Part shown: piece after piece, positions 1-64,000 of the stretch
How positions within the stretch are numbered: position 1 is the stretch's first letter
Layout of the letters: the number at the start of each line of letters is the position of its first letter
DNA from: Escherichia phage JK1
Sequence record: MZ436830.1
Reading direction: 5' to 3' (one strand)
Length of the DNA stretch: 64,000 bases
Notes under the pieces: generated by a model
Database searches by the model: none
What the model was told of the DNA's origin: nothing
Seen by the model: the letters and a program-made list of their open reading frames with translations, nothing else
Position numbers and translations under genes: made by a program

Positions 1-726
1 GTAACTCGTGCAGTAGATAATTTAGTTAACTGGAGAACTGCGGCAGGTTCATACACTGATAATAACTTTAATATCAGTTCAACCTATGCAGCAATCGATG
101 GCAACTACAAATATCAGTATGACAAATATAATGATGTGAATCGTTGGGTTCCATTAGCAGCTGATATTGCTGGTTTATGCGCAAGAACTGATAACGTATC
201 TCAGACTTGGATGTCTCCAGCTGGTTATAATCGTGGCCAGATTCTTAACGTTATTAAACTGGCTATTGAAACTCGCCAGGCTCAGCGCGACCGTTTATAC
301 CAAGAAGCTATCAACCCGGTAACTGGTACAGGTGGTGATGGTTACGTATTGTATGGTGATAAAACAGCTACTTCTGTTCCTTCTCCATTTGATCGTATTA
401 ACGTTCGTCGTCTGTTTAATATGTTGAAAACGAATATCGGACGTAGTTCAAAATATCGTTTGTTCGAATTAAACAACGCGTTTACTCGTTCATCATTCCG
501 CACAGAAACTGCCCAGTACTTACAGGGAATTAAAGCTCTCGGTGGAATTTATGAATATCGTGTAGTTTGCGATACAACAAATAACACTCCGTCAGTAATT
601 GATAGAAATGAGTTTGTTGCAACATTCTACATCCAACCGGCTAGAAGCATTAACTACATTACCTTAAACTTCGTAGCAACTGCTACTGGTGCAGATTTCG
701 ATGAGTTAACTGGTCTTGCAGGTTAA
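1..726 (+). CDS. 18: Tail sheath protein gp18, C-terminal part (5' end outside window)
   Basis: Frame 1 is open from position 1 to TAA at 724-726; sits directly upstream of gene 19 in T-even order; followed by a hairpin and late promoters. Confidence 0.75.
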   Translation, partial: VTRAVDNLVNWRTAAGSYTDNNFNISSTYAAIDGNYKYQYDKYNDVNRWVPLAADIAGLCARTDNVSQTWMSPAGYNRGQILNVIKLAIETRQAQRDRLYQEAINPVTGTGGDGYVLYGDKTATSVPSPFDRINVRRLFNMLKTNIGRSSKYRLFELNNAFTRSSFRTETAQYLQGIKALGGIYEYRVVCDTTNNTPSVIDRNEFVATFYIQPARSINYITLNFVATATGADFDELTGLAG

Positions 727-761
727 TACAGTGCATTCTAAAGGCCTGTTTCGGCAGGCCA

Positions 762-769
762 TATAAATA
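762..769 (+). promoter_or_regulatory. Late promoter TATAAATA (distal, upstream of gene 19)
   Basis: Exact TATAAATA immediately after a hairpin that follows gene 18. Confidence 0.5.
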
Positions 770-820
770 CACTATATCCTTAATTCTTTAATTCTATATG
801 CCCTAGGTTAAACATAGGGA

Positions 821-828
821 TATAAATA
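821..828 (+). promoter_or_regulatory. Late promoter TATAAATA (proximal, gene 19)
   Basis: Exact TATAAATA 15 nt upstream of gene 19 ATG, GAGG between. Confidence 0.6.
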
Positions 829-842
829 CTACAGAGGCTAAT

Positions 843-1334
843 ATGTTTGTAGATGATGTAACACGAGCGTTTGAATCTGGTGATTTTGCTCGACCTAACT
901 TATTCCAAGTAGAAATTTCTTATCTTGGACAAAATTTTACGTTCCAATGTAAAGCCACTGCTTTACCAGCTGGTATTGTAGAAAAAATTCCAGTCGGATT
1001 TATGAACCGTAAAATTAACGTAGCAGGTGATCGTACATTCGATGACTGGACTGTTACAGTAATGAACGATGAAGCTCATGATGCTCGCCAGAAGTTTGTT
1101 GATTGGCAAAGCATTGCTGCAGGACAAGGAAACGAAATTACTGGTGGAAAACCTGCAGAGTATAAAAAGAGCGCTATCGTTCGTCAATATGCTCGTGACG
1201 CTAAAACAGTAACAAAAGAAATTGAAATTAAAGGTCTGTGGCCTACTAACGTGGGTGAACTTCAATTAGATTGGGATTCAAATAATGAAATCCAAACCTT
1301 TGAAGTAACTCTTGCTCTCGATTATTGGGAATAA
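843..1334 (+). CDS. 19: Tail tube protein gp19
   Basis: 163 aa ORF matching T4 gp19 in length and sequence as recalled (MFVDDVTRAFESGDF...); ATG 843 preceded by GAGG and two TATAAATA motifs. Confidence 0.93.
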   Translation: MFVDDVTRAFESGDFARPNLFQVEISYLGQNFTFQCKATALPAGIVEKIPVGFMNRKINVAGDRTFDDWTVTVMNDEAHDARQKFVDWQSIAAGQGNEITGGKPAEYKKSAIVRQYARDAKTVTKEIEIKGLWPTNVGELQLDWDSNNEIQTFEVTLALDYWE

Positions 1335-1366
1335 AATGAATGGGGAGAAATCCCCATCCTGCTTAA

Positions 1367-2991
<1,625 letters not shown>

Positions 2992-2992
<1 letters not shown>

Positions 2993-3240
2993 TGGAAGGT
3001 TTAATTGAAGCTATTAAATCAAACGACCTCGTAGCCGCTCGTAAATTATTTGCTGAAGCCATGGCTGCAAGAACGACTGATTTAATTAAAGAAGAAAAAA
3101 TCGCTATCGCTCGTAATTTCTTAATCGAAGGTGAAGAACCTGATGACGAGGATGATGACGAAGACGAAGATAGTGATGATAAAGACGACAAAAAAGACAA
3201 AGACTCTGATGAAGATGACGAAGACGAGGATGATGAATAA
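2992..3240 (+). CDS. 67: Prohead core protein gp67 (acidic C-terminal tail)
   Basis: 82 aa ORF with poly-D/E tail; TAATG overlap with gene 20 stop; T4 order 20-67-68-21. Confidence 0.85.
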
Positions 3241-3665
3241 TGCTTCTGATCCCTGAAACTCATGAATTAGTTCTCGAGAATGTCGAAGCACTTATTCCTG
3301 AAGCACAGGGTCGCTTTGACGAATTGTCTTCTGCTTTAAATAAAGACGATATAAATACAATTGTCGAGAATATGCTTGATGATGAAACTGATTTAGCGGT
3401 TGCATTAGCTTCTATTAATGAAAATATGCCGTTAAATGAATTTATCGTTAAACATGTTTCTGCCCGTGGTGAAATTACTCGCACTAAAGATCGCAAAACC
3501 CGCGAACGTAATGCATTTCAAACTACCGGGTTGTCTAAAGCAAAACGTAGACAAATTGCTCGTAAAGCTACCAAAACGAAGATTGCCAATCCAGCAGGTC
3601 AATCTCGTGCTCAGCGTAAGCGTAAAAAAGCTCTTAAACGCCGTAAAGCATTAGGATTAAGCTAA
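3240..3665 (+). CDS. 68: Prohead core protein gp68
   Basis: 141 aa ORF, basic C-terminus; TAATG coupling with gene 67; position in head operon. Confidence 0.85.
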
Positions 3666-4303
3666 TGAATGAACCCCAATTACTAATTGAAACTTGGGGT
3701 CAACCTGGCGAAATTATTGATGGCGTACCAATGCTTGAATCTCATGATGGAAAAGACTTAGGTTTAAAACCTGGTTTATACATCGAAGGAATATTCATGC
3801 AAGCGGAAGTCGTCAATAGAAATAAACGTCTTTATCCAAAACGTATATTAGAAAAAGCGGTAAAAGACTATATTAATGAGCAAGTTTTAACTAAACAAGC
3901 TCTCGGAGAATTAAATCATCCTCCACGCGCTAATGTTGACCCGATGCAAGCCGCTATCATTATAGAAGATATGTGGTGGAAAGGAAATGACGTATACGGA
4001 CGAGCTCGTGTTATTGAAGGTGACCATGGTCCTGGAGATAAATTAGCAGCTAATATTCGTGCCGGATGGATTCCAGGAGTTTCTTCTCGTGGATTAGGTT
4101 CATTGACTGACACAAATAAAGGTTATCGTATCGTAAACGAAGGATTCAAATTAACTGTAGGTGTTGATGCAGTATGGGGTCCAAGTGCTCCAGATGCATG
4201 GGTAACTCCTAAGGAAATTACCGAATCACAGACGGCGGAAGCCGATACAAGTGCCGATGACGCCTATATGGCTCTCGCAGAGGCCATGAAAAAAGCGTTA
4301 TAA
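3665..4303 (+). CDS. 21: Prohead core protease gp21
   Basis: 212 aa ORF matching recalled T4 gp21 length and sequence; translationally coupled to gene 68. Confidence 0.9.
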   Translation: MNEPQLLIETWGQPGEIIDGVPMLESHDGKDLGLKPGLYIEGIFMQAEVVNRNKRLYPKRILEKAVKDYINEQVLTKQALGELNHPPRANVDPMQAAIIIEDMWWKGNDVYGRARVIEGDHGPGDKLAANIRAGWIPGVSSRGLGSLTDTNKGYRIVNEGFKLTVGVDAVWGPSAPDAWVTPKEITESQTAEADTSADDAYMALAEAMKKAL

Positions 4304-4306
4304 ATA
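4299..4306 (+). promoter_or_regulatory. Late promoter TATAAATA (gene 22)
   Basis: Exact motif overlapping gene 21 stop, 28 nt upstream of gene 22 ATG. Confidence 0.6.
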
Positions 4307-4333
4307 TTATTATCTAAACAACAGGACTACAAA

Positions 4334-5143
4334 ATGCTTAAAGAACAACTGATTGCTGAAGCGCAGAAAATTGATGCTTCCGTTGCTCTTGATAGTATTT
4401 TCGAATCAGTTAATATTTCTCCGGAAGCAAAAGAAACTTTCGGCACTGTATTCGAAGCTACCGTCAAGCAGCACGCCGTTAAATTAGCTGAATCTCATAT
4501 CGCTAAAATTGCTGAAAAAGCAGAAGAAGAAGTAGAAAAAAATAAAGAAGAAGCAGAAGAAAAAGCTGAGAAGAAAATCGCTGAGCAAGCTTCTAAATTC
4601 CTTGACCATCTTGCAAAAGAATGGCTCACTGAAAATAAATTAGCAGTAGATAAAGGCATCAAAGCCGAACTGTTTGAATCCATGCTTGGTGGATTGAAAG
4701 AGCTCTTCGTTGAACACAACGTTGTTGTTCCAGAAGAATCAGTTGATGTTGTAGCTGAAATGGAAGAAGAACTGCAAGAACATAAAGAAGAATCAGCTCG
4801 TCTGTTCGAAGAACTCAATAAGCGTGACGCATATATCAATTATGTGCAGCGTGAAGTGGCATTGAGCGAAAGTACTAAAGATCTGACTGAGTCTCAAAAA
4901 GAAAAAGTCTCTGCTCTGGTCGAAGGTATGGATTATTCAGATGCATTCTCAAGTAAATTGAGTGCAATCGTAGAAATGGTGAAGAAATCTAATAAAGATG
5001 AAAGCACTATTACTGAGAGTATAAATACTCCTGATACTGAAGCAGCCGGACTGAATTTCGTCACTGAAGCTGTAGAAGATAAATCTGCACAAGGTGCAGA
5101 AGATATTGTAAGTGTATATGCGAAAGTCGCATCTCGTTTCTAA
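4334..5143 (+). CDS. 22: Prohead core scaffold protein gp22
   Basis: 269 aa acidic, coiled-coil-rich ORF; late promoter TATAAATA at 4299-4306. Confidence 0.9.
   Translation: MLKEQLIAEAQKIDASVALDSIFESVNISPEAKETFGTVFEATVKQHAVKLAESHIAKIAEKAEEEVEKNKEEAEEKAEKKIAEQASKFLDHLAKEWLTENKLAVDKGIKAELFESMLGGLKELFVEHNVVVPEESVDVVAEMEEELQEHKEESARLFEELNKRDAYINYVQREVALSESTKDLTESQKEKVSALVEGMDYSDAFSSKLSAIVEMVKKSNKDESTITESINTPDTEAAGLNFVTEAVEDKSAQGAEDIVSVYAKVASRF
5030..5037 (+). promoter_or_regulatory. Late promoter TATAAATA (candidate for gene 23, inside 3' end of gene 22)
   Basis: Exact motif about 125 nt upstream of gene 23 ATG; no closer copy found. Confidence 0.45.
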
Positions 5144-5161
5144 TTTTAAAGGTTAACACAA

Positions 5162-6727
5162 ATGACTATCAAAACTAAAGCTGAACTTTTGAACAAATGG
5201 AAGCCATTACTGGAAGGTGAAGGTTTACCGGAAATTGCTAATAGCAAACAAGCGATTATCGCTAAAATCTTTGAAAACCAGGAAAAAGATTTCCAGACAG
5301 CTCCGGAATATAAAGACGAAAAAATTGCTCAGGCATTCGGTTCTTTCTTAACAGAAGCTGAAATTGGTGGTGACCACGGTTACAATGCTACCAACATCGC
5401 TGCAGGTCAGACTTCTGGCGCAGTAACCCAGATTGGCCCGGCTGTTATGGGTATGGTACGTCGTGCTATTCCTAACCTGATTGCTTTCGATATTTGCGGT
5501 GTTCAGCCGATGAACAGCCCGACTGGTCAGGTATTCGCACTGCGCGCAGTATATGGTAAAGACCCAATCGCTTCCGGCGCTAAAGAAGCATTCCACCCAA
5601 TGTATGGTCCAGATGCAATGTTCTCTGGTCAGGGTGCTGCTAAGAAATTCCCAGCTCTGGCTGCTAGTACTGAAACTGTTGTAGGTGATATCTATACTCA
5701 CTTCTTCCAGGAAACCGGTACTGTATATCTGCAAGCTTCAGCTGTTGTGACAATTGATTCTAGTGCAAATGATGCAGCTAAATTAGATGCTGAAATTAAG
5801 AAACAAATGGAAGCAGGTGTACTGGTAGAAATCGCTGAAGGTATGGCTACTTCTATCGCTGAACTTCAGGAAGGTTTTAACGGTTCTACCGATAACCCAT
5901 GGAATGAAATGGGCTTCCGTATCGATAAACAAGTTATCGAAGCTAAATCTCGTCAGCTGAAAGCTGCTTACTCTATTGAATTAGCACAAGACCTTCGCGC
6001 TGTTCACGGTATGGATGCTGATGCTGAACTGTCCGGTATTCTGGCTACCGAAATTATGCTGGAAATCAACCGCGAAGTTGTTGATTGGATTAACTACTCC
6101 GCTCAGGCTGGTAAATCTGGTATGACCCTGACTCCGGGTTCTAAAGCTGGTGTATTTGACTTCCAGGACCCAATCGATATTCGTGGTGCTCGCTGGGCGG
6201 GTGAATCCTTTAAAGCTCTGTTGTTCCAGATTGACAAAGAAGCAGTTGAAATTGCTCGTCAGACCGGTCGTGGTGAAGGTAACTTCATTATCGCTTCCCG
6301 TAACGTAGTTAACGTTCTGGCTTCAGTTGATACTGGCATTTCTTATGCTGCACAAGGTCTGGCTACCGGCTTTAACACTGATACTACCAAGTCAGTATTT
6401 GCTGGTGTTCTGGGTGGTAAATACCGCGTATATATCGACCAGTATGCTAAACAGGATTATTTCACTGTAGGTTATAAAGGTCCGAACGAAATGGATGCTG
6501 GTATTTACTATGCTCCATATGTAGCTCTGACTCCGCTGCGTGGTTCCGATCCGAAGAACTTCCAACCGGTAATGGGGTTCAAAACTCGTTACGGTATCGG
6601 TATCAACCCATTTGCAGAATCCGCTGCTCAGGCTCCGGCTTCTCGCATCCAGAGCGGTATGCCTTCTATTCTGAATAGCCTTGGTAAAAACGCTTACTTC
6701 CGCCGTGTATATGTTAAAGGTATCTAA
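5162..6727 (+). CDS. 23: Major capsid protein gp23
   Basis: 521 aa ORF, sequence recognisable as T4 gp23 (MTIKTKAELLNKWKPLLEGEG...); followed by GGGACC-TTCG-GGTCCC terminator. Confidence 0.97.
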   Translation: MTIKTKAELLNKWKPLLEGEGLPEIANSKQAIIAKIFENQEKDFQTAPEYKDEKIAQAFGSFLTEAEIGGDHGYNATNIAAGQTSGAVTQIGPAVMGMVRRAIPNLIAFDICGVQPMNSPTGQVFALRAVYGKDPIASGAKEAFHPMYGPDAMFSGQGAAKKFPALAASTETVVGDIYTHFFQETGTVYLQASAVVTIDSSANDAAKLDAEIKKQMEAGVLVEIAEGMATSIAELQEGFNGSTDNPWNEMGFRIDKQVIEAKSRQLKAAYSIELAQDLRAVHGMDADAELSGILATEIMLEINREVVDWINYSAQAGKSGMTLTPGSKAGVFDFQDPIDIRGARWAGESFKALLFQIDKEAVEIARQTGRGEGNFIIASRNVVNVLASVDTGISYAAQGLATGFNTDTTKSVFAGVLGGKYRVYIDQYAKQDYFTVGYKGPNEMDAGIYYAPYVALTPLRGSDPKNFQPVMGFKTRYGIGINPFAESAAQAPASRIQSGMPSILNSLGKNAYFRRVYVKGI

Positions 6728-6742
6728 TCTTTGACGATTTAA

Positions 6743-6765
6743 GGGACCTTCGGGTCCCTTTAGTT
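6743..6765 (+). terminator. Rho-independent terminator after gene 23
   Basis: GGGACC-TTCG-GGTCCC hairpin followed by a T-rich tract. Confidence 0.7.
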
Positions 6766-6775
6766 GTTTTTATGG

Positions 6776-6783
6776 TATAAATA
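6776..6783 (+). promoter_or_regulatory. Late promoter TATAAATA (gene 24)
   Basis: Exact motif after the gene 23 terminator, 28 nt upstream of ATG 6811. Confidence 0.6.
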
Positions 6784-6810
6784 AATCATATAAACCAAAA
6801 GGAAAGCGCA

Positions 6811-8094
6811 ATGGCTAAAATCAACGAACTTCTGCGCGAATCAACCACAACGAATAGCAACTCAATCGGTCGCCCAAATCTCGTTGCTTTGACTCGCGCT
6901 ACCACTAAATTAATATATTCTGACATTGTAGCAACGCAAAGAACTAATCAACCTGTTGCTGCTTTTTATGGTATCAAATACCTTAACCCAGACAACGAAT
7001 TTACATTTAAAACTGGTGCTACTTACGCTGGCGAAGCTGGATATGTAGACCGAGAACAAATCACAGAATTAACAGAAGAGTCTAAATTAACTCTCAATAA
7101 AGGCGATTTATTCAAATATAATAATATCGTTTATAAAGTATTAGAAGATACTCCATTTGCTGATATTGAAGAAAGCGACTTAGAGTTAGCTCTTCAGATT
7201 GCAATTGTTCTTTTAAAGGTTCGTCTATTTTCTGATGCTGCAGTAACAAGCAAATTTGAAAGCTCTGATAGTGAAATTGCGGATGCTAGATTCCAGATTA
7301 ATAAATGGCAAACCGCAGTTAAATCTCGTAAACTTAAAACTGGCATCACAGTTGAATTAGCACAAGATTTAGAAGCAAACGGATTCGATGCTCCTAATTT
7401 CTTGGAAGATTTGCTTGCAACTGAAATGGCGGATGAAATCAATAAAGATATTTTGCAGTCTTTGATTACAGTGTCAAAACGCTATAAAGTTACAGGAATT
7501 ACTGATACTGGATTCATTGATTTGAGTTATGCATCTGCACCTGAAGCCGGTCGTTCATTATACCGAATGGTATGCGAAATGGTTTCACATATCCAGAAAG
7601 AATCAACTTATACAGCAACGTTCTGTGTTGCTTCAGCTCGTGCCGCTGCGATTCTTGCTGCATCAGGTTGGTTAAAACATAAACCAGAAGATGACAAATA
7701 TCTTTCACAAAATGCCTACGGGTTCTTAGCTAATGGTTTACCGCTTTATTGCGATACCAACAGCCCATTAGATTATGTAATCGTTGGCGTAGTAGAAAAT
7801 ATTGGTGAAAAAGAAATTGTTGGATCAATTTTCTATGCTCCGTATACAGAAGGTCTTGACTTAGATGACCCTGAACATGTAGGTGCATTTAAAGTTGTAG
7901 TTGATCCAGAAAGTTTGCAGCCATCTATCGGTTTATTAGTTAGATATGCTTTATCTGCAAATCCTTACACTGTAGCAAAAGATGAAAAAGAAGCAAGAAT
8001 AATTGATGGTGGAGACATGGATAAAATGGCGGGTCGTTCAGATTTGTCTGTTTTATTAGGTGTTAAGCTACCAAAAATTATCATTGATGAATAA
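6811..8094 (+). CDS. 24: Capsid vertex protein gp24
   Basis: 427 aa ORF, gp23 paralog by position and length; late promoter at 6776-6783; bidirectional terminator downstream. Confidence 0.93.
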   Translation: MAKINELLRESTTTNSNSIGRPNLVALTRATTKLIYSDIVATQRTNQPVAAFYGIKYLNPDNEFTFKTGATYAGEAGYVDREQITELTEESKLTLNKGDLFKYNNIVYKVLEDTPFADIEESDLELALQIAIVLLKVRLFSDAAVTSKFESSDSEIADARFQINKWQTAVKSRKLKTGITVELAQDLEANGFDAPNFLEDLLATEMADEINKDILQSLITVSKRYKVTGITDTGFIDLSYASAPEAGRSLYRMVCEMVSHIQKESTYTATFCVASARAAAILAASGWLKHKPEDDKYLSQNAYGFLANGLPLYCDTNSPLDYVIVGVVENIGEKEIVGSIFYAPYTEGLDLDDPEHVGAFKVVVDPESLQPSIGLLVRYALSANPYTVAKDEKEARIIDGGDMDKMAGRSDLSVLLGVKLPKIIIDE

Positions 8095-8100
8095 AACAAA

Positions 8101-8122
8101 GGGACCTTTCGGTCCCTTTTTA
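8101..8122. terminator. Bidirectional terminator between gene 24 and rnlB
   Basis: GGGACC-TTTC-GGTCCC hairpin flanked by A-run upstream and T-run downstream; convergent genes. Confidence 0.7.
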
Positions 8123-8123
8123 T

Positions 8124-9128
8124 TTAACTTACCAATTCAATCCAAGCCGGACGAAGTACATCTTGTACCATTTTAACTAATTCCTTCTTAATCAAAGAAG
8201 GATTATCCGCTTGAGTTAGAGTAATACCTTCACGAGAAGTTTCTTCCAAAATATCTTGAACCGTTAGTCCCATCACCTTTCCAAAATCTTTTGGACCAAT
8301 TTCACCAATTTTAGAAATAACGTTATTTACTCGATTCAGTGTAACGTAACAAGCTAAAATTCCCAGCAATTTGTTATCAGCTTCTGACAGTTTAACTTTA
8401 GCTTTAATAGGCTTGTCAGACTTTTTCTTTTCACTAAATTTAGAATTCTTGCATTTGATGGCTACACGATTGCGATTAGGCAGCCAAGAAGGATAACAAG
8501 GTTTCAATACATATCCTTCAGCGGTAAATACTTCGCCTTTGGCTTCAGCTTTCCAAACACATTTGTTAGCGTCAATTAAACCTGCATTATCTACGGTAAA
8601 ATTATAAGACGGAACAACAGAATCCAAATCATTTGGAAGTTTAATAAGATCTTCAAATTTACCACGACCCAAAAGTGGAGCGATTTTAAACCCAAATGAA
8701 TTACAAAACGATTCCATCATGTAATCATCAACATAAGTTACATCACCACTTTCGGTAGTGACAATAATGTCAAATACATAAAAATCTTTATCGCCATAAT
8801 CAACATTCTTCTGAATGCCAGGTCCAGCGAATTCGCCAAAAACTTGATAAGTCACAACAGCTGAAGTTTCCATAATTTCTTGGACAGCTTTAATAGAATC
8901 TTCGTAATTCTTTAAAATAATTTCATAACCGAAGAAATCTTCAGCAGGAAGAATCGGTCCAGTACGTTTAGCGCAAGTTACTTTATCACGCTCAATAATC
9001 AATGAGAAATTTGTGCCGTGAATCTTTTCACGAGCTACCCATTCGCCGCCAGTCAATCCTAAGCTATAAATTTTTTCAATAAATTTAGAGTTGTAATGAT
9101 TTTCAAGACTGCTATACTTTTTAAACAT
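8124..9128 (-). CDS. rnlB: RNA ligase 2 (Rnl2)
   Basis: 334 aa ORF with nucleotidyltransferase lysine motif EKIHGTN; matches recalled T4 Rnl2 N-terminus [14 protein letters not shown]. Confidence 0.9.
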
Positions 9129-9137
9129 AATTAATCC

Positions 9138-9416
9138 TCAAAATGTAATTTCTAACCAATCACCATCACGCTGATCACTATTGACTTTAAAATTAAATCC
9201 TTCTTTTCTCAGCCAATCACCAATTTCCTCAGTAATCAATTTATCGCGAGCAGTACAATAATAACTAAAATATGTTTTACCTTGTTCAGCTGCTTTATTA
9301 GCAAGTTCCGAAAAATCTTTAATAAAACACTCTAGCTTAAACTGTTTACTTTTTAATGCTTTTTCACGTAATTGATTAGCAAAAGATTCATTTTCATAAA
9401 GATCATACTGTTCCAT
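9138..9416 (-). CDS. Hypothetical protein (T4 24.2 position)
   Basis: 92 aa ORF between rnlB and hoc; tight packing with neighbours. Confidence 0.6.
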   Translation of the reverse strand: MEQYDLYENESFANQLREKALKSKQFKLECFIKDFSELANKAAEQGKTYFSYYCTARDKLITEEIGDWLRKEGFNFKVNSDQRDGDWLEITF

Positions 9417-9618
9417 TTTTCACCTTTTTATTGATATGTCTTTTTCTATAGACAACTTTTTCTCGAGTTTCAAATTTATTCTTAGCAGTCATAGCTCGAG
9501 CCCATAATACAGCCACTTCTTTCGCCTGTAAGTTTAATTCACGAGCAATTTCAATGAATGACTTTCCAGACTCATGAAGAGTAAACACCACAACCTCAGT
9601 TCTCATAATCAATCTCAT
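9403..9618 (-). CDS. Small protein with putative helix-turn-helix (T4 24.3 position)
   Basis: 71 aa ORF, ATG at 9616-9618; segment GKSFIEIARELNLQAKEVAVLWARA resembles an HTH; basic C-terminus. Confidence 0.55.
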   Translation of the reverse strand: MRLIMRTEVVVFTLHESGKSFIEIARELNLQAKEVAVLWARAMTAKNKFETREKVVYRKRHINKKVKNGTV

Positions 9619-9686
9619 GTTATCGAGTTGGTGCCATTATATACATCATTTTCTGAGTGTGTTTTGTGTGCTTTCAAAATGAAGAA

Positions 9687-9702
9687 AGGGGCCGAAGCCC
9701 CT
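9687..9702 (-). terminator. Terminator after hoc (minus strand)
   Basis: AGGGGC-TTCG-GCCCCT hairpin on the minus strand followed by a U-rich tract, 5 nt after the hoc stop. Confidence 0.6.
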
Positions 9703-9707
9703 TATGA

Positions 9708-11126
9708 TTATGGATAGGTATAGATGATACCAGTTTCTAAAGCAGTTTTATGAATGATGTATCCATTACGCGATTCTTGGACATCAACTTCTGGATAGTC
9801 TTTCATCATCTTCTGAAGAGTGTAACGATGCAGGTAGTATTTACTATCTGGATCTTCAGTTTTCCAATCTTTACCTTCTTCAGTCATTTTTTGAATTTCA
9901 TCCATAACCCACCAACCGCACCAGATGTAAGCTGAGCTACGGTGTGGAAGAGGATGAACATAAGGTAATTCACCTTCTGGTTCTGGAGCAACTTTATCAG
10001 TTACCTGAACTTGACCTTCTGCTGTAATAGTTTTGCTATCATAATCAGTAGCAGTAACAATTGCCGTAACTTCAATAGTTTGACTTCCAATAGATGAGGT
10101 ATCAACGGTATATACATTAGTTGACCCTTCTACAGGAGAAGAATCTTTCTTCCATGAATACGCAATTTGCGCTTCTTCTGGAGCATCAGTGACATTAGCA
10201 GTAAATGTAGCCGAAGCATCTTGTTGAACGTTAATAGAAGGAGGAGTCAATGTAACCTGTGGATTCATTGTCTTCTTATTAACCGTTAATGATACTTCAT
10301 TCGAAGTAACCTCCTTTTCATTGTAATTTTCTGCAGTTACTTGCGCTACACATTTAATTCTTTTTACTCCACTTGTAGTTGGAGTATAGTTAAATGTAGC
10401 AGAAGTTGCTTCACCAATTTGAGAATCATCTACATACCACTGATACGTAGCAGATGCTCCACCAGGTTGAGAAGCTAAGGCAGCAGTAAATTGAACTGGG
10501 GTTCCAATTACTCCAGCTGGAGGACTATCAGGAGTTACTGCCAAGGTAGTTGTCTGTGTCTTTTTATTAACAGTCAGTGACACTTCATTAGAAGTAACTT
10601 CCTTTGCATCATAATCTGTCGCGGTTACTTGAGCTACACACTTAATTGTTTTAACTCCGCTTGCGTCAGGAGTGTAATTGAATGTAGCAGAAGTTGCTTC
10701 GCTTACAGGAGAACCGTCAACGTGCCATTGATACGTAGCAGACGCTCCTGGTGGCTGTGAAGCCAAGGCAGCAGTAAATTCAACGGCTGTTCCGATTACT
10801 CCTTCCGGAGGACTAGCAGGAGTTACGGCTAATGTAGTTGTTTGTGTCTTATTTTGAACTGTGATAGTTGTACTAATTTCTGCTGTTTCAGGTTCAGATT
10901 CTGCAACTTGATTGGTTGCAACTACTTTAATAGTCTTTTGACCGGCAGGTCCTTTTAGTACATAACTAAAAGTTGCTGACGTTTCTTCCTGTGGAGCGTC
11001 GTCTACAGTCCAAGCATATGTAATAGGTCCATCTCCAGTTTGACCACTGGGTGTAGCAGTAAACTGCTGAGTCTGATCTATAACTCCAGTAGGTGTTTTA
11101 GGAGTTATATCAACTGTAAAAGCCAT
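9708..11126 (-). CDS. hoc: Hoc, highly immunogenic outer capsid protein, with four Ig-like domains
   Basis: 472 aa ORF; C-terminal capsid-binding segment and Ig-like repeats recognisable as Hoc; contains an internal tandem duplication of about 96 aa; hairpin terminator downstream. Confidence 0.9.
   Translation of the reverse strand: MAFTVDITPKTPTGVIDQTQQFTATPSGQTGDGPITYAWTVDDAPQEETSATFSYVLKGPAGQKTIKVVATNQVAESEPETAEISTTITVQNKTQTTTLAVTPASPPEGVIGTAVEFTAALASQPPGASATYQWHVDGSPVSEATSATFNYTPDASGVKTIKCVAQVTATDYDAKEVTSNEVSLTVNKKTQTTTLAVTPDSPPAGVIGTPVQFTAALASQPGGASATYQWYVDDSQIGEATSATFNYTPTTSGVKRIKCVAQVTAENYNEKEVTSNEVSLTVNKKTMNPQVTLTPPSINVQQDASATFTANVTDAPEEAQIAYSWKKDSSPVEGSTNVYTVDTSSIGSQTIEVTAIVTATDYDSKTITAEGQVQVTDKVAPEPEGELPYVHPLPHRSSAYIWCGWWVMDEIQKMTEEGKDWKTEDPDSKYYLHRYTLQKMMKDYPEVDVQESRNGYIIHKTALETGIIYTYP
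10270..10845 (-). repeat. Tandem duplication (2 x 288 bp) inside hoc encoding two near-identical Ig-like domains
   Basis: Unit 10270-10557 and unit 10558-10845 are roughly 85% identical in-frame repeats (KKTQTTTLAVTP...VSLTVN twice). Confidence 0.85.
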
Positions 11127-11135
11127 AAGTTATCC

Positions 11136-11816
11136 TTATTTTAATGTTACGAAAGAAGAATTACGTGTTTCACGAATTAGAACTGATCCGTCGCGATTAA
11201 TGTAATAAATTAAGCTAAATAAAGTTTGGTGCGCCGACGCGTGTTCAAAACTAGTTGGGTGAGATTTCCAATCCGGAGTTTCAGCAATCCACTGGTAAAT
11301 CCACCAAGGAACAGTGCAGAATCCTGGATTTTTTCCAATCAGCTGAAGATTCGGACTAAAGTTTTCCGGAAGAGTAAATACAGACGGCTTTTCAGATTCA
11401 ATAATCTCAGCTACAGCCTGCTCAAATTTTTCTTCAACAAAAGGAGTATCTTCAATCAAAACATCGGTATTTTCAGGAATTTTATCCGTTTCTACTACTT
11501 CAATTTTAATGTCAGATTTAACCGGAGAATCAATCAGAAGTGCTGCCTCTGGATTGACTTCTTCATCGTCATATTTTAATCCGTCTGCAGCATCAGCAGC
11601 ATCAATTAAGTCTTTAATAGATAACCCATCAGTCTCTGGCATAGGTTCACTAGCGAGCTTCTGGAGGGCTTCTTCAATATCATTAACGATATTATCAAAA
11701 GATTTATTCTTTTTGACCTTTATACCAAACTGTTCAGCATATTCAGCTAATTTAGCTTTAGCTTCTTTATTATCATCAAGAGCCTTCAGCTCTGCAATAT
11801 AATCTTTATCTATCAT
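11136..11816 (-). CDS. inh: Inh, inhibitor of prohead protease
   Basis: 226 aa ORF, same length as recalled T4 Inh; position between hoc and uvsW. Confidence 0.8.
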   Translation of the reverse strand: MIDKDYIAELKALDDNKEAKAKLAEYAEQFGIKVKKNKSFDNIVNDIEEALQKLASEPMPETDGLSIKDLIDAADAADGLKYDDEEVNPEAALLIDSPVKSDIKIEVVETDKIPENTDVLIEDTPFVEEKFEQAVAEIIESEKPSVFTLPENFSPNLQLIGKNPGFCTVPWWIYQWIAETPDWKSHPTSFEHASAHQTLFSLIYYINRDGSVLIRETRNSSFVTLK

Positions 11817-11829
11817 AATATTTCCTCAG

Positions 11830-11837
11830 TATAAATA
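11830..11837 (+). promoter_or_regulatory. Late promoter TATAAATA (uvsW)
   Basis: Exact motif 30 nt upstream of uvsW ATG in the inh/uvsW divergent region. Confidence 0.55.
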
Positions 11838-11866
11838 TAGATATATTTATTACATGGTATTTAGAC

Positions 11867-13378
11867 ATGACTGACATTAAAGTACATTTTTATGATTTTA
11901 GTCACGTGAGAATTGATTGTGAAGAAAGTACATTTCATGAACTCCGTGATTTCTTTAGCTTTGAAGCTGATGGGTATCGTTTTAATCCGAAGTACAAATA
12001 TGGCCACTGGGATGGACGAATCCGTCTTTTAGATTATAATCGCCTTCTTCCATTCGGTTTAGTCGGGCAAATTAAAAAGTTCTGCGATAACTTTGGCTAT
12101 AAAGCCTGGATTGACCCACAGATTAACGAAAAAGAAGAATTATCAAGAAAAGATTTTGATGAATGGCTTTCTAAATTAGAAATCTATTCAGGAAATAAAA
12201 GAATTGAACCGCATTGGTATCAAAAAGATGCAGTGTTCGAAGGATTAGTTAATCGTCGTAGAATTCTTAATCTTCCAACATCCGCAGGTAAATCTTTAAT
12301 TCAAGCTTTGCTTGCTCGGTATTATTTGGAAAATTATGAAGGCAAAATTCTTATCATTGTTCCAACAACTGCTCTGACAACTCAGATGGCTGATGACTTT
12401 GTTGACTATCGTTTATTCAGTCATGCAATGATAAAGAAAATCGGCGGTGGAGCATCAAAAGATGATAAATATAAAAATGATGCACCAGTCGTTGTTGGTA
12501 CATGGCAAACTGTAGTAAAACAACCGAAAGAATGGTTCTCACAGTTTGGAATGATGATGAATGATGAATGCCATCTTGCTACAGGAAAAAGTATTTCATC
12601 TATCATATCAGGTTTAAATAACTGTATGTTTAAATTTGGTTTGTCTGGTTCATTACGTGATGGCAAAGCTAATATCATGCAGTATGTTGGAATGTTTGGT
12701 GAAATATTTAAGCCAGTAACGACTTCTAAATTAATGGAAGATGGACAAGTAACTGAGTTAAAAATTAATAGTATTTTTCTTCGCTATCCAGATGAGTTCA
12801 CTACTAAATTAAAGGGAAAAACTTACCAAGAAGAAATAAAAATTATTACTGGACTCAGTAAAAGAAATAAATGGATCGCTAAATTAGCTATTAAGCTTGC
12901 GCAAAAAGATGAAAACGCTTTTGTCATGTTTAAACACGTATCGCACGGTAAAGCTATTTTCGATTTAATTAAAAATGAATACGATAAAGTTTATTACGTA
13001 TCAGGGGAAGTTGATACCGAAACCCGCAATATAATGAAAACCTTAGCTGAAAATGGTAAAGGAATAATTATAGTAGCTAGTTATGGTGTATTTTCTACTG
13101 GTATTTCAGTTAAAAATCTGCATCACGTTGTTTTAGCGCACGGTGTTAAATCAAAAATCATTGTATTACAAACAATCGGTCGTGTATTACGTAAGCATGG
13201 TTCTAAGACAATAGCAACCGTCTGGGACCTCATAGATGATTGTGGCGTTAAGCCAAAATCTGCTAATACGAAAAAGAAATATGTTCATTTGAACTATCTT
13301 TTAAAACACGGCATTGATCGTATTCAGCGCTATGCAGATGAAAAATTTAATTACGTAATGAAAACAGTTAATTTATAA
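11867..13378 (+). CDS. uvsW: UvsW DNA/RNA helicase (SF2)
   Basis: 503 aa ORF with helicase motifs (PTSAGKS Walker A, DECH box); late promoter at 11830-11837. Confidence 0.9.
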   Translation: MTDIKVHFYDFSHVRIDCEESTFHELRDFFSFEADGYRFNPKYKYGHWDGRIRLLDYNRLLPFGLVGQIKKFCDNFGYKAWIDPQINEKEELSRKDFDEWLSKLEIYSGNKRIEPHWYQKDAVFEGLVNRRRILNLPTSAGKSLIQALLARYYLENYEGKILIIVPTTALTTQMADDFVDYRLFSHAMIKKIGGGASKDDKYKNDAPVVVGTWQTVVKQPKEWFSQFGMMMNDECHLATGKSISSIISGLNNCMFKFGLSGSLRDGKANIMQYVGMFGEIFKPVTTSKLMEDGQVTELKINSIFLRYPDEFTTKLKGKTYQEEIKIITGLSKRNKWIAKLAIKLAQKDENAFVMFKHVSHGKAIFDLIKNEYDKVYYVSGEVDTETRNIMKTLAENGKGIIIVASYGVFSTGISVKNLHHVVLAHGVKSKIIVLQTIGRVLRKHGSKTIATVWDLIDDCGVKPKSANTKKKYVHLNYLLKHGIDRIQRYADEKFNYVMKTVNL

Positions 13379-13403
13379 GGGCTTCGGCCCTTTGGAGAAA
13401 AAG

Positions 13404-13634
13404 ATGTTACTAGAATTTAAACAATTTCTTTATGAAGCTTCTATTGATGAATTTATGGGTAAAATTGCCTCTTGTCAAACATTAGAAGGTTTAGAAGAAC
13501 TTGAAGCTTATTATAAGAAAAGAGTTAAAGAAACTGAATTAAAAGATACTGATGACATCTCAGTCAGAGATGCTTTGGCAGGAAAAAGAGCTGAATTAGA
13601 AGATTCAGACGATGAAGTAGAAGAAAGCTTTTAA
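13404..13634 (+). CDS. uvsW.1: UvsW.1 small protein (possibly the C-terminal part of a longer UvsW)
   Basis: ORF track starts at TTG 13392; ATG 13404 with GGAG at 13394-13397 gives 76 aa; in the +1 frame relative to uvsW, separated by a GGGC-TTCG-GCCC hairpin. Confidence 0.75.
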   Translation: MLLEFKQFLYEASIDEFMGKIASCQTLEGLEELEAYYKKRVKETELKDTDDISVRDALAGKRAELEDSDDEVEESF

Positions 13635-13643
13635 ATTAAAAAA

Positions 13644-13666
13644 GGCCCAACCAAAAAGGAAGGGCC
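13644..13666 (-). terminator. Weak terminator candidate after the small zinc-ribbon ORF (minus strand)
   Basis: GGCCC/GGGCC 5-bp stem with a 13-nt loop, followed on the minus strand by a U-run. Confidence 0.3.
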
Positions 13667-13689
13667 AAAACTATAGACTAAAGGTCACA

Positions 13690-13857
13690 CTATAGCAAAA
13701 GTTGTGTTTCATTTAATTGTTCTTCCGAACTTTCTGAAACTGGTAGTTCTTTAATGTAATTATAGCAAGGCCCAGGATGTACAGGACCTTTGTCTGTTTC
13801 AACAACCAATGCAGAATCGATTGGAGTTTTACAGACAACACAAATCTTATCTGACAT
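13690..13857 (-). CDS. Small zinc-ribbon-like protein (T4 uvsY.-2 position)
   Basis: 55 aa ORF not in the supplied track (under 60 aa): MSDKICVVCKTPIDSALVVETDKGPVHPGPCYNY...; CxxC...C motif; hairpin plus T-run downstream. Confidence 0.55.
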   Translation of the reverse strand: MSDKICVVCKTPIDSALVVETDKGPVHPGPCYNYIKELPVSESSEEQLNETQLLL

Positions 13858-13890
13858 GATTGTCTCCTCTGAATTATATATATATTCTAT

Positions 13891-14115
13891 TTATACAACT
13901 CTCATATGCATATCAATGCCCATATCTTTAGAATAAAAATATTCATCAAGATATCCGGCAAATTTTCCTTTAATATAAATGACATCTTCACCACACGGGT
14001 GGTCGGCCAGGATACGAATATCCTGACGCTTAAGATTATACTTTTTCATTAAGAATTGAATTTCCGTTTCAAATTCTTCTTCATAATTAAAAGCATCATC
14101 AATGCTATATCTCAT
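13891..14115 (-). CDS. Hypothetical protein (T4 uvsY.-1 position)
   Basis: 74 aa ORF directly downstream of uvsY; stop and start share 14115. Confidence 0.65.
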   Translation of the reverse strand: MRYSIDDAFNYEEEFETEIQFLMKKYNLKRQDIRILADHPCGEDVIYIKGKFAGYLDEYFYSKDMGIDMHMRVV

Positions 14116-14528
14116 TATTTTCCAGCCTCAAATGCTCGCATGTCTTGAATATGCTTAATAGCAAATCCACGTGATTTGATAGCATCAAGAGCTCCGCTAC
14201 AGAAATCTAATAAAATCCCCCAATACTGTAACGAGGTATCAATCTTTAAAACATCCTTATCAGCTGATAGAACTGTCTTCATTTCTGATTTCTCGTAACG
14301 ATCCATACTAAATTCATCACCATCTCCTCGTCCCGAGTAGTAGTCTAATTTAGCTTTAAGAGCAACTTTTTTCTGTGCATCAATTCTAAGCATTTCCTTT
14401 TTAATACTTGAATGCTTATTAAGCCATTTACTATATAACATCACATTATTAGCTGCTTCATACTGTAATTTAGTCGAATCTATAAACACATCTTTCTTCA
14501 ATTCTTCTTGAAGATCTTCTAATCTCAT
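14115..14528 (-). CDS. uvsY: UvsY recombination mediator
   Basis: 137 aa ORF, length and position as T4 UvsY; MotA-box middle promoter upstream. Confidence 0.9.
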   Translation of the reverse strand: MRLEDLQEELKKDVFIDSTKLQYEAANNVMLYSKWLNKHSSIKKEMLRIDAQKKVALKAKLDYYSGRGDGDEFSMDRYEKSEMKTVLSADKDVLKIDTSLQYWGILLDFCSGALDAIKSRGFAIKHIQDMRAFEAGK

Positions 14529-14568
14529 ATTGTTCTCTATTCAATTGTTATTGGATGGACTTAGATTC

Positions 14569-14594
14569 ATTATACCACGTTTATACGTGAAGCA
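14569..14594 (-). promoter_or_regulatory. Middle (MotA-dependent) promoter of uvsY
   Basis: Minus strand MotA box TGCTTCA (plus 14588-14594), 13-nt spacer, -10 TATAAT (plus 14569-14574). Confidence 0.55.
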
Positions 14595-14993
14595 TTATAC
14601 TCTATTACTGGAAGCCAGTTGTAGTTTTATCTGCTCAATGTCATCAGGGTTATCAATGACCGAAAAGCGTATTTCTACTATCAGAGTATAATCATCATAA
14701 ACTGGTATAACATTAACTGCTAATTTATCAATACGTGGCTCATAGTTTCTTACTGCGCTTTCGATATTACGCTCAACCGTGTCAGCAGTAAGAGGAGTCA
14801 TATTCTCAAAAAGTTGGTCAGATAAATCACATCCAAATTCAGGGTCAAACGGTCTTGAACCTTTTCTTGTTGTAATAATTCCTAAAAGACTATTTTTAAT
14901 TGACCTTAATCCAAGTGATCTTGAAACGTCTTTGTTCCAATCCATTTTCATCTCTGGGTCAATATCAGAATAAAGCTTATTAATATTTGCCAT
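14595..14993 (-). CDS. 25: Baseplate wedge protein gp25
   Basis: 132 aa ORF; overlaps gene 26 stop; position. Confidence 0.9.
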   Translation of the reverse strand: MANINKLYSDIDPEMKMDWNKDVSRSLGLRSIKNSLLGIITTRKGSRPFDPEFGCDLSDQLFENMTPLTADTVERNIESAVRNYEPRIDKLAVNVIPVYDDYTLIVEIRFSVIDNPDDIEQIKLQLASSNRV

Positions 14994-15619
14994 TACAATA
15001 GCTCAAAGAATTCTTTGAGTCCTCTTATTACATGAGCGTGAGTTTTTCCACACTCTGGACACTTAATTGGAACAGCCAAATAAACGGTAGGCTTTAAAAG
15101 CATATCTTTTATAGCTACAATATCTGACTCTGTGATGATAGAATATAAATCTTCCAGTTCTTTTTCATTTAAGTCTTCAACTGGAATGCTTTCACCGTTA
15201 GCATGAATCGTTTCTATGCATGATACTATCATGTGGGCTATATTTTTATCATCAAAAATTTTAGGGTAATGGAATTTAATTTTAATGTCACCCAGTGTAT
15301 ACCAGAGGTCTTCTGGTGCATCTATTTGTGTATGTAATAGATTTATATGGGTTGGTATTTCAGTTCCACAGGTGCACTTCCAGGAGTTTTCGTGATTAAC
15401 TTCTCCAAGAGAATGCGCCCATAAATGAATCAACAATAGTTCTGATTCTTGGCGGTTTAAATCTTTTGCATTTGTGCAGTCTTTGATTAGCTTTTTAACA
15501 ATTACTTCTACGGAACCATTATTTTTGGCAGTAATAAGTTCTAGATATTCTTTAAGCGTGAATGCGCGACAATTGATTATTTTAGAACCAACTCTCACAT
15601 CAAATTTGTATTCATACAT
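14993..15619 (-). CDS. 26: Baseplate hub protein gp26
   Basis: 208 aa ORF; late promoter on minus strand at 15641-15648. Confidence 0.85.
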
Positions 15620-15640
15620 ATTTAGCTCCTTTATTTATCA

Positions 15641-15648
15641 TATTTATA
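15641..15648 (-). promoter_or_regulatory. Late promoter TATAAATA (gene 26, minus strand)
   Basis: Plus-strand TATTTATA, 22 nt upstream of gene 26 start. Confidence 0.55.
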
Positions 15649-15652
15649 AATA
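15645..15652 (+). promoter_or_regulatory. Late promoter TATAAATA (gene 51)
   Basis: Part of palindrome TATTTATAAATA between divergent genes 26 and 51. Confidence 0.55.
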
Positions 15653-15669
15653 GAATAAAAGGAGCATCT

Positions 15670-16419
15670 ATGGCAAACATTATTCGTTGTAAATTACCAG
15701 ATGGTGTTCATCGTTTTAAACCATTTACGGTAGAAGATTATCGAGATTTTTTGTTAGTTCGAAACGATATAGAACATCGGTCACCACAAGAACAAAAAGA
15801 AATAATTGCTGATTTAATTGCCGATTATTTTGGAGACTATCCGAAGACTTGGCAACCATTTATATTTTTGCAGGTATTTGTAGGGTCAATAGGTAAAACT
15901 AAAGTACCGGTCACATTTGTATGTCCAAAATGTAAAAAAGAAAAGACAGTTCCATTTGAAATATATCAAAAAGAATTAAAGGAACCTGTTTTTGATGTAG
16001 CTAATGTTAAAATTAAATTAAAGTTTCCTTCTGAGTTTTATGAAAATAAAGCAAAGATGATTACTGAAAATATTCATTCTGTTCAAGTAGATGAAATATG
16101 GTATGATTGGAAGGAAATTAGCGAGTCCAGTCAAATAGAACTAGTTGACGCCATCGAGATAGAAACATTAGAAAAAATTCTCGATGCAATGAATCCTATT
16201 AATTTAACTCTACATATGTCATGCTGTAATAAGTACATTAAAAAATACACTGATATAGTAGACGTGTTTAAGCTATTAGTTAACCCAGATGAGATATTTA
16301 CTTTTTATCAAATTAATCACACACTCGTAAAAAGTAATTATAGCTTAAATTCAATAATGAAAATGATTCCTGCCGAGCGCGGATTCGTATTAAAACTGAT
16401 TGAGAAGGATAAACAATAA
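15670..16419 (+). CDS. 51: Baseplate hub assembly protein gp51
   Basis: 249 aa ORF; divergent from gene 26; late promoter at 15645-15652. Confidence 0.85.
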
Positions 16420-17594
16420 TGAGTATGTTGCAACGCCCCGGATATCCAAATCTCAGCGTTAAATTATTTGATAGCTACGACGCTTGGAGTAATAATAGAT
16501 TTGTTGAATTAGCTGCTACTATTACCACATTAACTATGCGGGATTCTCTTTATGGACGAAATGAAGGAATGCTGCAGTTTTATGATTCTAAAAATATCCA
16601 CACAAAAATGGATGGAAATGAAATAATTCAAATTTCTGTAGCTAATGCAAACGATATTAATAATGTTAAAACACGAATTTATGGATGCAAGCATTTTTCC
16701 GTGTCAGTAGATTCAAAAGGTGATAACATCATTGCTATTGAATTGGGAACTATTCATTCTATAGAAAATCTTAAATTTGGTAGACCATTTTTCCCTGATG
16801 CAGGTGAATCTATAAAAGAAATGCTTGGTGTCATTTATCAAGACCGCACATTATTAACTCCAGCAATAAATGCTATAAATGCTTATGTTCCTGATATTCC
16901 ATGGACTAGTACATTTGAAAATTATTTGTCCTATGTAAGAGAAGTTGCTCTAGCTGTAGGAAGTGACAAATTTGTATTTGTGTGGCAAGACATCATGGGA
17001 GTTAACATGATGGACTATGATATGATGATAAATCAAGAACCATATCCAATGATTGTCGGCGAGCCATCTTTAATAGGTCAATTCATCCAAGAATTAAAAT
17101 ATCCATTAGCATATGATTTCGTTTGGTTGACTAAATCGAATCCTCACAAACGTGACCCAATGAAAAATGCTACTATCTATGCGCATTCATTTTTAGATTC
17201 TTCATTGCCAATGATTACTACGGGAAAGGGCGAAAACTCTATTGTAGTGTCAAGGTCAGGTGCTTATTCTGAAATGACTTATAGGAATGGCTATGAAGAA
17301 GCTATTCGTCTTCAAACTATGGCGCAATACGATGGCTATGCTAAATGTTCTACTGTCGGTAATTTTAACTTGACTCCTGGCGTTAAAATTATTTTTAATG
17401 ATAGTAAAAACCAATTTAAAACAGAATTTTACGTTGATGAAGTCATCCATGAATTATCCAATAATAATTCAGTAACTCATCTATATATGTTCACTAATGC
17501 AACGAAACTGGAAACAATAGACCCAGTTAAGGTTAAAAATGAATTTAAATCTGATACTACCACTGAAGAAAGTAGTTCTTCCAATAAGCAATAA
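16419..17594 (+). CDS. 27: Baseplate hub protein gp27
   Basis: 391 aa ORF; TAATG coupling with gene 51. Confidence 0.9.
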
Positions 17595-18072
17595 AGAAGT
17601 TTCTATTCCTAAAATGGGTCTTAAACACTATAACATTTTAAAAGATGTTAAAGGTCCTGATGAAAATTTAAAACTTCTTATTGATTCTATTTGTCCGAAT
17701 TTATCACCGGCAGAAGTTGATTTCGTTTCTATTCATCTATTGGAATTTAATGGAAAGATTAAATCTCGTAAAGAAATAGATGGTTATACTTATGACATTA
17801 ATGATGTTTATGTATGCCAAAGATTGGAATTTCAATACCAAGGAAATACATTTTATTTTAGACCTCCTGGAAAATTTGAACAATTTTTAACTGTAAGCGA
17901 TATGTTATCCAAATGCTTGCTTAAGGTCAATGATGAAGTTAAAGAAATTAATTTTCTTGAGATGCCAGCATTCGTTTTAAAATGGGCAAATGATATTTTT
18001 ACAACTTTAGCAATTCCTGGCCCTAATGGTCCAATAACCGGAATTGGCAATATTATTGGATTATTTGAATGA
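17539..18072 (+). CDS. 28: Baseplate hub distal protein gp28
   Basis: 177 aa ORF overlapping the 3' end of gene 27 by 56 nt in another frame. Confidence 0.8.
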
Positions 18073-19841
18073 AAAAGCCACAAGAAATGCAAACGATGCG
18101 TAGAAAAGTTATTTCAGATAATAAACCAACACAGGAAGCGGCTAAATCCGCTTCCAACACTTTATCTGGACTTAACGATATATCTATGAAATTGGATGAT
18201 GCTCAAGCTGCCTCTGAATTAATAGCTCAAACTGTCGAAGAAAAATCGAATGAAATAGTTGGAGCAATTGACAACGTAGAAAGCGCAGTGAGTGATACTA
18301 CCGCAGGTTCTGAGTTAATTGCCGAAACTGTTGAAATTGGCAATAATATCAATAAAGAAATAGGCGAATCACTCGGAAGCAAATTAGATAAATTAACGAG
18401 TTTATTAGAACAAAAAATTCAGACAGCTGGAATTCAACAGACTGGAACGAGTTTAGCAGTAGTCGAAAATGCTATTCCTGTTAAAGTTGTTGAGGATGAT
18501 ACAGCTGAATCTGTGGGTCCTTTATTACCGGCCCCTGAAGCAGTTAATAATGATCCTGACGCTGATTTTTTCCCTACCCCTCAGCCAGTTGAACCCAAAC
18601 AAGAATCGCCAGAAGAAAAACAGAAAAAAGAAGCATTTAACTTAAAATTATCTCAAGCTTTAGATAAATTAACGAAGACTGTTGATTTTGGATTTAAAAA
18701 ATCCATTTCAATTACTGATAAAATATCAAGCATGCTATTTAAGTACACCGTCAGTGCTGCTATTGAAGCTGCTAAAATGACTGCAATGATATTGGCTGTT
18801 GTTGTTGGAATAGACCTGTTGATGGTTCATTTTAAATACTGGTCAGATAAATTTTCAAAAGCCTGGGATTTATATAGTGGCAACTTTACTAAATTCTCTA
18901 GCGAAACTGGAACATGGGGTCCTTTATTACAGAGCATCTTTGATTCTATTGATAAAATTAAACAACTTTGGGAAGCGGGAGATTGGGGTGGATTGACAAC
19001 AGCTATTGTTGAAGGGCTCGGAAGTGTTCTTTTTAATTTAGGAGAGCTTATTCAATTAGGTATGGCTAAATTATCTGCAGCAATTCTTCGAGTCATTCCT
19101 GGCATGAAGGATACTGCTGATGAAGTAGAAGGAAGAGCACTGGAAAATTTCCAAAATACTACTGGAGCATCTCTCAATAAAGAAGACCAGGAAAAAGTTG
19201 CAAATTATCAAGATAAACGAATGAACGGAGACCTTGGTCCGATAGCAAAAGGATTAGATAAAATTGCTAATTGGAAAACTCGTGCATCTAATTGGATTCG
19301 TGGGGTTGATAATAAAGAAGCACTAACTACCGACGAAGAACGTGCAGCAGAAGAAGAAAAATTAAAGCAACTTTCACCTGAAGAAAGAAAAAATGCTTTA
19401 ATGAAGGCTAATGAAGCCCGTGCCGCAATGATTCGCTTTGAAAAATATGCTGATTCAGCTGATATGAGTAAAGACTCAACGGTTAAATCTGTTGAATCTG
19501 CCTATGAAGACCTTAAAAAACGGATGGATGACCCGGATTTAAATAATTCACCGGCAGTTAAAAAAGAACTTGCTGCTAGATTTTCTAAAATTGATGCTAC
19601 TTATCAAGAGCTCAAGAAAAATCAGCCTAATGCCAAACCTGAAACTTCTGCTAAATCGCCAGAAGCAAAACAAGTCCAGGTAATAGAAAAGAACAAAGCA
19701 CAGCAAGCTCCTGTTCAACAAGCATCTCCTTCAATCAACAATACTAATAATGTTATTAAGAAAAATACTGTCGTTCATAATATGACACCTGTCACAAGCA
19801 CAACTGCTCCTGGTGTATTTGATGCGACTGGGGTTAATTAA
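18069..19841 (+). CDS. 29: Baseplate hub / tail length determinator gp29
   Basis: 590 aa ORF; 4-nt overlap with gene 28. Confidence 0.9.
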   Translation: MKKPQEMQTMRRKVISDNKPTQEAAKSASNTLSGLNDISMKLDDAQAASELIAQTVEEKSNEIVGAIDNVESAVSDTTAGSELIAETVEIGNNINKEIGESLGSKLDKLTSLLEQKIQTAGIQQTGTSLAVVENAIPVKVVEDDTAESVGPLLPAPEAVNNDPDADFFPTPQPVEPKQESPEEKQKKEAFNLKLSQALDKLTKTVDFGFKKSISITDKISSMLFKYTVSAAIEAAKMTAMILAVVVGIDLLMVHFKYWSDKFSKAWDLYSGNFTKFSSETGTWGPLLQSIFDSIDKIKQLWEAGDWGGLTTAIVEGLGSVLFNLGELIQLGMAKLSAAILRVIPGMKDTADEVEGRALENFQNTTGASLNKEDQEKVANYQDKRMNGDLGPIAKGLDKIANWKTRASNWIRGVDNKEALTTDEERAAEEEKLKQLSPEERKNALMKANEARAAMIRFEKYADSADMSKDSTVKSVESAYEDLKKRMDDPDLNNSPAVKKELAARFSKIDATYQELKKNQPNAKPETSAKSPEAKQVQVIEKNKAQQAPVQQASPSINNTNNVIKKNTVVHNMTPVTSTTAPGVFDATGVN

Positions 19842-19849
19842 GGAATAAT

Positions 19850-20944
19850 ATGGCAATTGTTAAAGAAATAACTGCTGATTTAATTAAAAAGTCCGGTGAG
19901 AAAATTTCAGCCGGACAGAGTACTAAATCAGAAGTAGGAACTAAAACATACACAGCCCAGTTTCCAACTGGGCGTGCTAGTGGTAATGACACTACAGGGG
20001 ACTTCCAGGTAACAGATCTATATAAGAATGGATTATTATTTACTGCATACAATATGTCATCTAGGGATTCTGGAAGTCTTAGATCGATGAGATCTAACTA
20101 CTCTTCTTCATCTTCGAGTATTTTACGTACAGCCAGAAACACTATCAGTAATACAGTATCAAAACTGTCAAATGGATTAATATCAGATAATAATTCAGGA
20201 ACAATAAGTAAAGCCCCTGTTGCAAATATTCTTTTACCAAGATCTAAATCCGATGTTGATACATCATCACATAGATTTAATGATGTTCAAGAAAGTCTTA
20301 TCAGCAGAGGCGGAGGTACTGCTACTGGTGTGCTAAGTAATATTGCTTCAACTGCAGTATTTGGAGCACTGGAAAGTATAACACAAGGTATAATGGCTGA
20401 TAATAATGAACAAATATACACTACGGCTCGAAGTATGTATGGTGGTGCTGAAAATAGAACTAAAGTGTTTACTTGGGATTTGACTCCACGTTCAACAGAA
20501 GATTTAATGGCTATTATTAATATCTATCAATATTTTAACTATTTTTCTTATGGTGAAACTGGTAAATCTCAATATGCTGCTGAAATAAAGGGGTATTTAG
20601 ATGATTGGTATCGTTCTACGTTAATTGAACCTTTATCTCCGGAAGACGCAGCTAAAAATAAAACACTATTTGAGAAAATGACATCGAGTTTAACTAACGT
20701 TCTAGTAGTTTCAAACCCGACAATTTGGATGGTGAAAAACTTTGGTGCAACATCTAAGTTTGATGGAAAAACGGAAATATTTGGCCCATGCCAAATACAA
20801 AGCATCAGATTTGATAAAACACCTAATGGTAACTTTAACGGATTAGCTATTGCTCCAAACCTCCCTAGTACATTTACTCTTGAGATTACTATGAGAGAAA
20901 TTATCACGTTAAACCGTGCTTCTTTATATGCGGGGACTTTTTAA
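19850..20944 (+). CDS. 48: Baseplate tail tube cap gp48
   Basis: 364 aa ORF; position in baseplate operon. Confidence 0.9.
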   Translation: MAIVKEITADLIKKSGEKISAGQSTKSEVGTKTYTAQFPTGRASGNDTTGDFQVTDLYKNGLLFTAYNMSSRDSGSLRSMRSNYSSSSSSILRTARNTISNTVSKLSNGLISDNNSGTISKAPVANILLPRSKSDVDTSSHRFNDVQESLISRGGGTATGVLSNIASTAVFGALESITQGIMADNNEQIYTTARSMYGGAENRTKVFTWDLTPRSTEDLMAIINIYQYFNYFSYGETGKSQYAAEIKGYLDDWYRSTLIEPLSPEDAAKNKTLFEKMTSSLTNVLVVSNPTIWMVKNFGATSKFDGKTEIFGPCQIQSIRFDKTPNGNFNGLAIAPNLPSTFTLEITMREIITLNRASLYAGTF

Positions 20945-21909
20945 TGTATTCTTTAGAGGAATTTAATAATCAAGCAATAAACGCAGATTTCCAACGTAAT
21001 AATATGTTTAGCTGCGTTTTTGCGACAACTCCATCAACTAAAAGCTCTTCGTTGATAAGTTCAATTAGCAACTTTTCTTATAATAACTTGGGCCTAAATT
21101 CAGATTGGTTAGGATTGACTCAAGGTGATATTAATCAGGGAATTACCACGCTAATTACTGCTGGCACACAAAAACTGATAAGAAAATCAGGGGTTAGTAA
21201 ATATCTTATTGGTGCCATGAGTCAACGTACAGTTCAAAGTTTATTAGGCTCATTTACAGTTGGTACATATTTAATTGACTTCTTTAACATGGCATATAAC
21301 TCATCTGGATTGATGATATACTCTGTAAAAATGCCAGAGAATAGATTATCCTATGAAACTGACTGGAACTACAATTCTCCTAATATTCGCATAACCGGGA
21401 GAGAATTAGACCCTTTGGTTATTTCATTTAGAATGGATTCAGAAGCTTGTAACTATCGTGCAATGCAAGACTGGGTTAACTCCGTTCAAGACCCAGTAAC
21501 TGGATTACGCGCTTTGCCACAGGATGTCGAGGCAGATATTCAGGTTAATCTTCATTCTCGTAATGGATTGCCTCATACTGCGGTGATGTTCACCGGATGC
21601 ATTCCAATATCAGTGAGCGCTCCTGAGTTATCATATGATGGAGATAACCAAATAACTACATTTGATGTTACTTTTGCGTACAGAGTGATGCAGGCTGGAG
21701 CGGTTGATAGGCAAGCTGCGCTTGAATGGCTTGAATCTGCTGCTATAAATGGTATTCAAAGCGTTCTCGGAAATAGTGGAGGTGTTACTGGACTATCTAA
21801 TTCGCTTTCACGACTTAGTAGATTAGGAGGGACTGCTGGAAGCATTTCAAACATTAATACTATGACAGGAATTGTTAATTCGCAGAGTAAAATATTAGGA
21901 GCAATATAA
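20944..21909 (+). CDS. 54: Baseplate tail tube initiator gp54
   Basis: 321 aa ORF; TAATG coupling with gene 48; strong terminator downstream. Confidence 0.9.
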   Translation: MYSLEEFNNQAINADFQRNNMFSCVFATTPSTKSSSLISSISNFSYNNLGLNSDWLGLTQGDINQGITTLITAGTQKLIRKSGVSKYLIGAMSQRTVQSLLGSFTVGTYLIDFFNMAYNSSGLMIYSVKMPENRLSYETDWNYNSPNIRITGRELDPLVISFRMDSEACNYRAMQDWVNSVQDPVTGLRALPQDVEADIQVNLHSRNGLPHTAVMFTGCIPISVSAPELSYDGDNQITTFDVTFAYRVMQAGAVDRQAALEWLESAAINGIQSVLGNSGGVTGLSNSLSRLSRLGGTAGSISNINTMTGIVNSQSKILGAI

Positions 21910-21913
21910 CAAT

Positions 21914-21939
21914 GGGGACCTTTCGGTCCCCATATTTTT
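21914..21939 (+). terminator. Terminator after gene 54
   Basis: GGGGACC-TTTC-GGTCCCC hairpin then ATATTTTTATTT. Confidence 0.7.
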
Positions 21940-22228
21940 ATTTACGGAATGAAATGAAAGCAGAAACTGAAGCAACTAAACTGTCTTCAATATAAACTTC
22001 AATTTTTACCGGAGCTTCTGACTCGAATTTACCTGTTACTACACCTTGGAAAATACTTTCAGTTTGTTCTGGCTTTGAAAAATTTTCAGAAGGAAAAATT
22101 CCGAACTTTTTATCTGTTCCAAAAATTTTGATAAATTCATCATAAACTGCTTCATTAAAAGCATTATCAGCAGGAATAACGCCTTCAACTACAAGTTCTT
22201 GACCCAAAAAGCGCAAAGAAGATTTCAT
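21938..22228 (-). CDS. Hypothetical protein (alt-downstream small ORF)
   Basis: 96 aa ORF; ATG at 22226-22228 preceded by GAGGA and an early-type promoter. Confidence 0.6.
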   Translation of the reverse strand: MKSSLRFLGQELVVEGVIPADNAFNEAVYDEFIKIFGTDKKFGIFPSENFSKPEQTESIFQGVVTGKFESEAPVKIEVYIEDSLVASVSAFISFRK

Positions 22229-22236
22229 TTTGTGTT

Positions 22237-22289
22237 CCTCATGTTATGTCAGTAAGACTACTATAACACAACACGAGGGACTTGTAAAC
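22237..22289 (-). repeat. 53-bp promoter/leader cassette, copy 1
   Basis: 51 of 53 positions identical to 37451-37503; spans -35 through the Shine-Dalgarno region. Confidence 0.85.
22260..22288 (-). promoter_or_regulatory. Early sigma70-type promoter (-35 TTTACA, 17 bp, -10 TATAGT)
   Basis: Minus strand GTTTACA-17-TATAGT followed by GAGGA and ATG 22228; inside the 53-bp repeat. Confidence 0.55.
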
Positions 22290-24346
22290 TACATCTTGAA
22301 CTTTTTAGACATTCCGTTGATGTTAACCAAAGAAGCCAAGATTTGAGAAACTTCGTTTTCCTCTTCTTTTGATTCTTCTACAAGGAATTGATTAAATCCA
22401 GCCATTGGACGAACTTCACCAGTTTCCATTAAATGGTCGCCATCATATACTGATTCTTCTAATTGTTCAGAAGGAGGAACGATTGTACCTTCTATTAGAT
22501 ACTTGTTATAAGCAGTTTCTTTCATAAAGTACGTGCTCACTTTATTAATCTTCAGTAAAATTCCACGCGGTAGAATAACTTCAGCTTCTGATGGAAATCC
22601 TGATAAATGACCTGGAACGATAACTTTGATTCGCTCAGCTCCTTTAATTACCATACCCACGCTAGTTTCAGCATCTTCATTAGCATATGTAGAATGACTA
22701 CCCATATGCATCAAATCTTCTGCATCAACGGAACCTTCTCCTTCACCAGAAAATACTGCGCCGGAATCATCTAGAGCCATATAGTTTTTACCATGCTCAC
22801 CGAAGATATTTGGTTTAAGCGATGTGGATACGAAGTTCTTGAAATAGAACATTTTATTTTCAATGTTATGACGCAAAGTTTTAAAGGTAACTTCTTGCCC
22901 ACGATAAAGAGTAGTTCCTGGAGGAAGAACAGAACCTTTAGCAAATGCAGAATCCAACGTCTCGATGTGTTTAATAGCTCGTTCCATATATTCTTCACGG
23001 GTAGAATCAGGTTTACCTAAAAGGAACGAGTTCATTTCAACATATGAATCTGCACAATAATCTTCAATTACATCAGATTCAGCTTGGGTTAATCCTTTTG
23101 GAGTTACTTCGGTGCTTGCGTATTCATATGCCTGAGCAGCAGATTCATTAATCAATTTATAAATGCCATTCATTACAAATTGAATAATAGCTGTCTTTTC
23201 ATCTGGCGTAGCTTTAGAACCTTTAACCAAATCATTGATAATTTTCTTAATAACATCAAAGCTATTAGAAATATTAATGTCAGCAAGATCGCTTAAAATT
23301 TTATCAGTTTTATAATCAAAGAATTCTTTATTCTTTAAATATTCTTGAGAACCTTGATATGTTATATCGCTCTGCAACTTGATGGATGGATCACGTAAAC
23401 GTGCATGGGCTAATGCAATATGATTTCGGAAACTTTCTAGTTCATAATCGTTAGATTTAAAACGAGAAGCACTCCTCATACCACCGATAGCTCCTTTGCT
23501 GAAGTTTGAACCAATCTGAATAACGCCAGAGTTCATTGGTCCTTCTGCTTTATATACCGGAACTTTAGATTCAAACTCTTGATATTTCTTAGCAGCGAAG
23601 CTATCACCCTGAAGTGAAGCATCAACAGTAGAATATTGAGCTTGTGCTGCTAATCGACGACTAATTTTAGTTTTCTGAATAACAGCTTGATCCGTGCGCT
23701 TATCATTTTCTAAAGCAATAGAAGCAGCGACAGCGACAGCTTTAGGAACAGCATTACCTGTTTTAACGTCTACATAAACATCACCAACCTTTGATTCAAC
23801 TTTTGTGAATAACTCAGTTGAAATAGGAGGTACACCTGGAATGTCTTCTAAATTGGCATTTTTACGGTAAACCATAATATATGCATATTTCTTATCATAG
23901 TCCCAGATTTCCTTTAAAAGAACATATCGACCTGCTCCTTTAGTACGTACTAAACGGTCAGCAATAACTTGCATTTGACGAGCTGCGCCATTTGTTTTAC
24001 TTTTTAGTACGCGGAATAGGCATGCGTCGATTTTATACTGTTTCATTGTTTGAAGAGCAGTATCAAAAACAGCATTAATGACGCCAATTGGATTTCCACC
24101 CAAGTTTCTAAGCTTGACTAACGATAATTTCTCGTTGACACCTATCATTACGATATGCATCATTTTGTCGCCTGGCTTAACGTTTTTATTCGTATCACCG
24201 CCAGAGGTGTATGTACAAAATCTAAATCCAGGAAGAACGCTTTCTTCACCGGCTTGAATAGCAAAAATTTGTGGTATTTTATGCTTAGGATTTAAGTTAA
24301 CAACCGGCGCCGAAGCGCCGTCAAATAATTCTGTAATAAGTTCCAT
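22289..24346 (-). CDS. Alt-family ADP-ribosyltransferase, paralog A
   Basis: 685 aa; N-terminus MELITELFD...; C-terminal R-S-EXE-like motifs (YRGQ, FVSTSL, SEAEVILPRG) and YDGDHLMETGEV tail. Confidence 0.85.
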   Translation of the reverse strand: MELITELFDGASAPVVNLNPKHKIPQIFAIQAGEESVLPGFRFCTYTSGGDTNKNVKPGDKMMHIVMIGVNEKLSLVKLRNLGGNPIGVINAVFDTALQTMKQYKIDACLFRVLKSKTNGAARQMQVIADRLVRTKGAGRYVLLKEIWDYDKKYAYIMVYRKNANLEDIPGVPPISTELFTKVESKVGDVYVDVKTGNAVPKAVAVAASIALENDKRTDQAVIQKTKISRRLAAQAQYSTVDASLQGDSFAAKKYQEFESKVPVYKAEGPMNSGVIQIGSNFSKGAIGGMRSASRFKSNDYELESFRNHIALAHARLRDPSIKLQSDITYQGSQEYLKNKEFFDYKTDKILSDLADINISNSFDVIKKIINDLVKGSKATPDEKTAIIQFVMNGIYKLINESAAQAYEYASTEVTPKGLTQAESDVIEDYCADSYVEMNSFLLGKPDSTREEYMERAIKHIETLDSAFAKGSVLPPGTTLYRGQEVTFKTLRHNIENKMFYFKNFVSTSLKPNIFGEHGKNYMALDDSGAVFSGEGEGSVDAEDLMHMGSHSTYANEDAETSVGMVIKGAERIKVIVPGHLSGFPSEAEVILPRGILLKINKVSTYFMKETAYNKYLIEGTIVPPSEQLEESVYDGDHLMETGEVRPMAGFNQFLVEESKEEENEVSQILASLVNINGMSKKFKM

Positions 24347-24349
24347 GAT

Positions 24350-26446
24350 TTATCCTTGAACGAACTTGTAAGGCATGTTTGTAATATCTATGCAAGACGC
24401 AATAATTCCAAGAGATGATTCTACTTTCTGTTTAACGTTTGATGAAACAAATGATGCAAAGTCAACTTTGTCTTCTATTTCAATATCACCTGTCATTGCA
24501 ACTACTTCGCCGGTTTCCATTAGATGGTCACCGTCATAAATTACCGATTCGGTGAGTTCTTCTGTGGTCATAACTTCAGCTTGAATAAGTTTTGTATTAT
24601 TAGATGTTGTTCCGTCATTATTAGAAGCATCAGTTATTTTATTAACTTTAACCATCAATCCGCGCGGTAGAATAACTTCAGCTTCTGTTGCTATTCCTAG
24701 ACTTCCTGGATATACAACATTAACTTTATGTGCGCCGTCAATTGCCCATCCTATTTGAACTTTAACGTATTCAGGATTTTCTTTATACGCTCTTATTTCG
24801 TTTGGATTAATAGTTATTCCTTCTTCATTTTTATCAACTGTTAATTCATTGCGAGCTTCTGGTTCTAAAAGACCAATACCAGCATGTGTAATTCCAAAAC
24901 GTCCAAAAATGATAGGAGTTAAAGAAGTAGATACAAAATTTCTGAAGTAGAACACTTTATTTTTAACTAACGCTTCATATATAGGAGCAGTCATACTTTG
25001 AGCACGATAAACTGTAATGCCTTCTGGTATACGGTCACCATTTTCAAAAGCTGAATCTAAGTTATTTATAGCAGATTCAATTTCTTTTTCACTCATTACA
25101 TCATATCGTTCTGGATTGTAACGACCTAAAAGAAGATTATTGATGTCAGTATATCCTGAACCGCAATATTCTCTAATGCCACGCTTTTGTGATGGAGTAT
25201 ATTTAGAACCATCGCGGGCAATAGTAATATCAATCATTGGACCAGCACCAATTCCAGAAAAACTGTAAATCATTCGTTTGAGGAATTTAGTTTTTGCTGC
25301 GTTCCAGGAATTTTTAGTTATTTCTTCCCAGACTTCATCTGGTTGTCCTTTACGATTTTTATTATGATTAGCAAGCCATTTATCTTTATAATCTTCAAAG
25401 AATTGATTTACAGCTGCTGCGTATTTCTCTAAACATTTTATTGAAGTAGTTGGTTCATTTTTAATTGCATTAAAAATTACTTCTTTAATTTTTTCTGAAA
25501 CTTCACCGACTTGACTCATTGGAAAGAATTTATAATCATAGTGAAGTTCATCTGCCGTTCCTTCAGCAATAATTTTTGCTGCCTTTGTTTTAGAAGCTAA
25601 TGAATTAATTCCAATTTTCATTTCTTCTGCTTCGGGAATTAAAGGTGCAGTAGCTGGTTTATTAAAATTAGCTGCTGTAGATTCATACTTCTGGAATAAT
25701 TCACTTTCAAATCTAGAAGATTCCAATGACTGACTTTGTGCAATTGCTCTACGGGAAATTTTAACTTTAACGATTACAGCTTGGTCAGAACGTTTATCGT
25801 TTTCTTGCGCAATAGATGCTGCAATTGCCTCATTTTTAGTTACTTGGGCTCCAGTATCTTTATTGATATAAACATCACCAACCTTCGATTCAACCTTAGT
25901 AAAGAGTTCAGTACTAATTTCTGGAACTCCTGGAATGTCTTCTAGTGATACGTTTTTACGATGTATAAGAATATATGCATACTTTTTATCGTAATCCCAG
26001 AGTTCCTTAAGAAGGACGTATCTGCCACCTGAACGACTACGGATAAGTCTATCAGCAATAACTTGAATTTGTCGAGCTTGACCAGCGGTTTTAGACTTAA
26101 GAATACGAAGCATACAAGCATCAATTTTATATTGACGCATTGTTTGCATTGCAACAGTAAAAACTGAATTGATATAATTAATTGGGCTTGGACCAAGACC
26201 TTTCAATTTAGCAATTGAACCTTTAGCAGTTAATGTAAAAGGAACAATATGCATCATTTTGTCGCCCATTTTTAAATCACGATTAGTATCACCTCCAGAT
26301 GTATAGGTACATAAACGAAAGCCTGGTTGTTCAATTGCATCATCAACATGAACTGAAAAAATTTGTGGTATTTTCTTCTTTGGATTTAAGTTTGTAATCG
26401 GAAGAGTAGTATCTTCGTCAAATAATTCTGTAATGAGTTCCATCAT
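24350..26446 (-). CDS. alt: Alt-family ADP-ribosyltransferase, paralog B
   Basis: 698 aa; N-terminus MMELITELFDEDTT...; motifs YRAQ, FVSTSL, TEAEVILPRG; late promoter at 26467-26474; which copy is the T4 alt ortholog is not settled. Confidence 0.85.
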   Translation of the reverse strand: MMELITELFDEDTTLPITNLNPKKKIPQIFSVHVDDAIEQPGFRLCTYTSGGDTNRDLKMGDKMMHIVPFTLTAKGSIAKLKGLGPSPINYINSVFTVAMQTMRQYKIDACMLRILKSKTAGQARQIQVIADRLIRSRSGGRYVLLKELWDYDKKYAYILIHRKNVSLEDIPGVPEISTELFTKVESKVGDVYINKDTGAQVTKNEAIAASIAQENDKRSDQAVIVKVKISRRAIAQSQSLESSRFESELFQKYESTAANFNKPATAPLIPEAEEMKIGINSLASKTKAAKIIAEGTADELHYDYKFFPMSQVGEVSEKIKEVIFNAIKNEPTTSIKCLEKYAAAVNQFFEDYKDKWLANHNKNRKGQPDEVWEEITKNSWNAAKTKFLKRMIYSFSGIGAGPMIDITIARDGSKYTPSQKRGIREYCGSGYTDINNLLLGRYNPERYDVMSEKEIESAINNLDSAFENGDRIPEGITVYRAQSMTAPIYEALVKNKVFYFRNFVSTSLTPIIFGRFGITHAGIGLLEPEARNELTVDKNEEGITINPNEIRAYKENPEYVKVQIGWAIDGAHKVNVVYPGSLGIATEAEVILPRGLMVKVNKITDASNNDGTTSNNTKLIQAEVMTTEELTESVIYDGDHLMETGEVVAMTGDIEIEDKVDFASFVSSNVKQKVESSLGIIASCIDITNMPYKFVQG

Positions 26447-26466
26447 ATCCTCTCTAGTGTTTATTC

Positions 26467-26474
26467 TATTTATA
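26467..26474 (-). promoter_or_regulatory. Late promoter TATAAATA (Alt paralog B, minus strand)
   Basis: Plus-strand TATTTATA 21 nt upstream of the ATG at 26446; preceded by a terminator hairpin. Confidence 0.6.
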
Positions 26475-26481
26475 AAATTAA

Positions 26482-26495
26482 AGGCCCGAAGGCCT
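26482..26495 (-). terminator. Terminator hairpin upstream of the Alt-B late promoter (minus strand)
   Basis: AGGCC-TTCG-GGCCT hairpin followed on the minus strand by a U-rich tract. Confidence 0.5.
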
Positions 26496-26684
26496 TTAAT
26501 AATCTATTGGTAAGAGAGTACGATATATTTCAAACTTTGGACCTTTTTCATAGGCATCAAATGTTTCTGTGAATTTATTATAAGCATATGCATCTATAAA
26601 TTCAATCATGATTTGTGATACAGAAGTAGAAACATCTCCACCTTCTTTTTGAGCCACGACAATTGTTTCTAAGTAAGCTTTCAT
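26496..26684 (-). CDS. Hypothetical small protein
   Basis: 62 aa ORF; 4-nt overlap with gene 30 stop. Confidence 0.5.
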   Translation of the reverse strand: MKAYLETIVVAQKEGGDVSTSVSQIMIEFIDAYAYNKFTETFDAYEKGPKFEIYRTLLPIDY

Positions 26685-28144
26685 AGACCAGTTACCTCAT
26701 GAAAATCACCAAATACATCTTCGAATGTATTAGCTTTAGTTTTATCTTCACGCAAACGAATCGCAATTGGAAGAAATAATTTAACGTAATCAGTGCGGCC
26801 ATCGGATTTTAACCAACCGTTGCATTCGCACTCTAGAATTTTTCCAATATAATAATTTTGGTTTTCCATAATGCGAGTACGGTCAAGTTCATGTGATTTT
26901 ACGCCGGCTTTATCTTTTAAGCCTGAACCGGCATTTACCTTAATTTTTCCACACTCTGACTCAAGAATAAATCCACCTGCTTTAGTAGGGTCTTTACGGT
27001 GAGGATAAATTCCTACAATTTTTAAATCAACATCAATTACTTCTTTAAATTTATAGAGATTTTTTGAACGAGCATTTTCCCATAATCCATCGATATTTTT
27101 GAGAATAATACCTTCAAGACCTTGATCAATATACTTTTTGTAAATTACCTTAGCTTCATCTAGGTTATTTACTACTTGGTTTTCAATTAAAATTACTTTA
27201 TCATAGCCTGATGTCATTTGTTCTAGTTTAGAAAAACGTACATCATACTTTAAACGAAATGCAGGAAGACCATATATTTCTACTAATGGAACATAATCCC
27301 AGACCTGAAACTTCATGCATTGTGCTTCTTTTTCGGAAATGGTTCCCTTTAAAGATTTATTAGCGATTCCATTAGAAGTAGTACGTGATTCAGCTACTTC
27401 GGCGAATTCTTTAGCTTTACTAATTTCAGGATAAGCATCAAAAAGAAAATCTAGGCCTTCTGGCTCCTTTTTAACTTGCTCATGGTATACCAATTCGCCA
27501 TCAATTAACACACCTTCTGGATGAATCTGGCGGGCTTCAGCGGTCATTTTGATTAACTCTTCCTTAAGAAGATCTAATCCTAGATATTCATTACCAGCTC
27601 GTGATAAAAGACGGACATCATCTAATTCATCACCTCTAACTTCAGCAAAACACCGAGCTCCATCTGCTTTTAATTGTGCAAAGGCTGGAAATTTGATATT
27701 CTTACTAATGCCTTTTTCATCATAAGAACTTGCGAGCATTTGAGGTTGTTCAGGAATTAAACCTGGCCAAACTTTGTTTGCAATAGATACTGAAGCACCA
27801 CATTCAAGGTCTCGCATCATCACTCGACGCAAAACTTCAACATCATCTTTTTTACCATCGGTGATATATCCAGTTAATTCCTCAATTGCCGCATTTCCAG
27901 TCAATTTCCGAGTAGCTAACGTGAATTCAATGAAGTCAAGCATATCGGTAAGAGTCAACATTCCAAAACTCTGGGTAGCAATACCAGGTTTAGGCCATTT
28001 CTTGATATAATACTGTAACCCACGAGAATAAGTCAGACGATATACTCGTTTAAGCAATTCATTATCTTTATTCTTTTCAAGAATTGCTTGCTTCTGCTTA
28101 GTTGAACCAATAGATGCTATTTCGTTCAGAATTTTAAGAATCAT
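26681..28144 (-). CDS. 30: ATP-dependent DNA ligase gp30
   Basis: 487 aa ORF with ligase motif I lysine context (QLKADGARCF); length equals recalled T4 ligase. Confidence 0.93.
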   Translation of the reverse strand: MILKILNEIASIGSTKQKQAILEKNKDNELLKRVYRLTYSRGLQYYIKKWPKPGIATQSFGMLTLTDMLDFIEFTLATRKLTGNAAIEELTGYITDGKKDDVEVLRRVMMRDLECGASVSIANKVWPGLIPEQPQMLASSYDEKGISKNIKFPAFAQLKADGARCFAEVRGDELDDVRLLSRAGNEYLGLDLLKEELIKMTAEARQIHPEGVLIDGELVYHEQVKKEPEGLDFLFDAYPEISKAKEFAEVAESRTTSNGIANKSLKGTISEKEAQCMKFQVWDYVPLVEIYGLPAFRLKYDVRFSKLEQMTSGYDKVILIENQVVNNLDEAKVIYKKYIDQGLEGIILKNIDGLWENARSKNLYKFKEVIDVDLKIVGIYPHRKDPTKAGGFILESECGKIKVNAGSGLKDKAGVKSHELDRTRIMENQNYYIGKILECECNGWLKSDGRTDYVKLFLPIAIRLREDKTKANTFEDVFGDFHEVTGL

Positions 28145-28410
28145 TGTTCATCCTTTAGAGTTTGGTTTACAGCTCTATTATAAATCAATTCATCATTAAG
28201 CTCAGTCAAAGACCTGTGGTACGTTGTTCTAACTTTATTTCCTTGCATCCAGTGCTTGACGTAAATGAAACCTTGCTCTACACATTTTTTAAAAATTCGT
28301 TCGTCTTTTTGAGCTCGGAATTCTGGATTGCATCTAAAAAATTGATTTACGTGACCGTAATCACGTGTAGTATTACCTTCATTTTCATAAATAGTGTGAA
28401 CGACAAACAT
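28141..28410 (-). CDS. Hypothetical protein (30.x cluster)
   Basis: 89 aa ORF; 4-nt overlap with gene 30 start. Confidence 0.6.
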   Translation of the reverse strand: MFVVHTIYENEGNTTRDYGHVNQFFRCNPEFRAQKDERIFKKCVEQGFIYVKHWMQGNKVRTTYHRSLTELNDELIYNRAVNQTLKDEQ

Positions 28411-29249
28411 TAGAATGCTCCTTGGAAAATATTATCACCACTAGTAGGTCTATTATACAAATACTCTATGCCACCAGGTTTAATATAGTTCCATGTCTGA
28501 AACGGATGTGTCTGATATGGATGATATAGATGATTATAAGGATTAAATCCAGGAGTTCTCCAGGTAGTGTTCCAAGGAAAAGAATCGTTTTTGATCATCT
28601 TCTCAATTACATCTTTTATAAATTTTTCACTATCAAAACTTTCTTTATTTTCCTTCGATGGAAAAAGCTTATTCTCTACATCATTCCATGTATAAACTCG
28701 CTGTGCAGTTTTTGGAATACTGTCACGCTCTCCTCGAGCCATCCAATAAACTGGAACATTTAATATTTCACTCGCATGATCGCAGTGGTGAGCGAGATCG
28801 TCAATATAACAAATTACGTTATATTTCTCTTTTGCCTTTTTGAACAACTCTTCTTTTGAAGAATCATGGCCACACATCAATACTTCTGAGAAGGCACCAG
28901 GAAAAAGAGCATTCAAATTAAATTGACGATTCAGCAGAGCGTCAATAGAATCACCCAATGCTGTAACAGCTACAAAATTATAATCTTCTTTTAATTTGTT
29001 AATTACACACAGAGCATCTTTATATGGAGACAAGTAACGAATAAAATCTGAACGATTATATTTTTCAATTAACTTGACACCAAGTTCTTCATCGCAATTA
29101 AAGAGCTTACCAGGAGAAATAAATTTTTCGTCCTGAATCATTTTTAAAATATGTTCTAATGGAAGATTATATTTTTGGGCAAAATAAGGAAGACCTGATT
29201 GCCAGCTTAAACATACACCATCAATATCAGTCAAAATAGTAGGCTTCAT
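28410..29249 (-). CDS. HAD-like hydrolase candidate (30.x cluster)
   Basis: 279 aa ORF; N-terminal DIDGV (HAD motif I-like) and a later YIDD segment. Confidence 0.55.
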   Translation of the reverse strand: MKPTILTDIDGVCLSWQSGLPYFAQKYNLPLEHILKMIQDEKFISPGKLFNCDEELGVKLIEKYNRSDFIRYLSPYKDALCVINKLKEDYNFVAVTALGDSIDALLNRQFNLNALFPGAFSEVLMCGHDSSKEELFKKAKEKYNVICYIDDLAHHCDHASEILNVPVYWMARGERDSIPKTAQRVYTWNDVENKLFPSKENKESFDSEKFIKDVIEKMIKNDSFPWNTTWRTPGFNPYNHLYHPYQTHPFQTWNYIKPGGIEYLYNRPTSGDNIFQGAF

Positions 29250-29710
29250 AGAGAGTCTCTTAGTAGGTTTAACACATCAATAAATTCAGCTTCGGTTAGT
29301 ATTGTATCATCTTTTGTTAGACCACTAGCCATGCTGTGCTTCAAAACTTTTCCTTTCGAGGCTTGTAATGCATCACGAAAGCCCTTGTTTTGGATCGCTG
29401 CTTCAAAATATGCATTTGTGTATAATTCTTTCCACGCCGGGGAGTATCTTGAAAACGGAACTCCGAGCCAGAAGAGGGTCCCACGGTCCTGAGCTCTTGC
29501 ATAAGACCTTCCAGCTTGCTGTGCGGCAAGCCCGGATAACCCAAATATACGACGTTGTTGTTCAACATTTTTCACCTTGCACCCTTGGAGGAATCCTTCA
29601 AGACCTCCAAATTGAATACCATCCATAACGAAAGGCCATTTGGCGAAATTACTTAATGCACATGATGGCCACCTAAAATTGCTTCTAATCTCTAACTCAG
29701 ACATTTTCAA
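29246..29710 (-). CDS. NADAR (YbiA-like) domain protein
   Basis: 154 aa ORF; SNFAKWPFVMDG...QGCKV... resembles the recalled core of E. coli YbiA-type NADAR proteins. Confidence 0.65.
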   Translation of the reverse strand: MKMSELEIRSNFRWPSCALSNFAKWPFVMDGIQFGGLEGFLQGCKVKNVEQQRRIFGLSGLAAQQAGRSYARAQDRGTLFWLGVPFSRYSPAWKELYTNAYFEAAIQNKGFRDALQASKGKVLKHSMASGLTKDDTILTEAEFIDVLNLLRDSL

Positions 29711-29903
29711 TGCTTATAATTTCAACATCAGCCCAATGACCATAGCAAGGAAGACGAAATTCAACTGGCCAGTTAGGGTCCTTTTCTAATATAATAGACT
29801 TAACTTGTGGTTCTTCATGTTCATCAGTATATGGATTTTTATCTGTTACTTTATATGTGACCTTAATGTACTGAATTCCAAAAATCTTATTAATTATATT
29901 CAT
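29697..29903 (-). CDS. Hypothetical small protein (30.x cluster)
   Basis: 68 aa ORF; overlaps neighbours at both ends. Confidence 0.5.
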   Translation of the reverse strand: MNIINKIFGIQYIKVTYKVTDKNPYTDEHEEPQVKSIILEKDPNWPVEFRLPCYGHWADVEIISIENV

Positions 29904-30097
29904 ACTAGTTCCTTTAATCCGTAAATAGGAGATAATTCATCACCCATACGAAGGTCTTCATTTCCATCTACCCAGGAAACAATATAAGCCTCTTTTATTT
30001 GAACACCACTCCATTTAAATGGAGGTAGAACCTTAGAAATTAATCCAGGTATACCAACTCCCTTTAATTCAACAGTTTGACCTAAAAAGAATTTCAT
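29900..30097 (-). CDS. Hypothetical small protein (30.x cluster)
   Basis: 65 aa ORF; coupled overlaps. Confidence 0.5.
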   Translation of the reverse strand: MKFFLGQTVELKGVGIPGLISKVLPPFKWSGVQIKEAYIVSWVDGNEDLRMGDELSPIYGLKELV

Positions 30098-30384
30098 TAG
30101 AACCTCATCTGAAAACCGTGCGATTTAACATTACCGCCGCCAATATCAGAAATGTTAATTTCACGCGCAATTGAAGGGTCAATGTCAATTTCGCGATTGA
30201 GTTTAGTGATAGCTAAAGTATCACGCCCATTTACAGTACGGAATTCTAAAGGACAAACCACATCAACGTAATTTTTAATCGATTCACTGGTAGGTTGCAA
30301 ATGAGCAGGAAGGTCTTTGGGCGCCTTTGAGAAAACCACTTCACAGAAATTTTTACGGGTATCAAAATAAGTAGTCATAAACAT
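30097..30384 (-). CDS. Hypothetical protein (30.x cluster)
   Basis: 95 aa ORF; ATG at 30382-30384. Confidence 0.55.
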   Translation of the reverse strand: MFMTTYFDTRKNFCEVVFSKAPKDLPAHLQPTSESIKNYVDVVCPLEFRTVNGRDTLAITKLNREIDIDPSIAREINISDIGGGNVKSHGFQMRF

Positions 30385-30425
30385 GGTATTTTCCTCAGTA
30401 AGGGGCCGAAGCCCCTCATTTTATT

Positions 30426-30791
30426 TTAAATATCAAATTCATTAAGAACTACATCAAAGATTGCTTCGAGATGTTCAGGTTTAGCTCTGTTACTCAGAAT
30501 ATGACGAATCCAAGTTTTAACCAAAAGCTTGCGATTAGCACCATTCCAACAAGGATGAGTCCCTAAATCGCGTTGACGGAAATCATCATCCAGAGCGATT
30601 TTAAAGTTGGAACCTTCCATTGTGATTGAAACCGTGATGCCATTTTCAAATCGCATATAAACGTAATTAGGAGTCATATACTGTTCAATTTCGCATACTG
30701 ATCCATTTTGATGTTTCCAAAGGCAGATAGTATCAATAGAACCTGCAATACCATTAGAAACATATTTACGTTCAAAGTTGATGTAGTTCAT
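30426..30791 (-). CDS. Hypothetical protein (30.x cluster)
   Basis: ORF track start 30803 is TTG; ATG at 30789-30791 (MNYINFERKY) follows GGAGAATAAA; early promoter upstream. Confidence 0.55.
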   Translation of the reverse strand: MNYINFERKYVSNGIAGSIDTICLWKHQNGSVCEIEQYMTPNYVYMRFENGITVSITMEGSNFKIALDDDFRQRDLGTHPCWNGANRKLLVKTWIRHILSNRAKPEHLEAIFDVVLNEFDI

Positions 30792-30826
30792 TTTATTCTC
30801 CAAGATGTTTAATTGCGGTACAGGTA

Positions 30827-30855
30827 TATAATATCATATCCTGTACCAAAGTAAA
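30827..30855 (-). promoter_or_regulatory. Early-type promoter candidate with embedded inverted repeat
   Basis: Minus strand GTTTACT then A/T-rich -10 candidates (TATTAT/ATTATA) at 16-18 bp; 8-bp inverted repeat GGTACAGG/CCTGTACC (30817-30824, 30840-30847) flanks the -10. Confidence 0.4.
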
Positions 30856-30860
30856 CTATT

Positions 30861-31229
30861 TTATGCAACTTTAATCCAATTATCTAAATTTAATTCACCT
30901 TTGGCTTTCATTTTTTCAATCAAGAGGTCAGCGGTAATACGACCATTTTGATACCACGTAACATCTTCAGAGTAACCAGTTTCTTTATCTTCATAAGTCT
31001 CACAACGAATTTTACCAATAATCAAAGTTTTCAATTCGTATGTATCTCCAGTAAAAAAGTTAGTTAACATTATTTTCCAAGAGAAATCATCAGAAGGACC
31101 TTCAGGAGTCATGCAACCTACAAATTCAAATTGTTCTTTGTATAAGTGCCACTGAAGTTCTTTAGTTTCGATAGCTTTATAGCCGTCGTGATCTTTACCT
31201 TTGATGTATGAGTTAAGATTGATTTTCAT
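30861..31229 (-). CDS. Hypothetical protein (30.x cluster)
   Basis: 122 aa ORF; early promoter and GAGGAGAATAAAATG upstream. Confidence 0.55.
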   Translation of the reverse strand: MKINLNSYIKGKDHDGYKAIETKELQWHLYKEQFEFVGCMTPEGPSDDFSWKIMLTNFFTGDTYELKTLIIGKIRCETYEDKETGYSEDVTWYQNGRITADLLIEKMKAKGELNLDNWIKVA

Positions 31230-31256
31230 TTTATTCTCCTTTGTTTGTGTAAGATA

Positions 31257-31285
31257 ATACTATCACAAAGGAACTATACTGTAAA
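31257..31285 (-). promoter_or_regulatory. Early-type promoter candidate
   Basis: Minus strand GTTTACA-17-TAGTAT, 28 nt upstream of ATG 31229, just downstream of a terminator hairpin. Confidence 0.45.
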
Positions 31286-31316
31286 CAACTTTATGCAATC
31301 TTTGGAAAATAAAAAA

Positions 31317-31334
31317 GGACTCCCGAAGGAGTCC
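31317..31334 (-). terminator. Terminator after the small basic protein gene (minus strand)
   Basis: GGACTCC-TTCG-GGAGTCC hairpin followed on the minus strand by TTTTTTATTTT. Confidence 0.65.
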
Positions 31335-31339
31335 TCAAC

Positions 31340-31516
31340 TTATGCTTTCTGCTTACCAAAACGAGAAGCATCATCTCGAAGAACCGCACGTGCTCGACGC
31401 ATGATCTTCTCAACAGTTTGATTAATACGAGAGTTCGACCCACGCTTGTAGCCAGCGCGTTTAGAATCACCAACTTTCTTTTCAACTGCTTTCTTTGCTT
31501 TAGCTTGTTTTGCCAT
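31340..31516 (-). CDS. Small highly basic protein
   Basis: 58 aa from ATG 31514-31516 (MAKQAKAKKAVEKKVGDSKRAGYKRGSNSRINQ...); ORF track extends to 31558; terminator hairpin downstream. Confidence 0.5.
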   Translation of the reverse strand: MAKQAKAKKAVEKKVGDSKRAGYKRGSNSRINQTVEKIMRRARAVLRDDASRFGKQKA

Positions 31517-31635
31517 TATAAATTCTCTTTTAAATGAAAATGCAGGACTTATTGGCATTGCCTGCGCAAGCCCTCAAGGGGTACTTAGGTTTTGAATATT
31601 TACCGACAGGATAACCATAAACCTCGTCAACATAA

Positions 31636-31884
31636 TTACTTCAGTGTTACCACAAAGTGACGAACTGCTTTTCGTGCAGCAGAAGCCAAAGGCTTAGCAT
31701 ATTTAAGCTCATCTTTTTCCTGGAGCTCAGCGGCTAATGCAGTTTGAGCAGGATTCAGATGTTTGAAATAACGCAGGATTTCAAGAGCTTCGGCTTCAAC
31801 ATCAATAGATGCGCCATAGTTTTCGTGACCATTATTCCATGCGTTTCGTTGCAGTTCAAGAGCGTGTTGTAATTGTTTAATCAT
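31636..31884 (-). CDS. rIII: rIII lysis inhibition accessory protein
   Basis: 82 aa ORF, length and sequence as recalled for T4 rIII; located downstream of gene 31. Confidence 0.75.
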   Translation of the reverse strand: MIKQLQHALELQRNAWNNGHENYGASIDVEAEALEILRYFKHLNPAQTALAAELQEKDELKYAKPLASAARKAVRHFVVTLK

Positions 31885-32023
31885 TTAAAAATTCTCGTTA
31901 GAGATTAAAACTCGGTAGTCACGTTCTTCTGAATTTCATCTTCTTTCGACAGATCTCTCAGTTGTAGACTACCACATAGAATTGTTCGGTTAACTTATTA
32001 TTCCGACACCCAATTCATATTAT

Positions 32024-32031
32024 TATTTATA
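32024..32031 (-). promoter_or_regulatory. Late promoter TATAAATA (candidate for rIII, minus strand)
   Basis: Plus-strand TATTTATA immediately after gene 31 stop, about 140 nt upstream of rIII. Confidence 0.4.
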
Positions 32032-32367
32032 TCACTTATAAAGACACGGAATAGCTTTATAGTGACAAGTAACGAATTTTTGTTTAATTTCTTTTGGCTG
32101 CTTAAGACCCAGAGCTACAAAAGGATGCGGAACATTTCGAATTTGACCAACTGGAAGAGAAGTCAAATCACCAACTTCGCAGAAACCTTCAGGAACATCA
32201 GGACCAACAGAGTGAACTACACACAGTTCAGGAACTTCACCTTGAACACGTTTACCGATAATAAGTCCTGATTCTGTAACTTCTTCATCACCAGCCTGTG
32301 CAGGTTCAGAAACTAAAATAACATATTCACCGACAGCACGAATTGGTAGCTGTTGTACTTCAGACAT
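32032..32367 (-). CDS. 31: Co-chaperonin gp31 (GroES analog)
   Basis: 111 aa ORF, length and position as T4 gp31; MotA-box middle promoter upstream. Confidence 0.88.
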
Positions 32368-32397
32368 CGTTTTTCCTTTTTGTTAACAGATGAATTA

Positions 32398-32422
32398 ATA
32401 ATAACAAATAATTCTTAAAGCA
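32398..32422 (-). promoter_or_regulatory. Middle (MotA-dependent) promoter candidate of gene 31
   Basis: Minus strand AAATGCTTTA MotA box (plus 32416-32422), 12-nt spacer, -10 TATTAT (plus 32398-32403). Confidence 0.45.
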
Positions 32423-32423
32423 T

Positions 32424-32732
32424 TTATTTACCAATAAATTGGAGTAAATGCTCAACTTTCATACCATTAACGGAAATCAATTTGTCAATAGAAAAACCTC
32501 GCCATGCACCAAGTTCAACATCAAATACTGGAATCATGTCAGTAGATTCTTTCCGAGTAGATTCAGTCAATTTACCAGTTTGCATGGTTGGCATAAAGTC
32601 TGCATCACGAGTACCTTTCATAGTACGAATAGTACCATCAGACTTTTCAAAAACTACGTTTGAAACACCCATGGACAATTTAGTTTTCAAAATTTCACGA
32701 ATTGCTACTTTCTGCTCAGTTGTCAGTTTCAT
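32424..32732 (-). CDS. Hypothetical protein (T4 31.1 position)
   Basis: 102 aa ORF upstream of gene 31. Confidence 0.6.
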   Translation of the reverse strand: MKLTTEQKVAIREILKTKLSMGVSNVVFEKSDGTIRTMKGTRDADFMPTMQTGKLTESTRKESTDMIPVFDVELGAWRGFSIDKLISVNGMKVEHLLQFIGK

Positions 32733-32969
32733 TTATTTACCTATTACAGTTTTAATATGAGTTGTTCCACGTTCTTTAAGGGTGGAAAGTAATTTTTGGC
32801 ATTTTTCTAAATCAGATTTCCAACTATACGGTCTATCAATACTAGTCCAATCAGTTTTATAATACTGTTTCCATTTAGAGAAAAAATATTTCTTATACTC
32901 TACAGCAAATGAGATGTTCTCATTAGAATAAGAACTAATTGCTGTAAGCTTTACCAAACGAAATTTCAT
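32733..32969 (-). CDS. Hypothetical protein (T4 31.2 position)
   Basis: 78 aa ORF. Confidence 0.55.
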   Translation of the reverse strand: MKFRLVKLTAISSYSNENISFAVEYKKYFFSKWKQYYKTDWTSIDRPYSWKSDLEKCQKLLSTLKERGTTHIKTVIGK

Positions 32970-33550
32970 TATTCACCACAGAATTCGTTGATATTTTCCC
33001 AATTTAACTTATTCAAGTTTTTCTTAGGAACATTAAACACTTCAATACCCGCATTTCGCAGAATATCATCCCAGCCAGGTTTATTTTTATCGTATGTTTC
33101 GCAATAAACCAGCTTTTTAATACCAGATTGAGCTATCGCTTTTGCACAATCTGGGCAAGGAGAAAGTGTTACATACATAGTAGCACCTTCAATAGAAGAA
33201 CCATTTCGCGCAGCAAACAAAATTGCATTTAGTTCAGCATGAATTTCATTTTTAGATGACCATTCCGAGTGAGCACTACGATGTTCTTTCGCCAAAACAA
33301 AACGATCAGTTGAACCAAATGATACGCATTCAGGCTTATGGCCTTGAATGATAGTGTGTTTAGGCTTATTCAACAACCAACCTTGCTCAGCAGCATAATC
33401 ACAACAGTTCACACCCCCTGCGGGGGAACCATTATACCCAGTAGAAATAATACGTCCATTCTTTTCAATTACTGCTCCTACCTTCCAGGAGCAACATTTT
33501 GATTCCTGTGATACTAAATATGCAATTTGAAGTACTGTACTCGCTTTCAT
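32969..33550 (-). CDS. cd: dCMP deaminase
   Basis: 193 aa ORF with cytidine/deoxycytidylate deaminase zinc motifs (HAE...PCxxC). Confidence 0.92.
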   Translation of the reverse strand: MKASTVLQIAYLVSQESKCCSWKVGAVIEKNGRIISTGYNGSPAGGVNCCDYAAEQGWLLNKPKHTIIQGHKPECVSFGSTDRFVLAKEHRSAHSEWSSKNEIHAELNAILFAARNGSSIEGATMYVTLSPCPDCAKAIAQSGIKKLVYCETYDKNKPGWDDILRNAGIEVFNVPKKNLNKLNWENINEFCGE

Positions 33551-33885
33551 TTCATAATCACCAGATAAGCAGATTTAGCAGTTTCAACACGATAAATTTC
33601 GTGACGAAGTTTAGTTATACTTTTAATAACAGAACTAATTATATTCTGCCCATCTTTAAAGCGGTTTTTCTTATCAATAAAAATTGCGCCAACCATCTTT
33701 TTGTGAAGCTCAACTGGATACTTCGTCACAATAATAGCATCATACACAGAAGGATGAATACTATTCACTAGAGTATCATTCATTAAAGTTATTCTAATGA
33801 ACTGTGCTGTTTCAGAATCAAGCGCTCTATGATCGCCAGTATCATTTTCAAGACAATTATCAATTATATCAGTTAAATTCATCAT
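33547..33885 (-). CDS. Hypothetical protein (cd.x cluster)
   Basis: 112 aa ORF; 4-nt overlap with cd start. Confidence 0.55.
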   Translation of the reverse strand: MMNLTDIIDNCLENDTGDHRALDSETAQFIRITLMNDTLVNSIHPSVYDAIIVTKYPVELHKKMVGAIFIDKKNRFKDGQNIISSVIKSITKLRHEIYRVETAKSAYLVIMK

Positions 33886-34118
33886 AGTACGCCATACACC
33901 CTTTGTGCTTCAACTAATCCATCAAAATCCAGTTTAAGATGCGATATTTGATCGCCATCACCTGGATTCACAATTACTAATACTGAACGAGGAGTTTCGG
34001 TAATAACACGAACCGATGTTTCAGGAAATCGTTCAGAAACCTTATTTACCAATTCCTGTGCAAATAGTTTAACTTTTTCTTGGAATTCTTTAACAGTAAT
34101 TGGTTTTTCACTTAGCAT
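33882..34118 (-). CDS. Hypothetical protein (cd.x cluster)
   Basis: 78 aa ORF; ATG 34116-34118; early promoter upstream. Confidence 0.55.
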   Translation of the reverse strand: MLSEKPITVKEFQEKVKLFAQELVNKVSERFPETSVRVITETPRSVLVIVNPGDGDQISHLKLDFDGLVEAQRVYGVL

Positions 34119-34148
34119 TTTGTTTTCCTCATTTGTTTTGGTAGAGCT

Positions 34149-34177
34149 ATAATATCACAACTCTACCGTAAAGTAAA
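34149..34177 (-). promoter_or_regulatory. Early-type promoter candidate with embedded inverted repeat
   Basis: Minus strand GTTTACT-17-TATTAT; 7-bp inverted repeat GGTAGAG/CTCTACC (34140-34146, 34161-34167) flanks the -10. Confidence 0.45.
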
Positions 34178-34180
34178 CTG

Positions 34181-34456
34181 TTAAATTGCTTTGAATTCTG
34201 ATGTCTGTGATTCAAAGCGAATATCGCCTTTGATGACTAGCTCAGCATCAAGACCAAATACGACAATGATATGCGCAGAACCTGGATACAGCGTAATGGC
34301 AATAGAATCCACCTGGTCTGGAAGCAAAGTGTTCAATACATGAGTCACTTGAGCATGAATTCGAAGCTCGGCTGCGTTATCAAGCTTTTCAAACATATTA
34401 TTAGCGATAATTTGGCTAAAAACTACTTCTACGATTTTAGAATAAGTCGGAAACAT
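34181..34456 (-). CDS. Hypothetical protein (cd.x cluster)
   Basis: 91 aa ORF. Confidence 0.55.
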   Translation of the reverse strand: MFPTYSKIVEVVFSQIIANNMFEKLDNAAELRIHAQVTHVLNTLLPDQVDSIAITLYPGSAHIIVVFGLDAELVIKGDIRFESQTSEFKAI

Positions 34457-34458
34457 AT

Positions 34459-34651
34459 TTACCTCACATAATTTTCTTCAAGCCAATCAATAACATCCAA
34501 CGCATTATCAAAAGTTGAACCATCTACTTTTTCTTCTGTTTCATAATCAAGAACATCTAAGCCTAATCTTCCGTTAACAATAGGCCATAAACAAAATAGA
34601 TATTTCTTTTCTTTTTCAATTTTATCACAAAGACGATAAATCTTTTCTAGG

Positions 34652-34659
<8 letters not shown>
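34459..34659 (-). CDS. Hypothetical small protein (cd.x cluster)
   Basis: 66 aa ORF. Confidence 0.5.
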
Positions 34660-36074
<1,415 letters not shown>

Positions 36075-36308
36075 TTATTTTTTCTCAACCAATGATTGAA
36101 TATAATCATGCAGGTCTTTAGATGCTTTACCCCACTTATTTTGATATTCATTTTTGAGATTAGCGCGTGATTGAGCTAATAAAACATCATTAGTTGGAGG
36201 TAAAGATTCTAATCGCTGAATCTGGCGTCCATAAATCATTGCAGCCATCTCGGATTCATAAATCAATCCTTTAAGATGTTCAAATTGATGCCATGAAATC
36301 ATTTGCAT
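36075..36308 (-). CDS. Hypothetical protein (pseT.x cluster)
   Basis: 77 aa ORF. Confidence 0.5.
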   Translation of the reverse strand: MQMISWHQFEHLKGLIYESEMAAMIYGRQIQRLESLPPTNDVLLAQSRANLKNEYQNKWGKASKDLHDYIQSLVEKK

Positions 36309-36598
36309 TTATCCTCTTTTAACTCTTGACGATAATAACATATCATAGTTTTCTGGTCATGTACATATCGTTTTACATCATTAAGCCAAATACGAAATTC
36401 CTGGGAATCTTCAAATGGCATACCGACCCAAGCTTTACCATCAATAACTTTAACTTGCCAAGATAGTTTAGCTTCATCATATGACTTTATTTGTACAGGC
36501 CAATTAGGATGAACTGTTTCTTTCTTTACTTCTAGAGGCTTTGTCGAACAACCAACTAGAAGACCAATAGATAATATTACTGCTGATAGTTTAATCAT
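36299..36598 (-). CDS. Outer-membrane spanin candidate (lipoprotein)
   Basis: 99 aa; signal peptide with lipobox LLVGC; directly downstream of and overlapping the i-spanin-like ORF (4 nt); corresponds to T4 pseT.2 by recall. Confidence 0.65.
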   Translation of the reverse strand: MIKLSAVILSIGLLVGCSTKPLEVKKETVHPNWPVQIKSYDEAKLSWQVKVIDGKAWVGMPFEDSQEFRIWLNDVKRYVHDQKTMICYYRQELKEDKCK

Positions 36599-36948
36599 TT
36601 AGAAAGGTCCTGGATGTCTTCTGCGAACTTGTTGAAGGAGTTGTTGATTTGTTTTTCAACCAATCCTGGCTTATGAGCCACCACATCCGCCTTCTTTGCG
36701 TCTTTGCGCAGTTTTTCATTTTCACGCTCAATAGCAGCAATTGCCTCACGATTTTTATTATTCATCGCATCAATATAATTATACTGAATTCGCAAATTAT
36801 TTAATGCTAAGGCGTTTTCATTGGCCGTTTTTGTAATTTCAGTAACCGATGTTTCTAATCTTTCTACCTTATTTTTTAAAATAATAGATGTTCCGCCAAA
36901 TACTATTACAAGTAATAGCAAACCTGCTGTCGTATTACTTAATTGCAT
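36595..36948 (-). CDS. Inner-membrane spanin candidate
   Basis: 117 aa; N-terminal TM helix (GLLLLVIVFGGTSIIL) then coiled-coil region; corresponds to T4 pseT.3 by recall. Confidence 0.65.
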   Translation of the reverse strand: MQLSNTTAGLLLLVIVFGGTSIILKNKVERLETSVTEITKTANENALALNNLRIQYNYIDAMNNKNREAIAAIERENEKLRKDAKKADVVAHKPGLVEKQINNSFNKFAEDIQDLSK

Positions 36949-37445
36949 AAAGTTTTAATAACCTCTATAATATCGTCTTGAGAAAGACCGTTAATTAAAA
37001 TATGATGTTCCGCCGGAGATTTAGAAATTTTAAAGCATGCCGCAACATCTTCTGCCATATCCGATGCGCTACGATTTGGATTACTAATTCCAAGACGATG
37101 TTTTCCCGTTAAAGGATTAACGATGATATAGCATTTACAGCTATTGATATGAACATTAGGTTGAGTCTGATTAATGAACACTTCACAATCATACTTAGCG
37201 AGTTGATTTTCTAAAAAGACTTTCATCTCTTCAACCGCATCAGGAAGCATATCACGGGCTTGCTCAAGACGACGATTTCGATATTCTTTAATGGTCGTTT
37301 TCCGCTTGACTTGCTTAGCTAAATCTTTCTTAAGATCGGTGATATATCCAACTCGACGATTTCCTTTAAATACAGAAATCCCATCTGTAGTATCACCGTA
37401 TGCTTCAACGACCATTTCAGTAGTAATAAGCTGCAAATCCATCAT
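36939..37445 (-). CDS. alc: Alc, host transcription termination/unfoldase protein
   Basis: 168 aa ORF (MMDLQLITTEMVVEAYG...), length and position as T4 Alc; early promoter upstream. Confidence 0.85.
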   Translation of the reverse strand: MMDLQLITTEMVVEAYGDTTDGISVFKGNRRVGYITDLKKDLAKQVKRKTTIKEYRNRRLEQARDMLPDAVEEMKVFLENQLAKYDCEVFINQTQPNVHINSCKCYIIVNPLTGKHRLGISNPNRSASDMAEDVAACFKISKSPAEHHILINGLSQDDIIEVIKTLCN

Positions 37446-37450
37446 AAAGT

Positions 37451-37503
37451 CCTCATGCTATGTCAGTAAGATTACTATAACACAACACGAGGGACTTGTA
37501 AAC
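37451..37503 (-). repeat. 53-bp promoter/leader cassette, copy 2
   Basis: 51 of 53 positions identical to 22237-22289; lies between the rnlA stop and the alc start. Confidence 0.85.
37474..37502 (-). promoter_or_regulatory. Early sigma70-type promoter upstream of alc
   Basis: Minus strand GTTTACA-17-TATAGT, GAGGA, ATG 37445; second copy of the 53-bp repeat. Confidence 0.55.
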
Positions 37504-37506
37504 AGC

Positions 37507-39094
<1,588 letters not shown>

Positions 39095-39102
39095 AATAAA
39101 AT

Positions 39103-39116
39103 GGGCCTTGCGGCCC
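39103..39116 (-). terminator. Hairpin/terminator between nrdB and denA (minus strand)
   Basis: GGGCC-GCAA-GGCCC hairpin on the minus strand followed by a U-rich tract. Confidence 0.45.
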
Positions 39117-39121
39117 ACTCC

Positions 39122-40300
39122 TTAAAAGTATTTTTTAAAACTCATCATAACTTTATCATCAACGTCATTATCAATCTGTGCTACAAGATAAGATGACAGT
39201 TCTACTTCTTGCGGCGCGGATTGAACATTATCAGAATTAAGATATTCACGAATCCAAGGATATGGATGTTTAACCGGAGCATCGGTAATTGGGCATGGAA
39301 GACCACACTGTTTCATACGAGATACAGTTAAGTAATCAATAAAGCTCCACATGCTATTTGTATTTAATCCAGGAACATCGCCATCTTTAAATAAATGAAC
39401 TGCCCAATCTTTTTCTTGGCGGTTAACTTCCATGAAAATATCAACTGCTTCTTGTTCACACTCTTGAGCAATTTTAACCCATTCATCGCCATCAGTACCG
39501 GATTGAAGCTGACGAATAATATATTGAGTGCCTTTAAGGTGAAGCTGCTCATCACGTGCAATGAACTTCATAATCTTGGCATTACCTTCCATGATTTCCA
39601 TGTTCTTGTGGAAGTTAAAGGTACACGCGAAAGATACATAAAAACGAATAGCTTCTAAGGCATTAATAACGTACAAACAGAGGTAAAGAGATTTCATTAA
39701 AGCACGTTTAGCTTCGGCTTCTTGTTTAATAGCTCGGTTTAAACGAAAGTCGGCATCAGGAGATTCTTTAGCTAGTTCTACAAATTCTTTAGCGTTTTCC
39801 CAATAACGAGTTTTAGTCAGAACATCATCATAATAACGTCCAATGGATTCAGCACGTTTCATAATAGCTTCATCTAATACAATCTCATCAAATACCTTCG
39901 ACGGATCAGTATAAAGATTTCGCATGATATGTGTATATGAACGGCTGTGAATAGTTTCACTAAAAGTCCACGTAGCAACCCATGTATCAAGGCTCGGGTC
40001 TGAAATTAATGACATAAGTACAGCAGACGGCGCACGACCCTGAATGCTATCCAAAAGTGATTGATACTTCAGATTATTAGTAAAAATATTTTGCTGATAC
40101 TGAGGAAGCTTATTAAACTGTGCAGCATCCATCATTAAGTTTACTTCTTCAGGCCGCCAGAAAAATGATAATTGCTTTTCGGTTAAATCTTCAAAAACTT
40201 TATGACGTTGAATATCATAACGCGCAATACCAAGGCCTGAACCAAAAAACATAGGTTCTTTTAAAACATCAACTGGATTTGTATTAAAAACTGTGCTCAT
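39122..40300 (-). CDS. nrdB: Ribonucleotide reductase small subunit
   Basis: 392 aa uninterrupted ORF; di-iron ligands and tyrosyl radical context conserved; no intron. Confidence 0.93.
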   Translation of the reverse strand: MSTVFNTNPVDVLKEPMFFGSGLGIARYDIQRHKVFEDLTEKQLSFFWRPEEVNLMMDAAQFNKLPQYQQNIFTNNLKYQSLLDSIQGRAPSAVLMSLISDPSLDTWVATWTFSETIHSRSYTHIMRNLYTDPSKVFDEIVLDEAIMKRAESIGRYYDDVLTKTRYWENAKEFVELAKESPDADFRLNRAIKQEAEAKRALMKSLYLCLYVINALEAIRFYVSFACTFNFHKNMEIMEGNAKIMKFIARDEQLHLKGTQYIIRQLQSGTDGDEWVKIAQECEQEAVDIFMEVNRQEKDWAVHLFKDGDVPGLNTNSMWSFIDYLTVSRMKQCGLPCPITDAPVKHPYPWIREYLNSDNVQSAPQEVELSSYLVAQIDNDVDDKVMMSFKKYF

Positions 40301-40351
40301 AAATTTTCCACTTAGTTAATAGATAGTGACTCGTCCATGAGTCAAATTATA

Positions 40352-42616
40352 TCATAATTTACAGGATGAACAATCTTCAGCTTTTGGAGTTTCTATTTCA
40401 TAATCATCAGTACCAGAACCATCGCGGGTATTATGATAATAGAAATTTTTTCCGCCAAAATACCAAAAATACAAAAGGTCATCAATCATTATTGACATTG
40501 GAACCTTTCCTTTTGGAAAAATCTGCGGGTCATAATATGTATTCGCCGAAGCTGATTGACAAACCCATTTCAGCATAATAGCTACCTGCGTAAGATAAGG
40601 TTTATTACCTTTCTTAGCTAATTTCCATGTATAATCATAGAGGTCTATGTTATGCTCAATATTGGGCACGACTTGATTAAAGGAGCCCTCTTTTGATTCT
40701 TTAACAGAGACTGGTCCACGTGGAGGCTCGATACCGTTTGTACTGTTAGAAACTTGGGAAGATGACTCACATGGCATAAGTGCTGATAATGTGCTATTAC
40801 GGATGCCAAAGAGCTTAAGGTCTTCCCGCAGCGACGACCAGTCACAAACGTATTTTGGAGCTGCGATTTGGTCAATCTTTTTATTGTACCAGTCGATAGG
40901 TAATTCGCCTCGAGACCAACGAGTGTCTGAATAATATTCGCAAGGTCCTTTTTCTTTGGCGAGCTTAATGGATGCTTTAATGAGTCCATACTGTAATCTC
41001 TCAAATAGTTCATGTGTTAAATCGTTAGCATCTTCATAAGAAGCAAAGTTACTTGCCAGCCAAGCTGCATAGTTAGTAACACCTACACCAAGGTTTCGAC
41101 GCTTTTTAGCTTTTTCTGCTTCAGGAACTGGATATCCTTGGTAATCCAAAAGATTATCAAGAGCACGAACTTGAACTTCTGCCAATTCATTAATTTTATC
41201 TTGGTCTTGCCAATCGAAGTTATCCAGCACAAATGCAGATAACGTGCACAATCCAATTTCAGCATCGGGGCTATTCACATCATTTGTTGGAATAGCAATT
41301 TCACAGCACAAGTTACTCTGACGAATAGGTGCCTTTTCACGAATAAATGGAGTATAGTTATTCGTATTATCAATGAACTGTACATAAATCCTTGCTGTTC
41401 CTGAGCGTTCAGTCATGAGCAATTCAAATAGTTCACGGGCTTTAATACGCTTTTTACGAATATTAGGATCTTTTTCTGCTGCTTCGTATAATTCACGGAA
41501 ACGGTCTTGGTCTTTAAAATAAGAATAATAAAGCTCGCCACCCATTTCATGCGGACTGAACAAAGTAATGTAGTCGTTCTTTCCAAAACGTTCCATCATC
41601 AAATCATTCAGTTGAACACCATAATCCATATGACGAATGCGGTTTTCTTCTACGCCTTTGTTATTTTTCAAAACGAGAAGATTTTCAACTTCCAAATGCC
41701 AAATAGGATAATAAGCAGTAGCAGCGCCGCCACGAATTCCACCCTGTGAACATGATTTAACTGCAGTCTGAAAATGTTTCCAAAAAGGAATAACACCAGT
41801 ATGACGTACTTCACCCATGCCAATCTTAGAACCTTCGGCACGAATCATACCAACGTTAATACCAATTCCAGCACGTTTGGAGATATATTCAACAATTGAA
41901 GCGGAAGCCTTATTGATAGACTTTAATGAATCACCTGCCTCAATAACAACACATGAACTAAACTGTCGAGTCGGAGTACGACAACCAGCCATAATAGGAG
42001 TTGGTAATGAAATCTGTCGAGTAGATACTGCTTCATAAAAACGGATAACGTGTTTTAATCTATCAACAGGTTCATCTTGATGCAGTGCCATTCCAATAGT
42101 CATAAATGCAAACTGTGGAGTTTCATAAATTTGACCAGTGGTTTTATCTTTAACTAAATATTTTTCTTTTAATTGCATCGCCCCGGAATAAGTAAATTCC
42201 ATATCCCGCTCGTGCTTAATTTTTGATTCTAAAAATGTAATTTCTTCTGCTGAATATTTTGACAATAATTCAGGGTCATATTTACCTGCATTTACACAAT
42301 AAGAAATATGGTCAATAAATGAACGTGGTTCATACTGCCCATAAACATGCTTACGAAGAGCGAACATTAAACAACGTGCAGCTACATATTGGTAATCAGG
42401 CTCTTCAACCGAAATAGAATTCGCAGCAGCCTTAATGACAATAGTCTGAATATCATCAGTTGTCATTCCATCACGGAGATAAGATTTAATATTTTCATAT
42501 AATTCATAAGGATCTACTGATGTTCCCTCAGCTGCCCAAGATAAAACTTTAATAATTTTTTGTGGGTCAAAGCTCTGAGAAACACCACTACTTTTGATAA
42601 CATTAATTAATTGCAT
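40352..42616 (-). CDS. nrdA: Ribonucleotide reductase large subunit
   Basis: 754 aa ORF, length as T4 NrdA; class Ia RNR features. Confidence 0.93.
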   Translation of the reverse strand: MQLINVIKSSGVSQSFDPQKIIKVLSWAAEGTSVDPYELYENIKSYLRDGMTTDDIQTIVIKAAANSISVEEPDYQYVAARCLMFALRKHVYGQYEPRSFIDHISYCVNAGKYDPELLSKYSAEEITFLESKIKHERDMEFTYSGAMQLKEKYLVKDKTTGQIYETPQFAFMTIGMALHQDEPVDRLKHVIRFYEAVSTRQISLPTPIMAGCRTPTRQFSSCVVIEAGDSLKSINKASASIVEYISKRAGIGINVGMIRAEGSKIGMGEVRHTGVIPFWKHFQTAVKSCSQGGIRGGAATAYYPIWHLEVENLLVLKNNKGVEENRIRHMDYGVQLNDLMMERFGKNDYITLFSPHEMGGELYYSYFKDQDRFRELYEAAEKDPNIRKKRIKARELFELLMTERSGTARIYVQFIDNTNNYTPFIREKAPIRQSNLCCEIAIPTNDVNSPDAEIGLCTLSAFVLDNFDWQDQDKINELAEVQVRALDNLLDYQGYPVPEAEKAKKRRNLGVGVTNYAAWLASNFASYEDANDLTHELFERLQYGLIKASIKLAKEKGPCEYYSDTRWSRGELPIDWYNKKIDQIAAPKYVCDWSSLREDLKLFGIRNSTLSALMPCESSSQVSNSTNGIEPPRGPVSVKESKEGSFNQVVPNIEHNIDLYDYTWKLAKKGNKPYLTQVAIMLKWVCQSASANTYYDPQIFPKGKVPMSIMIDDLLYFWYFGGKNFYYHNTRDGSGTDDYEIETPKAEDCSSCKL

Positions 42617-42933
42617 AAGTCCTCAACTTGAAAATCGTCTTTAAACAATCGGTTAACTATATGAGCTATTATATCACCATGACACGGCTTTGGTTTACAT
42701 GTGCATCCTAGCCTCATTCCACGTAAAGGCTCTAAATGTGCTTTAGTTATTTCTCCGGATTTAATTCGACGTATAAAATCTTTTTTGAATAATTCAATGG
42801 CAGCCTCCCGGCTGCCAGCATCTTTACCGACGTAATTTCCCCAAAATGTACCACGGTGAATATTAACATCAAAGTCGGATTTGTATTTATTCACTACCCG
42901 GCATAGACGGCCCGGTTGGTAATAATTCTTCAT
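42607..42933 (-). CDS. Conserved hypothetical protein (Cys/His-rich C-terminus)
   Basis: 108 aa ORF; motif [14 protein letters not shown]; overlaps nrdA start by 10 nt. Confidence 0.55.
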
Positions 42934-43150
42934 ATTGTTTTTCCGTTAATACAGTAATATCATAGTAACAATCGGAAGAAGTTTTAACTGTGGAAATTTT
43001 ATTGTCAAAATACTCACGAGTCATTTTATGAGTATAGTATTTTTTACCATAAATGGTAATAGGCTGTTCTGGTCCTGGAACTTCTAACTCGCTTGGATTA
43101 GGAAGTGTAAAAAGAACGACACCAGAAGTATCTTTAAATCGTAAAATCAT
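42887..43150 (-). CDS. Hypothetical protein
   Basis: 87 aa ORF between td and nrdA. Confidence 0.5.
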
Positions 43151-44007
43151 ATTGCCATTTTCCCTTTAATTGCTGGATGCGATTCATAATTTTCAAGGAT
43201 AAAATCTTTCGGTTTCATGTATTCAGTTAACCAGTAAAGCTGTGTTTCGGTGTCACAATTTCCAAACTCTATAGGCCAATCAATTTTAAGTTCACATAGT
43301 TCTTTAGGCTCACGACGTAAAATTTCTTTACATTGCTCAGTATGATTCATATAGATGTGAGTATTACCACCAGAAAATATCAAATCTCCTGGGATAAGAT
43401 TACACATCTTAGCCACAATATGCGTCAAGGCAGCGTACGAGGCAATGTTGAATGGCAAGCCCAAGAAAACATCTACACTTCTTTGGTACCATTGTAAATC
43501 AAGATAACCATTACGCACATTAAACTGATAGAACATATGACAGGGCGGTAATGCCATTTGATTGATTTCAGCTGGATTCCATGCTGAAACGATTTGACGT
43601 CGATCAGTTGGTAATTTTTTAATACGATCAATAGTTTCAACTAATTGATCCACACCACCGAAATCACGCCATTGTTTACCGTATATAGGACCAAGTTCAC
43701 CACTATGATATCCTAGGTCTTTAGCCTGGTTTTCATAGTTATCGTCCCAAATAGTTTTACCTTGAATAAGACTACCATGAGTGCGAAGACGTAAATCATT
43801 AACATTGGTAGAACCGGAAATAAACCATAAAAGCTCAGCAATGCATGCATTCCAGGCGAGCTTCTTAGTTGTTACTGCAGGAAAACCTTTGGTTAAATCC
43901 CATCGTAATTTAGTACCGAACAAAGCAATTGTTCCTGTGCCCGTTCGGTCATCGGTTTCATAGCCATTTTCAAAAATGTCTTTAATTAAATCTTGGTATT
44001 GTTTCAT
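43147..44007 (-). CDS. td: Thymidylate synthase
   Basis: 286 aa uninterrupted ORF; active-site segment PPCH; ATG 44005-44007; no intron. Confidence 0.95.
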
Positions 44008-44051
44008 TTAGTACCTTATATAAATTATAATACATTTTATGAAGCTAATAA

Positions 44052-44399
44052 TTAATACGGTTTAGCATCAAATTTTCTCTCAATTTCAGGCGTGAAATAT
44101 AATTCTTTACCGCGTTTGGAAAAGCGACCAATAATATGATAATTATTCTCATCAAACGTAATATTACCAATATCCATAGCTTTCAACCAAATATCGATAT
44201 TTCTATCCAGCTTTATGTCAAAATTCCAATACGGAGAACTATTACCGAAAATACTGCAAGCGGATTCAGTGAAACAGCTACTATAAATCTTGTCTTTAGG
44301 AACTACTAATTGATAGACACCTTTAATAAACTGAGGACCCTGCCACTTTGGCTGTTTCTCGTCTTTTTCTAACAGAATAGGGTAATAATTAAAATTCAT
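44052..44399 (-). CDS. Hypothetical protein
   Basis: 115 aa ORF between frd and td. Confidence 0.55.
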   Translation of the reverse strand: MNFNYYPILLEKDEKQPKWQGPQFIKGVYQLVVPKDKIYSSCFTESACSIFGNSSPYWNFDIKLDRNIDIWLKAMDIGNITFDENNYHIIGRFSKRGKELYFTPEIERKFDAKPY

Positions 44400-44418
44400 A
44401 TTTCCGCCACGCGTTATT

Positions 44419-45245
<827 letters not shown>

Positions 45246-45256
45246 ATTATCTCCTA

Positions 45257-45589
45257 TTAAAAAGGATCAGGAACATATCCGCTAGCTTTAATCATTTTAA
45301 TTAACGTTAACATTCCTTTGTTAACTGCTCGTGAGATTTCATCAAAAACTTCATCACTAAAAAGTTCTAACACGCCCTTCTGAACTTTTAATTTACAGCC
45401 AACAATTTCTTCATCGCCTATAGTAAATTCATTACCACCAATTCCACCGAAAAACTTAATTACACCAGTTAACTGTCTTCCACGAGAATATGGGTCGTGT
45501 GATAAAGTAATATGAGTCACCCCGGGTACAGTTTTAAATTGGCAGCGAATATTTACTTGTGAAATTCCAGTTACATGAATGTCAGACAT
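45257..45589 (-). CDS. Hypothetical protein (frd.x cluster)
   Basis: 110 aa ORF. Confidence 0.55.
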   Translation of the reverse strand: MSDIHVTGISQVNIRCQFKTVPGVTHITLSHDPYSRGRQLTGVIKFFGGIGGNEFTIGDEEIVGCKLKVQKGVLELFSDEVFDEISRAVNKGMLTLIKMIKASGYVPDPF

Positions 45590-45599
45590 AATATTTTCC

Positions 45600-45842
45600 T
45601 CAAATAGACTTTTTCACAATTTTCCAATCAGCTTTAAACTGATCGACGTCAGAGTGATAAATCCAAAATCCTGCGCTTTCACCGTCTTCATAAAGCGGAC
45701 ACCCATCACATTCATCTTCCCATCCCATGCCACGTAAAAGGTGTTCAGCTTTTTCAACAAGTTCAGAATCTTTACCGATGATATTAAAATACCATTTACC
45801 TCTAACTTCCGAATCTTTGATGCTCTGACGTTGTAATCTCAT
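45600..45842 (-). CDS. Hypothetical protein (frd.x cluster)
   Basis: 80 aa ORF; ATG 45840-45842 preceded by GAGGAGAATAAA; early promoter upstream. Confidence 0.55.
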   Translation of the reverse strand: MRLQRQSIKDSEVRGKWYFNIIGKDSELVEKAEHLLRGMGWEDECDGCPLYEDGESAGFWIYHSDVDQFKADWKIVKKSI

Positions 45843-45868
45843 TTTATTCTCCTCAAGTTGATAAGGCT

Positions 45869-45897
45869 ATAGTATCATTACCATAGCCCGTTGTAAA
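45869..45897 (-). promoter_or_regulatory. Early-type promoter candidate with embedded inverted repeat
   Basis: Minus strand GTTTACA-17-TACTAT; inverted repeat GGCTAT/ATAGCC (45865-45870, 45883-45888). Confidence 0.45.
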
Positions 45898-45900
45898 CAA

Positions 45901-46161
45901 TTATTTTTGAATTTTATCGAGCCACTTACCAAGCTTAATCATTTCTTTAGTAGCCTTTTCCATACTTCTGAACTTGACCAATAGAGGATAGGTATCGACA
46001 CCCATAACTAAACTGGTTACAAGACTGTGTTCACCCACAAGCCATAACGAATACGTTTGAATATCGAGCCCGTAATTTCTGTCTTTATGGACCCGTACAC
46101 CCATCACTTCAAATTTCTCACTAGCTTTTTCTACCGCATCCAGGAAATCATCTTTAGTCAT
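45901..46161 (-). CDS. Hypothetical protein (frd.x cluster)
   Basis: ORF track start 46203 would overlap the upstream gene by 41 nt; internal ATG 46159-46161 gives 86 aa and a clean stop/start junction. Confidence 0.45.
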   Translation of the reverse strand: MTKDDFLDAVEKASEKFEVMGVRVHKDRNYGLDIQTYSLWLVGEHSLVTSLVMGVDTYPLLVKFRSMEKATKEMIKLGKWLDKIQK

Positions 46162-46162
46162 A

Positions 46163-46543
46163 TTAGGCCTTAAAAGTTTTTCGCAAAAGTTCAATGATTT
46201 CATCTACATTGTTTTCATCTACAATGCAGTGAATTTTTGTTACGCCAGAAACCTTGTCTTTGACTTCATTTTCTTCAGAAGTCGGTTCTTTATACTCACG
46301 AAAACAATGAAATTCATCTTCGCAAATTTCTAAAAGTCTATCTTTGAGGTAAAAATGCTTTCCATTTGCGCATTCAATGTGTTTTACTGCTTTATATCCA
46401 TTAGCGACGGAAACTTCTTTAACTTCAAACCATCCGCCATTATCTCGAATAGCTTTAACGATTGATGAATTAGAACGTGGGCTATAATTAATAAATGTAT
46501 CAATAAGTCTTGGAACAAGTTCATACTTTTTGCCAATATACAT
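46163..46543 (-). CDS. Hypothetical protein (frd.x cluster)
   Basis: 126 aa ORF. Confidence 0.55.
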   Translation of the reverse strand: MYIGKKYELVPRLIDTFINYSPRSNSSIVKAIRDNGGWFEVKEVSVANGYKAVKHIECANGKHFYLKDRLLEICEDEFHCFREYKEPTSEENEVKDKVSGVTKIHCIVDENNVDEIIELLRKTFKA

Positions 46544-46587
46544 TATGTTTTCCTCATTTTAACGGGGCTGTAATAGCCCCTTAATAA

Positions 46588-46818
46588 TTATTGTTCAATC
46601 AGTCCCATGTAAAATTCTGCGTCTTCAGAATCCATGCCGTCACAATACTCATTAGCCATAAAGCGGGTGAGGTCTTCAAGAGGACCTTCAATGACAATAG
46701 AAAAATTGCAATAATTGGGATCATCGTGAATACTTGTGATACTAAGCTCAGGATAACGATTACGAATAATTTCTTCAATATATTCAAAATCAACGATGTC
46801 AATATCAACTTTAGCCAT
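46588..46818 (-). CDS. Hypothetical small acidic protein
   Basis: ATG 46816-46818 (MAKVDIDIV...) has AGAGGA upstream; ORF track start 46839 lacks an SD; first gene after the early promoter downstream of gene 32. Confidence 0.5.
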
Positions 46819-46861
46819 ATTATTTTCCTCTTTAATCATCAGCAGTATTGCCGATAGTTGT

Positions 46862-46890
46862 ATAGTACCACAGTCCTTGTGGTATGTAAA
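46862..46890 (-). promoter_or_regulatory. Early-type promoter candidate downstream of gene 32 terminator
   Basis: Minus strand GTTTACA-17-TACTAT; spacer contains inverted repeat TACCACA-GTCCT-TGTGGTA. Confidence 0.45.
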
Positions 46891-46922
46891 CTGTTTTGTG
46901 AAAAAATTTTTGAAATAAAAAA

Positions 46923-46941
46923 GGGGACCCTAGAGGTCCCC
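46923..46941 (-). terminator. Gene 32 terminator (minus strand)
   Basis: GGGGACC-loop-GGTCCCC hairpin about 25 nt after the gene 32 stop, followed on the minus strand by TTTTTTATTTC. Confidence 0.7.
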
Positions 46942-46963
46942 AATTAATTAGTAATATAATCTA

Positions 46964-47872
46964 TTAAAGGTCATTCAAAAGGTCATCCAGGTCCGTGTCA
47001 TCAGCACTAGATGAACTACCAGAGCTTGAGCTCATAAAATCATCTTCAGTTTTTGTATTGAAGTCATCAACATTGAATGCATCCAAATCATCAGCAACTT
47101 TATCAGCTTTCTTAGCGGCAGTTGCTGCAGCACCACCCATAGCAGCAGTTCCCATAACTTGACTGAACTTAGTGCTCAGTTCTTCAAACGATTTGAATTT
47201 ATCTTTAGAAGTCATTTCAGAAAGGTCAACCATTTGTTCGAACAGTTCTTTCTGGAAAGATTCATCATCAATGTTTGGAATCGCAGATTGATTCAGGAAT
47301 TTAGATTCATCGTAGTTACTAAAACCAGAAACTTGTTTAACTTTCAGTACAAAGTTAGCACCTTCCCAAGGACAAGTTACATCAACCGGAGTTTCACCCA
47401 TTTCAACATCAACTGCAATCATTGCGTTGATTTTATCCCAGATTTTCTTACCGAAACGGTATTTAAATACTTTACCTTCATTTTCTGGAGCAGCTGGGTC
47501 TTTTACTACAAGAATGTTAGCCCAGTAAGAAGTTTTACGTTTAACAAGACTGTACTCTTTATTGTCAGTGTTGTACAGATCATTTTTACTAATGTATTGA
47601 CATACTGGGCAAGAATCGTAATCACCGTGGGTAGATGAACAATTTTCGATATACCATTTACCATTTTTCTTGAAACCGTGATTTACAAGAATTGCGAATG
47701 GTGCTTGTTCATCATTTTTAGACGGAAGAAAACGAATTACTGCTTGACCGTTACCCGCATTGTCGAGTTTCAGTTTCCACTCGCCTTTATCTTCAGAAGA
47801 AAAACCACCTTTATTTCCAGCCAGTTTAGCCATTTGTGCAGCGAGTTCAGCAGTAGATTTACGTTTAAACAT
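46964..47872 (-). CDS. 32: Single-stranded DNA-binding protein gp32
   Basis: 302 aa ORF; zinc-binding Cys/His cluster and acidic Ser/Asp-rich C-terminal tail; operator pseudoknot upstream and terminator downstream. Confidence 0.95.
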
Positions 47873-47906
47873 TTTTATTTCCTTTTTAATTTAATTAACA
47901 GTTGGT

Positions 47907-47939
47907 GCTATGACGATGTATGACCTCATAGCTGGTCAG
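47907..47939 (-). promoter_or_regulatory. Gene 32 mRNA leader pseudoknot (autoregulatory translational operator)
   Basis: Minus-strand RNA: stem 1 UGACC/GGUCA interleaved with stem 2 GCUAUGA/UCAUAGC (H-type), followed by an A/U-rich unstructured leader to the ATG at 47872. Confidence 0.6.
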
Positions 47940-47955
47940 TGAGATAATTATAATC

Positions 47956-47963
47956 TATTTATA
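47956..47963 (-). promoter_or_regulatory. Late promoter TATAAATA (gene 32, minus strand)
   Basis: Plus-strand TATTTATA upstream of the gene 32 leader pseudoknot. Confidence 0.55.
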
Positions 47964-47971
47964 ATAAGCAA

Positions 47972-48625
47972 TTAATACTTACAAGATTTCACAGTTTCAA
48001 TGAAAACATTTTTAGCTTTCTGTGAATCAATATTTAAAATTTTTCTATAAGCCTTTAACTTTATAGAATAATTATTCCAGACTAAATTATCAGTCTGTTC
48101 ATCATGTTTATCGATTATATTTAAAAACGAATCAAGCAAGATAAACGTCTCAAACGAAATTATATTCGATTGCAGAAGTTTAAAAATATAACTTGACTGA
48201 ACTTTTGGATTATACTCAAAGATTTCTTTAAAAGCAGAAACTTCAACTTTTTTACTAAAATAATAAATGTTGCGAATATCTTCTTCAAACTTAAATTTAA
48301 TTTGCTTTAAGCGTCCGATATATTCACGATAAAACACAAGTGCATCAGCGTCAGAGATGTCGCCAATCCAAGCATCTTGGTTAGCAACCAAATTACTTAT
48401 AAAGATTAAAGCAAGTTCCTTTAATTTATATTTTTCTGATAACTTCTGGAAAAAATACTTATCCCTTCGCTTTTGATAAGCGGCATCAGACACCCGCATG
48501 CACCAATTATACTTAATAACATCATACTTTCCATTCATATGCTGTTTTATCATTAAGTATAATTTATAAACTGATTTACCATCAATGTATCTTTCACCAC
48601 CAGCAGGCATGCGGAGTTTAATCAT
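47972..48625 (-). CDS. 59: gp59 helicase loader
   Basis: 217 aa ORF, length and position as T4 gp59. Confidence 0.88.
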   Translation of the reverse strand: MIKLRMPAGGERYIDGKSVYKLYLMIKQHMNGKYDVIKYNWCMRVSDAAYQKRRDKYFFQKLSEKYKLKELALIFISNLVANQDAWIGDISDADALVFYREYIGRLKQIKFKFEEDIRNIYYFSKKVEVSAFKEIFEYNPKVQSSYIFKLLQSNIISFETFILLDSFLNIIDKHDEQTDNLVWNNYSIKLKAYRKILNIDSQKAKNVFIETVKSCKY

Positions 48626-48960
48626 AGTAGAAAATCTAATGTATTAGTTTTTTCACAACGAACAACAGAAGGACGTAAAAGATTTTCGTCAATAGCTTCC
48701 GACTGAATTTTTTCAATTATACCCGAAGGAATAAATTTAGCAAATTGAGTTTCAGGAATAGAGTTTTCTTCCAAGAATGCTGTCGTAGCTTCAAGATAAC
48801 TCATTCCAAACTCTTCTACCATTTTTTCAATAATAAATCCATTTTCTTGACGATCAAGAAGCTTTGCTATTTCATCCTTTTCTTTCTTGATTGAAAGTTC
48901 TTTTTCTGAAAGACCGGTCTCATCGACCGGGCGAATATCATTTAGAGAAAACTGTGTCAT
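48622..48960 (-). CDS. 33: gp33 late transcription co-activator
   Basis: 112 aa from ATG 48958-48960 (MTQFSLNDIRP...); ORF track extends 3 codons. Confidence 0.85.
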   Translation of the reverse strand: MTQFSLNDIRPVDETGLSEKELSIKKEKDEIAKLLDRQENGFIIEKMVEEFGMSYLEATTAFLEENSIPETQFAKFIPSGIIEKIQSEAIDENLLRPSVVRCEKTNTLDFLL

Positions 48961-49207
48961 AAAGTTCAACTACCTCTTCAGTTTCAGCTTCAAACACATC
49001 ACGGTTATCTTTATGATACAAAGCTAATAGACGATTAAACATCTTACCATCAACGCCAAGTTCATCTTTGGCACGAATTCGAATATCTTTAATCAGTTCA
49101 TTATAACCGGAAATTTTCAGTTTATGATCAGATGCTTCTTTAATAAATTTAGCCAAGTCTTCGCCATGGATAGCTTCATCAAATTCAACCATTTCTTTTT
49201 TAGCCAT
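48938..49207 (-). CDS. dsbA: DsbA double-stranded DNA-binding protein
   Basis: 89 aa ORF; overlaps gene 33 start by 23 nt. Confidence 0.8.
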   Translation of the reverse strand: MAKKEMVEFDEAIHGEDLAKFIKEASDHKLKISGYNELIKDIRIRAKDELGVDGKMFNRLLALYHKDNRDVFEAETEEVVELYDTVFSK

Positions 49208-49215
49208 TATTCACC

Positions 49216-50133
49216 TCAAAATTCATTAATGCTATTAGTTAATTTAGAAAGACCCGCTTTTACAAAATATGAATAAATTTTGCCACGCGGTGGTAATTTA
49301 TATGAATTATAGTAATTCACAATGTTTGAAGCAATATTATCAGGAATATAATCAAAATCAATTAGAACTAAATTTTCTTTATAACGATTATATTCAGATT
49401 CTGTGAGAAGCACCTTAGCTTGCTCACGGTCATTAGCAATAGCTTCAACGATTGAAGTTTTCATTGAAGGAGTTCGTTCACCTTCAACTCTGGTAAACCA
49501 AAAGTCAGATCGTACTTTAACTGAAGCAACGTTATCCTTTTTGTCGCCTTTAAGGATTTTAGTCATACAGTCAATTTCAGCAGAACCGCTTTTAATTTTA
49601 ACCCATTTCTTATGCATCGGTGACCATTGCTTAACATTTGGGTATTTGTGAAGCTGTGTAAAGTCACCATCCGATGAAATGATTAAAATCTTGTGTCCTT
49701 CTAAAGAGAACTTTTTAACAAGAACAGCAATGTGGTCATCTGCTTCATACTTATCAATATCCATAACAATGTATGGCATATAAGCTTTCAATTCATCTAT
49801 AACTTTATGACTGGATTCAAAATAACCTTCCCAGTCCCAAGTCGATTCTTCTCGTGCTTTTCCACGGTTTTTCTTATAATAATAAGCGAAATCACGACGC
49901 CAGTATCCAGATTTCGCGTTATCAATACACAGTACAATTTTAGTGTATCCAAGCGTTTTTGCTTTTTTGACATTAAACTTAATTGAGTTCAATATCAAAT
50001 GACGAACCATTGATAAATTAATTTTTTCTTTATCTGGGAAGTTTACCAGAGCAGTTGAAAGCGCAATTTGACTAAAGTCAATAAAGCAAATTCCTTCTTT
50101 GTAATCTTCATCCAGCATCATTTCTAAATCCAT
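49216..50133 (-). CDS. rnh: RNase H / 5'-3' exonuclease (FEN family)
   Basis: 305 aa from ATG 50131-50133 (MDLEMMLDEDYKEG...); ORF track start 50148 is TTG; early promoter upstream. Confidence 0.9.
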   Translation of the reverse strand: MDLEMMLDEDYKEGICFIDFSQIALSTALVNFPDKEKINLSMVRHLILNSIKFNVKKAKTLGYTKIVLCIDNAKSGYWRRDFAYYYKKNRGKAREESTWDWEGYFESSHKVIDELKAYMPYIVMDIDKYEADDHIAVLVKKFSLEGHKILIISSDGDFTQLHKYPNVKQWSPMHKKWVKIKSGSAEIDCMTKILKGDKKDNVASVKVRSDFWFTRVEGERTPSMKTSIVEAIANDREQAKVLLTESEYNRYKENLVLIDFDYIPDNIASNIVNYYNSYKLPPRGKIYSYFVKAGLSKLTNSINEF

Positions 50134-50162
50134 ATGAACCTCGTTCAATTAGTGAGATTTCT

Positions 50163-50191
50163 ATTATATACCATCCGAATCTTAAAGTAAA
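50163..50191 (-). promoter_or_regulatory. Early sigma70-type promoter upstream of rnh
   Basis: Minus strand GTTTACT-17-TATAAT in the rnh/gene 34 divergent region. Confidence 0.55.
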
Positions 50192-50195
50192 CAAG

Positions 50196-50203
50196 TATAA
50201 ATA
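50196..50203 (+). promoter_or_regulatory. Late promoter TATAAATA (gene 34)
   Basis: Exact motif 35 nt upstream of gene 34 ATG. Confidence 0.6.
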
Positions 50204-50237
50204 CTTATTATTGAAAACACAATAGGAGCCCGGGAGA

Positions 50238-53200
50238 ATGGCCGAGATTAAAAGAAAGTTCAGAGCAGAAGATGGTCTGGACGCAGGTGGTGATAAAATA
50301 ATCAACGTAGCTTTAGCTGATCGTACCGTAGGAACTGACGGTGTTAACGTTGATTACTTAATTCAAGAAAACACAGTTCAACAATACGATCCAACTCGTG
50401 GATATTTAAAAGATTTTGTAATCATTTATGATAACCGCTTTTGGGCTGCTATAAATGATATTCCAAAACCGGCAGGAGCTTTTAATAGCGGACGCTGGAG
50501 AGCATTACGTACCGATGCTAACTGGATTACAGTCTCATCTGGTTCATATCAATTAAAATCCGGTGAAGCTATTTCGGTTAACACTGCAGCTGGTAATGAT
50601 ATTACATTTACTTTACCATCTACCCCAATTGACGGTGATACTATCGTTCTCCAAGATATTGGAGGAAAACCTGGAGTTAACCAAGTTTTAATTGTAGCTC
50701 CAGTGCAAAGTATTGTAAACTTTAGAGGTGAACAGGTACGTTCAGTACTAATGACTCATCCAAAGTCACAGCTAGTTTTAATTTTTAGTAATCGTCTGTG
50801 GCAAATGTATGTAGCTGATTATAGTAGAGAAGCTGTAGTTGTAACACCAGCGAATACTTATCAAGCGCAATCTAATGATTTTATCGTGCGTAGATTTACT
50901 TCTGCTGCACCAATTAATGTTAAACTTCCAAGATTTGCTAATCATGGCGATATTATTAATTTCGTCGATTTAGATAAACTGAATCCACTTTATCATACAA
51001 TTGTTACTACATACGATGAAACGACTTCAGTACAAGAAGTTGGAACTCATTCCATTGAAGGCCGTACATCGATTGACGGTTTCTTGATGTTTGATGATAA
51101 TGAGAAATTGTGGAGATTGTTTGACGGGGATAGTAAAGCACGTTTACGCATTATAACGACTAATTCTAATATTCGTCCAAACGAAGAAGTTATGGTATTT
51201 GGTGCGAATAACGGAACAACTCAGACAATTGAACTTCAGCTTCCTACTGATATTTCTGTTGGTGATACTGTTAAAATTTCCATGAATTACATGAGAAAAG
51301 GACAAACAGTTAAAATCAAAGCTGCAGGTGAAGATAAAATTGCTTCTTCAGTTCAATTGCTGCAATTCCCAAAACGCTCAGAATATCCACCTGAAGCTGA
51401 ATGGGTTACAGTTCAAGAATTAGTTTTTAACGGTGAAACTAATTATGTTCCAGTTTTACAACTTGCTTATATAGAAGATTCTGATGGAAAATACTGGGTT
51501 GTACAGCAAAACGTTCCAACTGTAGAAAGAGTTGATTCTTTAAATGATTCTACTAGAGCAAGATTAGGCGTAATTGCTTTAGCTACACAAGCTCAAGCTA
51601 ATGTCGATTTAGAAAATTCTCCACAAAAAGAATTAGCAATTACTCCAGAAACATTAGCTAATCGTACTGCTACTGAAACTCGTAGAGGTATCGCAAGAAT
51701 AGCAACTACTGCTCAAGTGAATCAGAACACCACATTCTCTTTTGCTGATGATATTATCATCACTCCTAAAAAGCTGAATGAAAGAACTGCTACAGAAACT
51801 CGCAGAGGTGTCGCAGAAATTGCTACGCAGCAGGAAACTAATACAGGTACTGATGATACTACAATCATCACTCCTAAAAAGCTTCAAGCTCGTCAAGGTT
51901 CTGAATCATTATCTGGTATTGTAACTTTTGTATCTACTGCAGGTGCTACTCCAGCTTCTAGCCGTGAATTAAATGGTACGAATGTTTATAATAAAAACAC
52001 TAATAATTTAGTTGTTTCACCTAAAGCTTTGGATCAGTATAAAGCTACTCCAACACAGCAAGGTGCAGTAATTTTAGCAGTTGAAAGTGAAGTAATTGCT
52101 GGACAAAGTCAGGAAGGATGGGCAAATGCTGTTGTAACGCCAGAAACGTTACATAAAAAGACATCAACTGATGGAAGAATTGGTTTAATTGAAATTGCTA
52201 CGCAAAGTGAAGTTAATACAGGAACTGATTATACTCGTGCAGTCACTCCTAAAACTTTAAATGACCGTAGAGCAACTGAAAGTTTAAGTGGTATAGCTGA
52301 AATTGCTACACAGGTTGAATTCGACGCAGGCGTCGACGATACTCGTATCTCTACACCATTAAAAATTAAAACCAGATTTAATAGTACTGATCGTACTTCT
52401 GTTGTTGCTCTATCTGGATTAGTTGAATCAGGAACTCTCTGGGACCATTATACCCTTAATATTCTTGAAGCAAATGAGACACAGCGTGGTACACTTCGTG
52501 TAGCTACACAGGTCGAAGCTGCTGCAGGAACATTAGATAATGTTTTAATAACTCCTAAAAAGCTTTTAGGTACTAAATCTACCGAATCGCAAGAAGGTGT
52601 TATTAAAGTTGCAACTCAGTCTGAAACTGTAGCTGGAACGTCAGCAAATACTGCTGTATCTCCAAAAAATTTAAAATGGATTGCGCAGAGTGAACCAACC
52701 TGGGCAGCTACTACTGCGATAAGAGGTTTTGTTAAAACTTCATCCGGTTCAATTACATTCGTTGGTAATGATACAGTCGGTTCTACCCAAGATTTAGAAC
52801 TGTATGAGAAAAATAGCTATGCAGTATCACCATATGAATTAAACCGTGTATTAGCAAATTATTTACCGTTAAAAGCAAAAGCTGCTGATACAAATTTATT
52901 GGATGGTCTAGATTCATCTCAGTTCATTCGTAGGGATATTGCACAGACGGTTAATGGTTCACTAACCTTAACCCAACAAACGAATCTGAGTGCCCCTCTT
53001 GTATCATCTAGTACTGCTACGTTTGGTGGTTCAGTTTCGGCAAATAGTACATTAACTATTTCTAATACTGGAACTGCAACTCGTCTGATTTTTGAGAAAG
53101 GACCTCAAACTGGAACTAACCCAGCACAGACGATGACTATTAGAGTTTGGGGAAATCAGTTTGGCGGCGGTTCAGATACAACACGTTCTACTGTATTTGA

Positions 53201-54107
53201 AGTTGGTGATGAAACGTCTAATCACTTTTATTCTCAACGTAATAAAGCTGGGAATATAACGTTTAGTATCAATGGTACTGTAATGCCAATAAACATTAAT
53301 GCTTCGGGTTCTTTAAATGCGAATGGCGTTGCAACATTTGGTAGTTCAGTTACAGCCAATGGTGAATTCATCAGCAAGTCTGCAAATGCTTTTAGAGCAA
53401 TAAACGGTGATTATGGGTTCTTTATTCGCAATGATGCTGCTAATACCTATTTTATGCTCACTGCATCCGGTGATCAGACTGGCGGATTTAATGGATTACG
53501 TCCTTTGTCTATTAATAATGCATCTGGCCAAGTAACGATTGGTGAAAGCTTAATAATTGCCAAAGGTGCTACTATAAATTCAGGTGGTTTGACTGTTAAC
53601 TCAAGAATTCGTTCTCAGGGTACTAAAACATCTGACTTATATACCCGTGCGCCAACATCTGATACTGTAGGATTCTGGTCAATTGATATTAATGATTCAG
53701 CTACTTATAACCAGTTCCCGGGTTATTTTAAAATGGTTGAAAAAACTAATGAAGTGACTGGACTTCCGTACTTAGAACGTGGCGAAGAAGTTAAATCTCC
53801 TGGTACACTGACACAGTTTGGTAACACACTTGATTCGCTTTACCAAGATTGGATTACTTATCCAACGACACCAGAAGCGCGTACCACTCGCTGGACACGT
53901 ACATGGCAGAAAACCAAAAACTCTTGGTCAAGTTTTGTTCAGGTATTTGACGGAGGTAACCCTCCTCAACCATCTGATATCGGTGCTTTACCATCTGATA
54001 ATGCTACAATGGGGAATCTTACTATTCGTGATTTCTTACGAATTGGTAATGTTCGCATTATTCCTGACCCAGTGAATAAAACTGTTAAATTTGAATGGGT
54101 TGAATAA
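50238..54107 (+). CDS. 34: Long tail fibre proximal subunit gp34
   Basis: 1289 aa ORF; N-terminus MAEIKRKFRAEDGLDAGGDKIINVALADRT as recalled for T4 gp34; late promoter 50196-50203. Confidence 0.95.
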   Translation: MAEIKRKFRAEDGLDAGGDKIINVALADRTVGTDGVNVDYLIQENTVQQYDPTRGYLKDFVIIYDNRFWAAINDIPKPAGAFNSGRWRALRTDANWITVSSGSYQLKSGEAISVNTAAGNDITFTLPSTPIDGDTIVLQDIGGKPGVNQVLIVAPVQSIVNFRGEQVRSVLMTHPKSQLVLIFSNRLWQMYVADYSREAVVVTPANTYQAQSNDFIVRRFTSAAPINVKLPRFANHGDIINFVDLDKLNPLYHTIVTTYDETTSVQEVGTHSIEGRTSIDGFLMFDDNEKLWRLFDGDSKARLRIITTNSNIRPNEEVMVFGANNGTTQTIELQLPTDISVGDTVKISMNYMRKGQTVKIKAAGEDKIASSVQLLQFPKRSEYPPEAEWVTVQELVFNGETNYVPVLQLAYIEDSDGKYWVVQQNVPTVERVDSLNDSTRARLGVIALATQAQANVDLENSPQKELAITPETLANRTATETRRGIARIATTAQVNQNTTFSFADDIIITPKKLNERTATETRRGVAEIATQQETNTGTDDTTIITPKKLQARQGSESLSGIVTFVSTAGATPASSRELNGTNVYNKNTNNLVVSPKALDQYKATPTQQGAVILAVESEVIAGQSQEGWANAVVTPETLHKKTSTDGRIGLIEIATQSEVNTGTDYTRAVTPKTLNDRRATESLSGIAEIATQVEFDAGVDDTRISTPLKIKTRFNSTDRTSVVALSGLVESGTLWDHYTLNILEANETQRGTLRVATQVEAAAGTLDNVLITPKKLLGTKSTESQEGVIKVATQSETVAGTSANTAVSPKNLKWIAQSEPTWAATTAIRGFVKTSSGSITFVGNDTVGSTQDLELYEKNSYAVSPYELNRVLANYLPLKAKAADTNLLDGLDSSQFIRRDIAQTVNGSLTLTQQTNLSAPLVSSSTATFGGSVSANSTLTISNTGTATRLIFEKGPQTGTNPAQTMTIRVWGNQFGGGSDTTRSTVFEVGDETSNHFYSQRNKAGNITFSINGTVMPININASGSLNANGVATFGSSVTANGEFISKSANAFRAINGDYGFFIRNDAANTYFMLTASGDQTGGFNGLRPLSINNASGQVTIGESLIIAKGATINSGGLTVNSRIRSQGTKTSDLYTRAPTSDTVGFWSIDINDSATYNQFPGYFKMVEKTNEVTGLPYLERGEEVKSPGTLTQFGNTLDSLYQDWITYPTTPEARTTRWTRTWQKTKNSWSSFVQVFDGGNPPQPSDIGALPSDNATMGNLTIRDFLRIGNVRIIPDPVNKTVKFEWVE

Positions 54108-54115
54108 GAGGTATT

Positions 54116-55231
54116 ATGGAAAAATTTATGGCAGAGTTTGGACAAGGATATGTCCAAACACCATTTTTATCGGAAAGCAATTCAGTAAGATATAAAATAA
54201 GCATAGCGGGTTCTTGCCCGCTTTCTACAGCAGGACCATACGTTAAATTTCAGGATAATCCTGTAGGAAGTCAAACATTTAGCGCAGGCCTTCATTTAAG
54301 AGTTTTTGACCCTTCCACCGGAGCATTAGTTGATAGTAAATCATATGCTTTTTCGACTTCAAATGATACTACATCAGCTGCCTTTGTTAGTTTCATGAAT
54401 TCTTTGACGAATAATCGAATTGTTGCTATATTAACTAACGGAAAGGTTAATTTTCCTCCTGAAGTAGTATCTTGGTTAAGAACCGCCGGAACGTCTGCTT
54501 TTCCATCTGACTCTATATTGTCAAGATTCGACGTATCATATGCTGCTTTTTATACTTCTTCTAAAAGAGCTATTGCATTAGAGCATGTTAAACTGAGTAA
54601 TAGAAAAAGCACAGATGATTATCAAACTATTTTAGATGTTGTATTTGACAGTTTAGAAGACGTCGGAGCTACCGGGTTTCCAAGAAGAACGTATGAAAGT
54701 GTTGAGCAATTTATGTCGGCAGTCGGTGGAACTAATAACGAAATTGCGAGATTGCCAACTTCAGCTGCTATAAGTAAATTATCTGATTATAATTTAATTC
54801 CTGGTGATGTTCTTTATCTTAAAGCACAGCTATATGCTGATGCTGATTTACTTGCACTTGGAACTACAAATATATCTATCCGTTTTTATAATGCATCTAA
54901 TGGATATATTTCCTCGACACAAGCTGAGTTTACTGGGCAAGCTGGGTCATGGGAATTAAAGGAAGATTATGTAGTTGTTCCAGAAAACGCAGTAGGATTT
55001 ACGATATATGCACAAAGAACTGCGCAAGCTGGCCAAGGTGGCATGAGAAATTTAAGCTTTTCTGAAGTATCAAGAAACGGCGGTATTTCAAAACCTGCTG
55101 AATTTGGCGTCAATGGTATTCGTGTTAATTATATCTGTGAATCTGCTTCACCTCCGGATATAATGGTACTTCCTACGCAAGCATCGTCTAAAGCTGGTAA
55201 AGTGTTTGGACAAGAATTTAGAGAAGTTTAA
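54116..55231 (+). CDS. 35: Long tail fibre hinge protein gp35
   Basis: 371 aa ORF; position; terminator downstream. Confidence 0.9.
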   Translation: MEKFMAEFGQGYVQTPFLSESNSVRYKISIAGSCPLSTAGPYVKFQDNPVGSQTFSAGLHLRVFDPSTGALVDSKSYAFSTSNDTTSAAFVSFMNSLTNNRIVAILTNGKVNFPPEVVSWLRTAGTSAFPSDSILSRFDVSYAAFYTSSKRAIALEHVKLSNRKSTDDYQTILDVVFDSLEDVGATGFPRRTYESVEQFMSAVGGTNNEIARLPTSAAISKLSDYNLIPGDVLYLKAQLYADADLLALGTTNISIRFYNASNGYISSTQAEFTGQAGSWELKEDYVVVPENAVGFTIYAQRTAQAGQGGMRNLSFSEVSRNGGISKPAEFGVNGIRVNYICESASPPDIMVLPTQASSKAGKVFGQEFREV

Positions 55232-55236
55232 ATTGA

Positions 55237-55260
55237 GGGAGCCTTCGGGTTCCCTTTTTC
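55237..55260 (+). terminator. Terminator after gene 35
   Basis: GGGAGCC-TTCG-GGTTCCC hairpin followed by TTTTTCTTT. Confidence 0.7.
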
Positions 55261-55262
55261 TT

Positions 55263-55270
55263 TATAAATA
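55263..55270 (+). promoter_or_regulatory. Late promoter TATAAATA (gene 36)
   Basis: Exact motif after the gene 35 terminator, 24 nt upstream of ATG 55294. Confidence 0.6.
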
Positions 55271-55293
55271 CTATTAAAATAAAGGGGCATACA

Positions 55294-55956
55294 ATGGCTG
55301 ATTTAAAAGTAGGTTCAACAACTGGAGGCTCTGTCATTTGGCATCAAGGAAATTTTCCATTGAATCCAGCCGGTGACGATGTACTCTATAAATCATTTAA
55401 AATATATTCAGAATATAATAAACCGCAAGCTGCTGATAACGATTTCGTTTCTAAAGCTAATGGTGGTACTTACGCCGCGACTGTTCGATTTAATGGAGGC
55501 GTACATGTTCCTACTATAGGTAGTAGTCAACAGTGTGGTGTTTATCCAGGTAACGGTGATGCAGCTACTTTTGCTATGGCAAATATTGACATCGTTTCGT
55601 GGAATGGTATTGGTTTTAAATCATCACAAGGTTCAGCAGACCGAACTGTAGTAATTAATACACGCAATGGTGATATTAGTACAAAAGGCGTTGTGACAGC
55701 AGTAGGTCAAATAAGAAGTAATGCAGTTTCTCCTGTATCAGCAAATGACCTTACTAGAAAGGACTATGTTGATGGAGCAATAAATACTGTTACGGCAAAT
55801 GCGAACTCTAGAGTGTTGCGTTCTGGCGACACTATGACAGGTAATTTAACCGCACCAAACTTTTTCTCGCAGAATCCCGCATCTCAACCTTCACATGTTC
55901 CACGATTTGACCAAATCGTAATTAAGGATTCTGTTCAAGATTTCGGCTATTATTAA
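55294..55956 (+). CDS. 36: Long tail fibre distal connector gp36
   Basis: 220 aa ORF; late promoter 55263-55270. Confidence 0.9.
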
Positions 55957-55964
55957 GAGGACTT

Positions 55965-58900
55965 ATGGCTACTTTAAAACAAATACAATTTAAAAGAAGC
56001 AAAACCGCAGGTGCACGTCCTGCTGCTTCAGTATTAGCCGAAGGTGAATTGGCTATAAACTTAAAAGATAGAACAATTTTTACTAAAGATGATACAGGAA
56101 ATATCATTGATCTAGGTATTGCTAAAGGCGGTCAAATTGATGGAAATGTAACTATTGATGGAACTTTACGCGTCAATGGACCAATAAACAACTTTGGAAA
56201 TTTTTCTACAAGTGGTACTATTACGGCAAGTAATATTGTTTCTGCTACAGTATTCAGATCAACATCCGGTTCATTTTATACAAGAGCAATAAATGATACT
56301 GCAAATGCCCATCTTTGGTTTGAAAATACAAATGGCTCAGAACGTGGCGTTTTATATTCAAAACCGCAGTCTGAAAATGAAGGCGTAATTACAATGCGTG
56401 TTCGTCAAGGAACCGCTGCGGGAGCTCAAAATTCAGAATTTCATTTCATTTCTACTGATGGCGGTATCTTCCAGGCACGCAAATTAACTGCTTTAACTTC
56501 TATTAGTACACCAACTATTAGTGTTAATTTAATTAATCATGATTCTAAAGCCTTTGGACAATACGATTCACAATCTTTGGTTAACTATGTTTATCCTGGA
56601 ACCGGTGAAACAAATGGTGTAAACTATCTTCGTAAAGTTCGTGCTAAGTCAGGCGGAACTATGTGGCATGAAATCTGTACAGCTCAGACAGGACAAGCTG
56701 ATGAAATGTCATGGTGGACTGGTAATACTCCTCAGTCTAAACAATACGGTATTCGTAATGACGGACGAATGGCTGGACGTAATAGCCTTGCATTAGGTAC
56801 ATTCACTACAAATTTCCCGTCTAGTGATTATGGCAACGTCGGTGTAATGGGCGATAAATATCTTGTTCTCGGTGACACTGTAACTGGCTTGTCATACAAA
56901 AAAACTGGTGTATTTGATCTAGTTGGCGGTGGATATTCTGTTGCTTCTATTACTCCTGACAGTTTCCGTAGTACTCGTAAAGGTATATTTGGTCGTTCCG
57001 AGGACCAAGGCACCACATGGATTATGCCTGGAACTAATGCCGCTTTCTTGTCTGTTCAAACGCAAGCTGATAATAACAATGCTGGAGACGGCCAGACGCA
57101 TATTGGGTACAATGCTGGCGGTAAAATGAGTCATTATTTCCGCGGTAAAGGCAAAACTAATATTAATACTCAGGAAGGTGTAGACGTTAACCCGGGTATA
57201 TTGAAGTTAACCACCGGCGGTGAAAGTATTAGCTTTAATGCCGCAACTGGAAGTATTAATTCTACATTAGCTTTTCGTCTTAATAAAGGCATAATTATTG
57301 ATGGACCTGATAATCAGGGATTCCAGTTTAACGCCCCGACGGCTGCAGATGGTACTAGAAGTATATACTGGAACAGTGGTACTCGCGCAGGTCAAAACAA
57401 AAGCCCTGTTACAGTTAAAGTGTGGGGTAATTCATTTAACGCATCGGGCGATCGTGCTCGTGAAACGGTTTTTGAAGTAGCTGATGGGCAAGGTTACCAT
57501 TTTTATTCTCAGCGAGTTGCTCCCGGATCAGGTTCTACTGTCGGACCTATTCAATTTCGAGTTAATGGTGGTTTATTAACTTCTGGTGGTATTACATCAT
57601 CTGGTTCTATTGTTACTGAATCAAGTTTAGTTGCCAATAATGGCATGTCAGTAAATGGTCAGGCTAAATTTGGCGGAACAGCAAACGCACTGAGAATTTG
57701 GAACGCTGAATACGGTGTTATTTTCCGTCGTTCTGAAAGTAACTTTTACATTATTCCAACCAATCAAAATGAAGGCGAAAGCGGAGACATTCATAGCTCT
57801 TTGAGACCTGTAAGAATAGGATTAAACGATGGCATGGTTGGGTTAGGAAGAGATTCTTTTATAGTAGATCAAAATAATGCTTTAACTACGATAAACAGTA
57901 ACTCTCGCATTAATGCCAACTTTAGAATGCAATTAGGGCAGTCGACATATATTGATGCAGAATGCACTGATGCCGTTAGACCTGCAGGGGCTGGTTCATT
58001 TGCCTCGCAAAATAATGAAAACGTCCGTGCTCCGTTCTATATGAATATTAATCGCACAGATACAAGTACTTACGTTCCAATTGTTAAACAGAGATACGTA
58101 CAAAATAATAGTTGCTATTCTATTGGTACTTTAATAAATGGCGGTAACTTCAGAGTTCATTATCATGAAGGTGGTGATGGCGGTTCTACTGGCGCGATTA
58201 TAAAGGATTTAGGTTGGGAATTTAATAAAAACGGTGATTTTTACTCTCCTGGTAAATTAGGTGCTGGAAATATTCGTATCGGAACAGACGGTAATATTAC
58301 GGGTGGTTCTGGTAATTTTGCTAACTTGAATACCACATTAAACCGTAAGGTCAATTCCGGATTTGTAACATACGGTGCAACTGCTGGATGGTATAAATTC
58401 GCTACAGTAACGATGCCACAATCTACTTCTACTGTTTCATTTACTATAACTGGTGGTAAAGGATTTAATACTGGACTGTTTACACAGTGTGCTATAACAG
58501 AAATTGTTCTTCGTACTGGTAATGACCGCCCAGCAGGTTTAAACGCCGTGATGTATACCAGAACAGCTGCAGGTCTTACTGATATTGCTGTAGTTAATAC
58601 CTCAGGAAATACATATGATATCTATGTTGAATCGGGTACTTATGCCAACCAATTAGCTTATACTTGGCATACAGTTGATAATGCTACCGTAGAAGTTATC
58701 GGCGCTTTTGGTCCTACTCAAAACCCAGTAGATTCTTTGCCAGTTGATCATGTTAAAGGCCAAGTAGCTAACATGCTTAACAACCTAGTAGACACTGGTA
58801 AAGTAAAACGCTATGTAGCAGAGTCGGAAATTGCTATTAATAACCCAACTGGTATTCGTATTACGAGTAATTATGATAGATCAGGTTCTAATTCCGTTTT

Positions 58901-59903
58901 ATTTCGAAATGACGGTGGAAGCTTCTATATTTTACTGACCGACAAAAACTCTTCAGACGGCGATAATAAAGCAACTGAAGGTGATTGGAATGGAAAACGA
59001 CCATTTTCAATTGATATGACTGCTGGTACTGTTCGTCTTGGCGAAAATACTTCTTTTGGTAAAGATGTTACTATTGATGGAAGCATTAATTCACGAGTTA
59101 AAGTTGTCGGACAGTGGAATGTTGGCTTTTCTGATATTTCAGATGTGACTCGTGACCGTTCTGCATTTTTAGTGAATACGGGTGGCATTTCCAAGACAAG
59201 TCAATCTTATTACCCGCTATTTTCTGGATACAGTTTTTTAACTGACGCAGGTTATCGCCAATCGTTTGAATTTGGATGGTTAGGTGTTTCTGGTACTTGG
59301 CGTCAAGGCATTATTCGCATGCGTGGTGACAACCCATCGGGGCAACAGGCTCGTTGGACTTTTGATATGGACGGAACATTTTATGCTCCTATACTATCAT
59401 GCGGATCTGCGAGAGCATTCGGTGTCAATACATCAAATGGTCTCGGTGGAAACAGTATAACATTTGGTGATAGCGATACTGGTATTAAGCAAAATGGCGA
59501 TGGATTATTAGACATATATGCGAACAGCGTACAAGTGTTCCGTTTCCAAAACGGTGATTTGTACTCATACAAAAATATAAATGCTCCAAACGTTTATATT
59601 CGTTCTGATATTCGTTTAAAATCCAACTTTAAGCCTATCGAAAATGCACTTGATAAAGTTGAAAAACTTAACGGTGTCATTTACGATAAAGCTGAATACA
59701 TCGGTGGAGAGGCAATTGAAACTGAAGCGGGTATTGTGGCTCAAACGTTACAAGACGTTTTACCAGAAGCTGTCCGTGAAACAGAAGACAGCAAGGGTAA
59801 TAAAATACTCACTGTTTCTTCTCAAGCCCAGATCGCTCTTCTGGTTGAAGCTGTGAAAACGCTTTCTTCTCGTGTAAAAGAACTTGAATCTAAACTTATG
59901 TAA
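55965..59903 (+). CDS. 37: Long tail fibre distal subunit gp37 (T2-type, with C-terminal intramolecular-chaperone-like segment)
   Basis: 1312 aa ORF; conserved N-terminal region; last ~105 aa carry SDIRLKSN...[15 protein letters not shown] resembling auto-cleaving chaperone domains. Confidence 0.9.
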
Positions 59904-59904
59904 A

Positions 59905-59930
59905 AGAGGGCTTCGGCCCTCTAAGGATTT
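59905..59930 (+). terminator. Hairpin after gene 37 (weak terminator or stability element)
   Basis: AGAGGGC-TTCG-GCCCTCT hairpin; the T-run starts only after AAGGA, which doubles as the gene 38 SD. Confidence 0.4.
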
Positions 59931-59933
59931 TTA

Positions 59934-60719
59934 ATGGCAATTGTAGGTGTTCCTGGCTGGATTGGTGAATCTGCCGTGAATGAAACTGGACAACGTTGGA
60001 TGGATGCTGCAATGAGAGCAGTCCGTGTTTCAGTTCCCGGTTGGATGAGCTCAATGGCCGGACAATCTAAAGAAGTATATTATAGCATTGGTGCTAGTAA
60101 TTCTTATAATAAAGATACATTAATAAACTGGATAAAAGCACAAGGGTCCACGCCTGTTGTTATTACTATTACAGGAAATATTGTTTCTCAATCTACTGGT
60201 GTTCCATGCTTAGATTTTCCTAGCTCATTAACTAATGCATACGTGACACTTAATATCAATTCAGGCGTGCATGTTTGGGGCCGTGGCGGGAATGGCGGAA
60301 ATAACTCTGCCGGTGGAGCAGGAGGAACTGCAATAAATAATGGAATTGGAACTAGATTGCGTATTAACAACAATGGTGTTATCGCAGGAGGCGGTGGCGG
60401 CGGTGGAGGCGGATATTATTCTCCTTTTTCACAAATGAAATTGACTTTTGGCGGTGGCGGCGGTCGTCCATTTGGTGCTGCTGGCGGGTCTGCTAATATG
60501 GAACAGGGCGCTACTGCTGGTACTATTTCTGCACCTGGTAAAGGGTCTGTCAATGGTATCTATAATGGCGGGAATGGCGGTGATGCTGGTGCCGCAGGTG
60601 GTAAATGTAATATTCGTGGGCAAGGATCAGAATATAACGGCGGTGCGGCCGGTAAAGCTGTTACTGGTAATGCTCCAACTTGGACTAAGGTTGGTACAAT
60701 ATATGGTTCAAGAGTATAA
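59934..60719 (+). CDS. 38: Receptor-recognising adhesin gp38 (T2-type, glycine-rich motifs)
   Basis: 261 aa ORF with conserved N-terminus and several poly-Gly blocks (GGGGGGGGGY, FGGGGGRPFG) separated by variable segments. Confidence 0.85.
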   Translation: MAIVGVPGWIGESAVNETGQRWMDAAMRAVRVSVPGWMSSMAGQSKEVYYSIGASNSYNKDTLINWIKAQGSTPVVITITGNIVSQSTGVPCLDFPSSLTNAYVTLNINSGVHVWGRGGNGGNNSAGGAGGTAINNGIGTRLRINNNGVIAGGGGGGGGGYYSPFSQMKLTFGGGGGRPFGAAGGSANMEQGATAGTISAPGKGSVNGIYNGGNGGDAGAAGGKCNIRGQGSEYNGGAAGKAVTGNAPTWTKVGTIYGSRV

Positions 60720-60751
60720 TTTTTGAATAAATATCCTTAAAAGGAGGGTCT

Positions 60752-61408
60752 ATGGCAGCACCTAGAATATCATTTTCGCCCTCTGATATTCTATTTGGTG
60801 TTCTAGATCGCTTGTTCAAAGATAACGCTACCGGGAAAGTTCTTGCTTCCCGGGTAGCTGTCGTAATTCTTTTATTTATGATGGCGATTGTTTGGTATAG
60901 GGGAGATAGTTTCTTTGAGTACTATAAGCAATCAAAGTATGAAACATACAGTGAAATTATTGAAAAGGAAAGAAATGCACGCTTTGAATCTGTCGCCCTG
61001 GAACAACTCCAGATAGTTCATATATCATCTGAGGCAGACTTTAGTGCGGTGTATTCTTTCCGCCCTAAAAACTTAAACTATTTTGTTGATATTATAGCAT
61101 ACGAAGGAAGATTACCTTCAACAATAACTGAAAAATCACTTGGAGGATATCCTGTTGATAAAACTATGGATGAATATATAGTTCATTTAAATGGACGTCA
61201 TTATTATTCTGACTCAAAATTTGCTTTTTTACCAACTAAAAAGCCTACTCCCGAAATAAACTACATGTACAGTTGTCCATATTTTAATTTGGATAATATC
61301 TATGCTGGAACGATAACCATGTACTGGTATAGAAATGATCATATAAGTAATGACCGCCTTGAATCAATATGTGCTCAGGCGGCCAGAATATTAGGAAGGG
61401 CTAAATAA
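60752..61408 (+). CDS. t: Holin T
   Basis: 218 aa ORF; N-terminal TM segment followed by a large periplasmic domain; strong RBS AAGGAGG. Confidence 0.88.
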   Translation: MAAPRISFSPSDILFGVLDRLFKDNATGKVLASRVAVVILLFMMAIVWYRGDSFFEYYKQSKYETYSEIIEKERNARFESVALEQLQIVHISSEADFSAVYSFRPKNLNYFVDIIAYEGRLPSTITEKSLGGYPVDKTMDEYIVHLNGRHYYSDSKFAFLPTKKPTPEINYMYSCPYFNLDNIYAGTITMYWYRNDHISNDRLESICAQAARILGRAK

Positions 61409-61681
61409 TTATTTGTTCGTATACATCTCTAGATATCGATATACACCCTCAAAACCCTCGTTGAATTCGTCGATGAGGGTTTTCTTATCTTCTTGAGTTA
61501 ATTCAGAAACAATTTTACGGAATGAATTCTGATTTAATTTTCTACCTTCATGCGTTACTCCAATCTCATTCAGAAATGCAATAAAATTAGCACGATTCTC
61601 AACAATATCTTCTCTGGAAAATTTAATCAAAATAGATGCAACAGTAATAATTTCACGAACTGTATCAATGTTTTTATTCAT
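61409..61681 (-). CDS. asiA: AsiA anti-sigma70 factor
   Basis: 90 aa ORF (MNKNIDTVREIITVASILIKF...) matching recalled T4 AsiA. Confidence 0.92.
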   Translation of the reverse strand: MNKNIDTVREIITVASILIKFSREDIVENRANFIAFLNEIGVTHEGRKLNQNSFRKIVSELTQEDKKTLIDEFNEGFEGVYRYLEMYTNK

Positions 61682-61693
61682 TAACTATACCAC

Positions 61694-61846
61694 TCAATTA
61701 GTTGACTTTATTATAATATCATCAGACGCTTGATTTGTAAACTGGTCTGTGTTATTTTCTTCAAAAATTTTTTCTACGAATTCCTTGAACGACTCACGTT
61801 CCTGAGCTACATTATGCTCGATTACCTTTTCAAGATTATGACTCAT
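61694..61846 (-). CDS. Hypothetical small protein
   Basis: About 50 aa ORF not in the track (MSHNLEKVIEHNVAQERESFKEF...); its ATG overlaps the arn stop as ATGA. Confidence 0.35.
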   Translation of the reverse strand: MSHNLEKVIEHNVAQERESFKEFVEKIFEENNTDQFTNQASDDIIIKSTN

Positions 61847-62121
61847 TCGAAATAATCTTCAATTTCATAATCATGGACATAAATCATTATAGTTTTTAAT
61901 ACATCATCGATACTTTTTCCTGGAGCTGGAATTACGTAAAAATACCCTGCTTTTGAGAGGTCTTTATAAGTTCCAATCAAGAAATCATTATTCTCGAGAT
62001 GTAGTTCTTCAACTAATTCATTAACAATTGAGTGGTATAAATTTGGTAGAAACTTATATAGCTTTTCTAGAATATCAATTTTGATTGTGTATTGAACCAC
62101 GGACTGAGAATCAATAATCAT
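61843..62121 (-). CDS. arn: Arn anti-restriction (anti-McrBC) protein
   Basis: 92 aa acidic ORF, length and position as T4 Arn. Confidence 0.7.
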   Translation of the reverse strand: MIIDSQSVVQYTIKIDILEKLYKFLPNLYHSIVNELVEELHLENNDFLIGTYKDLSKAGYFYVIPAPGKSIDDVLKTIMIYVHDYEIEDYFE

Positions 62122-62204
62122 AGACCTTCCCCTTATGTTTCTGTTTGCGATTAGATTCTTTAAACGCTTTCTTCTTATCCTTATGAACAGAAGCTTTATT
62201 AAAA

Positions 62205-62423
62205 TTATGTTTTGCGACTAAATTGTTCATAGTGCTGAATTACCTCTCTTAAACATTTGCATGTGAATGAAAACTTTTTAGCTACACCACATTCAAATAT
62301 ATGTTCTCTTAAATCGCGTGTATCAGTATATCCCATCTCAACAATAAAATGCCGTATTAGATTTTTATCTTTATCATTGAGAGAGTTAAAATAGTCAGAT
62401 TTTGAATTAATTTCCCTGGCCAA
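62205..62423 (-). CDS. Hypothetical protein (Cys-rich)
   Basis: 72 aa ORF with CGVAKKFSFTCKC. Confidence 0.5.
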   Translation of the reverse strand: MAREINSKSDYFNSLNDKDKNLIRHFIVEMGYTDTRDLREHIFECGVAKKFSFTCKCLREVIQHYEQFSRKT

Positions 62424-62703
62424 ATTGAATCACCTTCAGTTGACGTTTTAACTCTTTTATCATTTCTTCGTTCATCGCAATATAAAGATCGCGTAAAGCA
62501 GGTTTTAGCATGTCATTTATTATAGAACTAAATGGGCATACATAATCTTTTCCTACAAGCTTTTTGGTGAATTCCATATCACAGAACTTAAATCCCGGCT
62601 CATTGGTATAAATTCCCCAATTAGTTGACATCATTTTATTAGCATATTCCAGTGCCTGGATTTGATTCATAATTCCATCGATTTGAAACTTTTTAATATT
62701 CAT
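62407..62703 (-). CDS. Hypothetical protein
   Basis: 98 aa ORF. Confidence 0.55.
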   Translation of the reverse strand: MNIKKFQIDGIMNQIQALEYANKMMSTNWGIYTNEPGFKFCDMEFTKKLVGKDYVCPFSSIINDMLKPALRDLYIAMNEEMIKELKRQLKVIQFGQGN

Positions 62704-63164
62704 TAGTAAAGGTCCTCAGAGTAAAGTTCTTTTTCACTACCACCACGTTCAATACGTACTTGTCCAGCGTAAGTTGCAATAATCATTGCTTCTTCACGTG
62801 TCCAATAATTACTATATTGGTCAATAAACCCTTGGTCATCATCACAAACTTGTTGAGTAACTAATTGAGGTTTAACTACATCTAAAACTTCTGCCATATC
62901 TTTAGAATAATGACGAGCACCTGGAATAATAAGAGTTCGTCCATCTTTTAATTTAAAACGGTTGGCTGCACAGACAATTCGTCGTTGATACTTTTGGTTT
63001 TCATCCCAGTACGCAGTCTGCCAACAGATTTCAGGAACTTCTTTCAGAATATCTTCTTCTGTGCATTTATAACCATGTGCTTTAAATTTTTGAACAAGAC
63101 TTTCTGGAGTCTCACGAGATAAAGGAACATTCAACATTTTTAAACGATTAATAAATGGGTTCAT
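62703..63164 (-). CDS. Hypothetical protein
   Basis: 153 aa ORF. Confidence 0.55.
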
Positions 63165-63490
63165 TTAAACCATCCTTTAATACGTTGCCACAAAGTTTTC
63201 TGCTGAGCTTTGTTAACACCAATTGAACGAATAACTGGTTGAGATTCCTGGAATTCTTTATAATCAGCAAGGTAAATTTCGTAAGCTGCATCCGTAAATG
63301 AACTTATCGCTGCCATAAAATTATTGCGAATACCTACTGGAGCATCTTTACTTTCACGAATAATCATGTATTTACCAGTCTTAATCTTTACGATAGTTCC
63401 AAGATAAGCTCCATGGTACCAAATATCCCAACCCTCTTGAGTAGGTTCTGCACAACGACGAAGTTCATTGACAATTTCTAACTTGTTCAT
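63161..63490 (-). CDS. Hypothetical protein (motA-downstream)
   Basis: 109 aa ORF. Confidence 0.55.
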
Positions 63491-63500
63491 TATTTATTCC

Positions 63501-64000
63501 TCACAGTTCAGATGCTACAGTGATTACTGCTTCAATGTTTTCTACTGAGCGTTTAATGTCAAGATACACATTACCGTTTTTAGCGATTTTACATGACATT
63601 CCGATGTCAGTAAATTTCTGAATATGATGTTCCATCATTTTGTATCCAAAAATTCGCATATTTCCATTGTTGTTAATTTCAAAATTACGAATTCCGTGAG
63701 TGCGTTTTTCTAAAATAGCAAGATAGTTACTGCGATAAGTTTCAACCTTTTTAAGAACAAATCCATTTTCATCCAAAAGTTTTAACATGAGGTCTTTATC
63801 TTCTTCCATATCAGAAGTAATCTCGCGAGCTTTACGAGTTGCTCGTTTTTTCAGCAGTTCCGGAGCATTTTCCTGTGCGTATAAAGTTGCTGCGTTTGAA
63901 ATAATATCCTGAGCTTCACCTGTAATGATTAATCCATCACCAGATTTCTCCACCAGGCCCTTTTTAATCAATACCCCAATATTACTATTAACTACTGCGT
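63501..64000 (-). CDS. motA: MotA middle-transcription activator, 3' part (N-terminus beyond window)
   Basis: Frame stays open to the window edge; translation ...AVVNSNIGVLIKKGLVEKSGDGLIITGEAQ... matches recalled T4 MotA; the track's first M is really a TTG Leu codon. Confidence 0.85.
   Translation of the reverse strand, partial: AVVNSNIGVLIKKGLVEKSGDGLIITGEAQDIISNAATLYAQENAPELLKKRATRKAREITSDMEEDKDLMLKLLDENGFVLKKVETYRSNYLAILEKRTHGIRNFEINNNGNMRIFGYKMMEHHIQKFTDIGMSCKIAKNGNVYLDIKRSVENIEAVITVASEL

Follow-up and report, generated by a model that had tools for sequence, protein, structure and literature searches.

A small gene on the minus strand of the window, the stretch of 64,000 nucleotides analysed here, was placed by the initial annotation with the NADAR (YbiA-like) proteins, and was proposed to encode an eraser that protects phage DNA against an ADP-ribosylating host defence. 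This raises the question of what the product is, which defence it would counter, and whether two ADP-ribosyltransferase genes lying a few kilobases away belong to its function. In the following paragraphs we describe the gene and its relatives, the residues which place the product within the NADAR superfamily, and the published work which links it to a specific defence system. The enzyme is already known as T4 gp30.3, renamed AdfN, and the finding is therefore not new; the window protein is very probably AdfN itself, a guanine-ADP-ribose DNA glycohydrolase directed against DarTG1.

The coding sequence and its T4 counterpart

The 154-aa open reading frame originally reported does exist: a mechanical list of open reading frames gives it at 29246..29710 on the minus strand with a TTG start, and it carries the quoted peptide SNFAKWPFVMDGIQFGGLEGFLQGCKV (codons at 29573..29653). 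The biological start, however, is most likely not this TTG at 29710 but the ATG at 29704, two codons further 3', which yields a product of 152 aa encoded at 29246..29704 (minus strand; stop codon 29246..29248). The ATG is preferred because the T4 RefSeq record annotates gene 30.3 in this way (459 nt, 152 aa), and because the published numbering of the residues E36 and K43 fits no other start. No obvious Shine-Dalgarno sequence precedes either the TTG or the ATG (upstream sequence ...AAGCATTGAAAATG; 29702..29710, minus strand). The start of 30.3 shares 8 nt with the end of gene 30.4 (29697..29903, minus strand), an overlap which suggests translational coupling of the 30.3 start, and at its 3' end the stop codon and the ATG of gene 30.2 share nucleotides (ATGA). 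The gene is a member of a tightly packed, co-directional cluster running from 30.9 to 30. In a promoter and terminator scan of the interval from 28 to 32 kb, no consensus promoter was found directly upstream of 30.3, and the counts of both kinds of signal equalled the shuffle expectation.

The reading frame is not a chance one, since its product matches the curated Pfam family PF08010 (Phage_30_3) with an E-value of 5.6e-70 (234 bits; cut-off 36) and is found by tblastn in 1510 of 50,697 phage records, whose hosts include Escherichia, Klebsiella, Shigella, Aeromonas, Acinetobacter and Vibrio. In these records the protein is nearly always annotated as a 'hypothetical protein'. NCBIfam holds no family for 30.3 or for its four neighbours, the PHROGs matches are to families of 'unknown function' only, and several homologues are labelled 'YbiA (DUF1768 family)' by JGI.

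Over 3 kb around the gene, the DNA shares 94-97% identity with many Tequatrovirus genomes, and the T4 gene order is kept from pseT through cd, 31, rIII, 30.9-30.1 and the ligase gene (30) to alt. Judged by its sequence, the window is a segment of a T4-like (Tequatrovirus) myovirus genome, and the gene at 29246..29704 is, on the same grounds, the orthologue of T4 gene 30.3 (adfN). The two proteins are of equal length and identical at 150 of 152 residues, differing only by two conservative exchanges, Q22K and I125M, at which the window carries the residues (K22 and M125) that are commoner among close homologues. The product of bas41_0037 of Escherichia phage FriedrichZschokke (Bas41) is 100% identical to the window protein. 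Lengths given for the family vary: a T4 NADAR construct is described as 'gp30.3; residues 1-208' (PMC11125620, Toxins 2024) although the T4 gene encodes 152 aa, some metagenomic members of the gp30.3 family reach about 201 aa, and the profile of PHROG 652 has 296 positions.

Inside the gene, and out of frame with it, lies the equivalent of the T4 open reading frame 30.3' (29341..29568, minus strand; 75 aa; PHROG 14037, E 1e-42). Of 15 relatives, which extend to a nucleotide identity of 79%, 14 keep this frame open, although not always the ATG. When the main frame is recoded synonymously, 30.3' would stay open in 17-27% of cases; a constrained overlapping gene is therefore not compelling, and the sequence support for 30.3' as a real gene is weak.

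A phage branch of the NADAR superfamily

The NADAR assignment had been tied to a match with the Pfam profile PF08719, and by the letter of that test it fails: the window protein gave no match to PF08719 with E-values up to 10 allowed, and falls to PF08010 instead. A single-sequence phmmer search of the PDB likewise returned only a chance match as its best (E 0.63). The PF08719 test is nevertheless too narrow, because PF08010 is a phage branch within the same superfamily. A profile built from 53 diverse homologues (34-88% identity) aligned with Escherichia coli YbiA over 91 columns (hhalign probability 93.9%, E 1.5e-7) and retrieved YbiA from the PDB by hmmsearch at E 0.006, while PF08719 itself was reached by 19 of the 53 relatives (best E 1.5e-7). 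A pairwise BLASTP comparison of the window protein with YbiA gave 33% identity over 57 aa (E 9e-6); identity to YbiA is about 19%. The predicted model of the window protein shows the fold of YbiA, in which small beta-sheets flank a helical core, and Foldseek ranks E. coli YbiA as its closest structural match. The core motif quoted for YbiA is correct, the actual sequence reading FSNFAAWPIKVDGKTWPTSEHYFQAQKF. Thus, on profile-profile comparison, fold and catalytic residues, the window protein is a member of the NADAR superfamily, and this part of the original claim stands, whereas a direct match to PF08719 does not.

The active-site residues can be followed through the same alignments. An SNF motif (S18-N19-F20; 29645..29653, minus strand), invariant in the 53 homologues, is aligned to S30-N31-F32 of YbiA by HMMER, hhalign and BLASTP alike. 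The catalytic glutamate E36 (29597..29599, minus strand) is also invariant and corresponds to E48 of YbiA, with which hhalign aligns it, and to E43 of PnNADAR; the catalytic, ADP-ribose-contacting lysine K43 (29576..29578, minus strand), conserved in at least 90% of the homologues, corresponds to K55 and K50, respectively. The two residues thus show the spacing of seven positions that is characteristic of NADAR enzymes. The conserved catalytic residues, whose absence was to count against the assignment, are therefore present as far as E36 and K43 are concerned, but the canonical glutamate of the YbiA family in the last beta-strand is replaced by H123 (29336..29338, minus strand). This histidine is invariant in the 53 homologues, lies at the end of a predicted strand (residues 120-123), and in the hhalign register faces the glutamate of the YbiA sequence 'LVEH'. 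Published work divides the superfamily by the residue at this position, with Glu marking the YbiA family, Asp the BC4488/DarG1 family and His the phage gp30.3 proteins (PMC11543638, PMC11125620), and the His variant of phage NADARs has been noted before (Schuller et al. 2023, PMC11543638). As the window protein carries His123 in place of an acidic residue, it belongs to the gp30.3 clade and neither to the YbiA family proper nor to the DarG1 family. Its C-terminal helix (residues 138-152; 29249..29293, minus strand; residues 138-151 in the model) is identical to that of T4. The protein therefore combines the features of the gp30.3 clade, namely orthology to T4 (99% identity, gene order), H123 and a full-length C-terminal helix, and it shares its length, gene order, E36, K43, H123 and this intact helix with T4 gp30.3 of PF08010.

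The resemblance to YbiA raises the alternative that the gene encodes a housekeeping N-glycosidase, which clears intermediates of the riboflavin pathway or other small-molecule N-ribosides and does not act on DNA. YbiA (PDB 2B3W; PF08719) is a host gene product encoded between rhlE and dinG, reported to be LexA-controlled (PMC11125620) and named as an N-glycosidase of riboflavin intermediates, and both the Foldseek result, with the RefSeq name N-glycosidase YbiA, and the JGI labels would fit such a role. However, the glutamate which defines the YbiA family is a histidine in the window protein, the low overall identity to YbiA speaks against a shared function, and a published tree sets the phage clade nearest to DarG1-type NADARs and not to YbiA (PMC11825919). 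The activities also diverge, since YbiA additionally removes cytidine-ADPr and the T4 NADAR does not (PMC12945103). Given furthermore that the substrate of the T4 enzyme is ADP-ribosylated DNA and that losing the enzyme has consequences only on DarTG1 hosts, we consider a housekeeping role extremely improbable.

Probable erasure of guanine ADP-ribosylation during infection

Published work on the T4 orthologue identifies the defence concerned. The toxin DarT1 ADP-ribosylates guanine, and NADARs hydrolyse the resulting linkage (Schuller et al. 2023, PMC11543638). In vitro, T4 gp30.3 removes guanosine-ADPr and not thymidine-ADPr, and it failed to protect E. coli against DarT1 (Cihlova et al. 2024, PMC11125620). 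A 2026 study found that the T4 NADAR, which consists of the NADAR core domain alone, removes G-ADPr and not C-ADPr (PMC12945103). By means of phage crosses, gene 30.3 has been identified as the locus at which T-even phages encode their resistance to DarTG1, and renamed adfN (Johannesman et al. 2025, PMC11825919). Deletions in T2 and in T4 have shown it to be necessary against DarTG1, and rescue of RB69 has shown it to be sufficient; it does not counter DarTG2 (PMC11825919). RB69 is itself DarTG1-sensitive owing to an insertion of 1 nt, whose frameshift truncates the last 15 residues and leaves the protein inactive (PMC11825919); no such C-terminal truncation is present in the window protein, whose helix is intact. 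As independent confirmation, a transposon screen showed insertions in 30.3/adfN to be lost only on DarTG1 hosts, and it singled out the macrodomain protein Tk.4/AdfM as the T4 anti-DarTG2 factor (bioRxiv 10.1101/2025.11.20.689424).

The mechanism which best explains these data is the following. The window gene very probably encodes AdfN (anti-DarT factor NADAR, T4 gp30.3), a minimal, single-domain N-glycosidase of the NADAR fold. In a DarTG1-carrying host, DarT1 modifies guanines of the phage DNA with ADP-ribose at their N2 amino group, and this modification blocks replication. AdfN would bind the ADP-ribosyl-guanine and hydrolyse its N-glycosidic bond by means of E36, K43 and, in a putative role, the clade-specific H123, so that ADP-ribose is released, the DNA returns to its unmodified state and the phage can replicate. 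In doing so, AdfN would act as an orphan, antitoxin-like enzyme without binding to the toxin.

For the window protein itself, the analysis has established orthology, fold, catalytic residues and the intact C-terminus, while the enzymatic activity, its specificity for guanine, and the finding that the protein is both necessary and sufficient against DarTG1 are carried over from published experiments on the 99%-identical T4 protein, and we infer that the window copy behaves like T4 AdfN. Bas41, whose protein is identical, belongs to the Bas35-47 set of phages, all of which were found to be fully DarTG1-resistant. The intact helix, the catalytic residues and the identical protein in this resistant phage allow the T4 mechanism to be assigned with high confidence. 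The suggestion that the gene serves as an eraser protecting phage DNA from an ADP-ribosylating host defence has thus been borne out by experiment, for the T4 orthologue and against DarTG1 (PMC11825919, PMC11125620). As AdfN counters DarT1, which modifies guanine, and not DarT2, which modifies thymidine, the rescue from DarT2-type ADP-ribosylation that had been put forward as an assay is expected to be negative. The gain in annotation lies in replacing 'hypothetical protein' by adfN, in an allele that is intact and presumably active, and from this annotation the phage represented by the window is predicted to resist guanine ADP-ribosylation of the DarTG1 type. In more general terms, AdfN illustrates, as published for the T4 orthologue, that lytic phages can undo the chemical damage which a defence inflicts on their DNA rather than block the defence protein.

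How far catalysis accounts for this protection deserves separate consideration. The substitutions E36A and K43A, as well as the truncation, each impair T4 AdfN, and both substituted proteins still allow partial rescue of RB69 on DarTG1 (PMC11825919). Given this partial rescue, catalysis may not be the whole story of AdfN protection, and another phage NADAR has been reported to be active without enzymatic activity. One could thus argue that AdfN neutralizes DarT1 mainly in a non-catalytic manner, by binding or shielding as AdfA does, with the catalytic residues being of secondary importance. A bacterial two-hybrid assay, however, detected no association of AdfN with DarT1, and purified wild-type AdfN strips ADP-ribose from DarT1-modified DNA while the E36A protein does not (PMC11825919). 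The conservation of the catalytic residues across 53 diverged homologues, invariant for all except K43 (at least 90%), also speaks against a subordinate role for them, and a mainly non-catalytic mode of action therefore has hardly any probability beside the enzymatic one.

The enzymatic reading of AdfN leaves room for an additional component. T4 AdfN is fully effective only in T-even infection, and phages outside this group are rescued weakly (PMC11825919). This dependence is not due to hydroxymethylation or glucosylation of the DNA (PMC11825919), and a further T-even factor is therefore implied.

Several known systems allow the window protein to be delimited further. DarG1, the antitoxin of DarTG1 (BC4488 family; G. 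lovleyi structure 8BAT), has an N-terminal extension, carries Asp at the position of His123 in AdfN, and is encoded beside DarT1, whereas AdfN is an orphan of lytic phages, and T4 AdfN cannot stand in for DarG1 in uninfected cells. The AdfN proteins of Bas32/33 and Bas60-62 are likewise stand-alone phage NADARs which reverse the DarT1 modification and are guanine-specific; unlike T4 AdfN, they belong to other, independently acquired clades and work without T-even-specific factors. T4 encodes further anti-DarTG factors, AdfM (Tk.4) and AdfA (gp61.2). Like AdfN, AdfM is an orphan, antitoxin-like ADP-ribose eraser, differing in its macrodomain fold and in countering the thymidine-modifying DarTG2, whereas AdfA is non-enzymatic and binds DarT1. 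The T4 map positions suggest that the genes of both lie outside the window.

The Alt genes and other neighbours of adfN

The two ADP-ribosyltransferases noted about 3 kb away from the gene are indeed present. They are Alt paralogues with the Pfam domain PF03496, encoded on the same strand at 24350..26446 and 22289..24346 (both minus), the nearer at 2.8 kb and the pair spanning 2.8-7 kb downstream of 30.3. This proximity could mean that the NADAR is an eraser for the phage's own Alt paralogues (or for ModA/ModB), which reverses or limits their collateral ADP-ribosylation or RNAylation. The position of the Alt genes would agree with such a function, as would the fact that Tevenvirinae, together with a few T4-like phages further removed (L016, L017), share the 30.3-alt gene order. 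A comparison of 80 related viral loci, however, showed the order 30.3-30.2-ligase-alt to be confined to the T4-like core. In over 60 loci whose NADARs are 36-44% identical, neither Alt nor ligase nor 30.2 is encoded within 6 kb. When flanking open reading frames were clustered, setting aside those which overlap the NADAR gene on the opposite strand, no recurrent partner (ART, DarT or NAD salvage genes) emerged at 66 distant homologues, no neighbour family occurring in more than six loci, and a conserved NADAR-Alt module was rejected on these grounds. In addition, Alt is annotated as protein-modifying, while the reported activities of the T4 NADAR all concern guanine-linked ADP-ribose in nucleic acids, and the sole conditional phenotype reported for 30.3 is that on DarTG1 hosts. 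A self-directed eraser is therefore very unlikely. The functional link to the nearby transferases, as first envisaged, is not upheld: as the NADAR gene occurs without Alt in more than 60 distant loci, their proximity represents inherited T4 core gene order and provides no evidence of a writer-eraser pair, which fits the published view of AdfN as an orphan.

The immediate surroundings of the gene lead to the same picture. 30.3 is flanked by 30.4 and 30.2 with no adjoining DarT gene, and the only ART-domain genes nearby are the Alt paralogues. As no DarT1 gene adjoins it, the gene is an orphan, antitoxin-like gene and not part of a DarTG1 toxin-antitoxin module.

Gene 30.2 (28410..29249, minus strand), translationally coupled to adfN through the ATGA overlap, is listed as 'hypothetical' in the T4 RefSeq record. 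Pfam, NCBIfam and PDB sequence and profile searches with gp30.2 gave nothing significant, and an hhalign comparison with the phosphatase domain of T4 PseT aligned motif I alone (probability 2.8%), so that the fold was resolved only by structure prediction. The model is confident over residues 1-200 (pLDDT above 90), displays a capped HAD-superfamily phosphatase fold, and yields 115 PDB matches at E <= 1e-3 to HAD-superfamily hydrolases by Foldseek, among which 5'(3')-deoxyribonucleotidases give the best TM-scores. The protein carries invariant DxDG, K and DD motifs, and its C-terminal stretch of about 80 aa is predicted to be disordered and varies in length between phages. From the model, 30.2 is predicted to be a HAD-fold, 5'(3')-deoxyribonucleotidase-like protein. 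It is conceivable, if improbable, that gp30.2 is the missing T-even partner of AdfN or processes the released ADP-ribose-type product, in which case 30.3 and 30.2 would form a two-gene anti-DarT1 unit of T-even phages. The accessible text of the transposon screen does not mention 30.2 and discusses adfN alone for DarTG1 (10.1101/2025.11.20.689424).

Some of the surrounding genes display an unusual degree of variation. The two Alt-type paralogues are tandem, full-length genes whose products share 41% identity, whereas T4 has a single alt gene, accompanied by alt.-1 and alt.-2 as short remnants. Over its whole length, the upstream paralogue shares 71% identity with T4 Alt; the N-terminal ~250 residues hardly differ from those of T4 Alt and the ART domain has diverged, a pattern which suggests a mosaic exchange of the catalytic half. 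Among phages that otherwise hardly differ, gene 30.8 (30861..31229, minus strand) exists as two strongly diverged alleles, with an identity of 37-38% in the loci L003-L005, where the flanking genes are 97-100% identical, and of 89-95% in the more distant loci L007-L009, L012 and L014. Gene 30.4 likewise shows unusual variability (40-95%), and the variation of both genes suggests a cassette-like replacement of small genes beside adfN.

Follow-up and report, generated by a model that had tools for sequence, protein, structure and literature searches.

Organization of the distal fiber locus

The stretch of Escherichia phage JK1 DNA analyzed here (sequence record MZ436830.1, 64,000 nucleotides, one strand; hereafter the window) carries three adjacent genes for the distal part of the long tail fiber, with gene t directly downstream of the last. 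Genes 37 and 38 lie exactly at the coordinates, and have the sizes, given in the original prediction; gene 36, which sits between genes 35 and 37, was missing from it.

55263..55270, + strand: T4-type late promoter motif, TATAAATA, located by motif scan upstream of gene 36
55294..55956, + strand: gene 36, distal hinge connector, 220 aa (Pfam Phage_T4_gp36, E=1.4e-37)
55965..59903, + strand: gene 37, long tail fiber distal subunit, precursor of 1312 aa and 140.7 kDa, reading frame intact
59905..59922, + strand: C(UUCG)G tetraloop hairpin, stem of 7 bp, within the 30 nt separating genes 37 and 38
59934..60719, + strand: gene 38, predicted T2-type tail-fiber tip adhesin, 261 aa and 25.8 kDa, reading frame intact

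On the + strand between 49 and 62 kb, the late-promoter motif occurs in only one other copy, at 50196 upstream of gene 34, and the motif scan found no further copy between 55263..55270 and gene t. Because the motif upstream of gene 36 is thus the sole one up to gene t, genes 36, 37 and 38 are probably expressed as a single late transcript; the late promoter and operon layout are common to this locus and T4. The intergenic hairpin folds at -13.4 kcal/mol with a z-score of only -2.1, and the Shine-Dalgarno sequence of gene 38 (AAGGA, 59923-59927) lies directly 3' of it. The hairpin may contribute to mRNA stabilization or weak attenuation.

The proximal fiber proteins gp34 and gp35 are T4-like, as had been proposed, with 96.2% and 98.7% amino acid identity to their T4 counterparts. 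Identity falls to 85% in gp36, the center of which has diverged, and a patch of its gene at 55401-55850 is 77-87% identical at the nucleotide level.

The gp37 shaft, tip and C-terminal domain

At 1312 aa, gp37 is longer than T4 gp37 (156542-159622 in T4), whose length of 1026 aa agrees with the figure in the original prediction. It can be divided into the following segments.

55965..58496, + strand: gp37 aa 1-844, shaft homologous to T4 gp37 (68.8% amino acid identity by blastp; patchy 56-97% nucleotide identity by sliding identity)
57354..57977, + strand: gp37 aa 464-671, homolog of the gp34 C-terminal trimerization region (Pfam Gp34_trimer, E=2.9e-10)
58497..59603, + strand: gp37 aa 845-1213, T2-type distal shaft and predicted gp38-docking tip, ending ...NAPNVYIR
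59604..59900, + strand: gp37 aa 1214-1312, predicted Peptidase_S74 intramolecular chaperone (PF13884), 99 aa and 10.8 kDa

The segment at aa 464-671 also matches PDB 4UXE/5NXF (E~5e-17). The alignment to T4 gp37 stops at residue 844, and aa 845-1213 have no T4 counterpart. This distal region aligns to S16 gp37 in PDB 6F45_A (E=4e-12), which has a trimeric tip, and the final 60 residues before the chaperone domain are identical to T2 at all 60 positions. The T4 protein terminates in an iron-binding HxH needle, and it is this needle that serves as the T4 adhesin. The needle is absent here: gp37 contains one HxH motif (aa 732) compared with eight in T4, and a PDB search with gp37 gave no match to the T4 gp37 tip.

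The Peptidase_S74 domain forms the final 99 of the 1312 residues and so stands at the extreme C-terminus of the distal fiber subunit. PF13884 is matched over its full length (model positions 1-58) at aa 1214-1271, with E=3e-15 and 56.7 bits against a curated cutoff of 22 bits. The C-terminal motif quoted in the original prediction corresponds to this interval but is not the literal end of the protein, as 41 more residues follow. Judged by eye, the last ~28 residues of gp37 have a helical appearance and are a candidate for the C-terminal helix that in this family builds a trimeric coiled coil. The Ser/Lys dyad of the family is present as S1214/K1219 in the motif SDIRLK, with the lysine five residues after the serine; in alignments the motif falls on the S16 cleavage site determined by experiment, DLNVS^SDRRIKK, and on A(S587A)DLRAK592 of MyRF, in which S587/K592 are equivalent to S911/K916 of the endosialidase endoNF. 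The domain is identical to that of T2, for which gp37 processing has been reported, at 98 of 99 positions. These data support the proposed assignment to the auto-cleaving chaperone type and, by homology to T2 and S16, predict autocleavage at R1213^S1214.

Like gp37, endoNF, the T5 L-shaped fiber, GA-1 gp12 and MyRF belong to this Pfam family, have a Ser-x4-Lys dyad and carry the domain at the end of a trimeric fiber. Cleavage simply matures an enzyme or a fiber in those proteins; here it would generate the surface on which a second protein, the adhesin, docks. The corresponding chaperone segment of S16 is given as 113 aa, compared with 99 aa here.

The gp38 adhesin and its probable receptor

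The boundaries of the glycine-rich motifs (GRM) and hypervariable loops (HVS) of gp38 were mapped in an 11-sequence alignment with definitions taken from PMC12032242 and further gp38 literature; domain names follow PMC12032242.

59934..60059, + strand: gp38 aa 1-42, attachment domain at the N-terminus, of the T2 subtype (41/42 residues shared with T2)
60060..60278, + strand: gp38 aa 43-115, linker and beta-helix scaffold, T2/Bas43/Bas45 lineage (T6 only 26/73 identical)
60279..60653, + strand: gp38 aa 116-240, specificity domain with five GRM and four HVS
60279-60299, + strand: GRM1, aa 116-122
60300-60386, + strand: HVS1
60387-60413, + strand: GRM2, aa 152-160, corresponding to a tandem GGN repeat at 60387-60412
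60414-60449, + strand: HVS2, of the T6/Bas35-37 (Tsx) type
60450-60476, + strand: GRM3, aa 173-181
60477-60566, + strand: HVS3, of the T6/Bas35-37 (Tsx) type
60567-60602, + strand: GRM4, aa 212-223
60603-60638, + strand: HVS4, of the T6/Bas35-37 (Tsx) type
60639-60653, + strand: GRM5, aa 236-240
60654..60716, + strand: gp38 aa 241-261, conserved C-terminal strand rejoining the beta-helix, of T2 lineage (21/21 residues shared with Bas43 and Bas45, 14/21 with T6)

Two Pfam families match gp38, the N-terminal attachment domain Gp38_N (PF21721) at aa 1-42 (E=8e-18, 64.6 bits) and the adhesin body GP38 (PF05268) at aa 47-261 (E=3.5e-72, 243 bits). Like the Peptidase_S74 match in gp37, both greatly exceed what chance would give. 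The protein also matches the crystallized S16 adhesin (PDB 6F45_D, E=2.7e-49 over aa 8-259) and the receptor-binding domain of PP01 gp38 (PDB 9V85, E=1e-33), supporting the earlier view of gp38 as a glycine-rich adhesin of the T2/K3/Ox2 type. Where four or five poly-glycine blocks had been anticipated, five were found. Glycine makes up 37% of aa 116-240, and the glycines of the GRM are invariant in the alignment, so that the conserved glycine-rich framework is present. Adhesins of this kind are monomeric and adopt a polyglycine-II (PGII) sandwich (PMC12032242), a fold present in the 6F45_D and 9V85 structures and predicted for gp38 from its strong sequence homology to them. Residues W9, W22 and W37 are likewise invariant; in S16, tryptophan prongs of the gp38 N-terminal domain plug into the gp37 tip. 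The tip and chaperone domain of gp37 and the N-terminus of gp38 are all of the T2 subtype, a lock-and-key correspondence between neighboring genes. Both JK1 proteins are homologous to chains crystallized from the gp37-gp38 tip complex of Salmonella phage S16 and from the PP01 gp38 receptor-binding domain, and have the cleavage motif, tryptophan prongs and GRM framework in common with them; the loops of S16 and PP01 differ from those of gp38 here and their receptor is OmpC.

We consider it about 90% probable that the products of genes 37 and 38 make up the distal half and tip of a Tequatrovirus long tail fiber of the T2 type, maturing along the following lines. Three 1312-aa gp37 chains would form the distal shaft, with the 99 residues from S1214 to M1312 acting as an intramolecular chaperone that puts the three chains in register. 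After the trimer has folded, Ser1214 and Lys1219 would cut the R1213-S1214 bond and the chaperone domain would remove itself, leaving mature chains of 1213 aa (129.9 kDa) that end in ...NVYIR. One gp38 monomer would then dock on the newly exposed tip through W9, W22 and W37 of its N-terminal domain. Its C-terminal half, predicted to be a polyglycine-II sandwich with five glycine-rich motifs, would display four hypervariable loops, and the T6-type loops among them would most probably bind Tsx. Gene structure, domain homologies, conserved motifs and identities are shown directly; cleavage, docking, Tsx use and co-transcription are predictions, the first three of them drawn from homologous phages.

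Several records label identical or near-identical gp38 proteins 'distal long tail fiber assembly catalyst' or 'Tail assembly protein', and the proximal 844 residues of gp37 are homologous to T4; both would fit a T4-type arrangement in which the receptor-binding tip belongs to gp37 itself, with gp38 acting only as an assembly chaperone outside the virion. T4 gp38, however, is an unrelated chaperone of 183 aa that is absent here and found no match in the window gp38 by blastp at E<=10, and the T4 RefSeq note itself describes the gp38 of the T2 subfamily as an unrelated adhesin. With gp38 matching adhesin profiles as well as the crystallized adhesins of S16 and PP01, and with gp37 lacking the T4 needle, we give this arrangement a next to negligible chance. 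It is also very improbable that the C-terminal 99 residues of gp37 stay on the mature fiber as a structural cap or a docking platform for gp38: the dyad is intact, the domain is nearly identical to that of T2, and in S16 it is gp37 cleavage that exposes the gp38 docking surface.

The original prediction had looked to the variable segments of the adhesin for the receptor type, and these, together with an identical adhesin of recorded specificity, point to the nucleoside channel Tsx as most probably the primary receptor. The gp38 protein is 100% identical in amino acid sequence to those of Bas39, slur02, teqsoen, teqhal, JK38 and JLBYU22, among others, and BASEL Table S5 gives Tsx as the primary receptor and the LPS deep core as the terminal receptor of Bas39; Bas43 is also Tsx-dependent in the BASEL listing. 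HVS2, HVS3 and HVS4 match those of T6 and Bas35-37, all of which use Tsx, at 10-11/12, 23-24/30 and 10-11/12 positions, compared with 0/12, 7/32 and 3/15 for T2, whose receptor is FadL, with OmpF reported as well.

A main or additional receptor other than Tsx, whether OmpA, a dual Tsx/OmpA specificity like that of PST, or one depending on the gp37 shaft or the natural host, appears quite improbable. By global identity, the closest non-Tsx adhesin is that of Bas45 (223/265), which uses OmpA, and for this reason global gp38 identity alone would mislead on receptor. According to the literature, Tsx binders and OmpA type-1 adhesins are near neighbors in phylogeny, and a few HVS changes switch or broaden specificity. 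The HVS2-4 loops nevertheless fit the Tsx binders and not Bas45 (3/12, 20/34 and 7/12), and Q167, M168 and G208 of gp38 are T6-like, where PST has 167R, 168I and 208I. Residue-for-residue identity with the Bas39 adhesin weighs in the same direction, although the Tsx dependence of that adhesin was shown on E. coli K-12 only and on a different gp37 shaft. Since a few changes in HVS2 and HVS3 allow relatives to add OmpA, as described for PST, additional receptors on other hosts are possible alongside Tsx.

Mosaic origin and predicted host range

The best matches to the whole module are vB_Eco_Geo, Kelasse, Kha5h and Bas43 (TadeuszReichstein). The gp37 of vB_Eco_Geo has the same length and 99.5% amino acid identity, with six substitutions, followed by Kelasse at 98.2% and Bas43 at 92.8%; Kha5h is 93.8% identical in nucleotide sequence across the module. 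Their gp38 proteins differ from that of JK1, being 263 aa long and ~85% identical with distinct HVS2-4 loops (6/12, 16/30 and 3/14). T2 (LC348380) is the archetype of the architecture and shares the gene order 34-35-36-37-38-t, and its gp37 (1341 aa, compared with 1312) aligns over the full length, but at only 64.5% identity, and its HVS2-4 loops are unrelated to those here. Bas39 (FriedrichMiescher, MZ501066) has a 100% identical holin t in addition to the identical adhesin, with a different gp37 shaft (1260 aa, for the most part only 54-69% identical). The shaft of slur02 (1273 aa) also differs, and the final ~170 aa of both are 90-91% identical to those of JK1. The gp38 proteins of T6 (MH550421) and Bas35-37 are 261 aa and align without gaps, with HVS2-4 and GRM nearly the same; the T6 scaffold is nevertheless of another subtype (28/42 in the attachment domain, in addition to the divergent beta-helix), and T6 gp37 (994 aa) is largely unrelated, with only ~30% identity in the C-terminal region.

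A table of informative sites placed the change of nearest relative within the conserved segment that encodes the chaperone domain.

59685..59843, + strand: nearest-relative switch interval, Geo/Kelasse-type upstream and Bas39/slur02/IME339-type downstream

No phage record covered the whole of 59300-60800 at an identity above 90%, and the combination of a Geo shaft with a Bas39 adhesin was absent from the databases searched. One mosaic junction had been expected between gene 35 and the distal part of gene 37. The switch from T4-type to T2-type sequence does fall in that interval, at gp37 aa ~844 (nt ~58,497), but a single junction is too simple: diverged patches also occur in genes 34, 36 and the proximal part of 37, and gp38 itself is chimeric, with T6-type loops set into a T2-lineage scaffold between GRM2 and GRM5. 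From these alignments, the locus is a patchwork with several mosaic junctions.

The same gp38 allele occurs on at least four gp37 shafts, those of Bas39 (1260 aa), slur02 (1273 aa), IME339 (1282 aa; gp38 99.2% identical) and JK1 (1312 aa), which differ chiefly at aa ~845-1150. This distal shaft segment could conceivably be a second host-range determinant, shuffled independently of gp38 and acting, for example, through lateral contacts with LPS or O-antigen. We regard this as rather unlikely; were it so, the haplotype found here, Geo shaft with Bas39 adhesin, would have the host range of neither parent type.

Taken together, the locus represents already known and well-understood T-even biology, and the value of the analysis lies chiefly in annotation and host-range prediction. 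JK1 most probably adsorbs through Tsx, like T6 and Bas39, and tsx mutants are therefore expected to be resistant; nor should the phage infect hosts lacking a working tsx, E. coli B REL606 among them. The 'assembly catalyst' and 'tail assembly protein' labels attached to this adhesin in several public records are a T4-derived misnomer. The locus also offers a clean natural case in which adhesins are exchanged by way of a conserved stretch running from the gp37 chaperone domain into the gp38 N-terminus; engineering of T-even host range makes use of this junction too.

Organization and transcription of the fibre genes

The + strand of this region carries a canonical T-even long-tail-fibre operon, including a gene 36 that was absent from the original prediction.

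Fibre operon and adjoining holin gene (window coordinates, strand, gene, product length)
50238-54107, +, gene 34, 1289 aa
54116-55231, +, gene 35, 371 aa
55294-55956, +, gene 36, 220 aa
55965-59903, +, gene 37, 1312 aa
59934-60719, +, gene 38, 261 aa
60752-61408, +, holin gene t, 218 aa

The module was predicted to occupy 55965-60719, which matches exactly the interval from the gene 37 start to the gene 38 stop. By its sequence the window belongs to an ordinary Tequatrovirus; many sequenced T4-like phages of E. coli and Shigella match its first 50 kb at 97-98% identity. Both gp34 and gp35 are T4-like as originally read (96.2% and 98.7% identity), and gp36 and t share 85.1% and 97.2% identity with those of T4. 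Across the whole 64-kb window, no Rfam family reached the gathering threshold and no tRNA genes were detected by a tRNA scan. The sole find of the tandem-repeat scan was the GGN run encoding the second glycine-rich motif (GRM2) of gp38. No group I intron was detected in the window; nrdA and nrdB are annotated in related records matching window 25001-50000.

Between 49 and 62 kb, the + strand has just two copies of the late-promoter motif TATAAATA, one ahead of gene 34 (50196) and one ahead of gene 36 (55263), which suggests that genes 36-37-38 are probably expressed as a single late transcript. Directly 3' of gene 35 and just 5' of the promoter at 55263 lies a C(UUCG)G-type hairpin (55235-55262; 9-bp stem, -15.1 kcal/mol, z=-3.2) with a U-run after it; the structure resembles an intrinsic terminator or stabiliser that would divide the 34-35 and 36-38 transcripts. 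The 32-nt spacer separating gene 38 from t contains AATAAATA (60726-60733), which departs from the T4 late-promoter consensus at a single position and may give t a weak late promoter of its own. Residues 58-127 of the hinge protein gp35 (gene 35, 54116-55231) score above threshold (E=6e-9, 36.7 bits) against the Pfam ILEI family (interleukin-like EMT inducer / FAM3-type domain); presumably this fits the "GG domain" connecting phage gp35 with FAM3/POMGnT1. In the record of the BASEL collection phage Bas39, gp34 is labelled "Gp37".

The gp37 shaft and its chaperone domain

Close relatives of gp37 are those of vB_Eco_Geo (Geo; 99.5% identity, 6 substitutions), Kelasse (98.2%) and Bas43 (92.8%), and the exact sequence had no match in a 153-billion-gene index. 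T2 gp37 aligns over the full length at 64.5% identity. T4 gp37, put at about 1026 aa in the original prediction and indeed of that length, is alignable only over aa 1-844 (68.8% identity); the T4 needle is missing beyond this point, HxH motifs number one against eight in T4, and a PDB search with gp37 gave no match to the T4 tip. Homology to gp34, in its C-terminal trimerisation region, covers residues 464-671 (57354-57977; Pfam Gp34_trimer; PDB 4UXE, E=5e-17), an internal duplication common to both half-fibres. An "attP" of Kha5h lying under the module is a 13-bp motif within gene 37 and was rejected as an annotation artefact.

A chaperone-like motif had been described as ending gp37, and the observation is confirmed, far beyond chance: the motif lies at aa 1214-1271, where Peptidase_S74 (Pfam) matches (E=3e-15), although 41 residues still follow it. 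The gp37 C-terminus aligned with gp37 of S16 in PDB 6F45_A (E=4e-12), which lines NVYIR^SDIRLKS up with the site of S16 autocleavage, DLNVS^SDRRIKK (PMC7917993). The same residues are in register with MyRF A587(S587A)DLRAK592; the catalytic dyad of MyRF, like that of endoNF, consists of a Ser and a Lys five residues on (MyRF S587/K592, endoNF S911/K916; PMC8326128). On the basis of these two registers, cleavage is predicted between R1213 and S1214. The computed products would be a mature chain of 129.9 kDa and a freed domain of 10.8 kDa. Drexler and colleagues are said to have estimated the removed gp37 residues at about 120. The T2 chaperone domain is identical to the 99-aa domain studied here at 98 of 99 residues, as are all 60 of the 60 residues ahead of it, and T2 gp37 is reported to be processed (Trojet et al. 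2011, with reference to Drexler et al.).

The gp38 adhesin and its receptor

The gp38 family is settled by homology to two crystal structures, the S16 adhesin (6F45_D; aa 8-259, E=2.7e-49) and the receptor-binding domain of PP01 gp38 (9V85; E=1e-33), and the Pfam families GP38 (E=3.5e-72) and Gp38_N (E=8e-18) also match. No similarity to the 183-aa T4 gp38 chaperone was found. The protein was aligned with ten adhesins, nine of which belong to phages whose receptor was assigned by experiment; W9, W22 and W37 were invariant. The "four or five" glycine blocks originally noted resolve to five GRMs in the adhesin alignment (116-122, 152-160, 173-181, 212-223 and 236-240), which frame four hypervariable segments (HVSs) in the textbook layout. 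Adhesins of this type are monomers in which the GRMs build a three-layer polyglycine-II sandwich displaying the HVS loops (PMC12032242). The same adhesin is variously named "distal long tail fiber assembly catalyst", "Tail assembly protein" or "hypothetical protein" in sequence records. In Shigella phage Sf25 (MF327009, 83801-84471) a gp38 that is identical in other respects is annotated as two separate CDSs (2 pieces, 85% covered), which could reflect a frameshift or a sequencing error, perhaps within a poly-glycine GGN run.

Global gp38 identity was rejected as a guide to the receptor, as the OmpA phage Bas45 (223/265) and the Tsx phage Bas43 (222/263) have nearly equal scores, both far above that of T6 (169/261). 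Only the HVSs and exact identity to Bas39 are informative.

Residues identical to gp38 in each HVS (phage and receptor; HVS2; HVS3; HVS4)
T6 and Bas35-37 (all Tsx); 10-11/12; 23-24/30; 10-11/12
Bas45 (OmpA); 3/12; 20/34; 7/12
T2 (FadL); 0/12; 7/32; 3/15

By tblastn, gp38 is 100% identical in JLBYU22, teqsoen, teqhal, slur02/04/11/13, JK38 and Bas39 FriedrichMiescher, among others, and Bas39 is listed with Tsx as primary and the LPS deep core as terminal receptor (BASEL Table S5). Positions 167, 168 and 208, implicated in the gain of OmpA recognition by PST, carry the T6 residues Q, M and G. Identity to Bas39, the T6-like HVSs and these three residues make Tsx the best-supported receptor, with the supporting evidence coming from K-12 only; typing from the variable segments, as originally proposed, points to the Tsx type. 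A further caveat is that small HVS changes can broaden adhesin specificity. The main text of PMC12032242 makes no mention of AV115 or Bas39 and adds no receptor data for these alleles.

Mosaic structure of the fibre tip

A sliding identity scan against nine reference loci bore out the predicted T2/T4-type exchange, but revealed several junctions rather than a single boundary between gene 35 and distal gene 37. Similarity of gp37 to T4 is patchy from ~56150 and is lost beyond ~58400 (aa 844 = nt 58496). The allele is a patchwork, IME339-like at ~56.6-57.5 kb and Bas43-like at ~57.65-59.45 kb. All T2-subtype phages compared conserve the segment 59451-60050, which encodes the chaperone domain and the gp38 N-terminus, at 95-100%, whereas T6 and Bas35-37 have a different subtype here. 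Patches in gene 34 (53001-53450) and gene 36 (55401-55850) are 59-85% identical to T4, T2 or slur02, with flanks at 95-100%, and are further exchanged fibre segments outside the reported module.

A change from Geo/Kelasse-type to Bas39/slur02/IME339-type sequence is bracketed by informative sites within 59685-59843. The gp38 of Bas43 is nearly identical to that of Geo and Bas43 too is listed as Tsx-dependent (BASEL Table S5), so the exchange would be of one Tsx-type adhesin for another. Within gp38, aa 1-115 and 241-261 form a scaffold of the T2 lineage that carries T6-type HVS2-4, with joints at GRM2 and GRM5; the T6-type part has only 66-79% nucleotide identity to T6, which makes the loop graft an old one. 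A search of a phage collection with 59300-60800 found no record spanning it at >90% identity and full coverage. As the exact gp37 is also without a matching record, the gp37/gp38 haplotype appears undescribed, though each part is known.

The T2-type reading is thus upheld and sharpened to a T2-subtype tip with T6-type (Tsx) loops and a predicted cleavage site at R1213^S1214. The JK1 fibre tip is established T-even biology (Drexler 1986; Trojet 2011; S16 structure 6F45).
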